In this document: positions 1-64,000 of the stretch, in pieces
Position numbering within the stretch: the first letter of the stretch is position 1
Layout: each line of letters starts with the position of its first letter
Origin: Cenarchaeum sp.
GTDB taxonomy: Archaea > Thermoproteota > Nitrososphaeria > Nitrososphaerales > Nitrosopumilaceae
Reading direction: 5' to 3'
NCBI GenBank assembly: GCA_965242695.1
Contig: CBDESU010000001.1
Coordinates: 1,920,001-1,984,000 of the forward strand
DNA: 64,000 nucleotides
Translations under genes and position numbers: made by a program
The notes under the pieces: generated by a model
What the model was told of the DNA's origin: nothing
Database searches by the model: none
What the model saw: only the letters and a program-made list of their open reading frames with translations

Positions 1-395
1 CGGCCGCCCCGGAACAGTATGAACGTCGGGATGGCCTGCACCCCGCACCTCTGGGCCACCGCCTGCGCCGCATCGACGTTGACGCGCGCAAACCTGACCT
101 GCCCGTACTTTCTGGCCATCCTCTCGAACACGGGATGCATCGACCTGCACGGCCCGCACCACTCGGCCCAAAAGTCGACCAGGACAAGCCCGCCGCCGGA
201 CACTGCCGCATCGAACGACGATGCGTCCAGGTCGGCCACGGCCCCGCCCGCCGGCGGCGCGGCCCCCTCCGCCGGCGCCCTTTGGGCCTCGATCATCTCG
301 CGCGCCATGCGCGCCTTGATGCGCTCCAGCTCGGCGTCGCTGCCCGCCGCCGCCGGCGCCGCGCCGCCGCCCGCATCGCCGATGTTGCCGCCCAC
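1..395 (-). CDS. trxA: Thioredoxin (3' end runs off the window)
   Basis: My minus-strand translation (not in ORF track): VDFWAEWCGPCRSMHPVFERMARKYGQVRFARVNVD...VQAIPTFILFRGG, with WCGPC active site; GTG at 395 right after the archease stop. Confidence 0.93.
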   Translation of the reverse strand, partial: MGGNIGDAGGGAAPAAAGSDAELERIKARMAREMIEAQRAPAEGAAPPAGGAVADLDASSFDAAVSGGGLVLVDFWAEWCGPCRSMHPVFERMARKYGQVRFARVNVDAAQAVAQRCGVQAIPTFILFRGG

Positions 396-396
396 G

Positions 397-819
397 CTAC
401 AGGTCCAAGAGGAACCTCATTTTAACCCTGTCCGGCGCCACGTCGACGACCATGTCGTGGAACGTCGGCGCCTTTATCTCGACCTTGAAGCCGTGCCGCG
501 CCACGTCGAGCGGCTCGCCGGCGACTGTCCCCTCGATGCGGCCGCGCGGCGGGGGCGATGCGACGCGCGCGGCGACCGACGAGACGGCAAACCCGTCCGT
601 TATGAGCACGAACGTGACCGCCTCCAGCCAGTCGAACAAGAGGTGCCGCCAGTCGTGTCCCTCGGCCGAGACGGTGCGCTCGGAGGACGGGGAGACCGAG
701 CCCGCGTCTAGGGTAATGTCGCGCACGGCCCGCCCCGCGTCCGCAAACGCCTCGTCTGCGCCGCCCGCATCCACCTCTACTATCGCATCGGTGGCATGGT
801 CGAGGAGCCTGTACCCCAC
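397..819 (-). CDS. Archease (RtcB cofactor)
   Basis: YRLLDHATD N-terminal motif and EIKAPTFH...FLLDL C-terminus; GTG at 819 about 25 nt after a TTTATA box. Confidence 0.92.
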   Translation of the reverse strand: MGYRLLDHATDAIVEVDAGGADEAFADAGRAVRDITLDAGSVSPSSERTVSAEGHDWRHLLFDWLEAVTFVLITDGFAVSSVAARVASPPPRGRIEGTVAGEPLDVARHGFKVEIKAPTFHDMVVDVAPDRVKMRFLLDL

Positions 820-923
820 GGTGCTGGCCCCCGCCTGCGGTATAAAGGCGGTACGCCGAAGAGTCGGCGGGGGCGATCGCGCACCGCCGCGAGGAATTCG
901 GGCCCGGGCCGGCCGCGGGCCCG

Positions 924-1367
924 CTAGAGGCCGCCGAGGAACTCGGCGATCTCGGCGAGCTTGCGCTCGCGCCACAGCGCATGCGACTTGTACAGGCGCG
1001 GGTCGTACGAGTCATTCTCGCGCAGGCACCCCATCCGCACCAGGTCGGCGCGCGCCTCCCGCTCGCCGTCGCCGGCCTCGCACCCGCCCCCGCCGTCGTC
1101 CCCCTCTAGGAACACGAACGCCTGCAGGCGCCTGAACTCGTCGGGGCTCTTTTTGGCGGCGGCGTACGCCAGGTGCAGTGCGCGCAGGTGCGCCCGCCGG
1201 CCCGCGGGCACATCCGCGCCGGAGAGCCACTCGGCCCTGAGCCGCTCAAAGTACACGACGCCGTCGGGCGTGATCTCGATGTCGAACAGGCGCGGATAGT
1301 CCTCGGCATCGACGGGGTGGTACGGGTTCCCGCCCATGCAGTCGATGAACTCGATGCAGGCGCTCAT
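924..1367 (-). CDS. Hypothetical protein, 147 aa
   Basis: ATG-initiated ORF with globular composition, unlike the R/P/A-rich shadow frames; AT-rich box at about 1408-1414. Confidence 0.6.
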   Translation of the reverse strand: MSACIEFIDCMGGNPYHPVDAEDYPRLFDIEITPDGVVYFERLRAEWLSGADVPAGRRAHLRALHLAYAAAKKSPDEFRRLQAFVFLEGDDGGGGCEAGDGEREARADLVRMGCLRENDSYDPRLYKSHALWRERKLAEIAEFLGGL

Positions 1368-1478
1368 GCCGCATCCTGCGGGGCGGATGCAAGAGGGGGC
1401 AGGTCAACATTTATTGGCAAGGCGCGTGCGTTGAGCTGACCTGCCAAGGCCGAAAGGAGTCGTCTAGGGGCTAGCAGG

Positions 1479-2972
1479 CTATGTAAGCAACAGAAAGAGG
1501 GCCACCGGAACCTTCAAGCACTCCCGCACAGTGGAAAGTGTGCTTTTGGTGAGAATGAGCCCGTTTTTTGCCCCCGTCGCCTTCTTGAACGCGATGATCC
1601 CGTCAAGATCGCGCGCGTTCAGGTTGCGCCCAAACTTGACCTCGATTGGGACCTCCACACTCCCGTCATTGTAGACAAAATCAACCTCCTTGTCAGGGCC
1701 GTACCTCCAGTACGTAAGGTAGTTCGTATAGAGGAACCACGGCTTTTTCGGGCTGCGGCGGAACGCCATCCTGATCAGGTGGTTGCTGACAATGCCCTCC
1801 ACTATGTGGCCCATGTTCTGGGCGTCACCTAAGAATTTCTTACTTGTGTAGTATGCTTCGGTGCTGACAGCCCACCCGTGCAGGGTGTGGAAGTAGAAGG
1901 GATCGGCAAAGTGTATCTTTTTATCTTTACCAGGCATCGTCGATTTCGTTTTTGTGTTGTACTGGTAGATGACCGACAACATGAACATGTCTTCGAGTAC
2001 GGACACATATGACAGGGCATATGTCGCGTTCGGGAGGCCGACCTTTTTGGCCAAAGATGTCCAAGATACGGGCCAGCCGAGTGCATCCATTAAAGCAGTG
2101 ACGATCCCCTTTACGATCTCTTGTTTGCGCTCGAATGATGCCATGTCGTCAAGCATCAGATTTAGATACATCGCATACAAATCCTCAGGAATTGCGCGTT
2201 GGTTGTCGAGTTGATCTATTATCCAGGGGATGCCGCCGCTTGTCGCATAGTCGTCAAGATGCAAGTTCAGTGTGTTAATATCCTTCGACAAATCCCGAAG
2301 AGCCGGCAATATCCTGCCTGAGAATAAGGAGTCAAGGTGTTTGTCGCGGTCGCTCCCACCATTCAGTGCGGATCGGATTTTTTGCGCCAGTGGCTCGTCC
2401 ACCAGCATTACGTACTCTAGAAAACTGAGAGGATACATGACCTTGTCCATGGCCTCGTTGAGCCTACCGCGGCGCCCTGGAAGTCGTTCTGCTGAGCGTG
2501 TGATATCTATAGTATGCGATCCCGTTGCTATGACAGTGCAGTTTTCGAGTAATCCCATGTCCCACAAGCGCTTGATGGCCATTTGCCATTTTCGGACGCT
2601 CGATACCTCGTCAAGAAATATAAACGTCCGCTCCGATTTCTCCCGGTCACGGTGTCTTAGGTATTCGCGAACGACGTCATAGAGGCCGCGCGCCTCACCC
2701 GCAACGTCACAAGAGTAGAACAGTATGTTTTGCGGCCTGATGCCCTTGCCCAGCAGCCTCCGTATGAGCAGCTTTACCGCGGTGGTCTTACCAATCTGCC
2801 TTGCACCCCTCAGAGTGTACACGGCGTCCTTGTCGAGGGTGAAGTCGTCGATAACGGATGGCATCCAGCGGATCCGGGATTTCTCCCATGCTACAATATA
2901 CCTATCGGTTTCGATCGTACCTGAATCTTTCCACCACGGGTTCTCGTCGTAGAGATCTGACAGCCAGTTCAA
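1479..2972 (-). CDS. AAA+ ATPase (AAA_14 plus DUF4143-like PD-(D/E)xK C-terminus)
   Basis: ENPWW N-terminus, Walker A GARQIGKT, Walker B IFLDE, ATGS, GRRG, GG-P, KKIHFADP, C-terminal EVDF...PIEVK; lower GC than flanks. Confidence 0.9.
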   Translation of the reverse strand: MNWLSDLYDENPWWKDSGTIETDRYIVAWEKSRIRWMPSVIDDFTLDKDAVYTLRGARQIGKTTAVKLLIRRLLGKGIRPQNILFYSCDVAGEARGLYDVVREYLRHRDREKSERTFIFLDEVSSVRKWQMAIKRLWDMGLLENCTVIATGSHTIDITRSAERLPGRRGRLNEAMDKVMYPLSFLEYVMLVDEPLAQKIRSALNGGSDRDKHLDSLFSGRILPALRDLSKDINTLNLHLDDYATSGGIPWIIDQLDNQRAIPEDLYAMYLNLMLDDMASFERKQEIVKGIVTALMDALGWPVSWTSLAKKVGLPNATYALSYVSVLEDMFMLSVIYQYNTKTKSTMPGKDKKIHFADPFYFHTLHGWAVSTEAYYTSKKFLGDAQNMGHIVEGIVSNHLIRMAFRRSPKKPWFLYTNYLTYWRYGPDKEVDFVYNDGSVEVPIEVKFGRNLNARDLDGIIAFKKATGAKNGLILTKSTLSTVRECLKVPVALFLLLT

Positions 2973-3025
2973 CGAGCGCCCGGACGTTGCCTCATATTTA
3001 TACCTATATTTGTAAGCATGTACAG

Positions 3026-3277
3026 AGTATGAGGGCAGAAGCGTTGATGAAGGCTTAAGTAGTATGAGGGCAGAAGCGTTGATGAAGGCTTAAGTAGTAT
3101 GAGGGCAGAAGCGTTGATGAAGGCTTAAGTAGTATGAGGGCAGAAGCGTTGATGAAGGCTTAAGTAGTATGAGGGCAGAAGCGTTGATGAAGGCTTAAGT
3201 AGTATGAGGGCAGAAGCGTTGATGAAGGCTTAAGTAGTATGAGGGCAGAAGCGTTGATGAAGGCTTAAGTAGTATGA
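3026..3277. repeat. Perfect tandem repeat, 35 bp x7 plus 7 bp (AGTATGAGGGCAGAAGCGTTGATGAAGGCTTAAGT)
   Basis: Copies start at 3026, 3061, 3096, 3131, 3166, 3201 and 3236; no spacers. Confidence 0.98.
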
Positions 3278-3557
3278 CGGTCGTAGGCGTGGGCAGGCCG
3301 GTGGCGGCTCGATGACCAACCATAATGCACGGACGGCATTTCAAAGCAGCTACAGGTGCAGGGCCTAGGATGCGCAAATGTGGCGCGGTGCACCCCGGCG
3401 AAGTGGTGGCAACAAGCGGCGCGCTGCCCGACCGGCTCTAGAGCGGCCGTCGCGGATCGTCGCGCCCGTTGCGGGCCGACGAGAGTAGAGTGGCAGCAGC
3501 AGTGACCCTGCCCGCTCGTCAAGCCTTAAATCGGCGCCGCCCGCCGCGCCGGCCCGT

Positions 3558-4940
3558 ATGGAGCTGCCCCGCGGGATGAGGGACGTGTACGGCGAGGAGA
3601 TCGACGGCATAGAGGAGGTCAGGGCCAGGTTCTACGACACGGCGGCGCTGTTCGGGTTTGGGCGGATCGACCCGTCGCCGATCGAGTCGCTCGAGACGCT
3701 CGAGGCAAAGTCCGGCGCGGCCATACTCGACGAGGTGTACCACTTCGAGGACAAGGGCAAGAGGAAGGTCGCCCTGCGGTTCGACTTTACGGTCGGGCTT
3801 GCGAGGCACGTGGCGTCGAGCAGGTCCATGCCCATGCCGGCGAGGCTCGCATCGTTTGGCGGCGTGTTCAGGTACGACGAGCCGCAGAGGGGAAGGTACC
3901 GCTACTTTCACCAGTGGAACGCCGAGATATTCGGCAGGCCCACCGTAGAGGCCGAGGCCGAGATAGTAGAGTTCACCTCGAGGCTCCTCGCATCGCTCGG
4001 CCTCGGCGGCGCGCGAATAAGGCTCGGCCACCGCGGCGTCTCCGAGTCGTTCGTGCGCTCGTCGCTGCAGGATGAAGGCTCCTCGCCGGGCGCCGGCTCT
4101 GGTGGCGGGATCGTCGCCGACGCGCTGCGCCTCGTCGACAAGTCCTCAAAGAGGCCGCGCGAGCAGCTGCTCGGCGAGTACGCCCACCTGCCGCGCGGCT
4201 TTGCCGAGGGGCTGCTCGACTTTGCGGCCGCAAGGGGGACACTGGGCGAGGTCGAGGCGGCAGTCGGCGGCATTGCCGGGGGCCGCGCCGCCTCGTCGCT
4301 CGAGGGGTGGGACGGCCTTGCGGCGCTGTGGGACGCCCTCGGGGCCAGGTCGGTGCCCAACGTCGAGGTGGCCCTCGGCATAGTCAGGGGCCTGGACTAC
4401 TATTCTGGATCGGTCTTCGAGGCGTTCCCCGAGGACGGAGGCGATCTGGCCGGCGGCGCCCTTGCAGGCGGCGGCAGGTACGACGCCCTGATGGGCGCGT
4501 TCGGCCGCCCCGAGATCGGCGCGGCCGGCGTCGCCGGCGGCGTCGAGAGGACGCTGCTTGCGATGTCCGAGGCGCGCGGCGGGAAGAAGGCCGAGGAAAA
4601 GCCCGGCCGCGGAACCGTCCGCGTCGTGTACGCGGGAGGCGGCGGGGACGAGGCGCCGCAGCGCGAGGCGATGCGCATAGCGTCGGCCCTGCGCGGCGCC
4701 GGCATTCCCGCGTGGGCGGACCTTGCCGGGAGGCCTCTCAAGAAGCAGCTCGGAGCGGCGGCCGCATCCGGCGCGGAGCTTGCCGTCGTAGTCGGGCCGT
4801 CCGAGCTTGCAAGGAGGGTCGTCGCAGTCAGGCGCATGAGCGACCGCGCCGAGTCGGATGCGAGCCTGGACGACCTGCTCGCCGACCCGCGGCGGGCCCT
4901 CGGCCCCGCGCTCGAGTCCGACGGCAAGGGCCAATCCTAG
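3558..4940 (+). CDS. hisS: Histidyl-tRNA synthetase
   Basis: PRGMRD, ALRFDFT, FRYDEPQRGRYRYFHQ, VRGLDYYSG, GGGRYD. Confidence 0.97.
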   Translation: MELPRGMRDVYGEEIDGIEEVRARFYDTAALFGFGRIDPSPIESLETLEAKSGAAILDEVYHFEDKGKRKVALRFDFTVGLARHVASSRSMPMPARLASFGGVFRYDEPQRGRYRYFHQWNAEIFGRPTVEAEAEIVEFTSRLLASLGLGGARIRLGHRGVSESFVRSSLQDEGSSPGAGSGGGIVADALRLVDKSSKRPREQLLGEYAHLPRGFAEGLLDFAAARGTLGEVEAAVGGIAGGRAASSLEGWDGLAALWDALGARSVPNVEVALGIVRGLDYYSGSVFEAFPEDGGDLAGGALAGGGRYDALMGAFGRPEIGAAGVAGGVERTLLAMSEARGGKKAEEKPGRGTVRVVYAGGGGDEAPQREAMRIASALRGAGIPAWADLAGRPLKKQLGAAAASGAELAVVVGPSELARRVVAVRRMSDRAESDASLDDLLADPRRALGPALESDGKGQS

Positions 4941-5602
4941 CCCGAGAACGCCTGCGTGAGCATTACGATCTCGGGGCCCGTGGTCATCGAGCCGGCCACG
5001 ACGGCCCTGTTGTTGGCAAGCAGCCCGGATGCGACGAACGGCACGCCGCCGTTTACGGTCGCGTGAACCAGCCTTACTCCGAGCACTGACGAGGCGGCGG
5101 CCACCTCGTCGTCGGCCGCCTCGGGGTGGACCACGCCGCCGCGCGAGGTGGCCACGAGCATCGCGCCGACCTGGTTGTATCCGGCCATGCGCGACTGGAC
5201 GACCTCGACGTCGAGCGCATCGGCCGCGCTGCGCGCATCCTCGGCCGAGATGACAGGCGATACGACGGCGCCGCGGTCGTTGGCGGCGATCATGTTGCCG
5301 AGCGCCGTGTACTTTGTGCCAAGTATGGCCACGCAAAGCCCCGAGTGCCTTTCGTAGTGGGCCACCTCCAGGTCGGACGCCGTGTGCGGCAGGAGCAGGC
5401 CGTGGTTGTTGGCCACCATCAGGGGCCCGAGCAGCCGCGTGTTGGCCGCCGATGAGGCGAGCGGCTCTGCGCCGAGGCACTCTCCGAGCCGCTCCGCCTT
5501 TGGCTCGGCGTACCCGCGCGGGACGAAGACCCTCCCGTCGGTGGCCCTGCCGTATATGCCGATGTTCGGGCCGCGGTACATGTTGAGCTTGAAAATGTCC
5601 AC
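4937..5602 (-). CDS. eif6: Translation initiation factor 6
   Basis: NIGIY, ALGNMIAAND, TVNGGVPFVASGLLANN, TTGPE. Confidence 0.96.
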   Translation of the reverse strand: MDIFKLNMYRGPNIGIYGRATDGRVFVPRGYAEPKAERLGECLGAEPLASSAANTRLLGPLMVANNHGLLLPHTASDLEVAHYERHSGLCVAILGTKYTALGNMIAANDRGAVVSPVISAEDARSAADALDVEVVQSRMAGYNQVGAMLVATSRGGVVHPEAADDEVAAASSVLGVRLVHATVNGGVPFVASGLLANNRAVVAGSMTTGPEIVMLTQAFSG

Positions 5603-5937
5603 GCGCGCAGCGCGCGGGGCGCGCCGTTATGAACGTACGGTGGGCGCCGCGGCAGGCCGGCAGGCAGGGCGCGGCGCAGATTGCGCCAGCGGCCGGCCAG
5701 GCCCCCGGCGGGGCGGCAGGGAGGGAGGGGGGGGGCAGGCGCGGGGTTCGGGCCGCGGCCGGGGCCCAGAGGGGAAGGCGGCGGGGCGCCCGGCGCACTG
5801 CACAGGGACGGGCCGCCCGGCATCGGCGCGCCGCACCCGGACCTGCCGGCGGCGCGCATCCCATGGAGGTCCTTCCGGCGGCGCGCATGCGCGCGCCCAA
5901 ACCGAGCTTTATATCTAGACGGGCAGGCGGCGCGCGC

Positions 5938-7200
5938 GTGAACGTCGGCTTTGTCGGCCTCGGCAAGCTAGGCCTGCCGTCCGCGCTGGCCATCGAGTCC
6001 AAGGGCCACACCGTGGTCGGGTACGACATAAACCCGGCCGTAAAGGGGTACGTCGAGTCCAAGAGCATACCATACCTGGAAGAGGGCGTGCCCGAACTCT
6101 TGCAGAACACGAGGCTAGAGGTCCTGCCGCTCGCCGACGTGCTGCGCCGCTCCGAGATCGTCTTCGTCCCCGTGCAGACGCCCCACGACCCGCTCTACGA
6201 GGGGACGACGAGGCTGCCCGACACCACGGCCGACTTTGACTACACGTACCTAAAGTCGGCCTGCACGAGCATATCGGACGAGCTCGACAGGCTCGGCGAG
6301 GACCGCATCGTCGTCATCATATCGACGGTCCTGCCCGGGACGATCGAGCGCGAGATAAAGCCGCTCCTCTCGAGGCATGCAAAGCTGTGCTACAACCCGT
6401 TCTTCATCGCCATGGGGACGACGGTGCGCGACTTCCTCAACCCCGAGATCGTCCTGTTCGGCGTCGACGACCCCGAGGCCGTCGCAAAGGCAAAGGAGTT
6501 CTACTCTACGATAGCCGACGTGCCGTTCCACGAGATGAGCATCGTCAACGCCGAGCTCGTAAAGGTAAACTACAACACGTTCATTACGATGAAGATAAAC
6601 TTCGCCAACAACCTCATGGAGGTGTGCCAAAAGATGCGCGAGCAGGGCGCCGACGCCGACGTCGATACCGTAATCGACGCCCTTTCCGACTGCAACCGCC
6701 GCATCATCAGCCCGTCGTACATGAGGGGAGGGATGCCCGACGGCGGCGGGTGCCACCCGCGCGACAACATAGCCCTCGCGGACTTTGCAAAGCGCCACTC
6801 GCTCTCCAACGACATCTACACCGAGGGGATGATGGTCCGCGAGCAGCACACGAGGTGGTTCGCAGACACGATAGATGCGCACAGGAAGGGCGGCGATCTG
6901 CCCGTCGTCGTGCTGGGCAAGTCGTACAAGCCCGAGACGAACCTCACAGTCGGCAGCCCGTCGGTGAGGCTGCACAACGAGCTAAAGGAAAGGGGCGTCG
7001 AGGCGCTCTTGTGGGATCCCCACGTCGACGGCGAGGGTGGGGCCGGCGAGGCCCTGGCCGCGCCGGCCGTGTTCTTTGTCGGCACGCGGCACGAGCGCTT
7101 TGCATCGCTAGAGTACCCCGCCGGCAGCATCGTGATCGACCCGTTCGGGTACGTCAAGGGGCGCGACGGCGTGAGGATCGTAGCCCTCGGCAGGCGGTGA
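5938..7200 (+). CDS. UDP-glucose/GDP-mannose dehydrogenase family protein
   Basis: VGLGKLG Rossmann motif, VQTP, STVLPGT, YNPFF, GGGCHPRD, YKPET; GTG start after TTTATAT box. Confidence 0.9.
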   Translation: MNVGFVGLGKLGLPSALAIESKGHTVVGYDINPAVKGYVESKSIPYLEEGVPELLQNTRLEVLPLADVLRRSEIVFVPVQTPHDPLYEGTTRLPDTTADFDYTYLKSACTSISDELDRLGEDRIVVIISTVLPGTIEREIKPLLSRHAKLCYNPFFIAMGTTVRDFLNPEIVLFGVDDPEAVAKAKEFYSTIADVPFHEMSIVNAELVKVNYNTFITMKINFANNLMEVCQKMREQGADADVDTVIDALSDCNRRIISPSYMRGGMPDGGGCHPRDNIALADFAKRHSLSNDIYTEGMMVREQHTRWFADTIDAHRKGGDLPVVVLGKSYKPETNLTVGSPSVRLHNELKERGVEALLWDPHVDGEGGAGEALAAPAVFFVGTRHERFASLEYPAGSIVIDPFGYVKGRDGVRIVALGRR

Positions 7201-7219
7201 GCCGCCGCCCGGCGGCGCG

Positions 7220-8104
7220 GTGGGCAACATGACAGAGTCCGCGGGGATCGGGCTCGGCCTGGACTACGAGAGGGTGGCCGCCGAGGCGTGCAGGTTCATC
7301 CGCGGGCAGGTGGAGGCGGCGGGCGCTGGCGGCGTCGTGCTCGGACTGAGCGGCGGAATCGACTCGTCCGTGGTCGCCCACCTGTCCGCAAGGGCCCTCG
7401 GGCCCGACAGGTGCATGGCCCTGATAATGCCCAACGAGGCGTTCACGCCCGGCTCGGAGACGGACGACGGCCTGCTGGTGGCCACGAGGCTGGGCCTGAG
7501 GCACAAGGTCGTCCCGATCGGCGCCGCCTCGGACGCCGTGGCCGGCGCGTCGGATGCCGCGGAGGCAAGGGGAGTACCCCCGGCAGGGGGCGGGGCGGGC
7601 ATGGGCGGGGACGCCAGGCGCCTTGCCGTCGGCAACCTCAACGCCAGGCTGCGCGCGGCCCTGCTCTACTACGAGGCGCAGTCGCTCGGCTACCTAGTGG
7701 TCGGCACCGACGACCGCAGCGAGTACCTCATCGGCTACTTTACAAAGTACGGCGACGGGGCGAGCGACCTGCTGCCCATAGCCGACCTGTACAAGACGCA
7801 GGTGCAGCGGCTCGGCGAGCACCTGGGCGTGCCCCGCCGCATAGTCGAAAAGCCGCCGAGCCCGCACCTGTGGAAGGGCCACGATGCGGCGGCCGAGCTC
7901 GGCATGGGGTACGATGCGGTCGATGCCGTCCTGTCCGGCAGCACGTCCGGCGGCGGCACCGAAGTGGACGAGGGGGCCGCGGCCGCGGCGGCCGCGGCGG
8001 CCGGCATGCCCGAGGGCCACGCGCGCCGCATCGCCTCGCTCAACCGCGCGAGCGCCCACAAGAGGGCGCTGCCGCCGATTGCCAGGCTGCGAGGGCTGCG
8101 CTGA
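7220..8104 (+). CDS. nadE: NH3-dependent NAD+ synthetase
   Basis: GLSGGIDS, NLNARLR, GYFTKYGDG, DLYKTQV, KPPS. Confidence 0.96.
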   Translation: MGNMTESAGIGLGLDYERVAAEACRFIRGQVEAAGAGGVVLGLSGGIDSSVVAHLSARALGPDRCMALIMPNEAFTPGSETDDGLLVATRLGLRHKVVPIGAASDAVAGASDAAEARGVPPAGGGAGMGGDARRLAVGNLNARLRAALLYYEAQSLGYLVVGTDDRSEYLIGYFTKYGDGASDLLPIADLYKTQVQRLGEHLGVPRRIVEKPPSPHLWKGHDAAAELGMGYDAVDAVLSGSTSGGGTEVDEGAAAAAAAAAGMPEGHARRIASLNRASAHKRALPPIARLRGLR

Positions 8105-8272
8105 GCGGGCAGGGGCGGGCGGGAGGGGTGCGGGCCGTAAATTTGCGCCGCCAAGCAGGCACATTGATATAACGCGTATGCGGCAGAGGCGCCGTGAACG
8201 CAGGGCAGGAGGCGGCCCGCGGCGGCCGCCCCGGAGGGCAGGGCAAGGCTGCGAATCACACTCGACCCAGAC

Positions 8273-8694
8273 ATGGTCGAGAGGGTCGAGCGCGTCGTGT
8301 CGGCAAACCACCCGTACGACAGCAAGGAGTGCCTGCTCAGGGTTCTGCCCAGTCGCGTGAGCGCTGCGGATCTTGATCGCGTTCTAGGCCATCTGGCGCG
8401 TTCGGGAAAGATTGCCCTGGGTGGGGGAATCATACGCTGGACGTCCAAGCCGGCCCAGGGTAGAGCGGGGAGTGTGCGAACAGGTCGATCCTCGCAGGTA
8501 CCAGGTTTGAGACTATCGGGGAGGGCAAGAGTCAGGCGGAGACGATTGGCGAGTACATCGTACGGATGGCCAACGCCGACGAGCCAGGGGCATACACTGC
8601 CGAAGACGCAAGGGAGATCGACGAGGATATGCGCCGCTTGGCAAGGGGAGAGTACTATACGCACGAACAGGTGTGGAAAGAGTTTGGCCTGTGA
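8273..8694 (+). pseudogene. Frameshifted antitoxin-like gene (wHTH-like N-half, RelB/YefM-like tail)
   Basis: First frame reads ...DLDRVLGHLARSGKIALGGGIIRW; after a shift near 8460 another frame reads ...DAREIDEDMRRLARGEYYTHEQVWKEFGL* (TGA 8692-8694). Confidence 0.6.
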
Positions 8695-8940
8695 AATGCA
8701 ATGCGCTGTACACGAATCAGGCCCGCAGGGTTGTAAGGCGCGCCGGCGACGAAATGTGCAGTCGCCTCAAAAGGCGCGCGGATGGGCCTTGCGAAGGGCG
8801 TTGCCCGAGAGGCCGGTCGGCTAACAGCGAGGATCATCGTGACAGGTTGGAACGCACAGGATCATATGCGGCACAGACAAGTCCAAGATCCGCATCACCG
8901 TACAGCGGGCAGTGTCGCGCGGCAAGGCCTACAGACGCCG
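8691..8940 (+). pseudogene. Degenerate RelE/ParE-family toxin
   Basis: GTGA overlap with the upstream stop; N-part MKCNALYTNQARRVVRR; in another frame after a stop, QVGTHRIICGTDKSKIRITVQRAVSRGKAYR, matching the RelE C-terminal pattern (R-VGDYRII...V..R...Y). Confidence 0.6.
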
Positions 8941-9331
8941 CGATGCCCGCCAGCGGCGCAGCCATGGCGCAAGCGCATGATCGGCCATGGCGACGGGCAC
9001 CGCCGCATCCATGCAGCGCCTTGCCGGGGCGCAGGGACGGGCGCGTTTGCAGGGGGCACGCGGGGGCCGCGCGTGACTTCGGGCGATCAAAGTCAACCTG
9101 CGTTCGCCCCGGGCAAGCGAAGATGTCCAGGGCCACCGCTGTGCGTCACTGCCCCATCGGCAGAGGCCCCGCAGGCGCGCAAGCGTGCGGCGGACCAGAG
9201 TGGGGGGAGCATGCGGCGGCACGATGTGCAGAAGGTGACGGCGCGGGGCGGGGCAGGCAGGGCCGCGCGGGCGGGGCAGGGGCGCCGGAACCGCGCCCAA
9301 AGGTTAATTCGTGCGGCGCGCGCGCGCCGGC

Positions 9332-9964
9332 GTGGACGAGATCGAGAGGGTGTTCGACGAGTGGTCGGCTAACGGCAGGTCGGGCCTCATGGAGTCCGAG
9401 CACTCGCCCAACGTGGCAAGGTTCCTGCGCACCGTCCAGTTCCGCAGGCCGTTCAGGTTCCTCGACATCGGGTGCGGCAACGGCTGGGTCGTCCGCCTCG
9501 TCTCCCAGATCGCGGGGTGCACAAAGGCCGTCGGCATCGACAAGAGCAGCGGAATGATCAGGGAGGCGCGGGCCGCGTCGGCCTCTAGAAAGGAGTCGTT
9601 CTCGCGCGCCGACATCGAGCGGTGGTCGTACTATGGCCGCAGGTTCGACTATGCGTTCGCCATGGAGTCGCTGTACTATGCAGAGTCCGTGAGCGCCGCC
9701 GTGTCCCGCACGCACGGCCTGCTCGCGGACGGGGGGCAGTTCTTTTGCGGGACCGACTTTTACGCCGAGAATACGGCCACGACGGGGTGGCCGAGGGACG
9801 TGGGCGTGCGCATGCACCTGCTCTCGAGGCGGCAGTGGCGCGACGTGTTCTCCGAGGCCGGCTTTGCCGTCAGGACGACGCTGGTAAGGGACCCGTCGAG
9901 CCGGAAAAAGTGGAAGCGCGAGATGGGCACGCTGTTCATTGTAGGCACCAAAGAGGCGCCCTAG
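9332..9964 (+). CDS. Class I SAM-dependent methyltransferase
   Basis: FLDIGCGNG, GIDKS, FAMESLYY, GTL. Confidence 0.9.
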   Translation: MDEIERVFDEWSANGRSGLMESEHSPNVARFLRTVQFRRPFRFLDIGCGNGWVVRLVSQIAGCTKAVGIDKSSGMIREARAASASRKESFSRADIERWSYYGRRFDYAFAMESLYYAESVSAAVSRTHGLLADGGQFFCGTDFYAENTATTGWPRDVGVRMHLLSRRQWRDVFSEAGFAVRTTLVRDPSSRKKWKREMGTLFIVGTKEAP

Positions 9965-12645
9965 CGGCGCCTCACAAAGCGGAGGACGACGGCGGCGGCA
10001 ACGGCCAGGGCGGCGGCGGCCGCCATTGAGGCCACCGCCGCGGCGACCTCGATCGGCCGCGCAGGGGGCGCGGTTGCGCCGGCGCCGCCATCGGGCCCGC
10101 CGCCTGCGCCGGCGCCGCCATCGGGCCCGCCCACTTCCGGCAGGGCTGGATCGCCGCCGCCGCCTGCCGCGGCGGCGGGTGCGGCCGCCTCGTCGACGAC
10201 AAGAAAGCCGGCAGTGTGCGAGTCCGGGCGCAGCACGTCGTCGGACACTGCGAACAGGCGCAGGCCGGCGGCCCCCGGCCCCAGGGCCGACGTGTCCTTG
10301 CCGTCGAGCCGCACGGTCGCATGCCCGGACGCGACGTCGGCCGAGCCGGACAGCGAAGCGGTTCCGTTGCCGCCCGCGCCGTGGGATCCCGAAATAAAGT
10401 AGTGCAGGGTCGACGCCCCCTCTGCCTCGACGCCGATCTCCGCCGGACGCCCGCGCACCACCACGTCCGGGGCGTCGACGCCGGCAATCTCGGGAAACCT
10501 CACGTCCTCGAGGTGCGCCCACGACCCGGCCGGCAGGGGGTACGACTCGTCGTCGAACGCGGCGATCCGTATCGTGCGCGACTCGGGCGAGTACGACTCT
10601 AGGTAGAACGGGCCGTTGCCGACCACCGCATGGCCCGTGGCGCCGATCCACTCCAGGGCCGAGTCGTACCGGCCCGCCGCGTATTCCTCCGTGGCGCCGA
10701 GATCCGCAAGCGGCGGCGGCACCCCGCCGGGCCCCGACGCCCTGGCCTCGCGCAGCGCATCGGCGACGAGCTGCGCATCGTTCGGTATGATCAGCGACAG
10801 CCACGGCACCGACCGGCTCACCGAGCCGGACCTCGAGAACGAGGCCGAGCCGTCGAGGACGACGGCCTCCATCGCGCGGTACACCTCCCACGGCATCGCC
10901 GGCCACACCGATGCCCACGCGGCAATCTCGGCCTCGTCAAAGTGCCAGTAGTCCAGGTACACCTCGATCGTATCGGCGTCCACGGGGCGCACCCCGACCA
11001 TCGTGTCGACGACCTGAGCGGCGCGCGGCGTGTACTCGGCATCGGACGTGCGGTCGACTCCGCCGCCAGGGGCCGGCGCCGACCCCCACTCGACGGCAAA
11101 GTACAGCGAGTACATCACGTCGTTCATGTCGATCGGCTCGCCGTGGTGCCACCTGCCGCCCGAGAGGTCGAACGTCACGCGGCTCCTCGCCTCCGATCCC
11201 TCCGGCACGGGCGCCCACCTCTGCTCGGCGGGGCTCCACAGGACGGCCCCCCCGGGTACCCGTACGCCCGCCCCGCCGCCGCCTTCGGCGCCGCCGGCGC
11301 TCTCGACGTCCCACGCGGCGCGGACGGGGATGATGCGCCCCGAGTACGGGTGGTGGAACGTTCCGGGATCGGACAACGCGTTCCATATCTGCGTGCTGTA
11401 CGTGTCGCCGAACCCGACTACGGGGTTCCACGAGCCCTGGTAGATCTGCTTGACGCCCACGCGCAGCGTGTCCGAGCCGCCCGGCCGGGCGTTGATCGGC
11501 GTGAACCGGCTCGGCACCCCGGCCCCAAAGTCGTTGACGACCCCCTCCACGTCCTCGCCGCCGGCGTACAGGTCGGTGCGGGCCGCCAGGAAGATGCGGA
11601 CCGACTCGGATACGGCCTCGGCCGTGGCGGCGCGCACGAGCTCGGAGCGCTCGTCGGCCGACCCGTACTCGCCGGCGTAGATGCGCTGCGTGATCGAGTC
11701 GAGCCTTTCGTTCTCGTAGTTCCAGTACGACGGGTCGTTGAACCCCGGCATCGACGAGTACCACGGCGCGTACATCTGGCTCAGGCCCACGGGGTCGTAC
11801 CGCACGAACGCCGACCTGCCGCCCCACCCCTCGGTGTACACCGACCACCGCATCTCGGCGGGATCTGACCCGTACACGACGACGAACGCCTTGTTCAGGT
11901 CGCCGTAGTCGCGCCTAACCGAAAAGCCGGCCCCCTCGAGCGAGGACGCGAGCATCTCGCCGACGGACTCGCGCACGGGATCGTCGCTGCGTATGAAGAC
12001 GCGCACCTCGACGGGCTCGCCGCCGTGCATCCACGCGCCGCCCTCCCCGCGGACGGCCCCCTCCGCGGCCATGGCCGAGCCGATCATCGACGAGGCCAGG
12101 GCGGGGTTGTGCTCGAACCCGTACGACTCGATGAGGCCGAGTATGCCGATGTAGTCGGGGTCGGACGGGCCGTAGTTCGAGACCATGGGCGTGCCGTGAC
12201 CCCCCATCAGCTCGTTGACCATGAGGCGGCGGTCGACGAGGTAGTTTAGGGCGTACCGGACGTCGCGCAGCGAGAACGGGTTGAGGGTGCCGTCGGCCGG
12301 CGCGGCGGGGTTTACGAGCAGGCTGTACGAGCCTCCCGTCGACTCGTACACCCGCAGCCCGCTGCGCGACTCGTCGTCCTTTACGCGGTCGGCCGGGACG
12401 GTAAAGTAGTACAGGTCCAGGTTGCCGTTGCGCACCTCCTCGAGCGCCGTATTCTCGTCGAGGTACTGGACGAACTCGACGGCGTCGACGTGCGTGCCGC
12501 GGTCGGCCGCGGCGGGGGCCGACAGGGCCAGGGCGATCGCCGCTGCCACGGCCACGACGATCACCGGCGCGGAGATGGCCAGGCGCAGCGGCGGCGCGGG
12601 CCGCGGGCCGCGCGGCCTGGATCGTGGGCGCTCTCGCACGGACAC
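9961..12645 (-). CDS. ABC transporter substrate-binding protein, family 5 (peptide/nickel), membrane anchored
   Basis: Signal peptide, NPFSLRDVRYALNYLVDR, WHHGEPIDMNDV, GNGPFYLESY, C-terminal TM plus RRR. Confidence 0.9.
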   Translation of the reverse strand: MSVRERPRSRPRGPRPAPPLRLAISAPVIVVAVAAAIALALSAPAAADRGTHVDAVEFVQYLDENTALEEVRNGNLDLYYFTVPADRVKDDESRSGLRVYESTGGSYSLLVNPAAPADGTLNPFSLRDVRYALNYLVDRRLMVNELMGGHGTPMVSNYGPSDPDYIGILGLIESYGFEHNPALASSMIGSAMAAEGAVRGEGGAWMHGGEPVEVRVFIRSDDPVRESVGEMLASSLEGAGFSVRRDYGDLNKAFVVVYGSDPAEMRWSVYTEGWGGRSAFVRYDPVGLSQMYAPWYSSMPGFNDPSYWNYENERLDSITQRIYAGEYGSADERSELVRAATAEAVSESVRIFLAARTDLYAGGEDVEGVVNDFGAGVPSRFTPINARPGGSDTLRVGVKQIYQGSWNPVVGFGDTYSTQIWNALSDPGTFHHPYSGRIIPVRAAWDVESAGGAEGGGGAGVRVPGGAVLWSPAEQRWAPVPEGSEARSRVTFDLSGGRWHHGEPIDMNDVMYSLYFAVEWGSAPAPGGGVDRTSDAEYTPRAAQVVDTMVGVRPVDADTIEVYLDYWHFDEAEIAAWASVWPAMPWEVYRAMEAVVLDGSASFSRSGSVSRSVPWLSLIIPNDAQLVADALREARASGPGGVPPPLADLGATEEYAAGRYDSALEWIGATGHAVVGNGPFYLESYSPESRTIRIAAFDDESYPLPAGSWAHLEDVRFPEIAGVDAPDVVVRGRPAEIGVEAEGASTLHYFISGSHGAGGNGTASLSGSADVASGHATVRLDGKDTSALGPGAAGLRLFAVSDDVLRPDSHTAGFLVVDEAAAPAAAAGGGGDPALPEVGGPDGGAGAGGGPDGGAGATAPPARPIEVAAAVASMAAAAALAVAAAVVLRFVRRR

Positions 12646-12833
12646 GGCGGCGCTGTTGCCAATGCGGGGCTAAAAAGGGTTGCAGGGAAAGCGGCGGCGC
12701 CCTTCCGCTGCAGGACGCCACGTATCTGCACGCCTGCCCGCGTGCGAGCGGCCCAAAAGCGGGATCTCTGGCCATGCGCTTTAAATATGCACCGCGTTTC
12801 GCTTCGGCAACGGATCGCATAACTACAGCCGTC

Positions 12834-13433
12834 ATGATTGGCATCGGCGCACTAGTCGCCGCAACAACGGCGCATCAGTGGGAATACCTCTGGGAGGGCG
12901 AGTACCTAGGCAAGTGGGCATCGCTCGTGGCCATATACTCGCTGGGGATTGCGCCCCTGTGGTACTTTCTAAAGAAAAAGCTCGACGGGAGGATGGAACG
13001 GCGCACTGCATCGATTGGCATCATGGCCGAGCTTGCCAACGCCACCGACGGACTTGACGAGAATAAGCACGGCGATCTAAAGGCCGCCACACTGGCCGCG
13101 GGTCAAAAAGTCCACTTTATGAACCGCATGCTCAACCACGGCACTTACGGCAGCCTCGTCATGTCGGGCAAGATTATTGCCATCAAGCCCAGTTTACAGC
13201 AGCCGATTCACGACGTATTCCAGATCATAAAGGACCGCAACGGTTTTTTGCAAAAAATACGCGCTATGGAAGAGATGGGGGATCAGCGAACGCGGGTCAA
13301 GAGATACTACCTGCAACTAGGCAAGGCCGAAGAGATGCTACTAAGCAGCATACCGCCCCTGCTTGCCGATCTCCGCAGGGAGTGCGAGTTGTCCGGTACC
13401 AAAAAGCGGCGCCTAGGCAATTCATGGTCGTGA
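12834..13433 (+). CDS. Hypothetical membrane protein
   Basis: Two N-terminal hydrophobic segments, then a helical soluble domain; lower GC; TTTAAATA at about 12780; start uncertain. Confidence 0.6.
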   Translation: MIGIGALVAATTAHQWEYLWEGEYLGKWASLVAIYSLGIAPLWYFLKKKLDGRMERRTASIGIMAELANATDGLDENKHGDLKAATLAAGQKVHFMNRMLNHGTYGSLVMSGKIIAIKPSLQQPIHDVFQIIKDRNGFLQKIRAMEEMGDQRTRVKRYYLQLGKAEEMLLSSIPPLLADLRRECELSGTKKRRLGNSWS

Positions 13434-13475
13434 CGGGCGATGCGTCAAGCCGGCGGCGCCGGCCTGACAATGTGT

Positions 13476-13527
13476 GCGCAACCGGCGCAACCGGCGCAAC
13501 CGGCGCAACCGGCGCAACCGGCGCAAC
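13476..13527. repeat. 9-bp tandem repeat GCGCAACCG x5.8
   Basis: Read directly. Confidence 0.95.
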
Positions 13528-13599
13528 ACCGCAGGACGCATGCCCGATTGAGGCCGCCGTAGCCCCAGAGATGTGCGTGTAGGGAACGGCGGAAGCTGA

Positions 13600-13725
13600 T
13601 CAGTCAGACTTTTTCTTCGGCCTAGAGGTGGCGGGCTCTTCGATCCCCCAGCCGCCTTCGCTCTTCGGTATGCAGTCGATGTACTGCCTGCTTTCCCCCG
13701 TATACACGAGTGGCTTCTTGCCCAT
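13600..13725 (-). CDS. Putative 41-aa small protein MGKKPLVYTGESRQYIDCIPKSEGGWGIEEPATSRPKKKSD
   Basis: ATG about 25 nt downstream of a TTTTAATA box; protein-like composition. Confidence 0.45.
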   Translation of the reverse strand: MGKKPLVYTGESRQYIDCIPKSEGGWGIEEPATSRPKKKSD

Positions 13726-13990
13726 GAAGCGAGACTCCCAGGGCAGTATTAAAACATTGCCCGTCCGCATGCAGCGTGTCGTGTACAAAGAGTAGTGTCC
13801 CTCGGCTGTCAGGCGCAGGCGCCCGACGTCCCGAGGCCTCGGGGCGATCGCCATGCTAGGACATCTTGCTCCCGTGCTCCTGCGCAGGCGCCTCGCGCAT
13901 GGGCATGCCGGGGTCATGCAGGGACGCCCGTTGCGAACCGCTCGGAGAGCCTGACCGGGCGGTGCCCTGCGGCCGCGCCCGGCGCGCCGC

Positions 13991-14827
13991 TCACAGCCCC
14001 CTGCCGGTCATCGCCTCGTACGCGCTCACGTACCGCTCCGTGATCCTAGCAGATATCTCGGGTGGGATCGGCGGCGCCCTCGGCTCGCGGCCGGCGGCGC
14101 GGTCCTCGTCGAACCGGCGCTTGTAGCCGTTCTCCGAGAGCCAGTCGCGCAGTATCTGCTTGTCGTACGCGACCTGCACCGACCCCGGCTCGTGTGATCC
14201 CCTAGGCCACAGGCGGAACTCGTCGGGTCCGATCGAGTCGCCCAGCATGATGCGGCCGCCGAGCCGGCCAAACTCCAGCTTTAGGTCGGCAAGGATGAAC
14301 CCGGAAGAGGCAGCGGCGGCGGCCATCATGCCGTATATGCGGACCGACCTTGCAGACAGCTCGTCGTACTCGGGGCCCGTCACGAGGCCGGCGCCGACTG
14401 CCGCGTCCCGGCCCACCGGCTCGTCGTGCTCGTCAGACTTTGTAGTCGGATCGAACACGGGCTCGGGCAGGGCCGCGGCCATCCTCGCATCGCCGGCGCC
14501 CCGGGGCAGCTCGGCCTCGCCGCGCCTCACCCTGTCGTACAGGCTGCCGTACAGGTAGCCGCGAACGACGCACTCAAGCGGGATCATCTCCAGGCGGCGC
14601 ACGAGCATCTCGGCCGGCCCCGTGCGCTCGACAAAGTGGCTCTGCACGCCGAGCTTGGAGAACCAGTACTCGGCGAACGCGCACAGCACCTCGCCCTTGC
14701 GCGGTATGCCGCCGTCGAACCTCACATCGTACGCCGATATGCGGTCGCTGAACCTGAACAGCAGCATGCCGCCGCCCGCGTCGTACACGTCCTTGACCTT
14801 GCCGGATGCGACCAGCTTCACGGCCAC
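13991..14827 (-). CDS. purC: SAICAR synthetase
   Basis: [41 protein letters not shown]. Confidence 0.97.
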
Positions 14828-14877
14828 GCGAGCAGGGCAGGTGATTTAACCTGTGCGGGGCGCGGCGGGGCGCCGGC

Positions 14878-15264
14878 CTAGGATCCCATCATCCCGACCA
14901 TCTTGGGCGGCTCGCGGTACGCCTTGCTCACGAACACGCCCGGATCGGCAGAGACCATCACGTACTCCATGGCGTTGCCCGGCGGCGGCGAGACGATGAC
15001 CTTCTTGCCGCTCTCGAGGGTGCCGAGGCTCAGCTTGTCGCCGTCCCCAAAGTCGACGACCACGCCGGTCAGGTCCTTGCCGCCGACGTTCTGCACCGTC
15101 ACCCTGCCCGTAATGAACAGATTCTGCTTGTCGATGAGCGGATCCACGTACAGCGCGTGGTCCTGCGTCGCGATGCTGCCCCGCATCGCGTCCATTCCGA
15201 ACACGACGGCCATGGCCCCGACGGCCCCGACGCCGAGCAGGACGAGGGCCCTGTATTTGTCCAC
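14878..15264 (-). CDS. Hypothetical membrane-anchored protein
   Basis: N-terminal TM, beta-rich domain, YREPPKMVGMMGS end; TTAAATA box upstream. Confidence 0.7.
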   Translation of the reverse strand: MDKYRALVLLGVGAVGAMAVVFGMDAMRGSIATQDHALYVDPLIDKQNLFITGRVTVQNVGGKDLTGVVVDFGDGDKLSLGTLESGKKVIVSPPPGNAMEYVMVSADPGVFVSKAYREPPKMVGMMGS

Positions 15265-15478
15265 GCGCGGAAGAGTGGGCGGTTGTATTTAACGGCGCCG
15301 CGGGCTGCCGGCGGGGGCATCCGGCGGGGCGCGTGGGCATCCGGCTGGAATGCCGGAGGCCAGGGCGGCCCAACACACTTAACGGCGCATCGCATGCGGC
15401 GGGCGCTTGGCCGCAAAGGGCATCGCCGGCTGCCTCGGCGGCATCATACCGGGAACGATATCCGTCCTCGACTTTACG

Positions 15479-16048
15479 ATGGCCGCCCGCGTCGACAGGG
15501 TCTCGGCAAGGGCGATCCTCGAGCGCCTCGCCGCCTCCGGCATAGGCGCCAGGTCCGGCGGCGACACGTACGAGTTTGCCGCCGGCGACAGGCTCAGGGC
15601 CGCCGTCCTGGCCGTCCGCGAGGACGGCGCCGGCATCGACGAGGTCTCTGAGCGCATCGGGTGGCGCGACTTCGAGGGCCTCGTCGCCGAGGTCCTCGAC
15701 TCGAGGGGCTTTGAGACGGAGAGGAACCTGAGGGTAAAGGGGGACGGGGGGCAGAGGGCAGAGATCGACGTGGCCGGCACCAGGGACGGCATCGCGCTGC
15801 TCGTCGACTGCAAGCACTGGCGGCGCTCGAGCGCATCGGCGCTGGCCGCGGCGGCGCGCCGGCAGGCCGGCAGGGCCCGCCTGTACGTGGCCGCCGGCGC
15901 AGGCGCCCCCGCGGCCCTGCCGGCCATAGTGACGCTGCACGAGGACGGCATCGAGTTTGCCGGCAGGGTGCCGATCGTGCCCGTCCTCAAGCTCGGCTCG
16001 TTCGCCGACGAGCTGTACGGGAACATGGAGGGGCTCGATCTCGCATAG
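15479..16048 (+). CDS. Mrr-like PD-(D/E)xK endonuclease-fold protein
   Basis: WRDFEGLVAEVL...EIDV...LVDCKHW. Confidence 0.8.
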   Translation: MAARVDRVSARAILERLAASGIGARSGGDTYEFAAGDRLRAAVLAVREDGAGIDEVSERIGWRDFEGLVAEVLDSRGFETERNLRVKGDGGQRAEIDVAGTRDGIALLVDCKHWRRSSASALAAAARRQAGRARLYVAAGAGAPAALPAIVTLHEDGIEFAGRVPIVPVLKLGSFADELYGNMEGLDLA

Positions 16049-16067
16049 GCCCCGCGGCCCCCGCGCC

Positions 16068-17114
16068 CTACCCCTCGAGGAACGAAAAGGCCAGGTACGC
16101 GGCGTACGATGCGGCCAGCGCCGCGCCGAACGGCCATCGGATGGCCGCGGTTCGGAGCGCCACAAGCAGCGCCAGGCTGAAGGCGACCATTACGGCATAG
16201 TCCGCATAGACGTGATCGGCGACGGCTATGGGCGAGACGGCCGCGGCGACTCCCGTGATCATCAGGACGTTGTAGATGTTGCTGCCCACTATGTTGCCGA
16301 CCCCGATGTCGGCGTGCCCGCGGCGTATGGCAATGATCGACGTTATCAGCTCGGGCGCCGACGTGCCGACGGCGATCACCGTAATCCCGACAAGCCTGTC
16401 CGACATGCCGAACATGCCGGCGACGGCCACCGCGTTCTCTATCGCAAGCCACGCGCCGCCGCCGAGCAGGGCCACGCCGGCGGCTATCAGCGCCCCCGAC
16501 CTGGCATACTGCGCGGCGGCGCCCCCGCGGCCGGCCGCCGCGGCCGCCTCGGCGGCCGCATGCTCCGCCGCGGCGGGGGCGTGGGCGGCGGCGGGGAGGG
16601 GCGCATGGGCGGCGCGCGGCGGCGCCCCCGCCGCCCGCCCCGACCCGCCCGCCGCGGCGCGCCGCCGGGCCGAGACGAACGTGTAGGCGCTGAACGCCAC
16701 TAGCGCGGCTATCAGGACGGCGCCGTCGCCCGCCGACAGGCCGCCCCCGTGCGCCGACAGGGCCACGAGGAGCAGTGAAAAGCCAATCATCATCGGTATC
16801 TCGCGGCGCAGCACCCTCCTGCCCACCGGAATGACGGCCAGCATCGCGGCTATGCCGATCACCATGCCGACGTTGGCTATGTTGCTGCCGACCACGTTGC
16901 CGAGTATGATCCCGCCGTGCTCGCCCGTCGCGGCAAGGCTCGCAGCCAGCTCGGGCGTCGACGTGCCGTACGCGACGACCGTCATGCCGATCATGAGCGG
17001 GCTGATGCCGAGCCTTGTGGCTATCCCGACCCCGCCGCTGACCAGCCAATGGCCGCCGAGGCACAGCATTGCAATGCCGGCGGCCGTGAGGCCCATGGCG
17101 ACGGCGAGTTCCAT
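16068..17114 (-). CDS. Ca2+/Na+ antiporter (YrbG/CaCA family)
   Basis: Duplicated GTSxPEL and GNxVGSNI alpha repeats. Confidence 0.94.
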   Translation of the reverse strand: MELAVAMGLTAAGIAMLCLGGHWLVSGGVGIATRLGISPLMIGMTVVAYGTSTPELAASLAATGEHGGIILGNVVGSNIANVGMVIGIAAMLAVIPVGRRVLRREIPMMIGFSLLLVALSAHGGGLSAGDGAVLIAALVAFSAYTFVSARRRAAAGGSGRAAGAPPRAAHAPLPAAAHAPAAAEHAAAEAAAAAGRGGAAAQYARSGALIAAGVALLGGGAWLAIENAVAVAGMFGMSDRLVGITVIAVGTSAPELITSIIAIRRGHADIGVGNIVGSNIYNVLMITGVAAAVSPIAVADHVYADYAVMVAFSLALLVALRTAAIRWPFGAALAASYAAYLAFSFLEG

Positions 17115-17385
17115 GCGGCCGCGCGGCGCGCCGGCCGTTTAAAGCCGGCGCCGGGCGCAGGCCGCATCGCGGTCCCCTGGCAGGGGCCGCTAGCGTCGCG
17201 GCGCCCAGGCCCCGGCGGCCGCCCCGCGCCGGCGCCCGCGCGTCGCGGCGCCGCCCCCTTCCCCCCGGCGCGGAGCCGGCTTGCATCACGGGCCGCGGCG
17301 CATCCGCGCAGGACGGCGGCGGCCAAGAGCGCGCGGCCTCGCGGCCCGATCCTACAGGCGACGGCGGGCCTCGGGCGGTCGCCCG

Positions 17386-18519
17386 TCAGGATATCGGAAT
17401 GTTCGCGCTGCCCCAGGGCTCGGACACCCTGAACGTATACTCCCTCGACGAGTCGTACTCGAACTGCGTCCCGCCGTACCCGATGTTGGGCCCGAACAGC
17501 ATGTTGAAGACGCGGTACGTTCCCGGCTTGAGGACGATCTGGCCGTTGGTAAAGTCCATCCCCGAGTACTTGAACGCCTTCGACCCGTCCCATACGTCGT
17601 ACGCGCAGATGGCCGGCCCCGTGCACGACAGGGCCACGTTTTCGGACCCCGTGTTCTCGGCGAGCATGCGCACGGTGAGGATTGCCTGGTCGCCCTCCAT
17701 GAACAGGTCGTTGCCCTCGGTGCCGAGCCCCTGATAGTAGAATACCACGGGGCCGGCCTCGTACGAGGGCGCGGTCGTCCTGTACATGTTCGCCTCAATG
17801 GCCCCCTCCGCATCCCTCTCGCAGTCTAGGCGCTCGTACGCCCGAACGATGTCGGCACAGGCGGCCAGGTCGTCCAAGAGATCGGCCGGCGGCGAGTACC
17901 CGCCTTCCGCGGCGGCGGAGGCGGCCGGGTCGGCGGAGGCGGCCGGGTCGGCGGAGGCGGCCGGGTCGGCGGAGGCGGCCGGGTCGGCGGAGGCGGCCGG
18001 GTCGGCGGAGGCGGCCGGGTCGGCGGAGGCGGCCGGGTCGGCGGAGGCGGCCGGGTCGGCGGAGGCGGCCGGGTCGGCGGAGGCGGCCGGGTCGGCGGAG
18101 GCGGCCGGCACACTTATCAGACCTACGTTGATCAAGTACTGCAACGAGCCGACAAAGTCCTCGTCGGTGATGGAGCCGTCTGCCCACCAGCCGGCGCTTG
18201 TCTTGACCCACTCGGGGACTGCGGCGCCCCCGCTCGGGCCCGCAGCGGCGTCGCCGGGCGCGGGCACGTCAATGATGCCGGCGCCGATCAGGTACCCAAC
18301 GCCGCCCAGAAAGTCCTCGTCGGTAATGGAGCCGTCTGCCCACCAGCCGGCGCTGGTCTTTACCCACTCAGGAACCCCGTCCGACGCGGCATGCGCATCC
18401 GGGACGGCCGGCAACGCCGCAATCGCGGCGGCCGAGGCAGCTGCAACGGCAACCACGGCGCATGCCTGCTGTAGCAGTACCAACGGGTGACAGTCCCATC
18501 GCCTGCATATAAACCTCAT
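17386..18519 (-). CDS. Secreted/surface protein with two thaumarchaeal PxWVKxxAGWWxxGxIxDxxF modules and a (SADPAA)10 linker
   Basis: Signal-like hydrophobic stretch ending AHA; PEWVKTSAGWWADGSITDEDF twice; C-terminal beta domain. Confidence 0.85.
   Translation of the reverse strand: MRFICRRWDCHPLVLLQQACAVVAVAAASAAAIAALPAVPDAHAASDGVPEWVKTSAGWWADGSITDEDFLGGVGYLIGAGIIDVPAPGDAAAGPSGGAAVPEWVKTSAGWWADGSITDEDFVGSLQYLINVGLISVPAASADPAASADPAASADPAASADPAASADPAASADPAASADPAASADPAASADPAASADPAASAAAEGGYSPPADLLDDLAACADIVRAYERLDCERDAEGAIEANMYRTTAPSYEAGPVVFYYQGLGTEGNDLFMEGDQAILTVRMLAENTGSENVALSCTGPAICAYDVWDGSKAFKYSGMDFTNGQIVLKPGTYRVFNMLFGPNIGYGGTQFEYDSSREYTFRVSEPWGSANIPIS
17914..18108. repeat. 18-bp coding tandem repeat x10 (SADPAA)
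   Basis: GGGTC core recurs every 18 nt from 17927 to 18089. Confidence 0.97.
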
Positions 18520-18802
18520 TCGGCCGCCTCGCGCGGGCGCGCTCAGACCTCCGGCAGGGCCTGCCGTCCCAGGCGCGGCGCCCTCGATCATGGCCGAGTT
18601 CCCAGCTGTGCCGAACCTCAGCAGGGCCTGCCGTCCCAGGCGCGGCACCTCGCGCCTAGACGTAATGGTATGCGGCAGGTTCCATGGACCAAGGAACCGG
18701 CAGGCCGCCGGCGCGTGCAAATGCCGCGCATCCCGGCCGCGCGGGCCCCGACGCCCGGCCGATCGGGCAGAGGTTTATACGCGCCCCGGCGCGGGCGGCG
18801 GC

Positions 18803-19459
18803 ATGGGCGTGTCCGTGTCTGGGCAGGGCGTGCAGATAGCGCTGAGGGCAAAGTACAGGACGTTCACGCCGGACCAGCTCGCAACCGTCCTCCGCAGGGA
18901 AGGGTACACGAGCACAAAGGCGACGGCCAACACGTCCGACAGCCCGCTCGCATCCCCCGTGCAAACCGTCATGCACTCGAAGGGCGACCTGATCATACTG
19001 TTCGGCGATGACGAGAACCTGATAAAGTTCCACATCATAAACCGCAGGAACGTCAGCGACATATTCGAGGACGAGATCAAAAAGGTCCTCACGTCGCTCA
19101 ACTACAACCCCCCGGTCGTCGACACGATGAAGATGTCGTTGTCGGCCGCCGTCTCGGGCATGGGGTCCCCGCTCAAGACGCTAAAGTCACTCGTGCGCAG
19201 CCGCCTGGCCGACCACCTCGGGGAGATGAACGACCTGGGCAACGCCGAGACGACGTCGCTGAAGATCACGCAGCACGACGACGACCGCACCGAGTTTATG
19301 ACGACGGCGATCGAGCCGCTTACGTCCGATCCGACCGGCACGTACTACGTGGAGATCGAGTACATGACGGACGACAACGAAAAGTTCACCCGCTTTGTGA
19401 GGAGGATCGGCGACGACATGATCGAGCGCATCGTGCGCGGCGCCGAGGGCCGCGAGTGA
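18803..19459 (+). CDS. Hypothetical protein, about 218 aa
   Basis: Host-like codon usage, TTTATA box at about 18774, globular composition. Confidence 0.75.
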   Translation: MGVSVSGQGVQIALRAKYRTFTPDQLATVLRREGYTSTKATANTSDSPLASPVQTVMHSKGDLIILFGDDENLIKFHIINRRNVSDIFEDEIKKVLTSLNYNPPVVDTMKMSLSAAVSGMGSPLKTLKSLVRSRLADHLGEMNDLGNAETTSLKITQHDDDRTEFMTTAIEPLTSDPTGTYYVEIEYMTDDNEKFTRFVRRIGDDMIERIVRGAEGRE

Positions 19460-19575
19460 GCGGCGCTGGGCGGCGGCGCGGCAGGGATGCGGGCGGCCGC
19501 AGGGGGCGCGGCGTCCGGCGCCCTAGTCGGCGGCGGGGCGCAAATTCTTTTAACGCAACGGCGCGCGGCGGCGGC

Positions 19576-20664
19576 GTGCGGCTGACATACGGGGGGGCCG
19601 GAGTCGACGTCCCGGCCATAGAGAAGAGCCAGAGGCGCATCGGCAAGATCATCGCATCGACGCACGGGGCCGCGGCCGGAGGGGGCGGATCCGGCGCGCG
19701 CACCGAGCACGGCTTTGGCCACTATGCCGGAATAGTCGAGGTGGCCGGCGGCAGGGGCGGGAGGGGGCCTCGCATGCGGATCGCGACGCATACGGACGGC
19801 GTCGGCACAAAGGCGATGATCGCGAGCATGATGTCCAGGTACGACACGATCGGCATCGACTGCGTCGCGATGAACGTAAACGACATCGTATGCGTCGGTG
19901 CCGAGCCCGTCTCGTTCGTCGACTACATTGCGGCCGGCTCGAACGACGAGCGGATATTCGCAGACATTGCGCGCGGCCTGGCCGCCGGGGCCCGCGCGGC
20001 GGGCGTGCCCATCGTCGGCGGCGAAACGGCGGTAATGCCCGGCATGTTCGGCGGGCGGGCGCGGCACGGCGCCGGGGGGAGCGGCCGCTTCGCGTTCGAC
20101 CTGGCAGGCACGGCGGTCGGGGTCGTGCGCGGCAGGCCCATCATGGGCGATGCCGTCAGGCCTGGAGACGTGATCGTCGGCGCCTCCAGCAGCGGCCTCC
20201 ACTCGAACGGCTACACGCTCGCCCGCGCGGCCCTCCTCGGCAGGAACAAGTACGGCATGGACGACAGCGTGCGCGGGGTGGGCCGCATAGGCGCGGCCCT
20301 GCTGAGGCCGACGCGCATCTACGCCAGGCCCGCCGTCGAGATAGCCGCCGCAGGCCTGGCGCACGGGCTTGCCCACATCACGGGCGGGTCGTTCTCGAAG
20401 CTGTCGCGCCTCAACGCCGGCGTCATGTACGACCTTGACGCGCTGCCGAGGCCGCCGCCCATAATGCGCCTCATAGCGGACCAGGGCGTCGGCGAGGCCG
20501 AGATGCACCGCACGTTCAACATGGGGATCGGGTTCTGCGCCATTGCGCCGCCGGACAGTGCAGGGGGGATCGTCGAGGCGTTCAGGCGCCACCGCATCCG
20601 GGCCGCCCCCGTCGGCACCGTCCGGGCCGGGCGGGGCGTGCGCGCCGGGAGGATCGAGCTCTGA
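19576..20664 (+). CDS. purM: AIR synthetase
   Basis: TYGGAGVD, TDGVGTK, DCVAMNVND, GGETA, SSGLHSNG, AHITGG, TFNMGIG. Confidence 0.97.
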   Translation: MRLTYGGAGVDVPAIEKSQRRIGKIIASTHGAAAGGGGSGARTEHGFGHYAGIVEVAGGRGGRGPRMRIATHTDGVGTKAMIASMMSRYDTIGIDCVAMNVNDIVCVGAEPVSFVDYIAAGSNDERIFADIARGLAAGARAAGVPIVGGETAVMPGMFGGRARHGAGGSGRFAFDLAGTAVGVVRGRPIMGDAVRPGDVIVGASSSGLHSNGYTLARAALLGRNKYGMDDSVRGVGRIGAALLRPTRIYARPAVEIAAAGLAHGLAHITGGSFSKLSRLNAGVMYDLDALPRPPPIMRLIADQGVGEAEMHRTFNMGIGFCAIAPPDSAGGIVEAFRRHRIRAAPVGTVRAGRGVRAGRIEL

Positions 20665-20736
20665 CGCGGCGGGCAGGGCGCGGCACGGCGTCACACTCGG
20701 CTTATATTGAGCCGGCGCCGCGCCGGCGCACGCCCA

Positions 20737-22095
20737 ATGGCAGCCGAGACGCACTTCATCCAGACGATCATAGGCGTAGGCATACTGCTCTTCGCCGCAA
20801 AGCTCATGGCGGAGCTGTTCCTGCGGCTCAACCTCCCCATAGTCCTCGGCGAGCTCCTCGCCGGCATGATAATCGGCCCGTTCGCGCTCGGCTCGTTCCT
20901 CGTGTTCGACGGCGAGCACCTCCTCAAGATAGACAGCGAGCTGCGCGTGCTCGGCGAGATCGGCGCCATCGTGATCCTGTTCATGGCCGGCCTCGAGATG
21001 ACGCCAAAGGAGTTCCTGCGGGGCGGCAAGTCGTCGTTTACTGTAGGGACGCTCGGCGTGGTAGTACCGTTTTTTGCGGGGCTATGGGCATTCCAGGCGT
21101 TCGGGTTTGACGCCCTCCAGTCGATGCTCATAGCGACGGCCCTGACCGCGACGAGCATCGCCATCTCGATACAGGTCCTCAACGAGTTCGGCAAGATAAA
21201 GACGCCCGAGGCGCGCCTGATCATAGGGGCCGCCGTAGTCGACGACATACTCGCCATCGCGGTCCTCTCCGTCGTGACGTCGCTCGCCGGATCAGAGGGC
21301 GGCGCGGCCAACGTCGACATCATGGAGGTGACGTGGACCATACTGCAGGTGCTCGGATTCTTCGGCGCCATGCTTGTCGCGTCCGTCTTCCTCATACCGC
21401 GCCTCATCCACACGTCGCTGTGGCAGGCCAAGGGCAGCATAGAGGGGATCGTGACGGCGGCGTTCTTTGGCGCCGCCGCCCTGGCCGGCTCGATCGGCCT
21501 CTCGCCGATCGTCGGCGCGTTCGCCGTCGGCATGGCCCTGTCGACGACAAAGGTCTTCGACAAGGTCGAGCACTTTATCGAAAAGGTCGGGCTGATATTC
21601 GCCCCGCTGTTCTTTGCGATCATCGGCGCGCAGGTCGACTTCAGGGAGGTCAACCTCGAGATACTCATGCTCAGCGGCATCATAATCGTCATCGCCATAG
21701 TGACAAAGCTGTTCGGGTGCGGCCTGCCGGCATGGTTCTTCCTCAAGGACAAGGCCCGCGGCATGAGGGTCGGCATCGGCATGATCTCGCGCGGCGAGGT
21801 CGGGCTCATCGTCGCCGGCGTCGGCGTCTCGTCCGGCGCGCTGACGGGCAGCGTGTACTCTACGATTGTAATCATGGTCGCAGTCACGACGATCATCACC
21901 CCGATATGGCTCAAGATGGAGTACCGCAAGGAGATCAGGGCCGGCGGGGGCGCGCAGGCGGCCGGCGGGGGCGCGGGGGGCCCCGACAGGGGCGGCGGCG
22001 AGGACGTGATCAAGTCGCTCGGCGAGAAGGAGGGGTTCGTCTCGGCCCTTGACGCAGGCAAGGCGACCATGCAGGACGACGAGAAGGAGCGCTGA
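20737..22095 (+). CDS. Cation:proton antiporter (CPA2, NapA-like)
   Basis: GELLAGMIIGP, LFMAGLE, ATSIAI, AAVVDD, GMISRGEVGL. Confidence 0.94.
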   Translation: MAAETHFIQTIIGVGILLFAAKLMAELFLRLNLPIVLGELLAGMIIGPFALGSFLVFDGEHLLKIDSELRVLGEIGAIVILFMAGLEMTPKEFLRGGKSSFTVGTLGVVVPFFAGLWAFQAFGFDALQSMLIATALTATSIAISIQVLNEFGKIKTPEARLIIGAAVVDDILAIAVLSVVTSLAGSEGGAANVDIMEVTWTILQVLGFFGAMLVASVFLIPRLIHTSLWQAKGSIEGIVTAAFFGAAALAGSIGLSPIVGAFAVGMALSTTKVFDKVEHFIEKVGLIFAPLFFAIIGAQVDFREVNLEILMLSGIIIVIAIVTKLFGCGLPAWFFLKDKARGMRVGIGMISRGEVGLIVAGVGVSSGALTGSVYSTIVIMVAVTTIITPIWLKMEYRKEIRAGGGAQAAGGGAGGPDRGGGEDVIKSLGEKEGFVSALDAGKATMQDDEKER

Positions 22096-22253
22096 CGGCG
22101 CGGCCTGGGAGGCGCTGTGCCGGCGTTCGGCGCGGCCGCACAGGACGGCGAGAGGGAGACTGCCATGTCGGCTGCGCGCCGCGGGCGGCCCGAGTGCCCG
22201 CGCATTCCAAGGCAGCCGCGGCGGGGAGGGGCGTGGATGCCACACCCAGAGGC

Positions 22254-22405
22254 GTCGCCGGCCCCGTACTGGTGTCGGCAGGGACGCGACGGGCGGAGGT
22301 GGAGGTGGAGGCCGCCATGGCCGGTGTCGCCGGCCCCGTACTGGTGTCGGCAGGGACGCGACGGGCGGAGGTGGAGGCCGCCATGGCCGGTGTCGCCGGC
22401 CCCGT
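22254..22405. repeat. Tandem direct repeat, 72 bp + 66 bp + 14-bp partial
   Basis: GTCGCCGGCCCCGTACTGGTGTCGGCAGGGACGCGACGGGCGGAGG... at 22254 and 22326; units differ by one TGGAGG. Confidence 0.92.
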
Positions 22406-22761
22406 CCCGGCGGCGGCAGGGGCTGGAATGCGGCGCATGTGCAGCGGCCGGCACGCGCGATTCCGCATGAGCTCAGGTCCCCTACCTGTGTGACGCCTAG
22501 GCCGGCGTGGACCTGCCGGCATCTTGGCGGCGTACCGCATGGCATGCGTTCCGTCTAGGACGACAGGCAATGCCGGGCGATCGCCGAGTGGTTTGCATGA
22601 GGGCGGTGCAGGAGGGGCCGGATGCGGACACACTGCCGACGGACATGGGCTGGCGGCGCCGCACGGCGCCGGCCTGGGCGTCGTTCTGCGCCAGCATGAT
22701 GCTTGATGGCGGCTGTTTGGCAGCGGAAACGACGGCTAGGAATGGGCGTTTGGCGGATCGG

Positions 22762-25380
22762 TCAAACCCCAGTCGGGGACGGGTCGTGGACCCCCGTCCC
22801 CTGGTACTGCGGCAGGTCTAGCCGAGTCGTCTTGGCGCCATGAACCCGGACTTCCGGGTCATCGGACTTGCAGGGGGGCGGTACGGACGGCTTGATCGGC
22901 ACATGCCAGTTGCCAGGCCTTCGCCTTCGCCTCTGCGGGGTGCCGCATCGCCGCATGCTCGGCGGTGGAGGCTTCGGAGGGTGCCGCAGCCTGGCGGGTG
23001 CAGGACGCGGCGCACGCAGCAATCGCGGCATCGACCGGCGGCTGTCGGCGCGGAGGCGGATCGATGGAGCTGCCTGGGACGGAGCGGCCCTGCTCCAGTG
23101 GGCTTGCGATGCCGTTCGTGGCATTACTCGAGGGGCTTGCGGGGACTGCCGGGCATGCAGGGCGATTGCAACGGCCACGGCCTCTTGGATCCTCGCATCC
23201 GCGGCCGCGGCCTCCACGGCCCTGGCCGCCTCCGCGGCCGCCCTGATGCTCGCATCCGCGGCCGCGGCCTCCACGGCCCTGGCCGCCTCCGCGGCCGCCC
23301 TGATGCTCGCCTCCGCGGCCGCCCTGATGCTCGCATCCGCGGCCGCGGCCTCCACGGCCCTGGCCGCCTCCGCGGCCGCCCTGATGCTCGCATCCGCGGC
23401 CGCGGCCTCCACGGCCCTGGCCGCCTCCGCGGCCGCCCTGATGCTCGCATCCGCGGCCGCGGCCTCCACGGCCCTGGCCGCCTCCGCGGCCGCCCTGATG
23501 CTCGCATCCGCGGCCGCGGCCTCCACGGCCCTGGCCGCCTCCGCGGCCGCCCTGATGCTCGCATCCGCGGCCGCGGCATCCGCGGCCGCCCCTTTACCCC
23601 CGCTGCCGCCGCCCGCCCGGGCCGCCGCGATGCACTCGGGCGGCATCGGGCCGTCGAGGGGGCCCCTCCCAGGCCTTGCTGGCTTCCCGGCGCCACCCCA
23701 CCGGTTCGGCGCGACCTGCCCGACCTTGAATATGTCGGCCGGGTCGGCGCCGCGGGCGAGCGCGACGAACGCCTCGTCGAGCGGAATGCCCTGCTTGTCG
23801 CACGTGAGTATGAACGAGAGTATGACCGAGAACACCCTTGCCCCCTCGACGGTGCGGAGCTGGTAGCGCACGTTGCGCTGCGCGACGGGCACGCGCCGCA
23901 CGTCGCTCTCGCCGGGGTTGTTCGTCGGCGGCATGTCCTTGAACATCAGGAACGTGACCAAGTTCTTGGCCGCGTTCTCTATCTCGACGCGCGACGGGTG
24001 GCCCTTTGGCAGGCGCCCCGCTATGGCCAGCGCCCTCTGGACTATGGAGTCGCGCTCCTCCTCGGGCGCCGTGTCCATCCCGCTTACGCGCTCGTACAGG
24101 GAGCAGAACTCGTGGTACGCCAACCTGACGGCGGGATCGTCGCTCACGATGGCGGCCTTCTTGAAGTTGTTGATGACATGGCGCCAGCACCGCTGGATCT
24201 CGCCGAGGATGATCTCGTACACCTTGTAGCCGTCGACGACGCCTGCCAGCTGGCGCGCGAACGCAAACTCCTCGTCGAATATGCCCTTGCCGCGCGAGGG
24301 GCGCGCCACGACCATGGCCGCGCACGCCACCGTGAGCAGCCACAGGTAGCCCTGCCTGCCGAACATGCGCATCGTCGTCTCGTCAAAGTGGCCCCATCCC
24401 GTGGACGTGAGCAGCCTTTCAAGGTGCTTCATGAACGGCTCGAGGATGCGCGCGGCCGCCCTGCGCCCGTTCCACAGCGCCGAGGCGCACGCCGACGTCC
24501 CGAGCAGGCTCTCCAGGTAGCGCGACAGCTTGCGGTCCGTCGCGGCAAGCGCGTACAGGACGAGCATCTTTGAGAGCATGACGGGGCCGAACCAGGTGCC
24601 CTTCAGGTCCGGCGCGTCCGGCGCGCGCGACCACTCGTGGCACTTTGAGCACCACAACCTGCAGACGATCAGCTGCCACACGTGGACGCGCCCGTCGTCC
24701 TCGCCGATCTCGACGAACGTCTTCGACTCGGGCTGCTTGGCCTGGTGGGCGTACGTGGCGCGGCCGCAGTGCAGGCACTCGAAGATGGGGTAGCGGACGA
24801 CCTTTTCGGGCTTTAGGCGGTGCGAGGCGCCGGGGTGGCCCATGGGAGGGCCCAGCGCCGCATCGGGCCTGGGGCGCCCGCACGACTCTGCCTGCTCCCT
24901 GTCGAACGCCTTGGCCAGCGGGTTGTACAGGGACGGCATGCCGCGCCGGCTGTTGGGCGTCTCGTAGTACTCGAGCCTCTTCTTGAGCTTGCGCACCAGC
25001 GCCTCCAGCTCGGCCAGCTTGGCAAGGTCCTTGGGGTTGTGGTTGCCCTTTATGGCGTCGATCTGCCACTTGATCGCGTCGAGATCCCGCGACATGTCGT
25101 CTGCCGTGCGCAGGTGCTCGGCGCCGGCCTTCGAGATCTCGACGGCCATCTCCATGAACCTGCCTGCATCTTCCGTCCTGGCAATGTCCGCCCGGACCTT
25201 GTAGTCCTCAAACTCTGCCTTGAGCCTGTGGACCAGGCGGATCAGACTTGCGATCTCGGCGCGCAGCAGGGCCTTTTCCCTCCCATGCGCATCCGGCTCG
25301 AGCCGTATCCGGGTGACGGCAGGGCAGCAGGCGCACATGACGTCTATGCTCCTCCCGCCGTCCTTGTCGACATGTGGCAC
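22762..25380 (-). CDS. IS66-family DDE transposase with Ala-rich repeat C-terminal extension
   Basis: Coiled coil, GHPG, CLHC...CSKC zinc finger, HFDET, WL, VDGYKVY, QRCWRH, PTNNPGESDVR; start uncertain (GTG 25380). Confidence 0.9.
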   Translation of the reverse strand: MPHVDKDGGRSIDVMCACCPAVTRIRLEPDAHGREKALLRAEIASLIRLVHRLKAEFEDYKVRADIARTEDAGRFMEMAVEISKAGAEHLRTADDMSRDLDAIKWQIDAIKGNHNPKDLAKLAELEALVRKLKKRLEYYETPNSRRGMPSLYNPLAKAFDREQAESCGRPRPDAALGPPMGHPGASHRLKPEKVVRYPIFECLHCGRATYAHQAKQPESKTFVEIGEDDGRVHVWQLIVCRLWCSKCHEWSRAPDAPDLKGTWFGPVMLSKMLVLYALAATDRKLSRYLESLLGTSACASALWNGRRAAARILEPFMKHLERLLTSTGWGHFDETTMRMFGRQGYLWLLTVACAAMVVARPSRGKGIFDEEFAFARQLAGVVDGYKVYEIILGEIQRCWRHVINNFKKAAIVSDDPAVRLAYHEFCSLYERVSGMDTAPEEERDSIVQRALAIAGRLPKGHPSRVEIENAAKNLVTFLMFKDMPPTNNPGESDVRRVPVAQRNVRYQLRTVEGARVFSVILSFILTCDKQGIPLDEAFVALARGADPADIFKVGQVAPNRWGGAGKPARPGRGPLDGPMPPECIAAARAGGGSGGKGAAADAAAADASIRAAAEAARAVEAAAADASIRAAAEAARAVEAAAADASIRAAAEAARAVEAAAADASIRAAAEAARAVEAAAADASIRAAAEASIRAAAEAARAVEAAAADASIRAAAEAARAVEAAAADARIQEAVAVAIALHARQSPQAPRVMPRTASQAHWSRAAPSQAAPSIRLRADSRRSMPRLLRAPRPAPARLRHPPKPPPPSMRRCGTPQRRRRRPGNWHVPIKPSVPPPCKSDDPEVRVHGAKTTRLDLPQYQGTGVHDPSPTGV
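23193..23590. repeat. 57-bp coding tandem repeat (ADASIRAAAEAARAVEAAA), about 6 copies plus a short variant
   Basis: Read directly in DNA and protein. Confidence 0.95.
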
Positions 25381-25783
25381 GCCCGCCTCTCTCCCCCTCT
25401 CGACCCGTCCGGCCGCGCTCCGCTTATCATCTGCCGTGTAAACAATTCTTAACAATCTTGTAAAAAACCTGTGACTTGCCTTCCCGGGAGGCGCCGCCGA
25501 GGGCGGCCGCGCGCGGCCACATGGCCGCCGCCGTGCGCGGCTCCTGCCGGCAGCAGCGGCAGCAGGCTCAAGAACGCCGGCTCGGGGGCCGCGCGGCCAC
25601 ATGGCCGCCGTCACGCGGCCTCAAGATGCCGGCGGAACGGGCCATGCCCTGGCATGCGCACTAGGCAGAGGGGCGGCGGCACGCCTAGGGAGGGGCATGC
25701 GGATGGGGGGGACCTGAGCTCATGCGCGATTCCTAGCGCGCCAGGCGGGAACGGTTAAAATACTACCGCGGGATTTGTAGGGC

Positions 25784-26032
25784 GTGGAGACAGTATACGT
25801 CCTGATCCAGTGCGACATGGGCAGGGAGACGGAGATCATATCGCAGCTGGCGTCCATACCAGAGGTGCGCGAGGTGCGCGGCACGTACGGCATCTACGAC
25901 ATCTTCTGCAAGGTGCAGGCCGACTCGCGCGAGGCCCTGGACTCGGTCATCACGAACAGGGTGCGCCGGATAGCCCGCATGCGCTCCACCATTACCCTCC
26001 ACTGGATACCTTCGCAGGGTGGCCGGGGATGA
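25784..26032 (+). CDS. Lrp/AsnC ligand-binding-domain protein
   Basis: YVLIQC...TYGIYDIFCKV...STITL stand-alone RAM domain. Confidence 0.9.
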   Translation: METVYVLIQCDMGRETEIISQLASIPEVREVRGTYGIYDIFCKVQADSREALDSVITNRVRRIARMRSTITLHWIPSQGGRG

Positions 26033-26349
26033 TCGAGAGGCAGTTCGACCCGACGCTGCTCTACAACAGGATAGTCCACTTTTACGTCGACAAGCACGGC
26101 TATTCGAAGGAGGCGGCCAACGCGATAGCGCAGAAGGTCATACGCAGGGAGGCCGACCGGCGGACGTGCAAGAACATACGGTGCCGCCACTCGATGGACG
26201 ACCACATCAGGAACGCCGAGACGTGCCTGGTACTGGAGTGCGAGTGCAGGCGGTTCGAGCGCGGCGCGGGTGGCAGGGCCGCCGCGCAACCCAGGCGCCC
26301 GGCCCCGGGGCCCGCCGCGGCGGCCGTTGCCGCGGCCGCGGCCGCCTAG
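26029..26349 (+). CDS. Hypothetical Cys/His-rich protein
   Basis: ATGA overlap with the Lrp stop; CKNIRCRHSMDDH...CLVLECEC. Confidence 0.8.
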   Translation: MIERQFDPTLLYNRIVHFYVDKHGYSKEAANAIAQKVIRREADRRTCKNIRCRHSMDDHIRNAETCLVLECECRRFERGAGGRAAAQPRRPAPGPAAAAVAAAAAA

Positions 26350-26380
26350 CCACCCCCCGCCCCGCCGCAAGGCAGCCTGC

Positions 26381-27343
26381 CTACGGGACGCCTGCGCCGC
26401 CCGCCCGCAGCGGCCTTGCGTCGAACCCCCGCGCCCGCAGGTGCGCGGCAAACTCGTCGACGAACCCGTGGACCGTGTACACGGACTCGGCGCCGGCCGC
26501 CTCGGCCAGCCCGACCAGCTCGCCAAAGTCGCAGTGGTCGCTGAGCGGTACGGCCATGTCGCACCTGCGGCCGTGCGGGAACCCAGACCCCGCCCACCCC
26601 GTAAACCCGACCGTCACGGCGCCGTACCGCGCCTTCATGTCGACGACGAACTTTGACGAGGCAGGCATCATCGGGGCGACCATCACCCACGGGCCGCGCG
26701 CCAGCCTGCCGGCTGCCTCCGCCTCGGAGTGGCCCGGCGCGTCGGGGAGCGGCACGCCGAGGGATCGGTGCACGTCGTTCATCGCCTTGACCGAGTCGTG
26801 GTAGTACAGCGGATCCCAGTGCCCGAACATCTCGCTGAGCGTCTGCGCCTTGCCCAGCTGGTACCCCATCAGTATGACGGGCCGGCCGCGCGCGTACATG
26901 TCCGATATGATCGCGTTCGTCCTGGATCGGAGATCCCCGACGGGCGGGAACGAGAACCGCGGCAGCCCGAACGTGCACTCCATTACGAGCGTGCGGCAGC
27001 GGGGCACGCGCGCCCCCGCCAGAAAGCCGCGCCGCCGCGTGCAAATGTCCCCCGTGTAGAACAGCTCGCCTCCGTCGACGAGCAGGCCCCTTGCCCCCAG
27101 GACGTGGCCGGCATCGACTAGCTCCAGCCCGGCCCCGTCCTCTACGAGGTGGTCCATGCGGAGGCCCCGGTGCCGGGCTATCGCCCCGGTCTCGCGGGAT
27201 GCGAGTATGATGCCGCCGTTGCGCCGCGGGAGGTGGTCCGAGTGCGCATGCGAGACAAAGTTGACGGCGCCCGGTCCGGCCGCCTTTGGATCCATGTCTA
27301 TGCGCCGGCCGGCGCTCGTGCACGAGATTCCGTTCCCGGTCAT
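26381..27343 (-). CDS. MBL-fold beta-CASP-like exonuclease
   Basis: SHAHSDH, AGHVLG, YTGD, ECTFG, GKAQ, LSDHCDF, VHG. Confidence 0.9.
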   Translation of the reverse strand: MTGNGISCTSAGRRIDMDPKAAGPGAVNFVSHAHSDHLPRRNGGIILASRETGAIARHRGLRMDHLVEDGAGLELVDAGHVLGARGLLVDGGELFYTGDICTRRRGFLAGARVPRCRTLVMECTFGLPRFSFPPVGDLRSRTNAIISDMYARGRPVILMGYQLGKAQTLSEMFGHWDPLYYHDSVKAMNDVHRSLGVPLPDAPGHSEAEAAGRLARGPWVMVAPMMPASSKFVVDMKARYGAVTVGFTGWAGSGFPHGRRCDMAVPLSDHCDFGELVGLAEAAGAESVYTVHGFVDEFAAHLRARGFDARPLRAGGAGVP

Positions 27344-27421
27344 TGCCACGGTGCAACGGCCCAACGGCCGGCGGCTGACCCGGATTTGATATAAATTGCA
27401 CGATTGAATCGGCGTTGACCG

Positions 27422-28075
27422 TTGCTCAACGTCGGAGTGCTCGTCTCGGGCAGGGGCTCGAACATGGTCGCCATAGCAAGGGCCCTGAAGAGGCCGGGCG
27501 CGCCGGCTAGGTGCGCCGTCGTCGTCTCTGACAGGCCGGGCGCGCCTGGGCTTGCCGCCGCCGAGCGCCTCGGCGTGCCGGCGGTCGCCGTCGACGCCTC
27601 GCCGTACAGGGGCGCCGACAGGTGGGAGCACGACAGGAGGGTGGCCGCGGTCCTGCGCAGGCACGGCGTCACCGGCAGGGGCGGGCTGGTGTGCCTTGCG
27701 GGGTACATGAGGATCGTCAGCCCGCGGTTCGTCCGCCGGTACAGGAACCGCATCATGAACATACACCCCGCCCTCCTGCCGGCGTTCCCCGGCCTTGACG
27801 CGCAGGGGCAGGCCGTCAGGTACGGCGCAAGGGTGTCTGGGTGCACGGTCCACTTTGTAGACGACGGCGTCGACACGGGCCCCGTCATACTGCAGTCTGC
27901 CGTGGCCGTCAGGGACGGCGACACGCGCGAGTCGCTTGCGGCGCGGATACTCAGGGCCGAGCACCGCGCGTACCCGAGGGCCGTAGAGATGTTCGCAAGG
28001 GGCATGCTGCGCGTGTCTGGCAAGAGGGTCGTCGTGTCAGGGAGCAGGGCAGGGTGGAAGGGGCAGGGCCGATAG
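27422..28075 (+). CDS. purN: Phosphoribosylglycinamide formyltransferase
   Basis: SGRGSN, LAGYMRI, NIHPALLPAFPG, GCTVHFVD..VDTGP. Confidence 0.97.
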   Translation: MLNVGVLVSGRGSNMVAIARALKRPGAPARCAVVVSDRPGAPGLAAAERLGVPAVAVDASPYRGADRWEHDRRVAAVLRRHGVTGRGGLVCLAGYMRIVSPRFVRRYRNRIMNIHPALLPAFPGLDAQGQAVRYGARVSGCTVHFVDDGVDTGPVILQSAVAVRDGDTRESLAARILRAEHRAYPRAVEMFARGMLRVSGKRVVVSGSRAGWKGQGR

Positions 28076-28368
28076 TGCCGCGGGCTGGGCGACGGCGGCG
28101 CCGGATCTTCCCGCACAAGCGGCGTGGCCCCTGCTGGTGACTGAACTTTTTTGTAGAAGTTTACCAATGGAAGCCGCGCCTTATAGTGCGCTCGACTCCG
28201 ACACGGAAGATGCACGACCTATCCCAGCTCGGAGACTAGGCGCATACTTGGACCCGTCTACATATCGTCATGCTCGGGATGGTCCCTCGACTAGTTCTAG
28301 AGCTATGTAAACACAACTTATAATAAACCTATGGATTAAGCAACAAAAAAATTAATTAAGTGTCATTT

Positions 28369-31236
28369 TCAAATTTTAGTACTTGCGATGTTATTGAAAC
28401 ACTTCTTGCATAAAAATTGTGGCGTATCTATACCATTTATATTTTGAAATCCAAACACATCTTCAATTTCTTGTCGTGAAGCGGCAACAACATCACAACG
28501 CCGACATTTTGTATATACACGTGCACTAATATTTGATGTAACATGTTTGTCAATTATAGTTCGGACATCCGAAGGGTGAAACGCAACATCCCAAACCCAT
28601 GTACCATAATTACCATTATCATTAACAGCTGCTACCCAATCATCAAGGGAACGGCGTTTTTGTTTATTTTGATCATCATCCTTACCTTTTACCTCCAACA
28701 CCAGATTAACACTGTTTTGTAGACGAATTAAAAAGTCTGGATAATAATCGTGAAGAACGCCTCGATATCGATATTGGATAGAGAATCCAATTTTAGAGTT
28801 CTTAGCCCACGAGACCACCCTCTCATTCTGGTCAAGCTCCCTACCAGTCGCCATCTCCCATGTTGAGTCATAGACGGCTAAGTTAATGTGAGACTTTACA
28901 GTGCGCTCAGTCGGCTTCTTGGTGTACCATGGGCGCATGTCGGATGTAGATGCAATTGGCTTACTTCGGCTTAATACAATCTTACGTACATCAGTGTTTT
29001 CACTTCTAATGAATTTGCATATATGAGACACTACTTTATTCATATTAAATAAAATAGTCATTTTAACACGAAGGTCGTCATTCTGCACATCCGTAACATA
29101 TATGTAATTCGAATTTATAAATCCTTCTACAATTTTTACAACTTGGGCAAAAAGGCTCGACGGAGATCCATGCCAGCCAGATGAGATCTCATCATAAGCC
29201 TCGGCGGCGGCCCGAAATACTATCTGTTGAAGCCGTATTTTTTTATCTATTTCACGTAGGTCGATGTTAGACATCTTGCTTAAATCAGGCTTTCCAGATA
29301 TAACTTCTGCCAACCCTACTGCAGTAGCTACGCCTTCGCTTTTAAGATCAAGTTGTTCAACGGATTTCCAGTCAATCGATAGGTTAGATGTAAACGATGT
29401 GTGAATTTGCACTATGTTTGGCCATGAAATTCTATGTTTGATTTTCACAGGATCAGGCTCTATCAGAGTAGTCGGTGGCGGAGGCGGCGGCTGACCTTCG
29501 CCATCTTCATGAGGAAGAAAAGTAAATGGAACACCGAATACATTGACATATTCGGGCTCAAACAAGTTTGTGTCGGAGTTTATTTCATATGATGTTCGAC
29601 GTAGCCCCCTCCCAACTACTTGTTCACATAGGAGCTGGCTAGTAAAAGCTCGCAATCCCATTATGTGAGTTACATTCCTGGCATCCCAACCTTCTGAGAG
29701 CATCTGGACTGCCACTACGTTTCGAATTTGTGCGCCCGGTTGTCCATTTTTACCGACAGTACCCGCAATATCTCTCAAAGAATAACCGTTCTGTTTTCCA
29801 GCACCTGTTTTTATACTGCCAGATTCCTCTTTTTCGATCTGTGCAGAATCTATGTGTAATAAATGATCGGGGTCACATAGATCCGTAATTTCAAACCTTC
29901 TTTTTTCAAATAAGTGTGCTACGCGTGCAGCAGTTTCGGTTCTGTTGCAAACGGTTATCATAACAGGAGGTATCAACGATCCACGCTTTTCCCATGTTTT
30001 AAACGCTTCTAGCCAATCACGTCCTAATAACAAGTACGCATTATGAACCAATTCTGGTAACGGTACATGGGGTTTTACTTTTTTGTTAAGATCTTGTTTT
30101 ACTTCATCATCCATGTATATATGGTAAAATCTAGACCGGTAGTCACTACTAAACTGACCTGAATCATCTCGAATGGCTATTCGGGGTGTTTTTGTAAGAC
30201 CGGACTCTATAGCATCGTTGAGTGAAAAATCTGATACAATCCACTTGAACAGTGTCTCTTCCGTCACGTTTTTTCCGGATGGTATAAATGGCGTAGCAGA
30301 GAAGTCAAAACAGTGTATTATTTTTCTTGCAGTGTTAATTTTATCAAGACCATCCATCCAACGCTTGTCCTTCTCTAACGTAGATTTTGAGATTTTTTTG
30401 GCCTGATCGGTAGTTGCTCTGTATGCATGATGTGCTTCGTCATTTATGACTACAATGTTATTAGACATATGATCGAGTATTCTACGGGAAAATATTTCGT
30501 TACTTTCATTGCCTCGCTTTATGACACTTTTAGGCGAATCTACATCAGGCATAAACGTGTGCCAGTTGTGTATACTAATTTTGCCCACATATAGTTTTTG
30601 ACGTAGTGAATTGGGAACTATGTCAAACAAGTCATAAAAATTGCCCTCACTTGTTGGACGCAATACTTGAAGTCTTGATTTAACTGTAAGACCAGGCGCT
30701 ACGATAAGAATATGCTTAGAAAACCTTGTGTCATTAGGGTATGTGGTTTTATTGATTACTTGCCAAGCAATTAACATAGCCATCACAACCGTTTTGCCTG
30801 TACCGGTAGCCATTTTGCAACACATACGCTCAAACGTTCCTCCATCCAACGGAATTTTAACCCCGCGTTTTTTTGCATCAGGTGCTTCCACCAGCCAAAT
30901 AAGCGTCTCTATGGATTCTAATTGACAAAAGAAGAGTTGATTTTCTCTAGCATTCTCATCATGCCAAAAATTTAATAGTTGTCTTGTCATGTCAGTAACA
31001 TATGGATAACCAGATGCTCTCCACGCATCGACTTTTTCACGTATCAGGTTGACCAGATCAAGCTCTATGAACTCACCAGGATCGTCAAATGACTTGCTAC
31101 TTTGTGACGCTTTCAAGAAGCCGGCAGGTCGCCTTCCAGTGACTTTCTTAAATTTTTGCTGGGAACGATCATACCGCCAGTAGTGCGTCGGCATTTTGTA
31201 GGGATTACAAATTATGAGATTTTTTATTTTAAGCAT
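28369..31236 (-). CDS. res: Type III restriction enzyme Res subunit (SF2 helicase plus PD-(D/E)xK nuclease)
   Basis: KMATGTGKT, DEAHH, SAT, LSEGWD, EQVVGRGLR, YYPDF...LEVKG; ATG overlaps the mod stop. Confidence 0.95.
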   Translation of the reverse strand: MLKIKNLIICNPYKMPTHYWRYDRSQQKFKKVTGRRPAGFLKASQSSKSFDDPGEFIELDLVNLIREKVDAWRASGYPYVTDMTRQLLNFWHDENARENQLFFCQLESIETLIWLVEAPDAKKRGVKIPLDGGTFERMCCKMATGTGKTVVMAMLIAWQVINKTTYPNDTRFSKHILIVAPGLTVKSRLQVLRPTSEGNFYDLFDIVPNSLRQKLYVGKISIHNWHTFMPDVDSPKSVIKRGNESNEIFSRRILDHMSNNIVVINDEAHHAYRATTDQAKKISKSTLEKDKRWMDGLDKINTARKIIHCFDFSATPFIPSGKNVTEETLFKWIVSDFSLNDAIESGLTKTPRIAIRDDSGQFSSDYRSRFYHIYMDDEVKQDLNKKVKPHVPLPELVHNAYLLLGRDWLEAFKTWEKRGSLIPPVMITVCNRTETAARVAHLFEKRRFEITDLCDPDHLLHIDSAQIEKEESGSIKTGAGKQNGYSLRDIAGTVGKNGQPGAQIRNVVAVQMLSEGWDARNVTHIMGLRAFTSQLLCEQVVGRGLRRTSYEINSDTNLFEPEYVNVFGVPFTFLPHEDGEGQPPPPPPTTLIEPDPVKIKHRISWPNIVQIHTSFTSNLSIDWKSVEQLDLKSEGVATAVGLAEVISGKPDLSKMSNIDLREIDKKIRLQQIVFRAAAEAYDEISSGWHGSPSSLFAQVVKIVEGFINSNYIYVTDVQNDDLRVKMTILFNMNKVVSHICKFIRSENTDVRKIVLSRSKPIASTSDMRPWYTKKPTERTVKSHINLAVYDSTWEMATGRELDQNERVVSWAKNSKIGFSIQYRYRGVLHDYYPDFLIRLQNSVNLVLEVKGKDDDQNKQKRRSLDDWVAAVNDNGNYGTWVWDVAFHPSDVRTIIDKHVTSNISARVYTKCRRCDVVAASRQEIEDVFGFQNINGIDTPQFLCKKCFNNIASTKI

Positions 31237-33850
31237 TGTCAACCAACTCTATAATTTTCATGGACTCTATTCCACGATCATCAATAATTTTTACTGCGGC
31301 CCTCCTATTTGATCGCGTCTTAAATGGTATTGATACAGTTCCACGATATTTTTCTAGTAAATCACAATCTATTTGTGCGTTTAGCGTTTTGGCCAGTTGA
31401 CTCCATTTGCCAATATCTTTATCCATTGGAAAAAAGATCTGTCCCGGATAGAGACTCCTGCCATCATAGTCTTCATCTAACATCCACATAGCGATTTGAG
31501 ATGTATTGCCCGATTTAATATCTTTTGTCCGTGTATCGTAATAATCAAACCCATGCAACGTAACTACGTTTAAACCATCATTAGTAGTTTGGACACTAAC
31601 ATCAGGTTGTCCCACCAGCCAGAACGAATCATTGGTTGATCGTTTTTTTCTTAAATCGCCGGTTAGTAGATCTTTGTTTATTTCAACTTTAAGAATGGTC
31701 ATTTTTGGCCAATTCGTTTCATCTATGTCTTTAGCAGCTTCAGGATCAAACTGCATAGCGGCAAATATAATTACATCGGGTTTTGGTACTAGCATACGAG
31801 CCTCTTCTAGTGCTAGCTCAACTTGTCGTGGTTCTAAAGGTGCGTGTACCGGTCCAAAGGAGATTAATGCGGTCCTATGATCATTCGTAATTTCGGCCCA
31901 TGCGTGTATCCACCGTGTCGCTGCATGTGTATCAATCCTCGTAAACTCCAACTTTTGCCCACCTTTACCACGTATTCCCGTCTTCAATAGCTCGTCGCGC
32001 CACTCTTGTTGGTACGTGCCGATATCATCCACAGGGTTTGTCCATGGTTGTGATGCCGATTTATCAAACAACGCATCAATGGATCTAGCTACAGGAGATG
32101 GAACGGATTCAATTGTAAATGGTCCCGATATCCGGCTTTTTGTGTTATCAACATCAGGATTATCGTAGAGGATTTCCACATCTGGTTTCGAATCATTAGC
32201 CAAAGATCGTAATGTGATGTGCGACGCCTCCTTGTATTTGAAGCCAAAACTAATTTGGCCATCTTGTGATACTTCCCCCCCCCCCCCCCCCCCCCCGTCT
32301 ACCTCATGTGCCAGAACGTAGTAGTCATAAAAGGCAGTCATCAATCGCTTTCTTGCCACTGCGATAGCTATCCGCGATGTGTCACAAGTGATCCACCGTC
32401 GACCCCACTTTTCAGCAACATATGCGGTAGTTCCAGAACCGCATGTGGGATCTAGCACAAGATCTCCTGGATCACTAGTCATCAATATGCACCTTTCAAT
32501 AACTTTAGGGTTTGTGCGAACAACATATAATTTTTCGCTAACAAATCCCGGTATGCTTACATCGTCCCATACGTTATTCAGGGCCAGATAGGGAAAGTCT
32601 GACAAATACCTGACGTAACACAGGGTATTCCCAGTCACAATGAGTCTCTTTTTCTTTGCCAAGTTATTCATGCCTTCCAAATTGGTCTTCCAACCTCCGG
32701 ATCCCGGATAAAATTTTTTGTGATCATACTCAAATTCATAGGTAGTGCTTTTACTGGGAGTTTGCGATGTAAGATTATCAGCATTAAATACTTTAAGATT
32801 TTTGTAGGTGTGTGGATCTTGTTTTTCGTAATTTGACAATCTTCTTCGGTTACCCTCACGATCTTCAACAAAATTATATACAGCTAAACCTCTTCCTTTT
32901 ATTTTTTCTAAATACAGCTGTCTATATTTTACCTGTTTTTTGTTTTTGGCATACCAAATTATGTAGTCATTAACAGAATCTAACAGCCCAGCGCCTTTAG
33001 CCAATGTTTTACTGAAGACAATTATCCCGCAAAAATTTTTATTGCCAAAAACTTCATCCATTACTTCTCTAACATGGTGTAAATTTTCGTTGGAAATCTG
33101 TACGAACACACTTCCGTTATCTGTAAGTAATTTCTTAGCTAAGAATAATCGATCTCTCAAATATGACAAATATGAATGTACACCAAGCTCCCACGTATCT
33201 CGAAACGCCTTGATCATTTCTGGCTCTTGTGTTAGATCCTCATCTTTACCATCTTTAGCTGTTTTTTTACTGACAAATGGTTGAAAATTGGAACCATATT
33301 TGATCCCATATGGCGGATCTATGTATATAGTCTGCACATTGGCTTCCATGCCCTCTTTCTCAAGCAGTGAGTTCATAACCAAAAGAGAATCACCTGCAAT
33401 TAATCTGTTAGACCAATCTTGATCATGCCTATAAAAGTCGATCGCTTTTCGTAATGGTAGATTATTCTCGGGTTTTTCAAAATGAGGGAAAAGTATTTGT
33501 TGTGACATATGTTCTATTTTAAGTACTTTTTCAAAAATAGTAGCAGGGTCTATCCGCTCGTGAACATGAAGTGACACAGTGTCTACATCAAACTCGTGGT
33601 TTTTGCGTTTACCAGACCATGACAGGTAGGGGTCGATTCGGGGGTCATGAACGTACTTCTTACTCGGTTCATCAGGATCCGTCCCAGGTGTGACTAGACC
33701 CGCCGGCGGGTTGTTACGTCTTTTTTCTCCACCGTGAGTGTATTGTTCAACCGACTTGTCATGCTTGGTTTTAGCAGGCTGCCGACTCTTACTACTGGCG
33801 CGCTTGTTATTTGACGATGCGGTCGCATTTGTCCCTAGCCTGTCCAACAA
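31229..33850 (-). CDS. mod: Type III DNA methyltransferase Mod subunit (beta class, m6A)
   Basis: NRLIAGDSL, IYIDPPYG, AFRDTW, LVLDPTCGSGTTA, AVKIIDDRG. Confidence 0.95.
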   Translation of the reverse strand: MLDRLGTNATASSNNKRASSKSRQPAKTKHDKSVEQYTHGGEKRRNNPPAGLVTPGTDPDEPSKKYVHDPRIDPYLSWSGKRKNHEFDVDTVSLHVHERIDPATIFEKVLKIEHMSQQILFPHFEKPENNLPLRKAIDFYRHDQDWSNRLIAGDSLLVMNSLLEKEGMEANVQTIYIDPPYGIKYGSNFQPFVSKKTAKDGKDEDLTQEPEMIKAFRDTWELGVHSYLSYLRDRLFLAKKLLTDNGSVFVQISNENLHHVREVMDEVFGNKNFCGIIVFSKTLAKGAGLLDSVNDYIIWYAKNKKQVKYRQLYLEKIKGRGLAVYNFVEDREGNRRRLSNYEKQDPHTYKNLKVFNADNLTSQTPSKSTTYEFEYDHKKFYPGSGGWKTNLEGMNNLAKKKRLIVTGNTLCYVRYLSDFPYLALNNVWDDVSIPGFVSEKLYVVRTNPKVIERCILMTSDPGDLVLDPTCGSGTTAYVAEKWGRRWITCDTSRIAIAVARKRLMTAFYDYYVLAHEVDGGGGGGGEVSQDGQISFGFKYKEASHITLRSLANDSKPDVEILYDNPDVDNTKSRISGPFTIESVPSPVARSIDALFDKSASQPWTNPVDDIGTYQQEWRDELLKTGIRGKGGQKLEFTRIDTHAATRWIHAWAEITNDHRTALISFGPVHAPLEPRQVELALEEARMLVPKPDVIIFAAMQFDPEAAKDIDETNWPKMTILKVEINKDLLTGDLRKKRSTNDSFWLVGQPDVSVQTTNDGLNVVTLHGFDYYDTRTKDIKSGNTSQIAMWMLDEDYDGRSLYPGQIFFPMDKDIGKWSQLAKTLNAQIDCDLLEKYRGTVSIPFKTRSNRRAAVKIIDDRGIESMKIIELVDNA
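32275..32296 (-). repeat. G22 homopolymer in the mod coding strand (reads D-G7-E)
   Basis: 22 consecutive C on the plus strand. Confidence 0.95.
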
Positions 33851-33870
33851 AATCTGCGCTTTATGGCCTA

Positions 33871-33878
33871 TTTATAAA
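33871..33878 (-). promoter_or_regulatory. Archaeal TATA box for mod-res
   Basis: TTTATAAA 21-28 nt upstream of the mod TTG start. Confidence 0.6.
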
Positions 33879-34017
33879 GCATGGGAGAGGCCACCTCGGT
33901 TGTACACCCAACTTGTTCGAGGCACGCAGGATCGTATGATGCCACATTAATAAGTTCGTAGCGATCGTAGACAAAAGCGGTGTGTCTGACGGTACAGACA
34001 CCAACTGGCGGCCAGGC

Positions 34018-34482
34018 CTAGTACAGCCCAGCCGCCTCGTCCTTGAGGCTCTCGAGGTCGCCGTTGCCGCCGCCTCCCTGCGGCCCGCCCTTTGCCAGGT
34101 GCGTGTACAGGGCGTACTTTAGGACCTTTAGCGACAGCAGGGCGCACTTTATGCGCACGGCCTGGAGGTGCTCGAGGCCGAGCTCGCCGAGCACGTCGTC
34201 CTTTGAGATGGCGCGCGCCTCGTCGAGCGTCCTGCCCTTTGCCATCTCGGTGAGGACGGACGAGCATGCCATGCATATGGCGCAGCCCTTGCCGTGGAAC
34301 TTGATGTCCGACACGCGGCCGTCGGCGAACTTTAGGTCTATGTCGATGCTGTCGCCGCACAGCGGGTTCGAGTCGTGGTATGTCGCATCCGGCGCGTCGA
34401 TCTCGCCGTAGTTGAGGGGGTTGCGCGAGTAGTCTATGATCATCTCGTGGTATATGGCATCGCCGGCGCCCCCCGCGCCCAT
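34018..34482 (-). CDS. Fe-S cluster scaffold, IscU/SufU family
   Basis: NPLCGD, GKGCAIC, RIKCALL. Confidence 0.94.
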   Translation of the reverse strand: MGAGGAGDAIYHEMIIDYSRNPLNYGEIDAPDATYHDSNPLCGDSIDIDLKFADGRVSDIKFHGKGCAICMACSSVLTEMAKGRTLDEARAISKDDVLGELGLEHLQAVRIKCALLSLKVLKYALYTHLAKGGPQGGGGNGDLESLKDEAAGLY

Positions 34483-34486
34483 TCCG

Positions 34487-35875
34487 CTACCCAAGCTTGA
34501 ACAGCCTCGCTACCTTTTGAAGCGACCCGACGAGCGCATCTATGTCGGCTCGCGTGTTGTACACGTACACGCTTGCGCGGTTCGTCGCGGCCACGTCCAG
34601 CCGCTCCATGAGCACCTGCGCGCAGTGGTGCCCCGACCGTATCGCGATCCCCTCGTCGTCTATTATCTGGGCGACGTCGTGGGGGTGCACGTCAGCAAAG
34701 TTGAACGACACGACGCCGCCCCGCCTAGAGGCGTCGCGCGGGCCGTACACCCTCACGCCGGGCACGGCCGACATCCTCTCGAGCGCGTACTCGGTGAGGT
34801 CTTTTTCGTGGGCGCGCACGCTCTCCATGCCCAGGCCCGACAGGTAGTCGACGGCGGCCGCCAGGCCGATGACGTCGGCTATGCTCGGCGTGCCGGCCTC
34901 GAACTTGTATGGGAGGTCGTTCCACGTCGTCTCCTGCTTGTGTACCTCGCGGATCATGTCGCCGCCGCCCTGGAACGGCGCCATGGCGTCGAGCAGCCCG
35001 CGGCGGGCCCACAGCACGCCGATCCCCGTGGGCCCGAGCATCTTGTGGCCCGAAAAGGCGAAAAAGTCGCAGCCGAGCGAGGCAATGTCGACGGGCATGT
35101 GCGGGACTGCCTGCGCGCCGTCGACGAGCGTCAGGGCGCCGGCGGCGCGGCACATCGATATGATGCGCGGCGCGTCGCTTATCGTGCCGAGGACGTTCGA
35201 CATGAGGCTGAACGCGACGAGCCGCACGCGGCCGCCGGCGAGGAGCCGCTCGAGGTCGGACAGGACCAGCTCGCCGTCGTCGTCGACGCCGACGTACTCG
35301 AGGCGGGCGCCGGTCTCGCGCGCGAGCAGCTGCCACGGCACGATGTTGCTGTGGTGCTCGTACTCGGTCGTGACGATCACGTCGCCCTCGCGCACGTTGG
35401 CGCGCCCCCAAGAGTACGCCACAAGGTTTATCGCCTCGGTCGTGCCCCGCACGAACACGATCTCCTCGCGCGACGGCGCGCCGACGAACGATGCGATCCG
35501 GTCGCGCGCCGACTCGTACGCGGCCGTCGCCTCCTCGGCCAGCGCGTACACGGCCCTGTGTATGTTTGCGTTGTAGCCGCGGTAGTAGTCCGAGATCGCG
35601 CCGATTACGCTCTCCGGCTTCTGCGTCGTCGATGCGTTGTCCAGGTAGACGAGCGGCTTGCCGCCGCGGACCGTCCTCGAGAGTATCGGAAAGTCGCCGC
35701 GTATGTCCTCGGCGGTGCGGGGCCTCCGGCCGCTTCCGCCGCCGCCGCCGGCGCCGTCCCGCCCCGCCTCCGCCTCCGCCTCCGCCTGCATCTGCGCCGC
35801 GCCGGCGCCCCCGTGCGCCCGCGGGGCGGCGAGCTTGGCCGCAGAAGCCGCCACCGCGCCCGCATCCGCGCCCAT
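34487..35875 (-). CDS. sufS: Cysteine desulfurase, SufS type
   Basis: YLDNASTTQKP, EHHSN, DGAQ, SGHKMLGP, RSGHHCA. Confidence 0.96.
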   Translation of the reverse strand: MGADAGAVAASAAKLAAPRAHGGAGAAQMQAEAEAEAGRDGAGGGGGSGRRPRTAEDIRGDFPILSRTVRGGKPLVYLDNASTTQKPESVIGAISDYYRGYNANIHRAVYALAEEATAAYESARDRIASFVGAPSREEIVFVRGTTEAINLVAYSWGRANVREGDVIVTTEYEHHSNIVPWQLLARETGARLEYVGVDDDGELVLSDLERLLAGGRVRLVAFSLMSNVLGTISDAPRIISMCRAAGALTLVDGAQAVPHMPVDIASLGCDFFAFSGHKMLGPTGIGVLWARRGLLDAMAPFQGGGDMIREVHKQETTWNDLPYKFEAGTPSIADVIGLAAAVDYLSGLGMESVRAHEKDLTEYALERMSAVPGVRVYGPRDASRRGGVVSFNFADVHPHDVAQIIDDEGIAIRSGHHCAQVLMERLDVAATNRASVYVYNTRADIDALVGSLQKVARLFKLG

Positions 35876-35879
35876 CGGG

Positions 35880-36191
35880 TCACACCTCGACGTAGATGGC
35901 ATCGCCCTCGACCTTTACGGGGTACGTCGCCATCGGCTCGGTCGCAGGCGGGTTCTGCGGCTTGCCGGTCTTTGGATCGAACAGCGACAGGTGCACGGGG
36001 CACATGAGGCCGCCGGCGCGCACGTAGGCCTCGGACATGTCGGCGTCCTCGTGCGTGCACCTGTCGGACGAGGCGTACACGGTCCCCTGGAGCCGGACGA
36101 GCAGCACTCGCTTCCCGCCTGGCAGGGTCGCTATGTGTATGAGGCCCTCCCGCACGGTCCTGTCCCTGCACACCCTGGTCCACTCTCCCAT
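35880..36191 (-). CDS. Rieske-type ferredoxin
   Basis: CTH...CPVH. Confidence 0.92.
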   Translation of the reverse strand: MGEWTRVCRDRTVREGLIHIATLPGGKRVLLVRLQGTVYASSDRCTHEDADMSEAYVRAGGLMCPVHLSLFDPKTGKPQNPPATEPMATYPVKVEGDAIYVEV

Positions 36192-36198
36192 CCCGCGC

Positions 36199-37719
36199 TC
36201 ACCTGTACTTGTAGTGCTGCTCGATCTCGGCATCCTCGTTGTACCTAGTCTCCTCGACCTCTATGAACCGGCGCAGCTCCTCGTCCGTGTTTATCGAGAG
36301 GGACCTGCCCTCCCACTTGGACTCGATCAGGTGGGCGATCCACGCGCGGACCTGGTACGACATGCGGCGCGAGAGGGGCTCGAGAAAGCCCTCTACTATG
36401 GTCCGCTCGGCCTCGCGGCGCGAGAGGCACCTGCTCTGCAGGTAGAATATCTGCTCCTCGTCGATCTGGGCGACCGACGCCGAGTGCGTCGCCTTTACGT
36501 CGTTGGTGAGTATCTCTAGGCCCGGGATGGCGTCGGACTTTGCGTCGGCGTCGAGCAGGATCGAGCGCCCCGACAGGTACGAGTTGGACTTTGACGCGCC
36601 CTCCATGATGCGGATCATCCCCTTGAAGAGCGACCGCGACGAGCCGCGCAGTATGGACTTTTCAATGATGCGCGCCTCGGTCGACGGGGCCTCGTGGTTG
36701 GCGTTGGACTGGAGGTCGAACGACTGCGCGCCGCTGCCGAACGCGACCTCCGAGTCGTTTGCAGACGCGCCGGCGCCGGCCAGGTGGTAGTCGGTGCGGT
36801 AGCGCGACAGGGACGAGCCGAACAGCCCCAGGTACCAGTTTACCTGCCCGTCTACCTCGACCTCGGTCCGGCGCGTCGAAAAGTTGACCGCATCCTCGCC
36901 GAGCATCTGCAGGGTCGTCGCACCCAGCCTGGCGCCGCGGCCCACGCGGGCGCCGAGGAGCTCGAGGTACGCAGGCTGCGCGCCGGCGCCCTGCCCGCCC
37001 TCCCCCGATGCGGCCCCCCGAGGCTGCGAGTAGAGCTCCTGCACGATCGTCGCGCTACTGTTCTCGCCGGCGATCACGACGTTGCGCGATATGGCGGACG
37101 AGAGCGATGCGGGGCCGGGGCCGCCGTCCCCCTCCTCGAGGCACGTGAGCATGTGTATTGGCCCGTCGATCGCGGCCCCGTCCGGCACCATCACGAACAT
37201 GCCCGAGCCGAACGCGGCGTTGTTCAGGGCCGTGAAGCGGTCCTCGTGCGGGTCGGATCTCAGGAGCGCATCGCGCACGGCGGCCGGATGCTCGCGGACG
37301 GCGTCGAGGACGGGCATGGCGACGAGGCCGGCATCGCGCGCCTGCTCGGACAGCGAAAAGGCCCCCGTGCGCGATCCCACCTGGACCGCGTACGTCTGCC
37401 CCTCCAGCTCGGCCACGCGGCGCTCGAGGACGGGCGGCATGCGCGCCGGCGCTCCGGCGCGCTCCGGCCCGCCGACCGGCACCCTGGAGGGATCCATGCG
37501 CGCCGCCTCCGTGTACTTGCCGTACAGGGGGGACGTCTCGATCGGGAGGCGCTCGTACGCGGACGCCGCGCTGCGGCGGTAGTCTGCTAGCCACGACGGC
37601 TCGCCGGCCAGGCTGGAAATGCGCTCGACGTACGCGGCGTCGATTTCGGCCAGCGTCTGCGCGCCGTCCCCGGCCCCGCGCCGCTCCTGCCCGGCCGCCT
37701 GCGCATCCATTGGAACCAC
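36199..37719 (-). CDS. sufD: Fe-S assembly protein SufD
   Basis: PGLEILTNDVKATHSASV, FYLQSR. Confidence 0.93.
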   Translation of the reverse strand: MVPMDAQAAGQERRGAGDGAQTLAEIDAAYVERISSLAGEPSWLADYRRSAASAYERLPIETSPLYGKYTEAARMDPSRVPVGGPERAGAPARMPPVLERRVAELEGQTYAVQVGSRTGAFSLSEQARDAGLVAMPVLDAVREHPAAVRDALLRSDPHEDRFTALNNAAFGSGMFVMVPDGAAIDGPIHMLTCLEEGDGGPGPASLSSAISRNVVIAGENSSATIVQELYSQPRGAASGEGGQGAGAQPAYLELLGARVGRGARLGATTLQMLGEDAVNFSTRRTEVEVDGQVNWYLGLFGSSLSRYRTDYHLAGAGASANDSEVAFGSGAQSFDLQSNANHEAPSTEARIIEKSILRGSSRSLFKGMIRIMEGASKSNSYLSGRSILLDADAKSDAIPGLEILTNDVKATHSASVAQIDEEQIFYLQSRCLSRREAERTIVEGFLEPLSRRMSYQVRAWIAHLIESKWEGRSLSINTDEELRRFIEVEETRYNEDAEIEQHYKYR

Positions 37720-37738
37720 GCCCGCTCCCGCCCGGCGA

Positions 37739-39145
37739 TCAGCCCACCGAGTCGTCCATCTCTAGCTTTATGAGGCGGTTGAGCTCTACGGCGTACTCCA
37801 TGGGCAGCTCCTTGGTGAACGGCTCCATGAACCCGTTGACGATCAGGCTCAGGGCGTCCTCCTCGCTGAAACCGCGCGTCATGAGGTAGAATATCTGCTC
37901 GTCGCCGATCTTGCCGACGGTCGCCTCGTGCGTAATGGTCGCATCCTCTTGGTTGATCTCCATGTACGGGTACGTGTCGGTCTTTGACGTGTCGTCGAGC
38001 AGCAGCGCATCGCATCGGACGGTCGACTTTACGCCGGTCGCCCCCTTTGCGACGTTGAGCAGGCCCCTGTACGTAGAGCGCCCGTCGAGGCGGCTGACCG
38101 ACTTTGAGGTGATCTTCGAGGTCGTGTCGGGCGCAAGGTGGACCATCTTTGCGCCCGTGTCCTGGTGCTGCCCCTTGCCGGCAAACGCGATCGACAGCGT
38201 CTCGCCGTACGCCCTCTCGCCGAGCAGGTACACGCCGGGGTACTTCATCGTGATGCGGCTGCCGATGTTTCCGTCGATCCACTCGACGGTCGCCCCCTCG
38301 TACGCGTACGCCCTCTTTGTGACCAGGTTGTACACGTCGTTGCTCCAGTTCTGGATCGTCGTGTACCGGAGCTTTGCATCCTTGTGGGCCACGAGCTCGA
38401 CGACGGCCGAGTGCAGCGACTCGGAAGAGTACACCGGGGCCGTGCAGCCCTCGATGTAGTGGACGCTCGCGCCCTCGTCGACGACGATGAGGGTGCGCTC
38501 AAACTGCCCAATGTTCTCGGCGTTGATCCTAAAGTACGCCTGTAGCGGCATGTCGACGGAGACGCCGGGCGGGACATAGATGAAGGATCCGCCGCTCCAC
38601 ACGGCGCTGTTGAGGGCGGCAAACTTGTTGTCCTCGGGCGGAATGACCTTGCCAAAGTGCTTGCGGAACAGCTCGGGCTGCTCCTTGAGGGCCGTGTCCG
38701 TATCCAGGAAGAGGACGCCCTGCTTTGCAAGGTCCTCGCGCAGGTTGTGGTAGACGACCTCGGACTCGTACTGCGCGCCGACGCCGGCAAGGAACTTTTT
38801 CTCGGCCTCTGGAATACCGAGCTTGTCGAACGTGCTCTTGACGTCGGCCGGCACGTCGTCCCAGCTCTTTTCGGTCTTTTCCGAGGCCTTTGCGTAGTAG
38901 TATATGTTCTGAAAGTCGATCGAGCTCAGGTCGGCGCCCCAGCCGGGCATCGGCTTCTTCATGAACGTCTCGTACGAGCGCAGCCTAAAGTCGAGCATCC
39001 ACTGCGGCTCTTCCTTCATGCGGCTGATCCCCTCGACGACCTCGCGCGAGAGGCCCTTCTTGCTGAGGTGGACGTACATGTCCGTAGAGTCCTTGAAGTC
39101 GTACTTTGAGTAGTCCATCTCGAGGTTCTCGGCGACCTGTGCCAT
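37739..39145 (-). CDS. sufB: Fe-S assembly protein SufB
   Basis: [31 protein letters not shown]. Confidence 0.97.
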
Positions 39146-39210
39146 GCCCGCGGCCCCCGATATTGGGTATAACAAGGCTCGCATTTTAAGGGCTAGCTAA
39201 CTAGGTTGAG

Positions 39211-40023
39211 CTAACGCAGTATGGCATCGAGCGCGCCGCGGACGGTTCCATCGGCCGGGACTAGGATAGTGGAATCGGCGGCGGCATCGGCTCCTAGCAG
39301 GGCGGCCAGTTCTCCCGACGTGAGTGGGCCGAGGGTGGCCACGCGCGCCCGCCCGAGCATCTCGGCGGTGCGGCCGCGGTCCAGGCCGCGCCGATCCATG
39401 GCCTCGAATATCGCCCGCGCCGACGACGGGCTGGTCACCACGATGCCTCGCAGCCGCCCGGCGGCAAGGGCCGAGTGCAGCTCGGCCCAGTGGGGGCCGT
39501 CGGGGGTCGTTCGCGCGTCGTACGTGAAGACCTCTGCCACGCGCATGCCGATCTTTTCGAGCAGGAGGCGCAGGAAGGGGCGCGATGCGGCGCTGCGCGG
39601 GATTATTGCTGTGCGGCCTGCCGCGCCGACCCTGGTGAGCGCCTCGCCTATGCCGACCGACGAGTAGCGGCCCGGCGGCGGCATGTGGGCCGTGCGGATG
39701 GACAGGGCCGAGAGGGCGTCGCGTGTGCGCGGCCCGACTGCGACGACGGCCGTGTTCATGACGGCCTCGCGCATCTCGGCGGTGCGCGAGGCGCGCTCGG
39801 CCGCGTCGAACAGGATAGAGACCGCCTTTGAGCTCAGGAAGATCGTATAGTCGGGGTCGTGATCGGATGCGGCGCGCAGGAATTCGTCGGCAAGGGCACC
39901 GGTGCGCGCGACAAGTTCGATCGCGGGCACGGCAAGCGAGGTCACGCCGGCCTCCCCTGCCATGCTGGCAAACTCGGCCGCGTCGGCGGGCGAGCGGGTT
40001 ATCGCCACGACGGGGCTGGTCAT
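39211..40023 (-). CDS. hemD: Uroporphyrinogen-III synthase
   Basis: ITRS, AVGPRT, TSPSS, LGPLT; position in hem operon. Confidence 0.9.
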   Translation of the reverse strand: MTSPVVAITRSPADAAEFASMAGEAGVTSLAVPAIELVARTGALADEFLRAASDHDPDYTIFLSSKAVSILFDAAERASRTAEMREAVMNTAVVAVGPRTRDALSALSIRTAHMPPPGRYSSVGIGEALTRVGAAGRTAIIPRSAASRPFLRLLLEKIGMRVAEVFTYDARTTPDGPHWAELHSALAAGRLRGIVVTSPSSARAIFEAMDRRGLDRGRTAEMLGRARVATLGPLTSGELAALLGADAAADSTILVPADGTVRGALDAILR

Positions 40024-41090
40024 TGTGTTTTGGACCTCCTTGATGCGCGGCGGCGCGGGGCGGGATCGCCCTGACGCGACGGCGGGGCGCGGGGCGCAGT
40101 TTTGGCAGGCCGTCGGGTTTTTGCAGGCTTTGCGGGTTTGCGCGCAGTTGCGGGTTTGCGCGCCCTCATGAATTTTGTGGTCTTGCTCGCCTTGCCGGTC
40201 TTGCTCGCCTTGCCGGTCTTGCTCGCCTTGCCGGTCTTGCTCGCCTTGCCGGTCTTGCTCGCCTTGCCGGTCTTGCTCGCCTTGCCGGTCTTGCTTGTCT
40301 TGCCGGTTCTAGGCGGCCCCGCTACCGGCGCACTGTGCGCTCCCAGGGGCGGCAGGCCGGCGACTGCCCCGATGATGATGTTTGCGGGCGGGCGCATGCC
40401 GGCCGCCCTCACGGCATCGTCGATGTCCGATACAGTTCCGCGCACCGACCGGTGCCTGGGGGTGGTGCCATTCTCTACGACCGCCACCGGCGTCGACGGA
40501 TCGAGCCCGCCCAAGATCAGCTCGTCGCATATGAGACGCAGCCTTGACAGACCCATCATTACGACTATCGTGTCGACCGACCGGGCCAGCTGCCTCCACT
40601 CCACGGCGCCCCTCTTCTTGGACGGGTCCTCGTGGCCTGCGACGAACGCGACAGACGAGGACACGGCGCGGTGCGTGAGGGGTATGCCCTCGTACGCGGC
40701 CGAGCCGGCGCCCGAGGTGATGCCCGGGACAAACTCGCACTCGACGCCGTGCTGCGCGAGGAACTCGGCCTCTTCGCCGCCGCGGCCGAACATGGTCGGA
40801 TCGCCGCCCTTGAGCCGGACGACCGTGCCGACGCTGCCGGCAGAGGTGGCCGCCTCCAGCATCGCGCGGTTCGTCGCGTCCTGGTGCGTCGTGTCGTCGC
40901 CGACGGCCCTGCCGACATAGACGAGGCGCGCCGTGCGCGGGATCATTGCAAGCACGCCCCTGCCGACCAGCCTGTCGTACAGGACCACGTCGGCGCGGCG
41001 CAGCAGGTCGGCCGCCCCCACGGTGAGGAGGCGCTCATCGCCGGGTCCGGCCCCGACCAGGTAGACCTTTGCGGCAGGGGCCGGCATCAC
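40020..41090 (-). CDS. cobA: Uroporphyrinogen-III C-methyltransferase with basic repeat tail
   Basis: LVGAGPGD, LYDRLV, RLKGGDP..FGRGGEE, VPGITS. Confidence 0.96.
   Translation of the reverse strand: MMPAPAAKVYLVGAGPGDERLLTVGAADLLRRADVVLYDRLVGRGVLAMIPRTARLVYVGRAVGDDTTHQDATNRAMLEAATSAGSVGTVVRLKGGDPTMFGRGGEEAEFLAQHGVECEFVPGITSGAGSAAYEGIPLTHRAVSSSVAFVAGHEDPSKKRGAVEWRQLARSVDTIVVMMGLSRLRLICDELILGGLDPSTPVAVVENGTTPRHRSVRGTVSDIDDAVRAAGMRPPANIIIGAVAGLPPLGAHSAPVAGPPRTGKTSKTGKASKTGKASKTGKASKTGKASKTGKASKTGKASKTTKFMRARKPATARKPAKPAKTRRPAKTAPRAPPSRQGDPAPRRRASRRSKTQ
40179..40304. repeat. 18-bp coding tandem repeat (KTGKAS) x6 plus 1 variant
   Basis: GGTCTTGCTCGCCTTGCC units from 40179. Confidence 0.97.
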
Positions 41091-42073
41091 CTAGCCGCCC
41101 CCCTGTTCCACTCGTCTACCATGCCGCGCCAGCCGCGCGCCAGTCCCTCTACGCCCTGCCGGCGCAACGACTCGCCTGCCCGAAGCCCCACGCCGGCCGC
41201 ATCGCCGAGCGGGCCGGACTCGGCCGCATCGAGCCGCTCCGAGCCGTCGGCCGAGAATGCGGCAGCCCTGACGGACACGGTCTCGCGCCCGGCGCGCGCA
41301 AGCGCCCCGACAGGAAACCTGCACCCCGACCCGACGGACTCGGAGACGGCGCGCTCGGCGTCGGCCTCGGCGCGCGAGCCGGCATCCTCGACGGACGCAA
41401 GCAGCTCCAGCACCCTGCGGTCGCCGGCGCGCGCCACTACCGCCAGGGCGCCCTGGCCCGGCGAGGGGACGAACTCTTCGGGTGGGAGGTCGGTAGCGGC
41501 CACGTCCAGGCCGAGCCGGTCGATGCCGGCGCGCGCCAGCACGAGCGCGTCTAGGCCGCCGCTGCCGCCGCCGCCGCCATCCCCCGACATCAGCCTCCTC
41601 ACTCGCGTGCCGACGTTTCCGCGGACCGGCCGCACCCGCGCGTCCGGCCTGGCCCTGCGCACCATGACGGCCCGCCGCAGGCTGCTCGTCCCGACCGTCC
41701 CGCCCGCCGGCAGCGATGCGAGCCCGCCTTCCGCGCCCCCCCTTGCGACGAGCACGTCGCCGGGCGCGGCCCGCGCGGGGACGCATGCGATCTGCAGGCC
41801 GCCGGGCAGCTCGGTCGGCACGTCCTTTAGGCTGTGGACGGCAAAATCGACGCGCCCGCCGGCTACGGCCTCGTCGATCTCGCGCTCGAACACTCCCCTG
41901 CGGTCCACCTCGAAGAGCGGCAGGGCCGCGCCCTGCGAGCGGTCGCCGCTTGTCGCAATCGCCTCGACCGCGTACGAGGTGCCGGGCCAGGCGCGCTCGA
42001 GCGCGCCAGTCACCGCCCCTGCCTGCGCAAGCGACAGCGGGCTGCCGCGCGCGCCGACCGTGTAGCGGGTCAT
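41087..42073 (-). CDS. hemC: Porphobilinogen deaminase
   Basis: RGSPLSLAQ, AVHSLKDVP, GTSSLRR, RGNVGTR, PGQGAL. Confidence 0.97.
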   Translation of the reverse strand: MTRYTVGARGSPLSLAQAGAVTGALERAWPGTSYAVEAIATSGDRSQGAALPLFEVDRRGVFEREIDEAVAGGRVDFAVHSLKDVPTELPGGLQIACVPARAAPGDVLVARGGAEGGLASLPAGGTVGTSSLRRAVMVRRARPDARVRPVRGNVGTRVRRLMSGDGGGGGSGGLDALVLARAGIDRLGLDVAATDLPPEEFVPSPGQGALAVVARAGDRRVLELLASVEDAGSRAEADAERAVSESVGSGCRFPVGALARAGRETVSVRAAAFSADGSERLDAAESGPLGDAAGVGLRAGESLRRQGVEGLARGWRGMVDEWNRGAAR

Positions 42074-43425
42074 TTCGACGCGGCGGCGGCCGCCGCCCCC
42101 CTCATGGCCGACGCGTATGCCTCTTCGACGGCCGCAATATCCTCGCCAGAGTGCGCCGACGAGAGCATGGCCGCCTCGAACTGCGAGGCGGCCGCGAACA
42201 CGCCGGCGTCGAGCAGCCCGCGGAACAGCGCATCGAACATCCCCCGGTCGGCGGCCCGGGCCGAGCCGGCGTCCGTCACGGGCCCTTCCGCAAAGAACAC
42301 CTGGAACATCGACGATGCGTGGTTGACCTGGTGCGGCAGGCGCAGGTCGGCCGCCGCGTCGGCGACCGCGCAGGCCAGGCGCCTCGTGCGCGCCTCGAGC
42401 GAGGGGTACAGCCTGCCCTTGGAGCGGTTCACGAGGCGCACGGCGGCCACTGCGGCGGCGACCGACACCGGGTTGCCGGCGAACGTGCTCGCCTGGTACA
42501 CGCCGCCGCCTGGCGCGAGCGAGTCGAGCACGTCGGCGCGCCCGCCGACGGCGGCGATCGGCAGGCCGCCGCCGAGCGCCTTGCCGAGCGTCGTAATGTC
42601 GGGGCGGATGCCGTACTTTTTCTGGGCTCCGCCCTCGGAGATGCGAAACCCCGTGATCGTCTCGTCGAATATGAGCAGCGCACCGTGCCGCCTTGCGGCG
42701 CGCCGCGTCGCCTGGAGGAACCCCGGCAGGGGCGGCACGACGCCCATGTTGCCCAGTACTGGCTCTACGATGATTCCCGCAAGGTCGTCGCCGCACCGCC
42801 CGGCGGCGGCATCGAGCGCGGCGGCATCGTTGTACGGGACGACGACGGTGTCGCGCGCCGCGCCCGGGGTCACCCCGGCCGACACGGCGATGCCGGCGTG
42901 CGCCGATCCGGACCCCGCCTTTACCAGGACCGAGTCGTGCGCGCCGTGGTAGCAGCCGTCGAACTTTATGATCTTGCTGCGCCCCGTGTGGCCGCGCGCA
43001 AGCCGTATGGCAGCCATGGTCGCCTCGGCGCCCGTGTTTACGAGGCGCACCCTCCTCATGGACGGGTAGTTGCCGGCGATGAGCGATGCGAGCTCCACCT
43101 CTAGCTCGGTCGGGGCGCAGTACAGGGTGCCGCGCCGCAGCTGCCTCGAGACGGCCGCGACGATCTCGGGGTGGCCGTGCCCGAACAGGAGGGCGCCGAA
43201 CCCGCAGCACATGTCAGTGTAGCGGCGGCCGTCCGCGTCCCACACGTGCGCCCCCTCTGCGCGCCTGACGAAGACGGGGTGCGGCTCGTAGTAGCGCACG
43301 GGGCTGTTGACGCCCGACGGCACGAGGCGGCGCGCGCGCTCGTACAGCGCGGCCGAGCGGGGCCTCTTTTGGAATGCCTGGCCGGCGGCCCCGCCGCGGG
43401 ATGCCCTGCCCCTGCCGCCCGCCAT
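42070..43425 (-). CDS. hemL: Glutamate-1-semialdehyde 2,1-aminomutase
   Basis: GVNSPVR, GCYHG.HD, FDETITGFR, GKALGGGLP. Confidence 0.97.
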   Translation of the reverse strand: MAGGRGRASRGGAAGQAFQKRPRSAALYERARRLVPSGVNSPVRYYEPHPVFVRRAEGAHVWDADGRRYTDMCCGFGALLFGHGHPEIVAAVSRQLRRGTLYCAPTELEVELASLIAGNYPSMRRVRLVNTGAEATMAAIRLARGHTGRSKIIKFDGCYHGAHDSVLVKAGSGSAHAGIAVSAGVTPGAARDTVVVPYNDAAALDAAAGRCGDDLAGIIVEPVLGNMGVVPPLPGFLQATRRAARRHGALLIFDETITGFRISEGGAQKKYGIRPDITTLGKALGGGLPIAAVGGRADVLDSLAPGGGVYQASTFAGNPVSVAAAVAAVRLVNRSKGRLYPSLEARTRRLACAVADAAADLRLPHQVNHASSMFQVFFAEGPVTDAGSARAADRGMFDALFRGLLDAGVFAAASQFEAAMLSSAHSGEDIAAVEEAYASAMRGAAAAAASK

Positions 43426-43651
43426 GCGCCAAGCGCCCCGCCGGGGGTATTAATGGTAAACATGAGAGACTGAGGCGGCATGCGGACGCGGCTTGCATCC
43501 GCCCCCGCCGTGCACAAAAGCGGTGATCCTCCAGCCGGCCCCCATATCACGGGAGCGGCGACAGAGTCCGACCCGTACCGCAGAGCATCGCAGCTAGGCG
43601 CAACGCTTAAGGGGGGTGCGGCTGCCCACAATCCGCAGGCGGTATGAGAAA

Positions 43652-44047
43652 ATGAGCGCGCTGCAGGGACAGCTTCACACGGCACTCGAGGCATGCGGCA
43701 GCTACTTCAACATCATCGAGGCCGCCGAGACGTCCGGTGGCGCATACCACCTGTCCCCGCAGGAGCGGCGCGATCTCTTGGAAATTCTCACGCCGCTGGC
43801 CAACGCCCTCAACAATGACTACATCTTCGCGCCCTACGTGGATGCCTCTCAGATCAAGGCGCGCCTCCGCGAGCGGCACCCGGAGGACTGGGAGAGGTGC
43901 CAAAAGGCCGTAGCGGCGGCAGAGGCCAAGGTACGGTCGGGCGCCGAGCCTCTTGAGCGCGCCGACATCCCCGCCATACGGTGCGTGTTCGAAGCGCTCG
44001 ATGCACAGCGCGGGCACCTGATGGTCAGGATCGGCGGCGGGTGCTGA
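43652..44047 (+). CDS. Uncharacterised helical protein A1 (131 aa, ends RIGGGC)
   Basis: About two-thirds identical by hand alignment to 44553-44957; shared upstream CAACGCTTAA. Confidence 0.85.
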   Translation: MSALQGQLHTALEACGSYFNIIEAAETSGGAYHLSPQERRDLLEILTPLANALNNDYIFAPYVDASQIKARLRERHPEDWERCQKAVAAAEAKVRSGAEPLERADIPAIRCVFEALDAQRGHLMVRIGGGC

Positions 44048-44420
44048 TGCCCGTTTCGGCGGGCTATGTCGACGCGGTGATAGCCGAGCAGATTGCCAAG
44101 TCGAGGGCCATGGTGCGGCTCATGCCACATCCGTTCAAGATCAGGGCCCTCGAGGAGCTTGCCGACAGGTGCAAGCTTGTCCTGAACGAAAACGTGGCGG
44201 CTCTCGAGTCCCTGCGCAACAGCCTGCGTGAGGGGGCCTTGACGCACAGAGCGGCATGCATAGGGTGAGCATGTGTGCTGCTCAACGATGTGCGGGACGC
44301 CGCGGCGGCGCGCTAGGCGTGGATTCATTACAGCCAGTGAGCATGTGTGCTGCTCAACGATGTGCGGGACGCCTTTTGGCGGCTGCGGCCGGAGGAGTAC
44401 TGGGGGGCGGAGGCGCCCAA
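44047..44420 (+). pseudogene. Internally deleted copy (B1) of the HExxH peptidase gene
   Basis: 5' part matches 44957-45190, then jumps to sequence matching 46006-46060; about 0.8 kb including HExxH is missing. Confidence 0.88.
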
Positions 44421-44552
44421 GAAGCCACTGACGCCGGGCGGCGTCAGGGATCGCAGATGCGCCCGCGCCGCCGGCCCCGCTGCAGGAACGCGACGCGCTG
44501 CAACGGACAACGCTTAAAGAGGGGCCAGAATGCGCTAGTCCGCGGGATTGAC

Positions 44553-44957
44553 ATGAGCGAGAAAAGCGCGCTGCAGGCAAAGTTTTATGCCGGACTTGAG
44601 GCATGCAAAAACTACCTCGACATCATCGAGGCGGCCGAGAAATCCGGGGGAGCATACCGCTTGTCACCGCAGGAGCGGAGCGATCTCTTGGACATTCTCA
44701 CGCCTGCCGCCAACGCCGTCAACGACCGCTACATCTACTCGTACCATGTAGATGCCTCGGCCATCGAGGACCGTCTCCGCGAGCAGCACCGGGACGACTG
44801 GGAGGGGTGCCGAAAGGCGGTAACGGCGGCAGAGGCCAAGGTGAGGTCTGGTGCCGAGCTGCTTGAACACGCAGACATCCCCGCCATACGACATGTGTTT
44901 GACGCGTTGCGCACACAGTGTTCGCTCCTGTCGATCAGGATCGGCGGCGGGTGCTGA
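44553..44957 (+). CDS. Uncharacterised helical protein A2 (134 aa, ends RIGGGC)
   Basis: Paralogue of A1; TGATG overlap with the downstream gene. Confidence 0.85.
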   Translation: MSEKSALQAKFYAGLEACKNYLDIIEAAEKSGGAYRLSPQERSDLLDILTPAANAVNDRYIYSYHVDASAIEDRLREQHRDDWEGCRKAVTAAEAKVRSGAELLEHADIPAIRHVFDALRTQCSLLSIRIGGGC

Positions 44958-46102
44958 TGCCCGTTTCGGCGGGCTATGTCGACGCGGTGATAGCCGAGCA
45001 GATTGCCAAGTCGAGGGCCATGGTGCGGCTCATGCCGTACCCGTTCAAGATCAGGGCCCTAGAGGAGCTTGCCGACAGGTGCAAGTCCGTCTTGTTCGAC
45101 AACATCGAGGTCCTCGAGTCCCTCCATGTCGACCTGCAGAGAGGCCGTGATGCGCAAAGCGTCATGCACAGGGTCGGCATGTGCGCCGCGCATATCACGG
45201 CTATTGAGGAACATGGACTGCCCCCTCTGCAGTACCGGACTAGGGAGGCGGCGGTGATCAACGACGTCCTGCGCGGGCTGCATCACGAGATGGCCCTGCC
45301 GATTCCGTGCCCGACGGCCTGCTGCATTTCCAACCAACACTACATCTCGAATTTTCCAACCCGGACAATATACGCACCCATCGGCGAGGCCCTGTCGATC
45401 CAGCACCACGCGCACCTCTGCCACGAGCTAGGGCACTACCTTCTACGCGCCAGATCCGATCCCAGGTTAAATCCACTGAGCAGTGGGATAGAGCGGTCCT
45501 CGCAAGCGATCGAGGTGCACCACGATAATCTTATGCAAGGCGGCGATCACAAGCGCGTGCCCCCGAGCGTCGTCGACTATGTGACATGGCTGAGAAAACG
45601 GTGGCCAAACTGGTTGGAAGAGTGCTTTTGCGACCTGTTCGGGGTGCTTGGCGGGGGGCCGGCGGGTGCGTGGGCATACCTACACATGGCCGCCAAGAGA
45701 CTCCTTCCTGCGTACACACTGAACGCTTTCGGGGAGCAGAGCCACCCTCCTAATGACGCAAGAATGGAGATTATGTGCGAGGGGCTGAGGCTGATGGGAT
45801 TTAGCAGGGATGCGGGCGCCGTGTGGTCCAGATGGGGGGATGTGGCAGACACGGTAGGAGGATCGCCAGGTTCGATGTACCGGAACGCGGTTCCCAAGGG
45901 CATTCTGCTCGATGTGGCACGCATCATGCACGAGTCGCTCGGGGAGACGGGCATAGTCCTGTACGATCCCGGCTCGCAGGGGCGGGAGGACTCGATGCGC
46001 GCGCGGCTCAACGATGCGTGGGATGTCTTTTGGCGGCTGCGGCCGGGGGAGTACCAGAGTTGGGAGGCAGCCAAGATCGGAAAGATTGTCGGTCCGACAT
46101 AG
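44957..46102 (+). CDS. Putative soluble zinc metallopeptidase B2 (M48-like motif order)
   Basis: HELGH, WLEECFCD (ExxxD third ligand), SHPPNDAR; no obvious TM or signal. Confidence 0.75.
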   Translation: MPVSAGYVDAVIAEQIAKSRAMVRLMPYPFKIRALEELADRCKSVLFDNIEVLESLHVDLQRGRDAQSVMHRVGMCAAHITAIEEHGLPPLQYRTREAAVINDVLRGLHHEMALPIPCPTACCISNQHYISNFPTRTIYAPIGEALSIQHHAHLCHELGHYLLRARSDPRLNPLSSGIERSSQAIEVHHDNLMQGGDHKRVPPSVVDYVTWLRKRWPNWLEECFCDLFGVLGGGPAGAWAYLHMAAKRLLPAYTLNAFGEQSHPPNDARMEIMCEGLRLMGFSRDAGAVWSRWGDVADTVGGSPGSMYRNAVPKGILLDVARIMHESLGETGIVLYDPGSQGREDSMRARLNDAWDVFWRLRPGEYQSWEAAKIGKIVGPT

Positions 46103-46174
46103 TGCGGACGCGGCGGCCGATCCGATCCGATCGGGGCGCCCGCGCCGGCCGCCTTCCGATTCAGGCTGCAGGGG

Positions 46175-47212
46175 TCAGTGCACACGGCCCAGCCGCTGCC
46201 GGGCCGCCTCGCAATACTCGGGGTTCATGTCGATCCCGACGTAGGCCCTGCCCGCCTTTTTTGCGGCCACGCATGTGGTGCCGCTGCCGGCGTACGGGTC
46301 CAGGACGACGGCCCCCTCGGGCGCGAGCGTCCTGACGAGCAGTCCGACGACGGACTCGGGGTACACCGCGGGGTGGCCGCCCCACTGCAGGCTCTCGACG
46401 CTGCTCTCGACGACGTCGCGCCTGATCGGCCTGCCGGTCAGCCGGATGATCGTAAACCCCCTGTTCTCCATCTGCGACTGGCGCCCGCCTCCCTGGCCTC
46501 CAAAGGCCGGCGCGTGCACCCCACGTATCTTCATCCTAAAGCCGGCCGTCTTTCCGTCCCTCACCTCGCTGACCACGTCGCGGAGCGCGCCGAGCGCGCC
46601 CTCCTTTTCCGACTCGGAGAGGTCGGACGATGCGATGAGGCGCTCGTAGTGCCTCCCCATCGTGGCGCCCCCCTTTGCGGTCTGCCGGCGCACGAGCTGG
46701 TCGTCGTCGTGCGCGCCCGCGTCGTAGTAGTACTTTTGCGTCTTTGCAAAGTGGAAGAACGGCTCGGTGCTGGACACGAGGCGCCTCTGGAACTGCCGCG
46801 GCGTCGGGTTGGTCTTTACCCATGTGATGTTGTTCACGAGGATGGCGCCGGTCGCCTCCATGGCCCCGATCGCGAACCGGTGGGGTATGAGCCGCAGCGA
46901 GCCTCCCACGTACTTGTCGCCCATGTTGAACACGATGCTCCCCGTGTCCTTTGCTACCCTGATGCACTCGCGAAAGACGGCCGTTACGGAGTCGATGTAC
47001 TCTTCGACGGTGCCCTCCATGCCGGTCCCGGCCCGGCCGTCCCCGCCACGGCCGTACGAGCGCTGGTGGTAGTACGGGGGAGACGTGACCACCAGGTCGA
47101 CCGAGGAGTCGGGCATCTCCCCGAGCTGCTCGGCCGCATCCCCGCATACGATGCGGTTGAGGGCACGGATCGCCGCCGCGCCCTCGCTTCCGCCCGCGCC
47201 CGAAGCCGCCAT
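46175..47212 (-). CDS. Site-specific DNA methyltransferase, beta class (probably m4C)
   Basis: VVTSPPY, HPAVYP, LDPYAGSGTT. Confidence 0.93.
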   Translation of the reverse strand: MAASGAGGSEGAAAIRALNRIVCGDAAEQLGEMPDSSVDLVVTSPPYYHQRSYGRGGDGRAGTGMEGTVEEYIDSVTAVFRECIRVAKDTGSIVFNMGDKYVGGSLRLIPHRFAIGAMEATGAILVNNITWVKTNPTPRQFQRRLVSSTEPFFHFAKTQKYYYDAGAHDDDQLVRRQTAKGGATMGRHYERLIASSDLSESEKEGALGALRDVVSEVRDGKTAGFRMKIRGVHAPAFGGQGGGRQSQMENRGFTIIRLTGRPIRRDVVESSVESLQWGGHPAVYPESVVGLLVRTLAPEGAVVLDPYAGSGTTCVAAKKAGRAYVGIDMNPEYCEAARQRLGRVH

Positions 47213-47270
47213 GCCCGCCGGCCGCCATGCCCGCCGAATTAATGTTGCACGGCGGCGGCGGGATCCCCCG

Positions 47271-47957
47271 TCATATACGCCGCAGGACGCGCGACGAAAA
47301 GCGCGCCCTGTACAGGGCTGCGACGGCTAGCGCGCCTGCCGGCGGCGCCGATGCGTACAACCACATGTGGGCCATGTGCGACGGGTCGCCCGAGACGATC
47401 GCCGGCGCAAGCGACCGTATGGGGTTCATCGACGCGCCGGACATGCCGCCGAACAGCAGCACGTCGAGGGCGACGATGCCGCCGATGGCCGCCGCCGCGG
47501 CCCACGCGGCAAGGCCGCGCATGCTGACGACGGCGAGCACGACTCCCATGAGGAGGGCCGTGGCCGTCACCTCTACGGCAAAGTGCGCCCCCGGCCAGAG
47601 CGACGTGTCCGGCGAGTTGGCCCCTATCCCCGCATAGTCGCCCACAATGTGCAGCACGAACAGGCTGCCGAGGACGGCCCCGGCCGCCTGCGCCCCTGCG
47701 TACAGTGGGGCCATCCTGGCGCGCAGGTGCCCCGTCAGGACAAACGCCGCCGTCACGGCGGGGTTGAAGTGGGCCATAGAGTACCGCCCGAATATCCACA
47801 CCACGGCGGCAAGGCCTGCAAGGTGCATGGCGGCAATGAACGGCACGCCGAGCCAGTACCCCAGACGGCCGTCAAGTGCGATCGAACCCGTGGCGGCCGC
47901 TACGAGCCCGAACGTGCCGGCCGCCTCTGCCACCGCTATGCGCGCGGCGCCGCTCAT
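47271..47957 (-). CDS. Aquaporin (MIP family)
   Basis: AHFNPAVT and GASMNPIRS boxes. Confidence 0.93.
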   Translation of the reverse strand: MSGAARIAVAEAAGTFGLVAAATGSIALDGRLGYWLGVPFIAAMHLAGLAAVVWIFGRYSMAHFNPAVTAAFVLTGHLRARMAPLYAGAQAAGAVLGSLFVLHIVGDYAGIGANSPDTSLWPGAHFAVEVTATALLMGVVLAVVSMRGLAAWAAAAAIGGIVALDVLLFGGMSGASMNPIRSLAPAIVSGDPSHMAHMWLYASAPPAGALAVAALYRARFSSRVLRRI

Positions 47958-48394
47958 GGGCGCACCGCGCCGCCTTGCATCTCTTCTACCAGGGATGCGA
48001 CCCTCCCGCGTATCTCGTCGCGTATGCGCCGCACGTCCTCGATCGGGAGCCCCTTTGGGTCCTCGATACCCCAGTCGTCGGCCGCCTGGGCCGCGCCGCC
48101 CGGCAGGACGGGGCACCCGCCGCCTCCCATGCACCCCATGCCGACTACGCGCGAGGCCGAGGAGGCCGCGTCCGGCGTGAGCGCCTTTGGTCTCCGCGCG
48201 GACATGTCGATGCCGACCTCGGCCATGGCGTCGGCCACGACGGGGTCGACGCGGCTGCCCGGCCTGGTTCCGGCGCTCGCCGCGCTCGCCCCGGGAGGCG
48301 CCATCGCCTCGAAGAACGCCTCGGCCATCTGGCTGCGGCCCGAGTTTTCGATGCACACGAACAGCACCCGCTCCCCCGCGCCGCCGCCCCCCAT
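47954..48394 (-). CDS. arsC: Arsenate reductase (LMW-PTP fold)
   Basis: CIENSGRSQMAE, MGC...CP, DPKG..IRDEI. Confidence 0.92.
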   Translation of the reverse strand: MGGGGAGERVLFVCIENSGRSQMAEAFFEAMAPPGASAASAGTRPGSRVDPVVADAMAEVGIDMSARRPKALTPDAASSASRVVGMGCMGGGGCPVLPGGAAQAADDWGIEDPKGLPIEDVRRIRDEIRGRVASLVEEMQGGAVRP

Positions 48395-48457
48395 GGCGGG
48401 CCGCTCCGGGGGGCCGCTTAAAGCGTATTGAAAACGGCCTGCGGGGATGCATGCGGG

Positions 48458-49225
48458 CTATGCAGGCGGCCCCACGTCCCGATGCCCCGGCGCGGCGGGC
48501 GTCCGGCCCGCCAGCCCCGCGGCGGCAGGATCCTCGCATCCGCCGCCGTCGGCGCCCTCCGATCCCCGATCCCGCCAGGCCGGCATGTCGTGCCCAAGGA
48601 ACGCCGGGCGGTGCTTGCCGGTGACGATGTAGTTGACCGCATCGCTCATGAACACGGCGTGGTCGGCTATGCGCTCGAGGTACCGCAGGAGCAGCGCCTC
48701 GGCCAGGGCGCACCGCGTGTCGTCGAGCCCGACCAGCTTTGACAGCCGCCGGTGGTACACCATGTCGACGAACTCTTCGTAGCTCTGTATCGCCGACGCC
48801 CTCCCCACGTCGAGCGTCGCGAACGACACGGTCGCCTCCTTGATCATCGACCTTACGCTCTCGGATATCGCGTGCAGCTCGCCCGTGCGGCAGCACTCGA
48901 CGTCCCCAAAGTCGCCGCGCACCCGCGCTATGTCGTACGCGTAGCGGCCGAGCCTCCAGTACGCGTACGAGACCTCGATCGACGAGCGCATCAGCCTAAA
49001 GTCGTGCGCGACCGGCTGGTACCGGAGGATCGTCTCGAACGTCAGGTCCGCCGACTCGTCGTACCCCTCCCTGAGGCGGTCGGACAGCGCGCGCACCTGC
49101 CCGGACGTGTCGCGGCCGCCGACGTACGAGTCGATGGCAAGCGAGATGCACTGCACTGCGAGGTCTCCCATCTCGGCGACTATCGAGGACAGCCGCCTGA
49201 GCGACGGGTCTATGAGCCGCGACAC
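48458..49225 (-). CDS. phoU: PhoU-family phosphate regulator
   Basis: RYQPVAHDFR, YLERIADHA. Confidence 0.9.
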   Translation of the reverse strand: MSRLIDPSLRRLSSIVAEMGDLAVQCISLAIDSYVGGRDTSGQVRALSDRLREGYDESADLTFETILRYQPVAHDFRLMRSSIEVSYAYWRLGRYAYDIARVRGDFGDVECCRTGELHAISESVRSMIKEATVSFATLDVGRASAIQSYEEFVDMVYHRRLSKLVGLDDTRCALAEALLLRYLERIADHAVFMSDAVNYIVTGKHRPAFLGHDMPAWRDRGSEGADGGGCEDPAAAGLAGRTPAAPGHRDVGPPA

Positions 49226-49336
49226 GGGCCTGCTCTGCGGGCGGGGCTTTTAGGTATTGCCGGGCATTGCAGCCGAGCCCCGGCGGGGCCCGGTCCGTTC
49301 CGCCCCGGCCCTCGCGGGCGGGGCGGCGGGGCGCAT

Positions 49337-49681
49337 CTACGGCGAGCCCGCCACGATGCCCCAGATCGTCACCGCTCCGATCGCCGCGCAGGCGGCGCCC
49401 ATTCCCATTGCCAGCAGCAGAAAGCGGCCGTCGCGCTCCAACGCGGGCGGCGCGTGGGGAGGCGATTTATCCGCTTCGGGCGGGGCGCCTGCGCCGCACT
49501 GCCGCGCCGGGGGCACGTGGGGCGGCGGGGCGGAGGGCGGCGGGGCGCAGCGCTCCGGTGACGCGGCCCGTACTGCATCCTTCCCCCTCCGCCGCCGCCG
49601 GGGCGGGGGGCGACGCTCCGCCAAGGCGCCAAGGCTCCGGCGCGCATGCCGCATCAGGATCATCCCGCCCTCGGCGGGCAT
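49337..49681 (-). CDS. Possible small membrane protein
   Basis: C-terminal hydrophobic helix FLLLAMGMGAACAAIGAVTIWGIV; start unclear. Confidence 0.3.
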   Translation of the reverse strand: MPAEGGMILMRHARRSLGALAERRPPPRRRRRGKDAVRAASPERCAPPPSAPPPHVPPARQCGAGAPPEADKSPPHAPPALERDGRFLLLAMGMGAACAAIGAVTIWGIVAGSP

Positions 49682-50025
49682 GCCTTCAAGCAGTGCCAAG
49701 GCCGCCAAAAGAAAGGGGCAGGGATCAAGGCGCTCCAAAGGCAGTCCGGCAAGATCAAGGCAGGCATCAAGCGCGCCAAGAAAAAGGCCAAGGCGGTGGA
49801 GCGATCGTCCGGTCCAAAAAGGCGGACATGAAGGGGATGAAGGCGGCCAGGAAGTGGGGCAAGAGTCCAAGTCTGGGCGAATGCCGCCCAAGTTGCGCCA
49901 AGGGGCGGCAGGCGCAGGCGTCCGCATAGCTGGCGGCCGGGGGAGGACGCGCGTCCGCAGGTGCAGGCGTCCGCCGCGCCTGCCAGACACCCACGCGCCG
50001 CAGGGTCGGGGCGGGCGCGGCAGGG

Positions 50026-50760
50026 CTACCCGTACCGCCGCAGGTACGAGTCGATCCGGCGCTGGAGCAGGCGGTGGGTGCGCCCGACGTCGCCGTTGCC
50101 GTCGACCGGCACCAGCCCGTACGTCTTCTGCATCGCCTCAAACTCGCGGGCCAGCCTGCCTTGGTACATTATGAACGACTTGAACATGTCGTCGGACAGG
50201 CCCAGGTCGGCGCCCGACTCGTAGTAGTCGAGCTGCATGTGCTTCTCGAAGACGCGGTGGACAAGGCGCTGCGGGTCGACGTCGATGTAGAAGACCAGGT
50301 CGGGCACGGCCGCAAAGCTGTACAGGTCGTGCGACCACCGGCGGCTTATGCCGCGCACCGCGTTTCGCGCCATCAGCGTGTAGATGTACCGGTCGGCCAG
50401 GACGACAAACCCCGCCCGCAGGGCCGGGATGATCTTGTGCTCTAGCTGGTCGGCAAAGTCCGCCGCGTAGTACATGGCAAGGGTGCGCTTGCCGAGCGAG
50501 ACGTTGCGCTTGGCCTCTAGTATGCCGCGCCCGATCAGGTCGGACCGCTTGATGCCCGCGTTCAGCACTGCGTACCCGTCGGCCTCTAGCTTTGATGTGA
50601 TCATCGACACCTGCGTGCTGCGCCCCGACGCGTCCGGCCCCTCCACGACGATCAGCCTCCCCTTGACCTCGACGTCGTGCAGGTAGGGTATGCCGTCGTG
50701 CGCGCCTCCGCCGCCGTACCAGCGGATGCGGCGCCCCTGCGCGCCGCCGCCGCTAGACAT
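50026..50760 (-). CDS. Thymidylate kinase-like protein 2 (variant P-loop)
   Basis: EGPDASGRST, AADFAD, DRYIYT. Confidence 0.88.
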   Translation of the reverse strand: MSSGGGAQGRRIRWYGGGGAHDGIPYLHDVEVKGRLIVVEGPDASGRSTQVSMITSKLEADGYAVLNAGIKRSDLIGRGILEAKRNVSLGKRTLAMYYAADFADQLEHKIIPALRAGFVVLADRYIYTLMARNAVRGISRRWSHDLYSFAAVPDLVFYIDVDPQRLVHRVFEKHMQLDYYESGADLGLSDDMFKSFIMYQGRLAREFEAMQKTYGLVPVDGNGDVGRTHRLLQRRIDSYLRRYG

Positions 50761-51523
50761 ACCCGCGCCCCCCCTTCCGGCGCGGCTCCCCCGCCGCCGC
50801 TGCCGCCGCCGCGCCGTCGTGCCCGTCGTGCGGCAGGTCCATCACTGCGCGCCTCGATATGCGCGGGGGCAGCAGGGCCCGCACGGCCTCGCGCATTGCC
50901 TGCTGCTGCTCCTTGATGCCGCGCGCCGCGTCGATCACGACAAACCTTTCGCGGGACGCCATCGACTCGTACTGCTCGATGATGCGGCTCTGGAATATGC
51001 GGTAGCTCTCGTACGGGTCGCGGCTCAGGTTCAGGTCCATGCCGGCCTCGTAGTACTTTAGGCGCGGGCGGCCGACGAGCATCCGCTCTATGGCGATGTC
51101 GATCGGCGTCCTAAAGTAGAACGACAGGTCCGGCCTCAGCGCGAACCTGTAGATCTTGCGCACCCACGACGGGCTGCACCCGCGCGTCACGTCGCGCGCG
51201 TACGCCGTGTAGATGTAGCGGTCGGCGAGCACGTGGTAGCCGGCCCGCAGCAGCGGCAGTATGTTGCGCTCGTACCGGTCGGCAAAGTCGGTGGCGTGGA
51301 GCAGGCTAAAGGTCGTCGGCGTCAGGTTGGCCTTCTTCTTGCCGCGGGAGGTAATCTCCTTTACGAGGTCAGACGAGTTCCACTCGGTGAGGAACACGTC
51401 GAGGCCGTTGTAGCGCAGCCACCTCTCCAAGAGGCGTATCTGCGTCGACTTGCCCGACCCGTCGATGCCCTCGACGACGATGAGCTTTCCCGGGATTGAG
51501 GCTCGGCCGGCGGCGGGCGTCAT
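50753..51523 (-). CDS. tmk: Thymidylate kinase-like protein 1
   Basis: EGIDGSGKST, ATDFADR, DRYIYT. Confidence 0.88.
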   Translation of the reverse strand: MTPAAGRASIPGKLIVVEGIDGSGKSTQIRLLERWLRYNGLDVFLTEWNSSDLVKEITSRGKKKANLTPTTFSLLHATDFADRYERNILPLLRAGYHVLADRYIYTAYARDVTRGCSPSWVRKIYRFALRPDLSFYFRTPIDIAIERMLVGRPRLKYYEAGMDLNLSRDPYESYRIFQSRIIEQYESMASRERFVVIDAARGIKEQQQAMREAVRALLPPRISRRAVMDLPHDGHDGAAAAAAAGEPRRKGGRGYV

Positions 51524-52183
51524 GCGGCGGCACTCCCCATGGGGGCAGGGCGAGCCGCGCGGGTTTAAGCCTATCGCGGGGCGTGCGATTTTGCGCAGGC
51601 GGCGGGGGAACCGCTCCCCGCGCGCGCTATGCGGCGGCGCGGGATCGCCGGGCGTGCCGCGGCTGTCGAGCCCCGCGGCGGCGGGGGGAGTACCCTGTCC
51701 ACGGCGGGCGGCGCAGCGCAGCCGCTTCCGGCGCGCCCGCCACGGATGCGCCGCGTCGGATCGGCGGGCGGCTCGATCGCCGCGGGCGGATGCGGGCCCC
51801 GCAGCCCCCGCCCCGCCGCGGGACGGAGGAGTGCGTCGAACCGCCGCGCCGGCGGGCCGTGGCGGCATTCCCCTCCCCGGAGGGCCGCGCAGCCCTCAGG
51901 ATGCCCGCAGGCGGTGGGCGGGCATGCGGGCCAAGGCGCACGGGGGGATGGTCAGATGCGGGCGCCGGAATGCGAGCAGGTGCAAAGGGCCGATCCAGTC
52001 GGGCGGTGCAGGGACTTCAAGCCCCGCGGCGGCAGGCGCGGCCGCCGCGCCTGACCGGCCGGGGCATCCCCGGCGGCGCCCGGCAAGGTTTAAACCCCCC
52101 GGCTCGGCGGCCCCGCCGACATCGATTCAAACCGATGGGGAACAGGCCGGCGGCTTGTGCGTTAAGCCGCCGGCCAATCATTG

Positions 52184-54043
52184 TCATTCCAAGAGGGCGC
52201 CAAGCTCGCGCACTCGGTCTCTCACGTACCCGAACCCGCTGCGCCAGAACCGCTCGCCCGCAATGTCAAGGCCGTGCTCGGCGAGCAGGTCCTCGGGCTT
52301 TTGCGAGCCGCCGGCGGCAAGTATCTGCGCGTAGACGGGTGCAAAAGACGGCCCCTCCCTCTTGTACCTCTGGTACAGCGCAAGCGCAAGGAGGTTGCCA
52401 AACGAGTACGAGTAGCAGTAGAACGGCGAGTGGAAAAAGTGCGGGATCGCGACCCACTCGCCGGCGAACGCCCGCGGGACGACGACCGACCGGCCGAACT
52501 GCTCGGACAGGCCGGCCATGTAGGCGTCTGATATGGCGTCCGCGGTGGCCGAGCCGCCCCCCCTTCCCGCGCCGCCGCCGCCGCCGCCGACCAGCTCGTG
52601 CGCCTCCCGCTCGAACGCCGTAAAGAACGACTGCCGCACGACCGTCGCGTACAGCTCGTCGAGGTGCTCGACTGCGATGCGGACGGCCTGCCGCCGCCTC
52701 CACTGCAGGCGGCCGCGCCCGCCGGCCCCGTCCGATCCGGCGGCCGCCAGGCTGTCGTACAGGAGCAGCTCGGCAAAGGTAGAGGCCGTCTCGGCCAGCG
52801 GCAGCGGGGCATCGTGGACCATGATCGACCGGCCGGCGGCGGCCATGCTGTGGACCGCGTGGCCCATCTCGTGGGCTAGCGTGAATACGTCAGAGCGCTC
52901 TCCCGTGTAGCTGAGCAGTATGTAGGGGACGGTCCGCGGCGTCGGCGAGCTGCAGAACGCGCCGTCCCTCTTTCCCGCCCTGACCTCCGAGTCGATGTGG
53001 CCCGAGTCGACGACCCGGCGCGCATGCGCCTCCAGCTCGGGGCTGAACCGGCCGAACGCTCCGAGGACGGCTCGCACGGCCTCGTCGTACGTGTACCTTT
53101 CGGCCGCGGCGGCGGGCGCCGGCGCGTACAGGTCGTACCTGCTCAGCGTCCCCGCGCCGAGCATGCGGGCCTTTAGGCCAAAGTAGGCGCGGAACTCGGA
53201 TGCGCCGCGCCTGCACGCCCCGAGCAGCGACTCCACCGTGGAGTCGTCGACGTCGTTGCCCAGGTTCGTCGCGGATATGGGCGATGCGTGGCCGCGCATG
53301 CCGACGTTCTCGTCGGCCCAATTGAGCGCGATGCTGCGGTATATCTCGGCGAGCACTCCCCTGCTAGCCGAGAACGTCGAGAGCAGCGAGTCGTACGCGC
53401 CCCTCCTGGCGGCCCCCGACGGGCTGCGCACTAGCGCGGCAACCTCTTCTCGCGTCAGTCCCCTCTGCACGCGGGTGCCCCTGCCCCTGCCCGTCCTGAC
53501 GTCGTACCGAAAGGCTCCGGTGATCTTGTCGTAGAGCTTTGCCAGGGCCGACGCCCCCGTCACGTCCAGCGTGTTGATTATCTTTTCCTCGGGCTCGGTG
53601 AGCGTGTACCTTGCGGCGCGGCGCATCTGCTCCAGGTGGTGGCGAAGCTCGCCCGAGCCGGCCGCCAGCCTCTTGGCGTTGCCCTCGTCGATGGACTTTT
53701 CCCACCACAGGTTGAAGAAGAGCATCCGGTTTCCGACGGATGCGCCGAACCGGTCGACGCGGGCAGCCAGGGCCGTGGCCTCCTCGGACTGCGTGTCGGC
53801 CGCGTACCTCAGGCCGGCCGCGGCCGAGACAAGCGCCGACTCCTCCCCCATGCCCTCGATGCGCCGGAGGATCGAGGCGAACTCCTTCTGCGCCATTTTC
53901 GGGTCGAGCGACCTGCGCAGGCGCTCGAACGCCCCGACGCGCCTGTCCATCCGCCCCAGGCGGTCGTCGATCCCGGCGGCGTCTGCCGCGCCCAGCTCGG
54001 ACAGGTCCCACCTGCCCACATCGTACCCTTTGGGGGCGGCCAC
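52184..54043 (-). CDS. pepF: Oligoendopeptidase F (M3B)
   Basis: WDLSEL, GKRDGAFC, TLAHEMGH, AETAS, IPHF..PFYCYSY. Confidence 0.94.
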   Translation of the reverse strand: MAAPKGYDVGRWDLSELGAADAAGIDDRLGRMDRRVGAFERLRRSLDPKMAQKEFASILRRIEGMGEESALVSAAAGLRYAADTQSEEATALAARVDRFGASVGNRMLFFNLWWEKSIDEGNAKRLAAGSGELRHHLEQMRRAARYTLTEPEEKIINTLDVTGASALAKLYDKITGAFRYDVRTGRGRGTRVQRGLTREEVAALVRSPSGAARRGAYDSLLSTFSASRGVLAEIYRSIALNWADENVGMRGHASPISATNLGNDVDDSTVESLLGACRRGASEFRAYFGLKARMLGAGTLSRYDLYAPAPAAAAERYTYDEAVRAVLGAFGRFSPELEAHARRVVDSGHIDSEVRAGKRDGAFCSSPTPRTVPYILLSYTGERSDVFTLAHEMGHAVHSMAAAGRSIMVHDAPLPLAETASTFAELLLYDSLAAAGSDGAGGRGRLQWRRRQAVRIAVEHLDELYATVVRQSFFTAFEREAHELVGGGGGGAGRGGGSATADAISDAYMAGLSEQFGRSVVVPRAFAGEWVAIPHFFHSPFYCYSYSFGNLLALALYQRYKREGPSFAPVYAQILAAGGSQKPEDLLAEHGLDIAGERFWRSGFGYVRDRVRELGALLE

Positions 54044-54114
54044 GCGGCGCGGCGATCCCTTCGGCGTTAAAAACGGTCGCGGCGCCGGCGCCGGCGCCGG
54101 CCGCGGCCGCGGCG

Positions 54115-54375
54115 TCAGCCGTACTCCTTGTGCACGTAGCACCAGCGCCAGCGCCCGTCCGGCAGGGCCTCCATTACGGGGTGGCCCGTCTGCTCAAAGT
54201 GCTTCGTTGCGTGTCGACCCACAGACGAGTCGCAGCATCCGACGTGCCCGCACGTGAGGCACATCCGCACCGCAACCCAGGGAGTGCGGTCCTCGAGGCA
54301 CTCCTCGCACCCGTCCGTCCTCGGCTGCACCCCCTCCGCGGCCCGGCCGTAGTGCTCGCACTTTGCCCCCTGCAT
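54115..54375 (-). CDS. Stand-alone UBP-type zinc finger protein
   Basis: CEH...CEEC...RMCLTCGHVGCCDSS...HATKHF...HP...WRWCY. Confidence 0.92.
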   Translation of the reverse strand: MQGAKCEHYGRAAEGVQPRTDGCEECLEDRTPWVAVRMCLTCGHVGCCDSSVGRHATKHFEQTGHPVMEALPDGRWRWCYVHKEYG

Positions 54376-54457
54376 GCGGCGCGGCTGGAGGCGGGCGAAA
54401 ATTAAAGGTTGCCGGGCAGGGGCCGCGGCGGCGACGGCCGAGGCCGCGCGGAATGGC

Positions 54458-54573
54458 TGGTGGACCGGATGGGATTTGAACCCATGACCCTTGCGGGACT
54501 GCCGCCGGCGCCTGCGCCGCGGCCGCCCTTACGCAGTGTGAGTGCGTCATCCTAGCCGCTAGACAACCGGTCC
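54458..54573 (-). tRNA. tRNA-Val(CAC) with 40-nt intron at non-canonical position 44/45 (intron 54490-54529); CCA encoded
   Basis: Acceptor GGACCGG/CCGGTCC, anticodon arm ACGCA-CT CAC AC-TGCGT, T arm ATGGG-TTCAAAT-CCCAT; bulge-helix-bulge splicing restores AGGUC. Confidence 0.92.
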
Positions 54574-54654
54574 GGCGCGGGCGGGCCTGCAAGCGCTTTT
54601 GTATCTTTGTCCCGCATGCGCGGCAGAGGACAGGGCCGGCCCCGCGCCGGCGGC

Positions 54655-54822
54655 CTACTTCTTGGCCCCCAGGTTGCGGTTCTTGAGGCGCAGGTTGGGG
54701 TTCTTGCACTTGCGGCACCGCGTGGCGGCAAGCGAGTTGCGGGCCCCGCAGTAGAAGCAGATCTTCATGTGCAGGCGCGCCTTTTGCGCGATCTGCTTCT
54801 TGGCCACGTCCGTGATCGGCAT
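54655..54822 (-). CDS. rpl40e: 50S ribosomal protein L40e
   Basis: My translation (below the ORF-track cutoff): MPITDVAKKQIAQKARLHMKICFYCGARNSLAATRCRKCKNPNLRLKNRNLGAKK. Confidence 0.95.
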   Translation of the reverse strand: MPITDVAKKQIAQKARLHMKICFYCGARNSLAATRCRKCKNPNLRLKNRNLGAKK

Positions 54823-54855
54823 TGGTGTCCGCCCCCCGCACGGCCCCCATTTAAC

Positions 54856-55836
54856 CTAGCCGGACTGGCCGCCCGCGCCGCCGCCGCCCGTCCCGCCCAG
54901 CTTTGTGGCCAGCAGGACCGGCACCTCGGCGGGCCTCTTGGCTACCGGCACGTTGGCCCTGCCGAACATGGCCACCTTGGACTCGGCCGACCCGTACGTG
55001 CCCATTACGATGGCCCCCGCGTGCCCCATCCTCTTCTCCTTGGGGGCGGCCCTGCCGGCGATGTACGCCACGACGGGCTTTTCGAACCCGGTGTCTATGA
55101 TGCGCTGCGCTAGCAGCTCTTCGGCGTCGCCGCCGATCTCGCCGACGACGACGACCCCGCGCAGCCCCCCGATGCGGCGGGCCATCTCGAACGCGTCCGT
55201 CAGGCGCGTGCCGTTGACGGGATCGCCTCCGATCCCGATCGTTATGCACTGCCCGAACCCCGCCTGCGTGAGGGCGTTTGATATCTCGTAGAGGAGCGTG
55301 CCGCTCTTGGAGAGGACCGCGATGTCGCCCTCCCTGAAGGGGCTGGCCGGCATTATCCCGACCTTTATGGTCCCCGGTATGATGACGCCCGGGGTGTTCG
55401 GGCCGATCACGGTCGCCCCCTTTTCGGCGGCCATTCCGAGCAGCTCGAGCGTGTCCCTGACCGGGACGTGCTCGGGTATGGCTACGAGCAGCCTGATGCC
55501 CGCCTCCAGGGCGTCGCACGCGGCGGGCAGAAAGTGGCGCGCAGGCACGAACACGGCCGATATCTCGGCGCCGGTCGCCTTGACGGCGTCGGCGACCGTG
55601 TCGTAGATGGGTATGCCGTCAAAGTCCTGCCCGCCCTTGCCCGGCGTCACGCCGGCTGCCACGTTCGTCCCGTACTCGACCATGAGCCGCGTGTGGTGCG
55701 AGCCGAACTTGCCCGTGATTCCCTGTATTATGACGGGCTTTTTTCCGGCCCCCTCGGGAGCCCCGCCGCCGAGCAGCGCGTACACGTCCTGGACGGCCGC
55801 GGCGGCGGCGGCGGCGGCGGCCTGCCCGGCGCTCAT
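54856..55836 (-). CDS. sucD: Succinyl-CoA ligase alpha subunit
   Basis: QGITGK, GVTPGKGG, GPNTPG, SKSGTL, RMGHAGA. Confidence 0.96.
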   Translation of the reverse strand: MSAGQAAAAAAAAAVQDVYALLGGGAPEGAGKKPVIIQGITGKFGSHHTRLMVEYGTNVAAGVTPGKGGQDFDGIPIYDTVADAVKATGAEISAVFVPARHFLPAACDALEAGIRLLVAIPEHVPVRDTLELLGMAAEKGATVIGPNTPGVIIPGTIKVGIMPASPFREGDIAVLSKSGTLLYEISNALTQAGFGQCITIGIGGDPVNGTRLTDAFEMARRIGGLRGVVVVGEIGGDAEELLAQRIIDTGFEKPVVAYIAGRAAPKEKRMGHAGAIVMGTYGSAESKVAMFGRANVPVAKRPAEVPVLLATKLGGTGGGGAGGQSG

Positions 55837-56942
55837 TTTCGCCCGACCTCCATGACGGTAGCGCCTATCGCATCCTCGACCGTGTCGAACAGCCTTGTGC
55901 GCGTGCCGTCGAGCATCTCCCTTGCCTTTTCCGACTCGGCGCCGCGCAACCTCGCGAACACGGGCAGGTCGATGACGCCGTCGTCGTACGCCTTGATGAA
56001 CGCGGCGGCCACCGTCGTCGTCTTTACGATGCCGCCGTACAGGTTGACGAGTATCCCCTTGGCGCGGCCCATGGTGCTGATCAACGTGAGCGCCTCGTAC
56101 ACCGACTCGGTCGTCGCCCCGCCCCCGACATCCAGAAAGCACGCCGGCCTGCCGCCGCTGTCGGCGAGCATGTCGAGCGTCGACATTACCAGCCCCGCGC
56201 CGTTGCCGACGACTGCGATGTTGCCGTCGAGCTCTACTAGCGAGAACCCGCTCTTTTCGGCCCGCTCCTCGATCTCGGAGACCTCTTGGTACTTTGCGAG
56301 CTCGGGGTGCCTAAAGTTAGAGTTGTCGTCGGTCATTACCTTGCCGTCTAGCGCAAGCAGCGAGCCGTCCGAGAGGACGGCAAGGGGGTTGATCTCGGCA
56401 AGCTCGGCCTCCTTTTCGACCGTCAGCCGCGAGAGCGACGACAGTATGGAGACCAGGCTGTCCGCGGCCCCGCCGGACAGGCCGAGGTCGGATGCGACCT
56501 GCCTTGCATCCTCGTCTCCCACGCTGCCGAGGCCGACCTCCCTTATGACCTGGTTCTTGACCGACTCGATCTCGACGCCGCCCTCGGCCGATGCGATCAC
56601 CGTGTAGCAGCGCCTGCTGCGGTTCAGGAACAGCGACAGGTACAGCTCGCGCGAGATGTCCGCCGTCCTCTCGAGCAGGACCGCGCGCGCCCTCTCGCCC
56701 TTGACCGTCATGCCGGCCACCTGCGGGTACTTTAGCTCTAGCTCGTCGGCGCTGCCGCACTTTTGGATGCCGCCTGCCTTGCCACGCCCGCCGACTGGCA
56801 CCTGGATCTTTGCGACAAACGGGTAGCCGATCTCGCCCGCGGCGGCCCTCGCATCCTCCATGCTGCGGCATACGCGGCCCTGCGGCACGGGTACGCCGTA
56901 CTCGGCGAACAGCTCCTTTGCCTGGTACTCTAGCAGGCGCAC
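55833..56942 (-). CDS. sucC: Succinyl-CoA ligase beta subunit
   Basis: LLEYQAKELF, GGRGKAGG, EINPL, GNGAGL, FLDVGGG. Confidence 0.96.
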   Translation of the reverse strand: MRLLEYQAKELFAEYGVPVPQGRVCRSMEDARAAAGEIGYPFVAKIQVPVGGRGKAGGIQKCGSADELELKYPQVAGMTVKGERARAVLLERTADISRELYLSLFLNRSRRCYTVIASAEGGVEIESVKNQVIREVGLGSVGDEDARQVASDLGLSGGAADSLVSILSSLSRLTVEKEAELAEINPLAVLSDGSLLALDGKVMTDDNSNFRHPELAKYQEVSEIEERAEKSGFSLVELDGNIAVVGNGAGLVMSTLDMLADSGGRPACFLDVGGGATTESVYEALTLISTMGRAKGILVNLYGGIVKTTTVAAAFIKAYDDGVIDLPVFARLRGAESEKAREMLDGTRTRLFDTVEDAIGATVMEVGRK

Positions 56943-57269
56943 ATTGCCGCGCCCCGGCCCGATCCTTATATCTGATGGGGCGGCCGCGGCATGCGGCCGG
57001 GTGCCCGGGGCGGCGCCGGCGATGCGGGCCGGCGCGCCGCAACGCAGGGCGGGCAGGCGGCCGTTCGCGCCGTGGCGCGGCATGCCGGCGGCTGCGCCGC
57101 GGGGGAACGGCGCGGGAATTCGAGGCCGCATGCCCCCCTTCCCGCCCCTCCCACCGTCCGCCCAGACGGGCCAGCAGCGCCGTCCCGGCCGCGGATGCGG
57201 CCCGGCTTTACGGCAGCGCGGGCCCTGCGCCGCCCCCGCTACCGCCGCACTTATGTACGGCCCCGCGGC

Positions 57270-58055
57270 ATGGGCGGCATGGACAGCGCGCCGCCGAGCG
57301 ATGCGGGGAAAGGCAGGCACTATGGCGGCGCCGGCGCACCCTCCGGCAGCAGCGAGGAATGCAACGCCAGCGTTTCCTTGCCGGAGCGGGGCACAGAGTT
57401 CACAGGGAGGCAGGTGTGCGAGCGGTTCGGCGTAAAAAAGCGCGGCCGCATACGGGTCAACCACGAGTCAAGGATCGTCGTGCTGGTCGACGGCGCCGAT
57501 GCCCCGACCCGAGGCAGGAACGCGGGGCGCGGCGATTATCTCGAATTCGGCGGCCACGGCGTGGATGCCCAAAGCGGGATGAGGTCTGACGATATTGCGC
57601 TTCCCAATTCGCGCGCAGAGGGCTACGAGGTGCTGTACTTTGCCAAAAGACGCGGCCGGCTCCGCTTTGAGGGGCTCGTCGAGTGCACGCACCACACTCT
57701 CCCCGGTGACGTCCGTCCCGGCCGGAAGATCTCCTTTAGGCTCGGGCCGATCAGGGGGGCGCGCAGCGGCCCCGCAAGGCTCTTTCCCATCGCAATCACG
57801 CCAGAGTCGCTTGACCGCGTAGTGGACTGCCTAGCTCGTTCTGGCATGGTGCACGCCGACGGCGAAGCCATCCAGCTGGCCTCCGGCAGCCAGCAAGCGG
57901 CGGCGAAGGATGCGGAAGATGTCGAGAGCTGCATTGAAACGCTCGAAATACTTGCCGACCCCGACCTTGTCGAGGAGATCAGGGAGAGCGAGGCAGATCT
58001 CCTAGCCGGAAGGGTCGTTCCGTGGGTAAAGGGCAGGGCGCAAAACACGCGGTAG
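57270..58055 (+). CDS. Putative SRA/YDG-like domain protein with antitoxin-like C-terminus
   Basis: FGV...GRIRVN...IVVLV...GDYLEFGGHG..AQ...EVLYF...FEGLV...ISFRL resembles SRA domains of modification-dependent nucleases; tail ETLEILADPDLVEEIRESEADLLAGRVV. Confidence 0.55.
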   Translation: MGGMDSAPPSDAGKGRHYGGAGAPSGSSEECNASVSLPERGTEFTGRQVCERFGVKKRGRIRVNHESRIVVLVDGADAPTRGRNAGRGDYLEFGGHGVDAQSGMRSDDIALPNSRAEGYEVLYFAKRRGRLRFEGLVECTHHTLPGDVRPGRKISFRLGPIRGARSGPARLFPIAITPESLDRVVDCLARSGMVHADGEAIQLASGSQQAAAKDAEDVESCIETLEILADPDLVEEIRESEADLLAGRVVPWVKGRAQNTR

Positions 58056-58434
58056 CCCTGCGCGGTGCCGCACCCGCTCCTACAAAAAAGCGACTGGCGG
58101 GGGGCCGCGCGGGGTGATCAAGGCTCCCGCGTCATCCAGGGTCAACCCAGCCCAGAGCGCATGCGAGTCCCGCCCGGACAGAGGCCTCGCGCGGGCCTGT
58201 CCAGGCGCGGGACGGCGGCCGGTACGAGATGCCCGGGCGTCCGGCGCCAGCCCGTGCCGCCGGCCCGCGCGCTTTCGGCCGCCACGGCCCGCGCTGCCGC
58301 TGGCGCCGTGCGCGCGCCGCCCGGCCTGCGCGGCGGACCAGCGGCATGCGCGCAGGGGGAGAAGAAGGCATCCGCCGCCCGGTCCGCGCGCCGCCGCCAC
58401 CGCCGCCGCCCGGCCCGCGGCGGGGAGCGTAATC

Positions 58435-58776
58435 CTACGGCCCGGCTTGATCCTCGAGGGACGCGACGACCTCGCGGAACACGTCGCGGCTCTTCCTGAG
58501 CAGCACGCCGGGGTACTCGTCGAGCCCGTACACCATCTGCTCGCGAAAGTCGGGCGGGACGACCCCGCCGGACGCGACGAGCTGCTCGACGACATGGGTG
58601 CTCGTAAGCGTGCACACCGCCTCTTCGTACGACCCGTTCTCCTCCTCGATGACCCTCCTGTACAGCACTATCGGCGCGTTTGCGCGGCGCGCCGCCGCCG
58701 CGCCCCCCCTCAGCAGCTTTGCAAGGTGGCCGGCCTGCCACGCGTCCAGGTCGATCTGCTTGCTCATGCGGCGCAT
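58435..58776 (-). CDS. Hypothetical protein downstream of ileS
   Basis: PIVLYRRVIEEENGSYEEAVCTLT..HVVEQLV.SGG; host codon usage. Confidence 0.75.
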   Translation of the reverse strand: MRRMSKQIDLDAWQAGHLAKLLRGGAAAARRANAPIVLYRRVIEEENGSYEEAVCTLTSTHVVEQLVASGGVVPPDFREQMVYGLDEYPGVLLRKSRDVFREVVASLEDQAGP

Positions 58777-58791
58777 CCGCAGGAATTGTAT

Positions 58792-61700
58792 TTAACCGAG
58801 GCCTGGGCCGGATCCCGGATCCCGAGCCCGCCGGATTGCAATCCGCACGGCCTGCCCGTCGACATCCTCGTCCTTGTAGGGCCCTTCGCACCGGCCCTCA
58901 AAGTCGACCGCCCGGGCCCGCACGAGGAACGCAAGCTCGCCGGCCCTCGGCCCGAGCAGCTCGGCCTGGCGCGCATCCAGGCCAGCGACGGACGCGGCGT
59001 CGAGCATGTCCGCAGGATCGCATCCCCTCTCCTTGCGCAGCGACTGGATGCGCCGCGCCAGGTCCTTGAGCAGGCCCCTCGCGGCCATCTCCTCGCTGCG
59101 CCGCGTCGACAGGAACGCGACCACGCCGCCGTGGTCGGCCGCCGCGTACCCGCCGGCCGCCGTGAACCCGATGTCAAAGTCCCCGTCGGTCAGCGCGATC
59201 GACGGCGTTCCCGCTGGCGGGCCGCGCGGCGCATCCCCCTCACCCGCATTCCGCGCGCCGGCAGGGTCGGGCACCTCCACTTCGATGCGCCCGTCCCTGC
59301 ACAGCGCCTCCGCTACCGCGCGCCCGCCGATGGCATCGAGGGCGGCCGGCAGGCGCGCCATCAGGCGCCCGGCGCGGGCGCCGACCTTTTTCCGATCAAG
59401 GGCGGCCGTCGGCTCCACGGGCAGTCCCATCCGGATCATCTCGCGGACGCGCTGCGCTCCTCCGCCCTCGCCGCCGCCGCCCTTCCCGCCCTCGCTTCCC
59501 GCCGGCGCATCGGCGAGCGTGCGCACCTCGCACCGCTCCACGTTGAGGCGCTCGGCGAGCATGCCGCCGGGCAGCGACTCGAGCGGGCCGGCCCCGCCGA
59601 GCCGCTCCGGCACGCATACGATCGCCTCGCCGAGCGGCCAGCGGCGCTTGAGGCCGGCCTTCATGCGGGCAGCGGCGCACGCGGATGCGGCCTCGCCGAG
59701 CAGCCCGAACGACCTCTCGACCCCCTCGTCGACGAGCGACTCGTCGGGCTCGGGCCAGGGCTCGAGCAGGACGGAGCTGCGCCGGCCGCCGAGCGCCTCG
59801 GCGTACAGGTGCTCGGTAAGGAAGGGGCATGCGGGGTGCAGCATGACGACGGCCGCGCGCAGGGCCTCGCGCATTACGGCGTGGATGGCAAGGCGCCGGT
59901 CCCTGCCGTCCGGCCCGTCGTCCCACAGCTCGGCCCGCACTGCCGGCACGTACGACTGGCTGACGGCGCCTACGACAAACTCGTCTATCGCGCGGACCGC
60001 CTCGTGGAGGCGGCACGCGTCGCTACGCGCCGTCACGTACCGCACCAGCCCCTGCAGCCGGGAGAGCAGCCACCGGTCGGCGTGCCCTAGCAGCGACCTC
60101 TCTGCCGCCCACCCGACCGTATGCTCGGCCGCGTCAAACCCGTCGTACGACGAGTTCTGCGCGTGGTGGAGGTGCAGGTGGTACAGCGTGCTGGCCACCT
60201 GGTACGGCCTGGCCGAGACCTCCTTCCTGTCGAAGCTGAGCGGCTCTATCGGGCTCGCCTTCCACAGCAGGTAGAGCCTGACGAGGTCGACGGGCGCCTC
60301 GGACAGCAGGGCCTCGGCGTCGATCACGTTGCCCAGGCTCTTGCTCATCTTGCCGCCCTTTTCGTCGAGGACGTGGCCCTGGAACAGGAACGAGCGGAAC
60401 GGCGCCTCGGGCCGGCCGCCGGAGAGTATTACATGCTCGACGAGCAGCGTGTACGCCCAGCCGCGCGTCTGGTCTATGCCCTCCGTCAGGAACTGCACGG
60501 GGACGTGCTCGGCGTGCGCGGCCGCCCCGAGCGAAGAGTACGGCGCCGAGCCGCTGTTGTGCCACGTGTCGAGCACGTACGGCTCCCTCTCGGAGCGGCC
60601 GCCGCATCTCGAGCAGGCGACCGCGATGCGGTCCAGCCACGGCCTGTGGAGCTCGAGCTCCCCGGCGGGCCTCCCGCCCGCCTTGCCCGCCGCCTCGGAT
60701 ATCTCGGCCCTCGTAAAGAGCCAGTCCGTGTTGCCGCAGGCGGAGCACGTCCATGCTGGAAGGGGGCACCCCCAGAACCTCTCGCGCGATATGCACCACG
60801 GGTGCCTCTCGCCGACTATCGCCAGGAAGCGGTTGCGAGGCTGCTCGAAAAAGTACTCTGCGGAGCCGGCGGCCCTCACGGCCGCGTCGCCGAGCCTGTC
60901 GAGCTTGTAGAACCAGCCGCGCCTTGCAAGCCACACTATGCGGTGGCGCGAGCGCCAGCACAGCGGGTACTTGTGCCGGATGCGCCCTATGCGGACGAGC
61001 GCGCCGGCCGCGCGGAGGTCGTCGACTATGGCCCTGTCGGCGTCGCGCACGTACGAGCCCGAGTACGCGCCGGCGTCTGCCGTGAACACGGCCGCGTCGT
61101 CTATCGGGCAGAACACGGCGACGCCCCTCTCGCGGGCGACCCGTATGTCCTCCTCGCCGTTGGCCGGCGAGAGGTGGACCAGGCCGCTGCCCGCGTTCGA
61201 ATCGACGAACCGGTCGGCGACGACCGTATGAAACGCCGCGCCGCCCTTTCCTCCCTCCGCCAGCCCGCGCAGGGCGGGCACCTTTTCGTACAGCGGGTGC
61301 TCGTAGCGGCGCCCGTCGAGCTCGGAGCCCCCGACGGAGCCGGCCTCCTCGTACTCGGAGACGCCGGCCTCCTCGAGCAGCGCCTCCATGCGCGAGGCGC
61401 CCACAATCCACACCTCGCCCGAGCCGCCGCCCGCGGCCGCCGCAGGCACCCGCACGCGGCGGTACTCCTCGTCGGGATGCACGCCGACCATCGCGTCCGT
61501 GACCAGCGTGAACGGCATCGTGGTCCACACGACGAGGTACTCGGGGTCGGCCCCGGCATCCCCGCCGGCCAGCCTCACCTTGTAGTACAGCGACGGGTCG
61601 GCGACCTCCTCGTACCCCTGGTTGACCTCGGCGTGGCTCAGCGACGTCTGGCAGCTCGGGCAGTACGCGATCACCGTATGGTCGGCCTCGAGTACGTTCG

Positions 61701-62220
61701 ACTCTAGGGCCCTCTTGAGGACCTGCCACTCCCTCTCGATGAACTCGTCCGTGTACGTCCAGTACGCGCCGTCGTGGCTCATGGACATCCCCAGGAGCCG
61801 GTCGGCGGCGACCCACCTCTCGTTGTACTTTTTCACGATCCTCTTGCACTCGGCGACTAGCCTCTCGACGCCGACCCCCTCCTCTATCTCGTCCCTGCCC
61901 CCCTCGATGCCGAGCTCCTTTTGCGCCTGCAGCTCGACGGGCAGGCCCTGCGTGTCCCAGCCGGCGTTGAACACGACGCGGGCGCCGCGCATCGTCGTGT
62001 ACCTGTACCAGTAGTCCTTGATGACGCGGCCGCGCAGGTGCCCCACGTGCGGCGTGCCGTTCATCGTGGGAGGGCCCTCTACGAACATGACGGTGCGGCG
62101 CGGCGCCCCGTCCGGGCCGGGGGAGGCGGCCACCTCCGCGTCCGCGTCGACGCCGTCCATGCGCCGCCGCACGGCGTCCTCGATCCCCTTGGCGTCAAAC
62201 TCCTTGGCCAGCCCCGCCAT
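58792..62220 (-). CDS. ileS: Isoleucyl-tRNA synthetase
   Basis: EGPP..NG.PHVGH, GWDTQGLP, WTTMP, WCISRERFWG, EGIDQTRGW, KMSKS. Confidence 0.97.
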   Translation of the reverse strand: MAGLAKEFDAKGIEDAVRRRMDGVDADAEVAASPGPDGAPRRTVMFVEGPPTMNGTPHVGHLRGRVIKDYWYRYTTMRGARVVFNAGWDTQGLPVELQAQKELGIEGGRDEIEEGVGVERLVAECKRIVKKYNERWVAADRLLGMSMSHDGAYWTYTDEFIEREWQVLKRALESNVLEADHTVIAYCPSCQTSLSHAEVNQGYEEVADPSLYYKVRLAGGDAGADPEYLVVWTTMPFTLVTDAMVGVHPDEEYRRVRVPAAAAGGGSGEVWIVGASRMEALLEEAGVSEYEEAGSVGGSELDGRRYEHPLYEKVPALRGLAEGGKGGAAFHTVVADRFVDSNAGSGLVHLSPANGEEDIRVARERGVAVFCPIDDAAVFTADAGAYSGSYVRDADRAIVDDLRAAGALVRIGRIRHKYPLCWRSRHRIVWLARRGWFYKLDRLGDAAVRAAGSAEYFFEQPRNRFLAIVGERHPWCISRERFWGCPLPAWTCSACGNTDWLFTRAEISEAAGKAGGRPAGELELHRPWLDRIAVACSRCGGRSEREPYVLDTWHNSGSAPYSSLGAAAHAEHVPVQFLTEGIDQTRGWAYTLLVEHVILSGGRPEAPFRSFLFQGHVLDEKGGKMSKSLGNVIDAEALLSEAPVDLVRLYLLWKASPIEPLSFDRKEVSARPYQVASTLYHLHLHHAQNSSYDGFDAAEHTVGWAAERSLLGHADRWLLSRLQGLVRYVTARSDACRLHEAVRAIDEFVVGAVSQSYVPAVRAELWDDGPDGRDRRLAIHAVMREALRAAVVMLHPACPFLTEHLYAEALGGRRSSVLLEPWPEPDESLVDEGVERSFGLLGEAASACAAARMKAGLKRRWPLGEAIVCVPERLGGAGPLESLPGGMLAERLNVERCEVRTLADAPAGSEGGKGGGGEGGGAQRVREMIRMGLPVEPTAALDRKKVGARAGRLMARLPAALDAIGGRAVAEALCRDGRIEVEVPDPAGARNAGEGDAPRGPPAGTPSIALTDGDFDIGFTAAGGYAAADHGGVVAFLSTRRSEEMAARGLLKDLARRIQSLRKERGCDPADMLDAASVAGLDARQAELLGPRAGELAFLVRARAVDFEGRCEGPYKDEDVDGQAVRIAIRRARDPGSGPGLG

Positions 62221-62689
62221 TTGCGGCGGCCGGGCGGGCCGCCAATTTAGGCGTGGCGGGCGGGTGCCGCCCGGGCGAAGCGTGGGAGGGCGGGTGCCGC
62301 CAAGGGCGCCATTGCGCGCTCATCGTGCACCGGCGCTCATTGTGCGCCCGCATCCAGCCGCAGCGGGCCGCCGCCGCGGCGCCAGTGGTTGCCGCGCGCA
62401 TGCGCGGCGCGCGCATACGGAGGCGGCCTGACGCGATGCGGACATCCGGCTCCCCGCCCGCGCTCGGACCCGCAGGCAGGAGGGTTTGGGGCGCGGGCGG
62501 CTTTTTGCGGCGCGCGGCTCGGTCAGCAGGGCCGGGACCGCGTCCCAGCCGCGTTTCCGCCACGCGGCCGCGCGAGCGGCAGGCTGCAAAGGGCCGGCAG
62601 GGATCAGCCGCCGCCCCCATGAGCCATAGCCGCCAATGCTGGCCACATGGCGAACGGGCGCCAAGGCGCATCGCAAGGGCCCCGCAGCG

Positions 62690-62800
62690 GCCTTTCTTTC
62701 CCGCGCCGGCGGCATCCCCGATCTTCGAATTTGCTTGGAGAGATGGGAATGACCCCTCCCCCCCCCATCGGCCCTTCTTTCCCGCGCCGGAAGCATCCCC
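62690..62800. repeat. Imperfect direct repeat of about 30 bp (CTTTCCCGCGCCGG..GCATCCCCG) x2 around a C-rich tract
   Basis: Copies at about 62690-62720 and 62771-62801. Confidence 0.75.
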
Positions 62801-62904
62801 GCACAGGGCGTCCCCCGCTAGGCAATGGCCAACGGGCTCCCGTGCGCCCTTGCCGCGGCCGCGTCTTGCTTTTTGCCCAGTGTCGACTGGGCGTATTGTG
62901 GGGG

Positions 62905-63498
62905 CTACCCTGCGAGCACCTTTTGCACGTGCCGGATGTATTCCTCTACCGTGTACGTTTTGCCGTCAAAGCGCCCCTGTCTTATGTCGGCAAGGGCTTG
63001 CTCGATCTCCGGATCGAGGTTCGGCTCGTAGTCGTAGTCGCCATAGGCGCCACCGGAAATTCCGGCCACGACGTCCGTGGTCATGATGCTTGCGGTGTAT
63101 TCTGGACGCGCATTGCATATGTCTCCCAGCAGGGACGGCCACGACTTTTTGTCAAGGCCAGAAAGCTTTGCACGGAGGGTTTTGAGGATTGACCCGTGCT
63201 CCAAGTCCAGCCTGCGCAGTATGGCAAGCCCCTTGGGCTCTAGCGCGTACATGTAGTAGCTCCGCCCGCCTGATACCGGTTTGGTTCTTTCGCCAAGTAT
63301 CCCGGATTCCACGCATCGGCGCACGTCCAGATCAAGGGCGCGGCTGTACGGGCCGCAGTTGTGCGGCCTCCAGTCCTGGTAGAGGCCGAAGCGCACCAGA
63401 TCATCCCGGTACAGCTCGGACGCCAGGAAGGCGTACTTTTGCAGGCGCATCCTGCCGTGAATTGAGAGGTCGTTCACCAGGACTACGACCCGCTCCAT
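62905..63498 (-). CDS. YwgA/Panacea(SocA)-like antitoxin-family protein with extra C-terminal tail
   Basis: GRMRLQKYAFL...WRPHNCGPYSRAL..D wHTH motif; tail DPEIEQALADIRQGRFDGKTYTVEEY. Confidence 0.7.
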   Translation of the reverse strand: MERVVVLVNDLSIHGRMRLQKYAFLASELYRDDLVRFGLYQDWRPHNCGPYSRALDLDVRRCVESGILGERTKPVSGGRSYYMYALEPKGLAILRRLDLEHGSILKTLRAKLSGLDKKSWPSLLGDICNARPEYTASIMTTDVVAGISGGAYGDYDYEPNLDPEIEQALADIRQGRFDGKTYTVEEYIRHVQKVLAG

Positions 63499-63812
63499 GC
63501 CCGCCATTGCAGGGCAAAAAACTGCGTCGCGTATAACTGCTTGGCGCGCCCTGCGGCGCCTCGCGCGGGGGCGACGACGCGGAGCGGATGCGCGCAGGCG
63601 CAGGGAGTGCAAGCCGGTGCGGGCAGGCGCAGGCATGGGCGGCCCGGCCGCGGCGTGCCGGCGCGGCGCCGACAGACGGGCATCGGCGCGCATGAAAAGG
63701 CCCCTCATCCCCCTCCCCACCGCATGGAGGCGGAGGGGGCAGGAATGCGGGGCCGCGGCAGGCCGCCGCCGGGTCGAATTGATATACGGCGGGGTGCCCG
63801 CGCGTTTTGGGC

Positions 63813-64000
63813 ATGGCCGAAAAGTTCCTCATCTGCGGTAGCGGCGGCAGGGAGGCGGCGTTTGCCGCGCGGCTCGCCGGCGACGCGCGCGTGTACGCGG
63901 TCGTCGGCCACGAGAACCCCGGCATAGTCGACAGCGTCGGCAGGTCGGGCGGCGCCCACGCAGTCGGCGATGCCGGCGACCCCGAGTCGGTCGTCGGCTT
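63813..64000 (+). CDS. purD: Phosphoribosylamine-glycine ligase (5' part)
   Basis: My translation: MAEKFLICGSGGREAAFA...HENPGI. Confidence 0.88.
   Translation, partial: MAEKFLICGSGGREAAFAARLAGDARVYAVVGHENPGIVDSVGRSGGAHAVGDAGDPESVVG

Follow-up and report, generated by a model that had tools for sequence, protein, structure and literature searches.

Here we describe a run of 22 consecutive G residues within the gene for a Type III-like DNA methyltransferase, Mod, of a Cenarchaeum-type archaeon. This run probably acts as a slippage on/off switch like those of host-adapted bacteria, for which it is textbook knowledge that restriction-modification systems undergo phase variation by slippage. The window, i.e., the whole 64-kb stretch of DNA that was analyzed, carries 22 consecutive C residues on the + strand at 32275-32296, which correspond to G22 on the coding (-) strand of mod (31229..33850, 873 amino acids, P0001). 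The run starts at nucleotide 1555 of the gene, in codon 519, and encodes Gly519-525 and the first base of Glu526, and the protein reads ...AHEVD-GGGGGGG-EVSQDG... in frame across it. An initial annotation made from the letters of the window had claimed such an in-frame G22 inside mod, and the sequence and the open reading frame both confirm it. The same annotation took the organism to be a probable symbiotic thaumarchaeon. Archaeal rRNA, an archaeal AmoA, and the related genomes bear this out and point to an archaeon of the ammonia-oxidizing, sponge-symbiont type; a haloarchaeal host, which the GC content of 68% might suggest, was rejected on the basis of AmoA and of these relatives.

The run is a homopolymer of DNA, and a glycine linker built from mixed codons is excluded: all seven Gly codons of the tract are GGG, a codon that accounts for just 8 of the 49 remaining glycines of Mod and for 4 of the 48 encoded by the adjacent res gene. 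A search of the 64-kb window for a G12 pattern matched solely this run (11 overlapping hits versus 0.01 expected from 100 shuffles), and with a G frequency of 0.222 in the remainder of mod, the number of G22 runs expected by chance is ~1e-11. In the structural model of Mod, the tract sits in a segment (residues 518 to 532) with a pLDDT of <50. When homologues were checked for the Gly run, 57 of 59 aligned sequences had no insertion at this site. The closest allele (P0004 and P0124, 82% identity) reads DLGGGGEEE there, with 4 Gly residues versus 7 here, and the Gly count thus differs between the two closest known sequences. The alignment indicates that the tract is a local insertion in Mod. According to the available part of one study (PMC5909438), a mononucleotide run of at least 9 serves in the field as the in silico criterion for a phase-variable mod, and the tract described here lies above this length.

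Several lines of evidence identify the protein as a Type III-like Mod. The Pfam N6_N4_Mtase domain (PF01555) matched residues 172 to 497 (E value of 7.4e-33, profile positions 1 to 217 of 221), the PADLOC model MTase_III (PDLC03632) scored 490.6 bits, with the highest-scoring Type II model at 125 bits, and the top sequence matches in the PDB were the Helicobacter Mod (6k0w) and the EcoP15I Mod. The best Foldseek match of the Mod model was likewise the EcoP15I Mod (4zcf_A, E value of 1e-19); with VIA-align, Z scores of 23 to 24 were shared by EcoP15I Mod and several small enzymes of the beta class. The order of elements is that of a beta-class N6/N4 methyltransferase, with motif IV (DPPY, residues 178 to 181; 33308..33319, - strand) followed by a target-recognition insert and then by motif I (DPTCGSGTT, residues 467 to 475; 32426..32452, - strand), which forms the SAM-binding loop. 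The columns of both motifs are invariant in alignments A1 and A3, and both motifs precede the tract, as had been stated in the initial annotation, whose estimate of about 350 codons after the tract compares with 348 counted. We took the TTG codon as the start of mod; the public protein record begins at M115, yet conserved residues 33 to 114 are in frame upstream of it. Before as well as after the tract, Mod keeps every residue that is invariant in an alignment of 60 sequences, and since the Res protein also matches its family model over the full length, the sequences indicate that the mod gene is not decaying.

The res gene (28369..31242, - strand; 957 amino acids, P0002) directly follows mod in the same orientation and overlaps the end of mod by 14 nt if read from a TTG codon or by 8 nt if read from an ATG codon at 31236. 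An overlapping res had been noted previously, and together with the Pfam, PADLOC, and Foldseek results for Mod, the NCBIfam match of its product bears this out. Res matched NF046055 (BPTD_3080 family restriction endonuclease) over its full length with 1012.5 bits (cutoff of 800) and Pfam ResIII with 39.3 bits (cutoff of 22.5). The match to PADLOC REase_III was weak (38.6 bits), no sequence match of Res was found in the PDB, and the name BPTD_3080 was found in no paper. A Walker A motif (GTGKT; 30790-30804, - strand), a DEAH motif (30427-30441, - strand), and C-terminal CxxC pairs were read from the translation, and a putative nuclease motif (PD...EVK; 28681-28746, - strand) was read by eye only. 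The ResIII match and the GTGKT and DEAH motifs support a helicase. From the overlap, res appears to be translationally coupled to mod. A TATA-like element, TTTATAAATA (33869..33878, - strand), lies 19 to 28 nt upstream of the mod TTG codon, and we infer that it may serve as an archaeal promoter from which mod and res would be transcribed together without a leader.

The composition profile places mod and res, and no other genes, in a low-GC island (28216..34017; 40 to 43% GC), in which the pair has 41% GC within a genome of 68% GC. According to Pfam, the island is flanked by a formyltransferase gene (27422-28075, + strand) and by a SUF Fe-S operon (from 34018, - strand); its borders were found to carry neither direct repeats on the two sides nor a tRNA gene or an integrase. 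The island and two other low-GC defense genes that were tested were not found in the four other genomes of the genus and hence seem to be recent and dispensable. Horizontal acquisition of mod-res is part of the explanation that we favor as a whole, with somewhat better than even confidence.

What slippage would do to this operon can be predicted from the reading frames. Among modeled tract lengths from G18 to G26, only G19, G22, and G25 gave a protein of 872 to 874 amino acids, while all others gave products of 532 to 534 or 585 to 587 amino acids. This supports the earlier proposal that a slip truncates Mod. The part that would be lost (residues 526 to 873; 31232..32275, - strand; pLDDT of 78.5 for the C-terminal model) contains a conserved beta segment at about residues 535 to 587, which includes RISGPFTIE, and is predicted to comprise a PD-(D/E)xK-like fold at about residues 609 to 740 and an Ig/FN3-like beta-sandwich at about residues 747 to 873. 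VIA-align matched the C-terminal part to NucS (2vld_B; Z score of 10.3, root mean square deviation of 2.4, 102 amino acids), AF1548 (1y88; Z score of 10.1), and LlaBIII (4xqk; Z score of 8.7), with AspBHI, PaqCI, MspJI, and FokI within Z scores of 7.2 to 8.7 and FN3-like matches at Z scores of 7 to 9. Some methyltransferase alignments extend to model residues 582 to 589. A Foldseek search of this part against the PDB returned nothing at an E value of ≤1e-3, and a canonical D...(D/E)xK catalytic motif was not placed among its conserved columns. A truncated Mod would retain both catalytic motifs and the target-recognition insert, and for this reason its methylation activity might persist.

Taken together, these data suggest the following mechanism, which we consider the best overall explanation, modestly favored over the alternatives discussed below. 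The Type III-like Mod would have been acquired horizontally, and a hypermutable G22 repeat would have arisen by insertion in one of its surface loops. At tract lengths of 3n+1 (19, 22, 25), the full 873-amino-acid Mod would be made and ribosomes would arrive at the overlapping res start. Other lengths, generated by slipped-strand mispairing during replication, would cause Mod to end at 532 to 587 amino acids, about 0.8 to 1 kb before res, and strip it of its conserved C-terminal third. Type III enzymes cleave DNA in an ATP-dependent manner that requires Mod and two inversely oriented unmethylated sites, and their Res subunits rely on Mod for DNA recognition. Since Res depends on Mod and res is apparently coupled to mod, restriction should be switched off at these lengths. 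We infer that tract length varies within populations, that restriction is turned off, and that selection maintains the arrangement. A switch of the methylome and of a regulon, that is, a phasevarion, is a candidate reading only. In this picture, G22 would belong to a group of contingency loci based on G/C runs, which the lineage retains in genes for defense and for surface proteins.

Public data cover both flanks of the tract. Five runs from two studies contain positions 30800-33900 of the window, stored as contigs. In X1, X3, and X4, both flanks matched with 0 differences in a comparison that covered the sequence outside 32266-32306, and the contigs end at or inside the G22 run, with none bridging it; in X5, from the second study, the gene is in pieces. 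Flank pairs separated by a gap of 10 to 40 had 0 matches in metagenome contigs, and a near-identical truncated or length-variant Mod allele was absent from the protein collection, in which the best nonself match had 82% identity and the best match in a search of shorter proteins had 62%. In these data, where the contigs stop at the run, no length variant of the tract was observed.

Runs also occur at other members of this gene family. A mod paralogue at C1:2084112 of the same genome (G000) has C13 located 12 nt before its ATG codon, and a second, at about C1:192364-192400, has G13, an ATG codon that is out of frame with the body of the gene, and an in-frame TAG codon; the latter gene looks dead from its sequence. 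A mod relative in G002, a genome of the same genus, has G13 in frame, and one in G015 has C11 out of frame. These runs sit at the 5' ends of the genes, both in and out of frame, and the position is recurrent across several genomes. The initial annotation had proposed a survey of archaeal mod genes for simple sequence repeats; among 80 mod loci in GTDB representative genomes, only 2 had a G/C run of at least 9, and both belong to Nitrosopumilaceae. By this survey, runs at mod are confined to this lineage.

At the level of the genome, we counted 223 G/C runs of at least 10. The initial annotation had treated the tract as something unique within a gene otherwise rich in AT, and while the homopolymer is real, mod belongs to a low-GC island in a GC-rich genome and its tract is one of these 223 runs. 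Most runs are intergenic. Only 3% lie in native coding DNA, compared with 36% of 3,000 random positions, indicating an ~12-fold depletion in ordinary coding DNA. The coding classifier behind these figures cannot call low-GC genes, and about 170 runs are without a coding call. A run of at least 9 is present in 11 of 41 open reading frames with a methyltransferase domain, which make up 2.4% of the genome; an even distribution of runs would place one in 6 of these reading frames (~2-fold). An MmeI/Eco57I-like enzyme, one Type ISP enzyme, and one N6_N4 methyltransferase carry a run and are in frame as assembled. Another Type ISP enzyme, another N6_N4 methyltransferase, and a DndD-like gene have a frame that is broken exactly at the run, although these breaks rest on one consensus assembly and could reflect dead genes or homopolymer miscalls. 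Runs are also present in about a dozen other defense genes and in giant surface-protein genes. The comparative context, with runs in mod paralogues and relatives and in other defense genes, thus favors a switch.

Runs of G12 or longer were found in 8 of 41 related genomes, namely, all 5 of the genus and 3 others, and runs are just as abundant in three additional assemblies from the genus or its relatives. The DndD-like gene has G12 here and G18 in the sister species G004 (85% nucleotide identity), with the same frame break in both and with both halves open and conserved. None of the tract-bearing defense genes L014, L010, and L021 was found whole in the four other genomes of the genus (L021 matches in G004 upstream of the methyltransferase only), and hence just one orthologous tract could be compared. 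MutS was not found in this genome, which is 96% complete. NucS was considered as a repair gene; its sole match was weak (23 bits) and inside a low-GC island, and it was not counted.

A serious rival to the switch, given the number of runs and their genome-wide polarity, is that the tract is a mutational by-product. The lineage would expand G/C runs everywhere with a replication-linked polarity, and G22 would have arisen in a foreign gene that the cell can do without, at a loop that tolerates it. The gene would be in frame now by chance or through recent purifying selection and would eventually be killed, giving instability without a maintained switch. A positional strand polarity is obeyed by 199 of the 223 runs, including G22 (C on the + strand, in a C-biased part of contig 1), as would be expected if a mutational process common to the lineage acted on DNA of every kind. 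The restriction of runs to 8 of 41 relatives, the low-confidence loop, and the apparently dead paralogue also agree with this reading, as does the recent and dispensable nature of the mod-res island and of the two low-GC defense genes; in dispensable defense islands, relaxed selection alone could let runs persist. We nevertheless regard it as rather unlikely, since runs are purged from ordinary coding DNA yet exceed the even expectation in methyltransferase genes, members of the same gene family in several genomes repeatedly have runs at the 5' end, and Mod and Res are intact on both sides of a run that is expected to mutate very fast.

In bacteria, RNA polymerase is known to slip on long homopolymers, and the tract could be a recoding site of this kind. 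Each cell would then make complete Mod together with a shorter form limited to the methyltransferase, and out-of-frame genes elsewhere would be partly rescued likewise. The frame break shared by the DndD-like genes fits such programmed slippage better than random switching, and two open halves at this identity would be unexpected for a long-dead gene. However, this is a single orthologous pair in which the same phase would occur by chance in about 1 in 3 cases, and recoding is compatible with switching at the DNA level; as a full account of the tract, we consider it improbable. That the run or its exact length is not real in the organism but an artifact of sequencing or assembly is very improbable. 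Long homopolymers are hard to call and no public contig compared bridges the run, but its length keeps the 873-amino-acid frame open with family-invariant residues downstream, and the nearest independent allele has a Gly-run insertion at the same site. Moreover, the runs have an ordered polarity, one recurs at the orthologous site in the assembly of another species, and further assemblies are equally run rich. Least credible is that selection on the protein favored a polyglycine linker joining the methyltransferase to the C-terminal domains: the loop is flexible and contains Gly residues in the nearest allele as well, but nearly all homologues function without the insertion. This, together with the GGG-only codons, led us to reject a conserved Gly linker.

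With the slippage switch as the preferred reading of G22, a wider proposal can be put forward tentatively and with less than even confidence. Cenarchaeum-type sponge symbionts may run an archaeal phasome, in which hundreds of replication-polarized G/C runs are purged from ordinary genes and retained in restriction-modification, DNA modification, and giant surface-protein genes, with G22 in mod removing the restriction half of a Type III-like enzyme. If true, this would be the first multilocus simple-sequence-repeat contingency system in Archaea, present in a nonpathogenic symbiont whose population would always be a mixture of defense and surface states. The initial annotation knew of no characterized archaeal case, and our literature search found none described; searches combining Cenarchaeum with homopolymer and ammonia-oxidizing archaea with phase variation gave nothing relevant. 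A 2024 review of archaeal restriction-modification has the word "phase-variable" in a single place, the title of a cited Neisseria paper (PMC11033074), and the available part of a 2025 review of phase variation names archaeal distribution as future work and asks if multilocus phase-variable genomes are confined to pathogens (PMC11868660). A sponge-symbiont archaeon with G22 in mod and with runs in other defense genes and in giant surface-protein genes would make both questions directly testable by reads and methylomes from sponge samples. It would also bear on how symbionts balance phage defense against the uptake of foreign DNA and on how archaea replicate long G runs in a genome where MutS was not found.

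Among known systems, the Type III mod genes with poly-G tracts surveyed in bacteria are similar in that the tract lies in a beta-class Mod reading frame with a downstream res and its length sets the frame, and in that several tract-bearing methyltransferase genes occur per genome in a host-associated organism. In contrast, the organism here is an archaeon, and the run is very long (22) and sits where two domains meet, downstream of the two catalytic motifs and far from the 5' end; switching and the regulon are known for the bacterial systems, while the present locus is known from its sequence alone. The main text of that survey contains the word "archae" 0 times. EcoP15I, the best structural match of Mod (Z score of 23.7 in VIA-align over model residues 132 to 587), likewise has a Mod that precedes Res, which here is a helicase with a putative nuclease motif, but it is not phase variable, the Res described here is of the NF046055 family, and about 290 extra C-terminal residues of Mod, with the nuclease-like fold and the Ig-like domain, do not align to EcoP15I Mod. 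In the available part of the work on Cj0031, a phase-variable Type IIG enzyme of Campylobacter jejuni (PMC4889913), a poly-G tract is located in the middle of a large restriction-modification reading frame and a slip removes the downstream domains, as proposed here; Cj0031 is, however, a single-chain bacterial enzyme for which switching and an effect on the methylome were measured, whereas the archaeal locus encodes a Mod/Res pair. As far as the available parts of two reports go (PMC6321876 and PMC5084427), the multilocus poly-G phasomes of Campylobacter and Neisseria share with this genome the many G/C runs, concentrated in restriction-modification and surface-protein genes, with mixed frame states, but they differ from this archaeal symbiont with 68% GC, in which most runs are intergenic, the strand polarity is strong, and the loci have been recognized at the sequence level.

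The candidate switch is a run of 22 consecutive G residues on the coding strand of mod, the Type III-like DNA methyltransferase gene at 31229-33850 (minus strand), seen as C22 at 32275-32296 on the plus strand. The ORF encodes 873 amino acids without a stop; the run starts at codon 519 and reads AHEVD-GGGGGGG-EVSQDG, so that the strand read and the translation bear out the position and in-frame state reported by the initial annotation. A search for G12 in the 64-kb window returned 11 overlapping matches where 0.01 were expected, every one of them within this run, and the G content of the gene itself (0.222) predicts about 1e-11 runs of 22 G residues. The run greatly exceeds chance expectation, and the feature is real.

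The encoded protein has a Pfam N6_N4_Mtase match at residues 172 to 497, in which a long insert separates motif IV (DPPY) from motif I (DPTCGSGTT), and PADLOC assigned it as a Type III methyltransferase (490.6 bits). Its top matches among PDB sequences were a Helicobacter Mod and EcoP15I Mod, and the latter also ranked best (E, 1e-19) in a Foldseek search with the predicted structure of the 873-residue protein. The partner gene, res (28369-31242, minus strand; 957 amino acids), encodes a predicted helicase-nuclease that matches NCBIfam NF046055, "BPTD_3080 family restriction endonuclease" (1012.5 bits; cutoff, 800), as well as Pfam ResIII, and in which Walker A, DEAH, and C-terminal PD...EVK motifs could be read by eye; a sequence search of Res against the PDB gave no match. 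The pair is filed as a putative Type III-like restriction-modification system. The public record of Mod, for window positions 31229 to 33850, starts at Met115 and has 759 amino acids, yet the in-frame sequence ahead of it encodes residues 33 to 114, which the family conserves. The TTG at 33850 is preceded by a TATA-like box at a distance of 19 to 28 nt. The annotated start of mod at Met115 probably yields too short a protein.

The Mod family is very large, with 8,000 bacterial and archaeal proteins at an E value of ≤1e-20. As the initial annotation had suggested should be checked, the site of the glycine run was compared across an alignment of 60 sequences: 57 of 59 homologues lack any insertion there, and one has three additional residues. 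At this site, the closest allele known (82% identity; P0004, with P0124 from the same cluster) carries 11 inserted residues, DLGGGGEEESE, and the number of glycines is therefore not the same in Mod and in its closest allele. Taken together, this identifies the glycine run as a recent local insertion. It falls within a segment of the structural model with a pLDDT of <50 (residues 518 to 532), and Mod retains all alignment-invariant columns on both sides of it.

When tract lengths from G18 to G26 were modelled, the full protein was obtained only with G19, G22, and G25, and the other lengths ended the protein at 532 to 534 or 585 to 587 amino acids. This agrees with the earlier proposal that a slip truncates Mod downstream of both catalytic motifs: a slipped protein keeps DPPY, DPTCGSGTT, and the recognition insert and loses a beta segment, a nuclease-like domain, and an Ig-like domain. 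The beta segment (residues 539 to 582) contains the invariant RISGPFT.E. Whole-model alignments to RsrI, TTHA0409, EcoP15I Mod, a Helicobacter Mod, and Mbo45V Mod extend to residues 582 to 589, and therefore this segment may be part of the methyltransferase domain; those to M.BceJIV, MboIIA, M1.HpyAVI, and PvuII methylase stop at residues 505 to 510. Residues 526 to 873, which follow the tract, gave a pLDDT of 78.5 when modelled separately, and a Foldseek search with them returned no match at an E value of ≤1e-3. With VIA-align, the predicted fold of residues ~609 to 740 paired with PD-(D/E)xK nuclease folds, namely NucS 2vld_B (Z, 10.3; rmsd, 2.4; 102 amino acids), AF1548 (Z, 10.1), the LlaBIII nuclease domain (Z, 8.7), and AspBHI, PaqCI, MspJI, and FokI (Z, 7.2 to 7.8), and that of residues ~747 to 873 paired with Ig/FN3-like sandwiches (Z, 7 to 9). 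No canonical nuclease motif could be placed in the nuclease-like part.

Type III Res proteins depend on Mod. As stated in the initial annotation, the start of res overlaps the stop of mod, and no evident ribosome-binding site was seen at the res start. An off-frame tract would halt translation 0.8 to 1 kb ahead of this start. Because Res needs Mod and because translation would end short of res, restriction should be lost after a slip, whether or not the short Mod methylates.

The host genome (3.89 Mb in two contigs; 67 to 68% GC) carries archaeal small- and large-subunit rRNA and an archaeal AmoA (E, 2e-118), and its family-level relatives have genomes of 0.8 to 1.8 Mb; the reading of the host as a symbiotic thaumarchaeon therefore holds. 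The mod-res pair forms an island of 40 to 43% GC in a window that otherwise has 56 to 74% GC, flanked by a formyltransferase gene and the SUF operon, and mod is foreign to the genome. On the same strand, a 950-amino-acid ORF with an IS66-family transposase domain (22762-25614) lies ~2.6 kb from the island, and a second N6_N4 DNA methyltransferase ORF (46175-47326; PF01555, 147 bits) has native GC content and no long run. A minus-strand tRNA called by Rfam (54461-54573; 50.8 bits) spans 113 nt and so probably contains an intron; ARAGORN in bacterial mode found no tRNA anywhere in the window.

The mod tract is one of many long G/C runs, and such runs are confined to a few lineages. The genome has 252 runs of at least 9 and 223 of at least 10, and runs of at least 12 G residues occur in 8 of 41 related genomes, the other 33 having none: all five genomes of the genus (384, 381, 286, 18, and 4 overlapping matches) and three outside it (78, 19, and 2). 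On contig 1, G prevails on the plus strand over the first 1.0 Mb (64 to 5) and C thereafter (70 to 10), while on contig 2, C comes first (20 to 3), up to ~0.67 Mb, followed by G (45 to 6). This positional polarity is followed by 199 of the 223 runs of at least 10, and by the mod tract. The pattern resembles that of replichores, and both contigs could be arcs of a single replicon; the genome's weak GC skew is opposite in sign to the run polarity. A search of the genome (96% complete) for MutS domain V gave no match, and the sole NucS-like candidate, a weak match, sits beside a methyltransferase gene in a low-GC foreign island. Poor correction of slippage loops would fit strong run instability.

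By a simple coding classifier, which is blind to low-GC genes, the 223 runs comprise 3 in frame in native genes, 4 frame breaks, 26 on 5' sides, 7 on 3' sides, and 183 with no coding call, compared with 35%, 1%, 16%, 17%, and 29%, respectively, for 3,000 random positions. We counted 41 methyltransferase-domain ORFs: all 22 PF02384 rows were used, as were 19 of 23 PF01555 rows, after removal of three below the cutoff and one that was another part of a gene already counted. These make up 2.4% of the genome, and 11 of them contain a run of at least 9 within the stop-to-stop frame, where an even spread of the 252 runs predicts 6. Thus, runs are ~12-fold below chance in ordinary coding DNA, yet not rare in methyltransferase genes.

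Hand examination covered the seven runs called intragenic and those flanked by low-GC sequence, with Pfam applied to the surrounding ORFs and ~170 no-call runs lying outside the homology check. In frame as assembled are an MmeI/Eco57I-like enzyme (C10; extracted locus L012:3001-3010), a Type ISP enzyme (G11; L018:3001-3011), and an N6_N4 methyltransferase (G14; L013:3001-3014). A second Type ISP enzyme is broken exactly at its run, within the helicase domain (G13; L014:3001-3013), as is a second N6_N4 methyltransferase, between profile positions 36 and 40 (G10; L021:3001-3010). Also broken are a DndD-like AAA_23 gene beside a PAPS-reductase-family gene (G12; L023:3001-3012) and a ~1,000-amino-acid ORF without a Pfam family (G13). 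A TPR protein (G10) and an ORF of unknown family (G22) are in frame, an IS fragment (G10) has a frame break by the classifier, and a C11 run lies 33 nt upstream of an AAA_15/AAA_21 ATPase gene. Elsewhere in the genome, outside the window, a 5' element precedes giant surface-protein genes (ORFs of 1,358 to 2,800 amino acids); in this element, a TATA-like TAAATAATAC precedes two G runs that flank a conserved stretch of 100 nt. The paired runs were confirmed on contig 1 at 135658/135762 and 150343/150446, with a further run at 144382, and like pairs lie ahead of 2,130- and 2,800-amino-acid ORFs at 266171/266272 and 828696/828806. Three tandem units of 145 to 154 nt, each with a G run, are present at 65458-65768 of the same contig.

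Among relatives of mod, the same genome has two paralogues (55% and 53% identity). In one, a C13 run lies 12 nt ahead of the body frame's first ATG. The other (L026:2989-5049; contig 1, 192352-194415) has G13 and then ~3.5 tandem copies of a 24-nt repeat (TATRTTRK). Its ATG and its body are in different frames, and a TAG interrupts the reading frame at a position that is Gln in relatives (FAAM*FDPE); this paralogue is probably dead. A relative in the same-genus genome G002 has G13 right after the ATG, in frame, and one in another genus (G015) has C11 and an ATG out of frame. Among 80 loci, from representative genomes encoding the closest family members, only 2, both Nitrosopumilaceae, have a G/C run of at least 9 in mod or ≤150 nt upstream; three others have A9.

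We lean towards a slippage switch that would turn at least restriction on and off. The tract may instead be a nonadaptive by-product of a lineage-wide process that generates G runs, a reading that we regard as unlikely. The only tract-bearing defence gene with a sister-species orthologue is the DndD-like gene (85% nucleotide identity in G004), whose run, at the same place, is 12 long here and 18 there (L107:2087-2104), showing that run length changes over time. Its identical frame break in both assemblies, with both halves open and conserved, may reflect programmed slippage rather than a dead gene, and this raises the possibility that long G runs are transcriptional or translational slippage sites for recoding, in our view a distinctly improbable account of mod. 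An artefact or a protein linker is very improbable. GGG accounts for only 8 of the 49 glycine codons elsewhere in mod, so the tract is a homopolymer at the DNA level rather than a linker of mixed codons.

A title-level search, with subscription journals outside its scope, found no archaeal case of phase-variable restriction-modification. In the parts consulted, a review of archaeal restriction-modification (PMC11033074) has "phase-variable" only in a reference title, PMC11868660 names archaeal distribution as future work, and PMC2831843 gives statistics of short homopolymers in 18 archaeal genomes, taking up neither long G runs nor restriction-modification genes. By the field's in silico criteria, this archaeal gene counts as a candidate phase-variable Type III-like mod, and what supports its candidacy is a consistent pattern of runs across the genome and the gene family. 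For comparison, PMC5909438, the main text of which lacks "archae," reports repeats in 662 of 3,805 Type III mod genes in REBASE, sets the threshold for mononucleotide runs at 9 or more, and cites switching rates of 1.8 to 13.5e-3 for nine-base runs.
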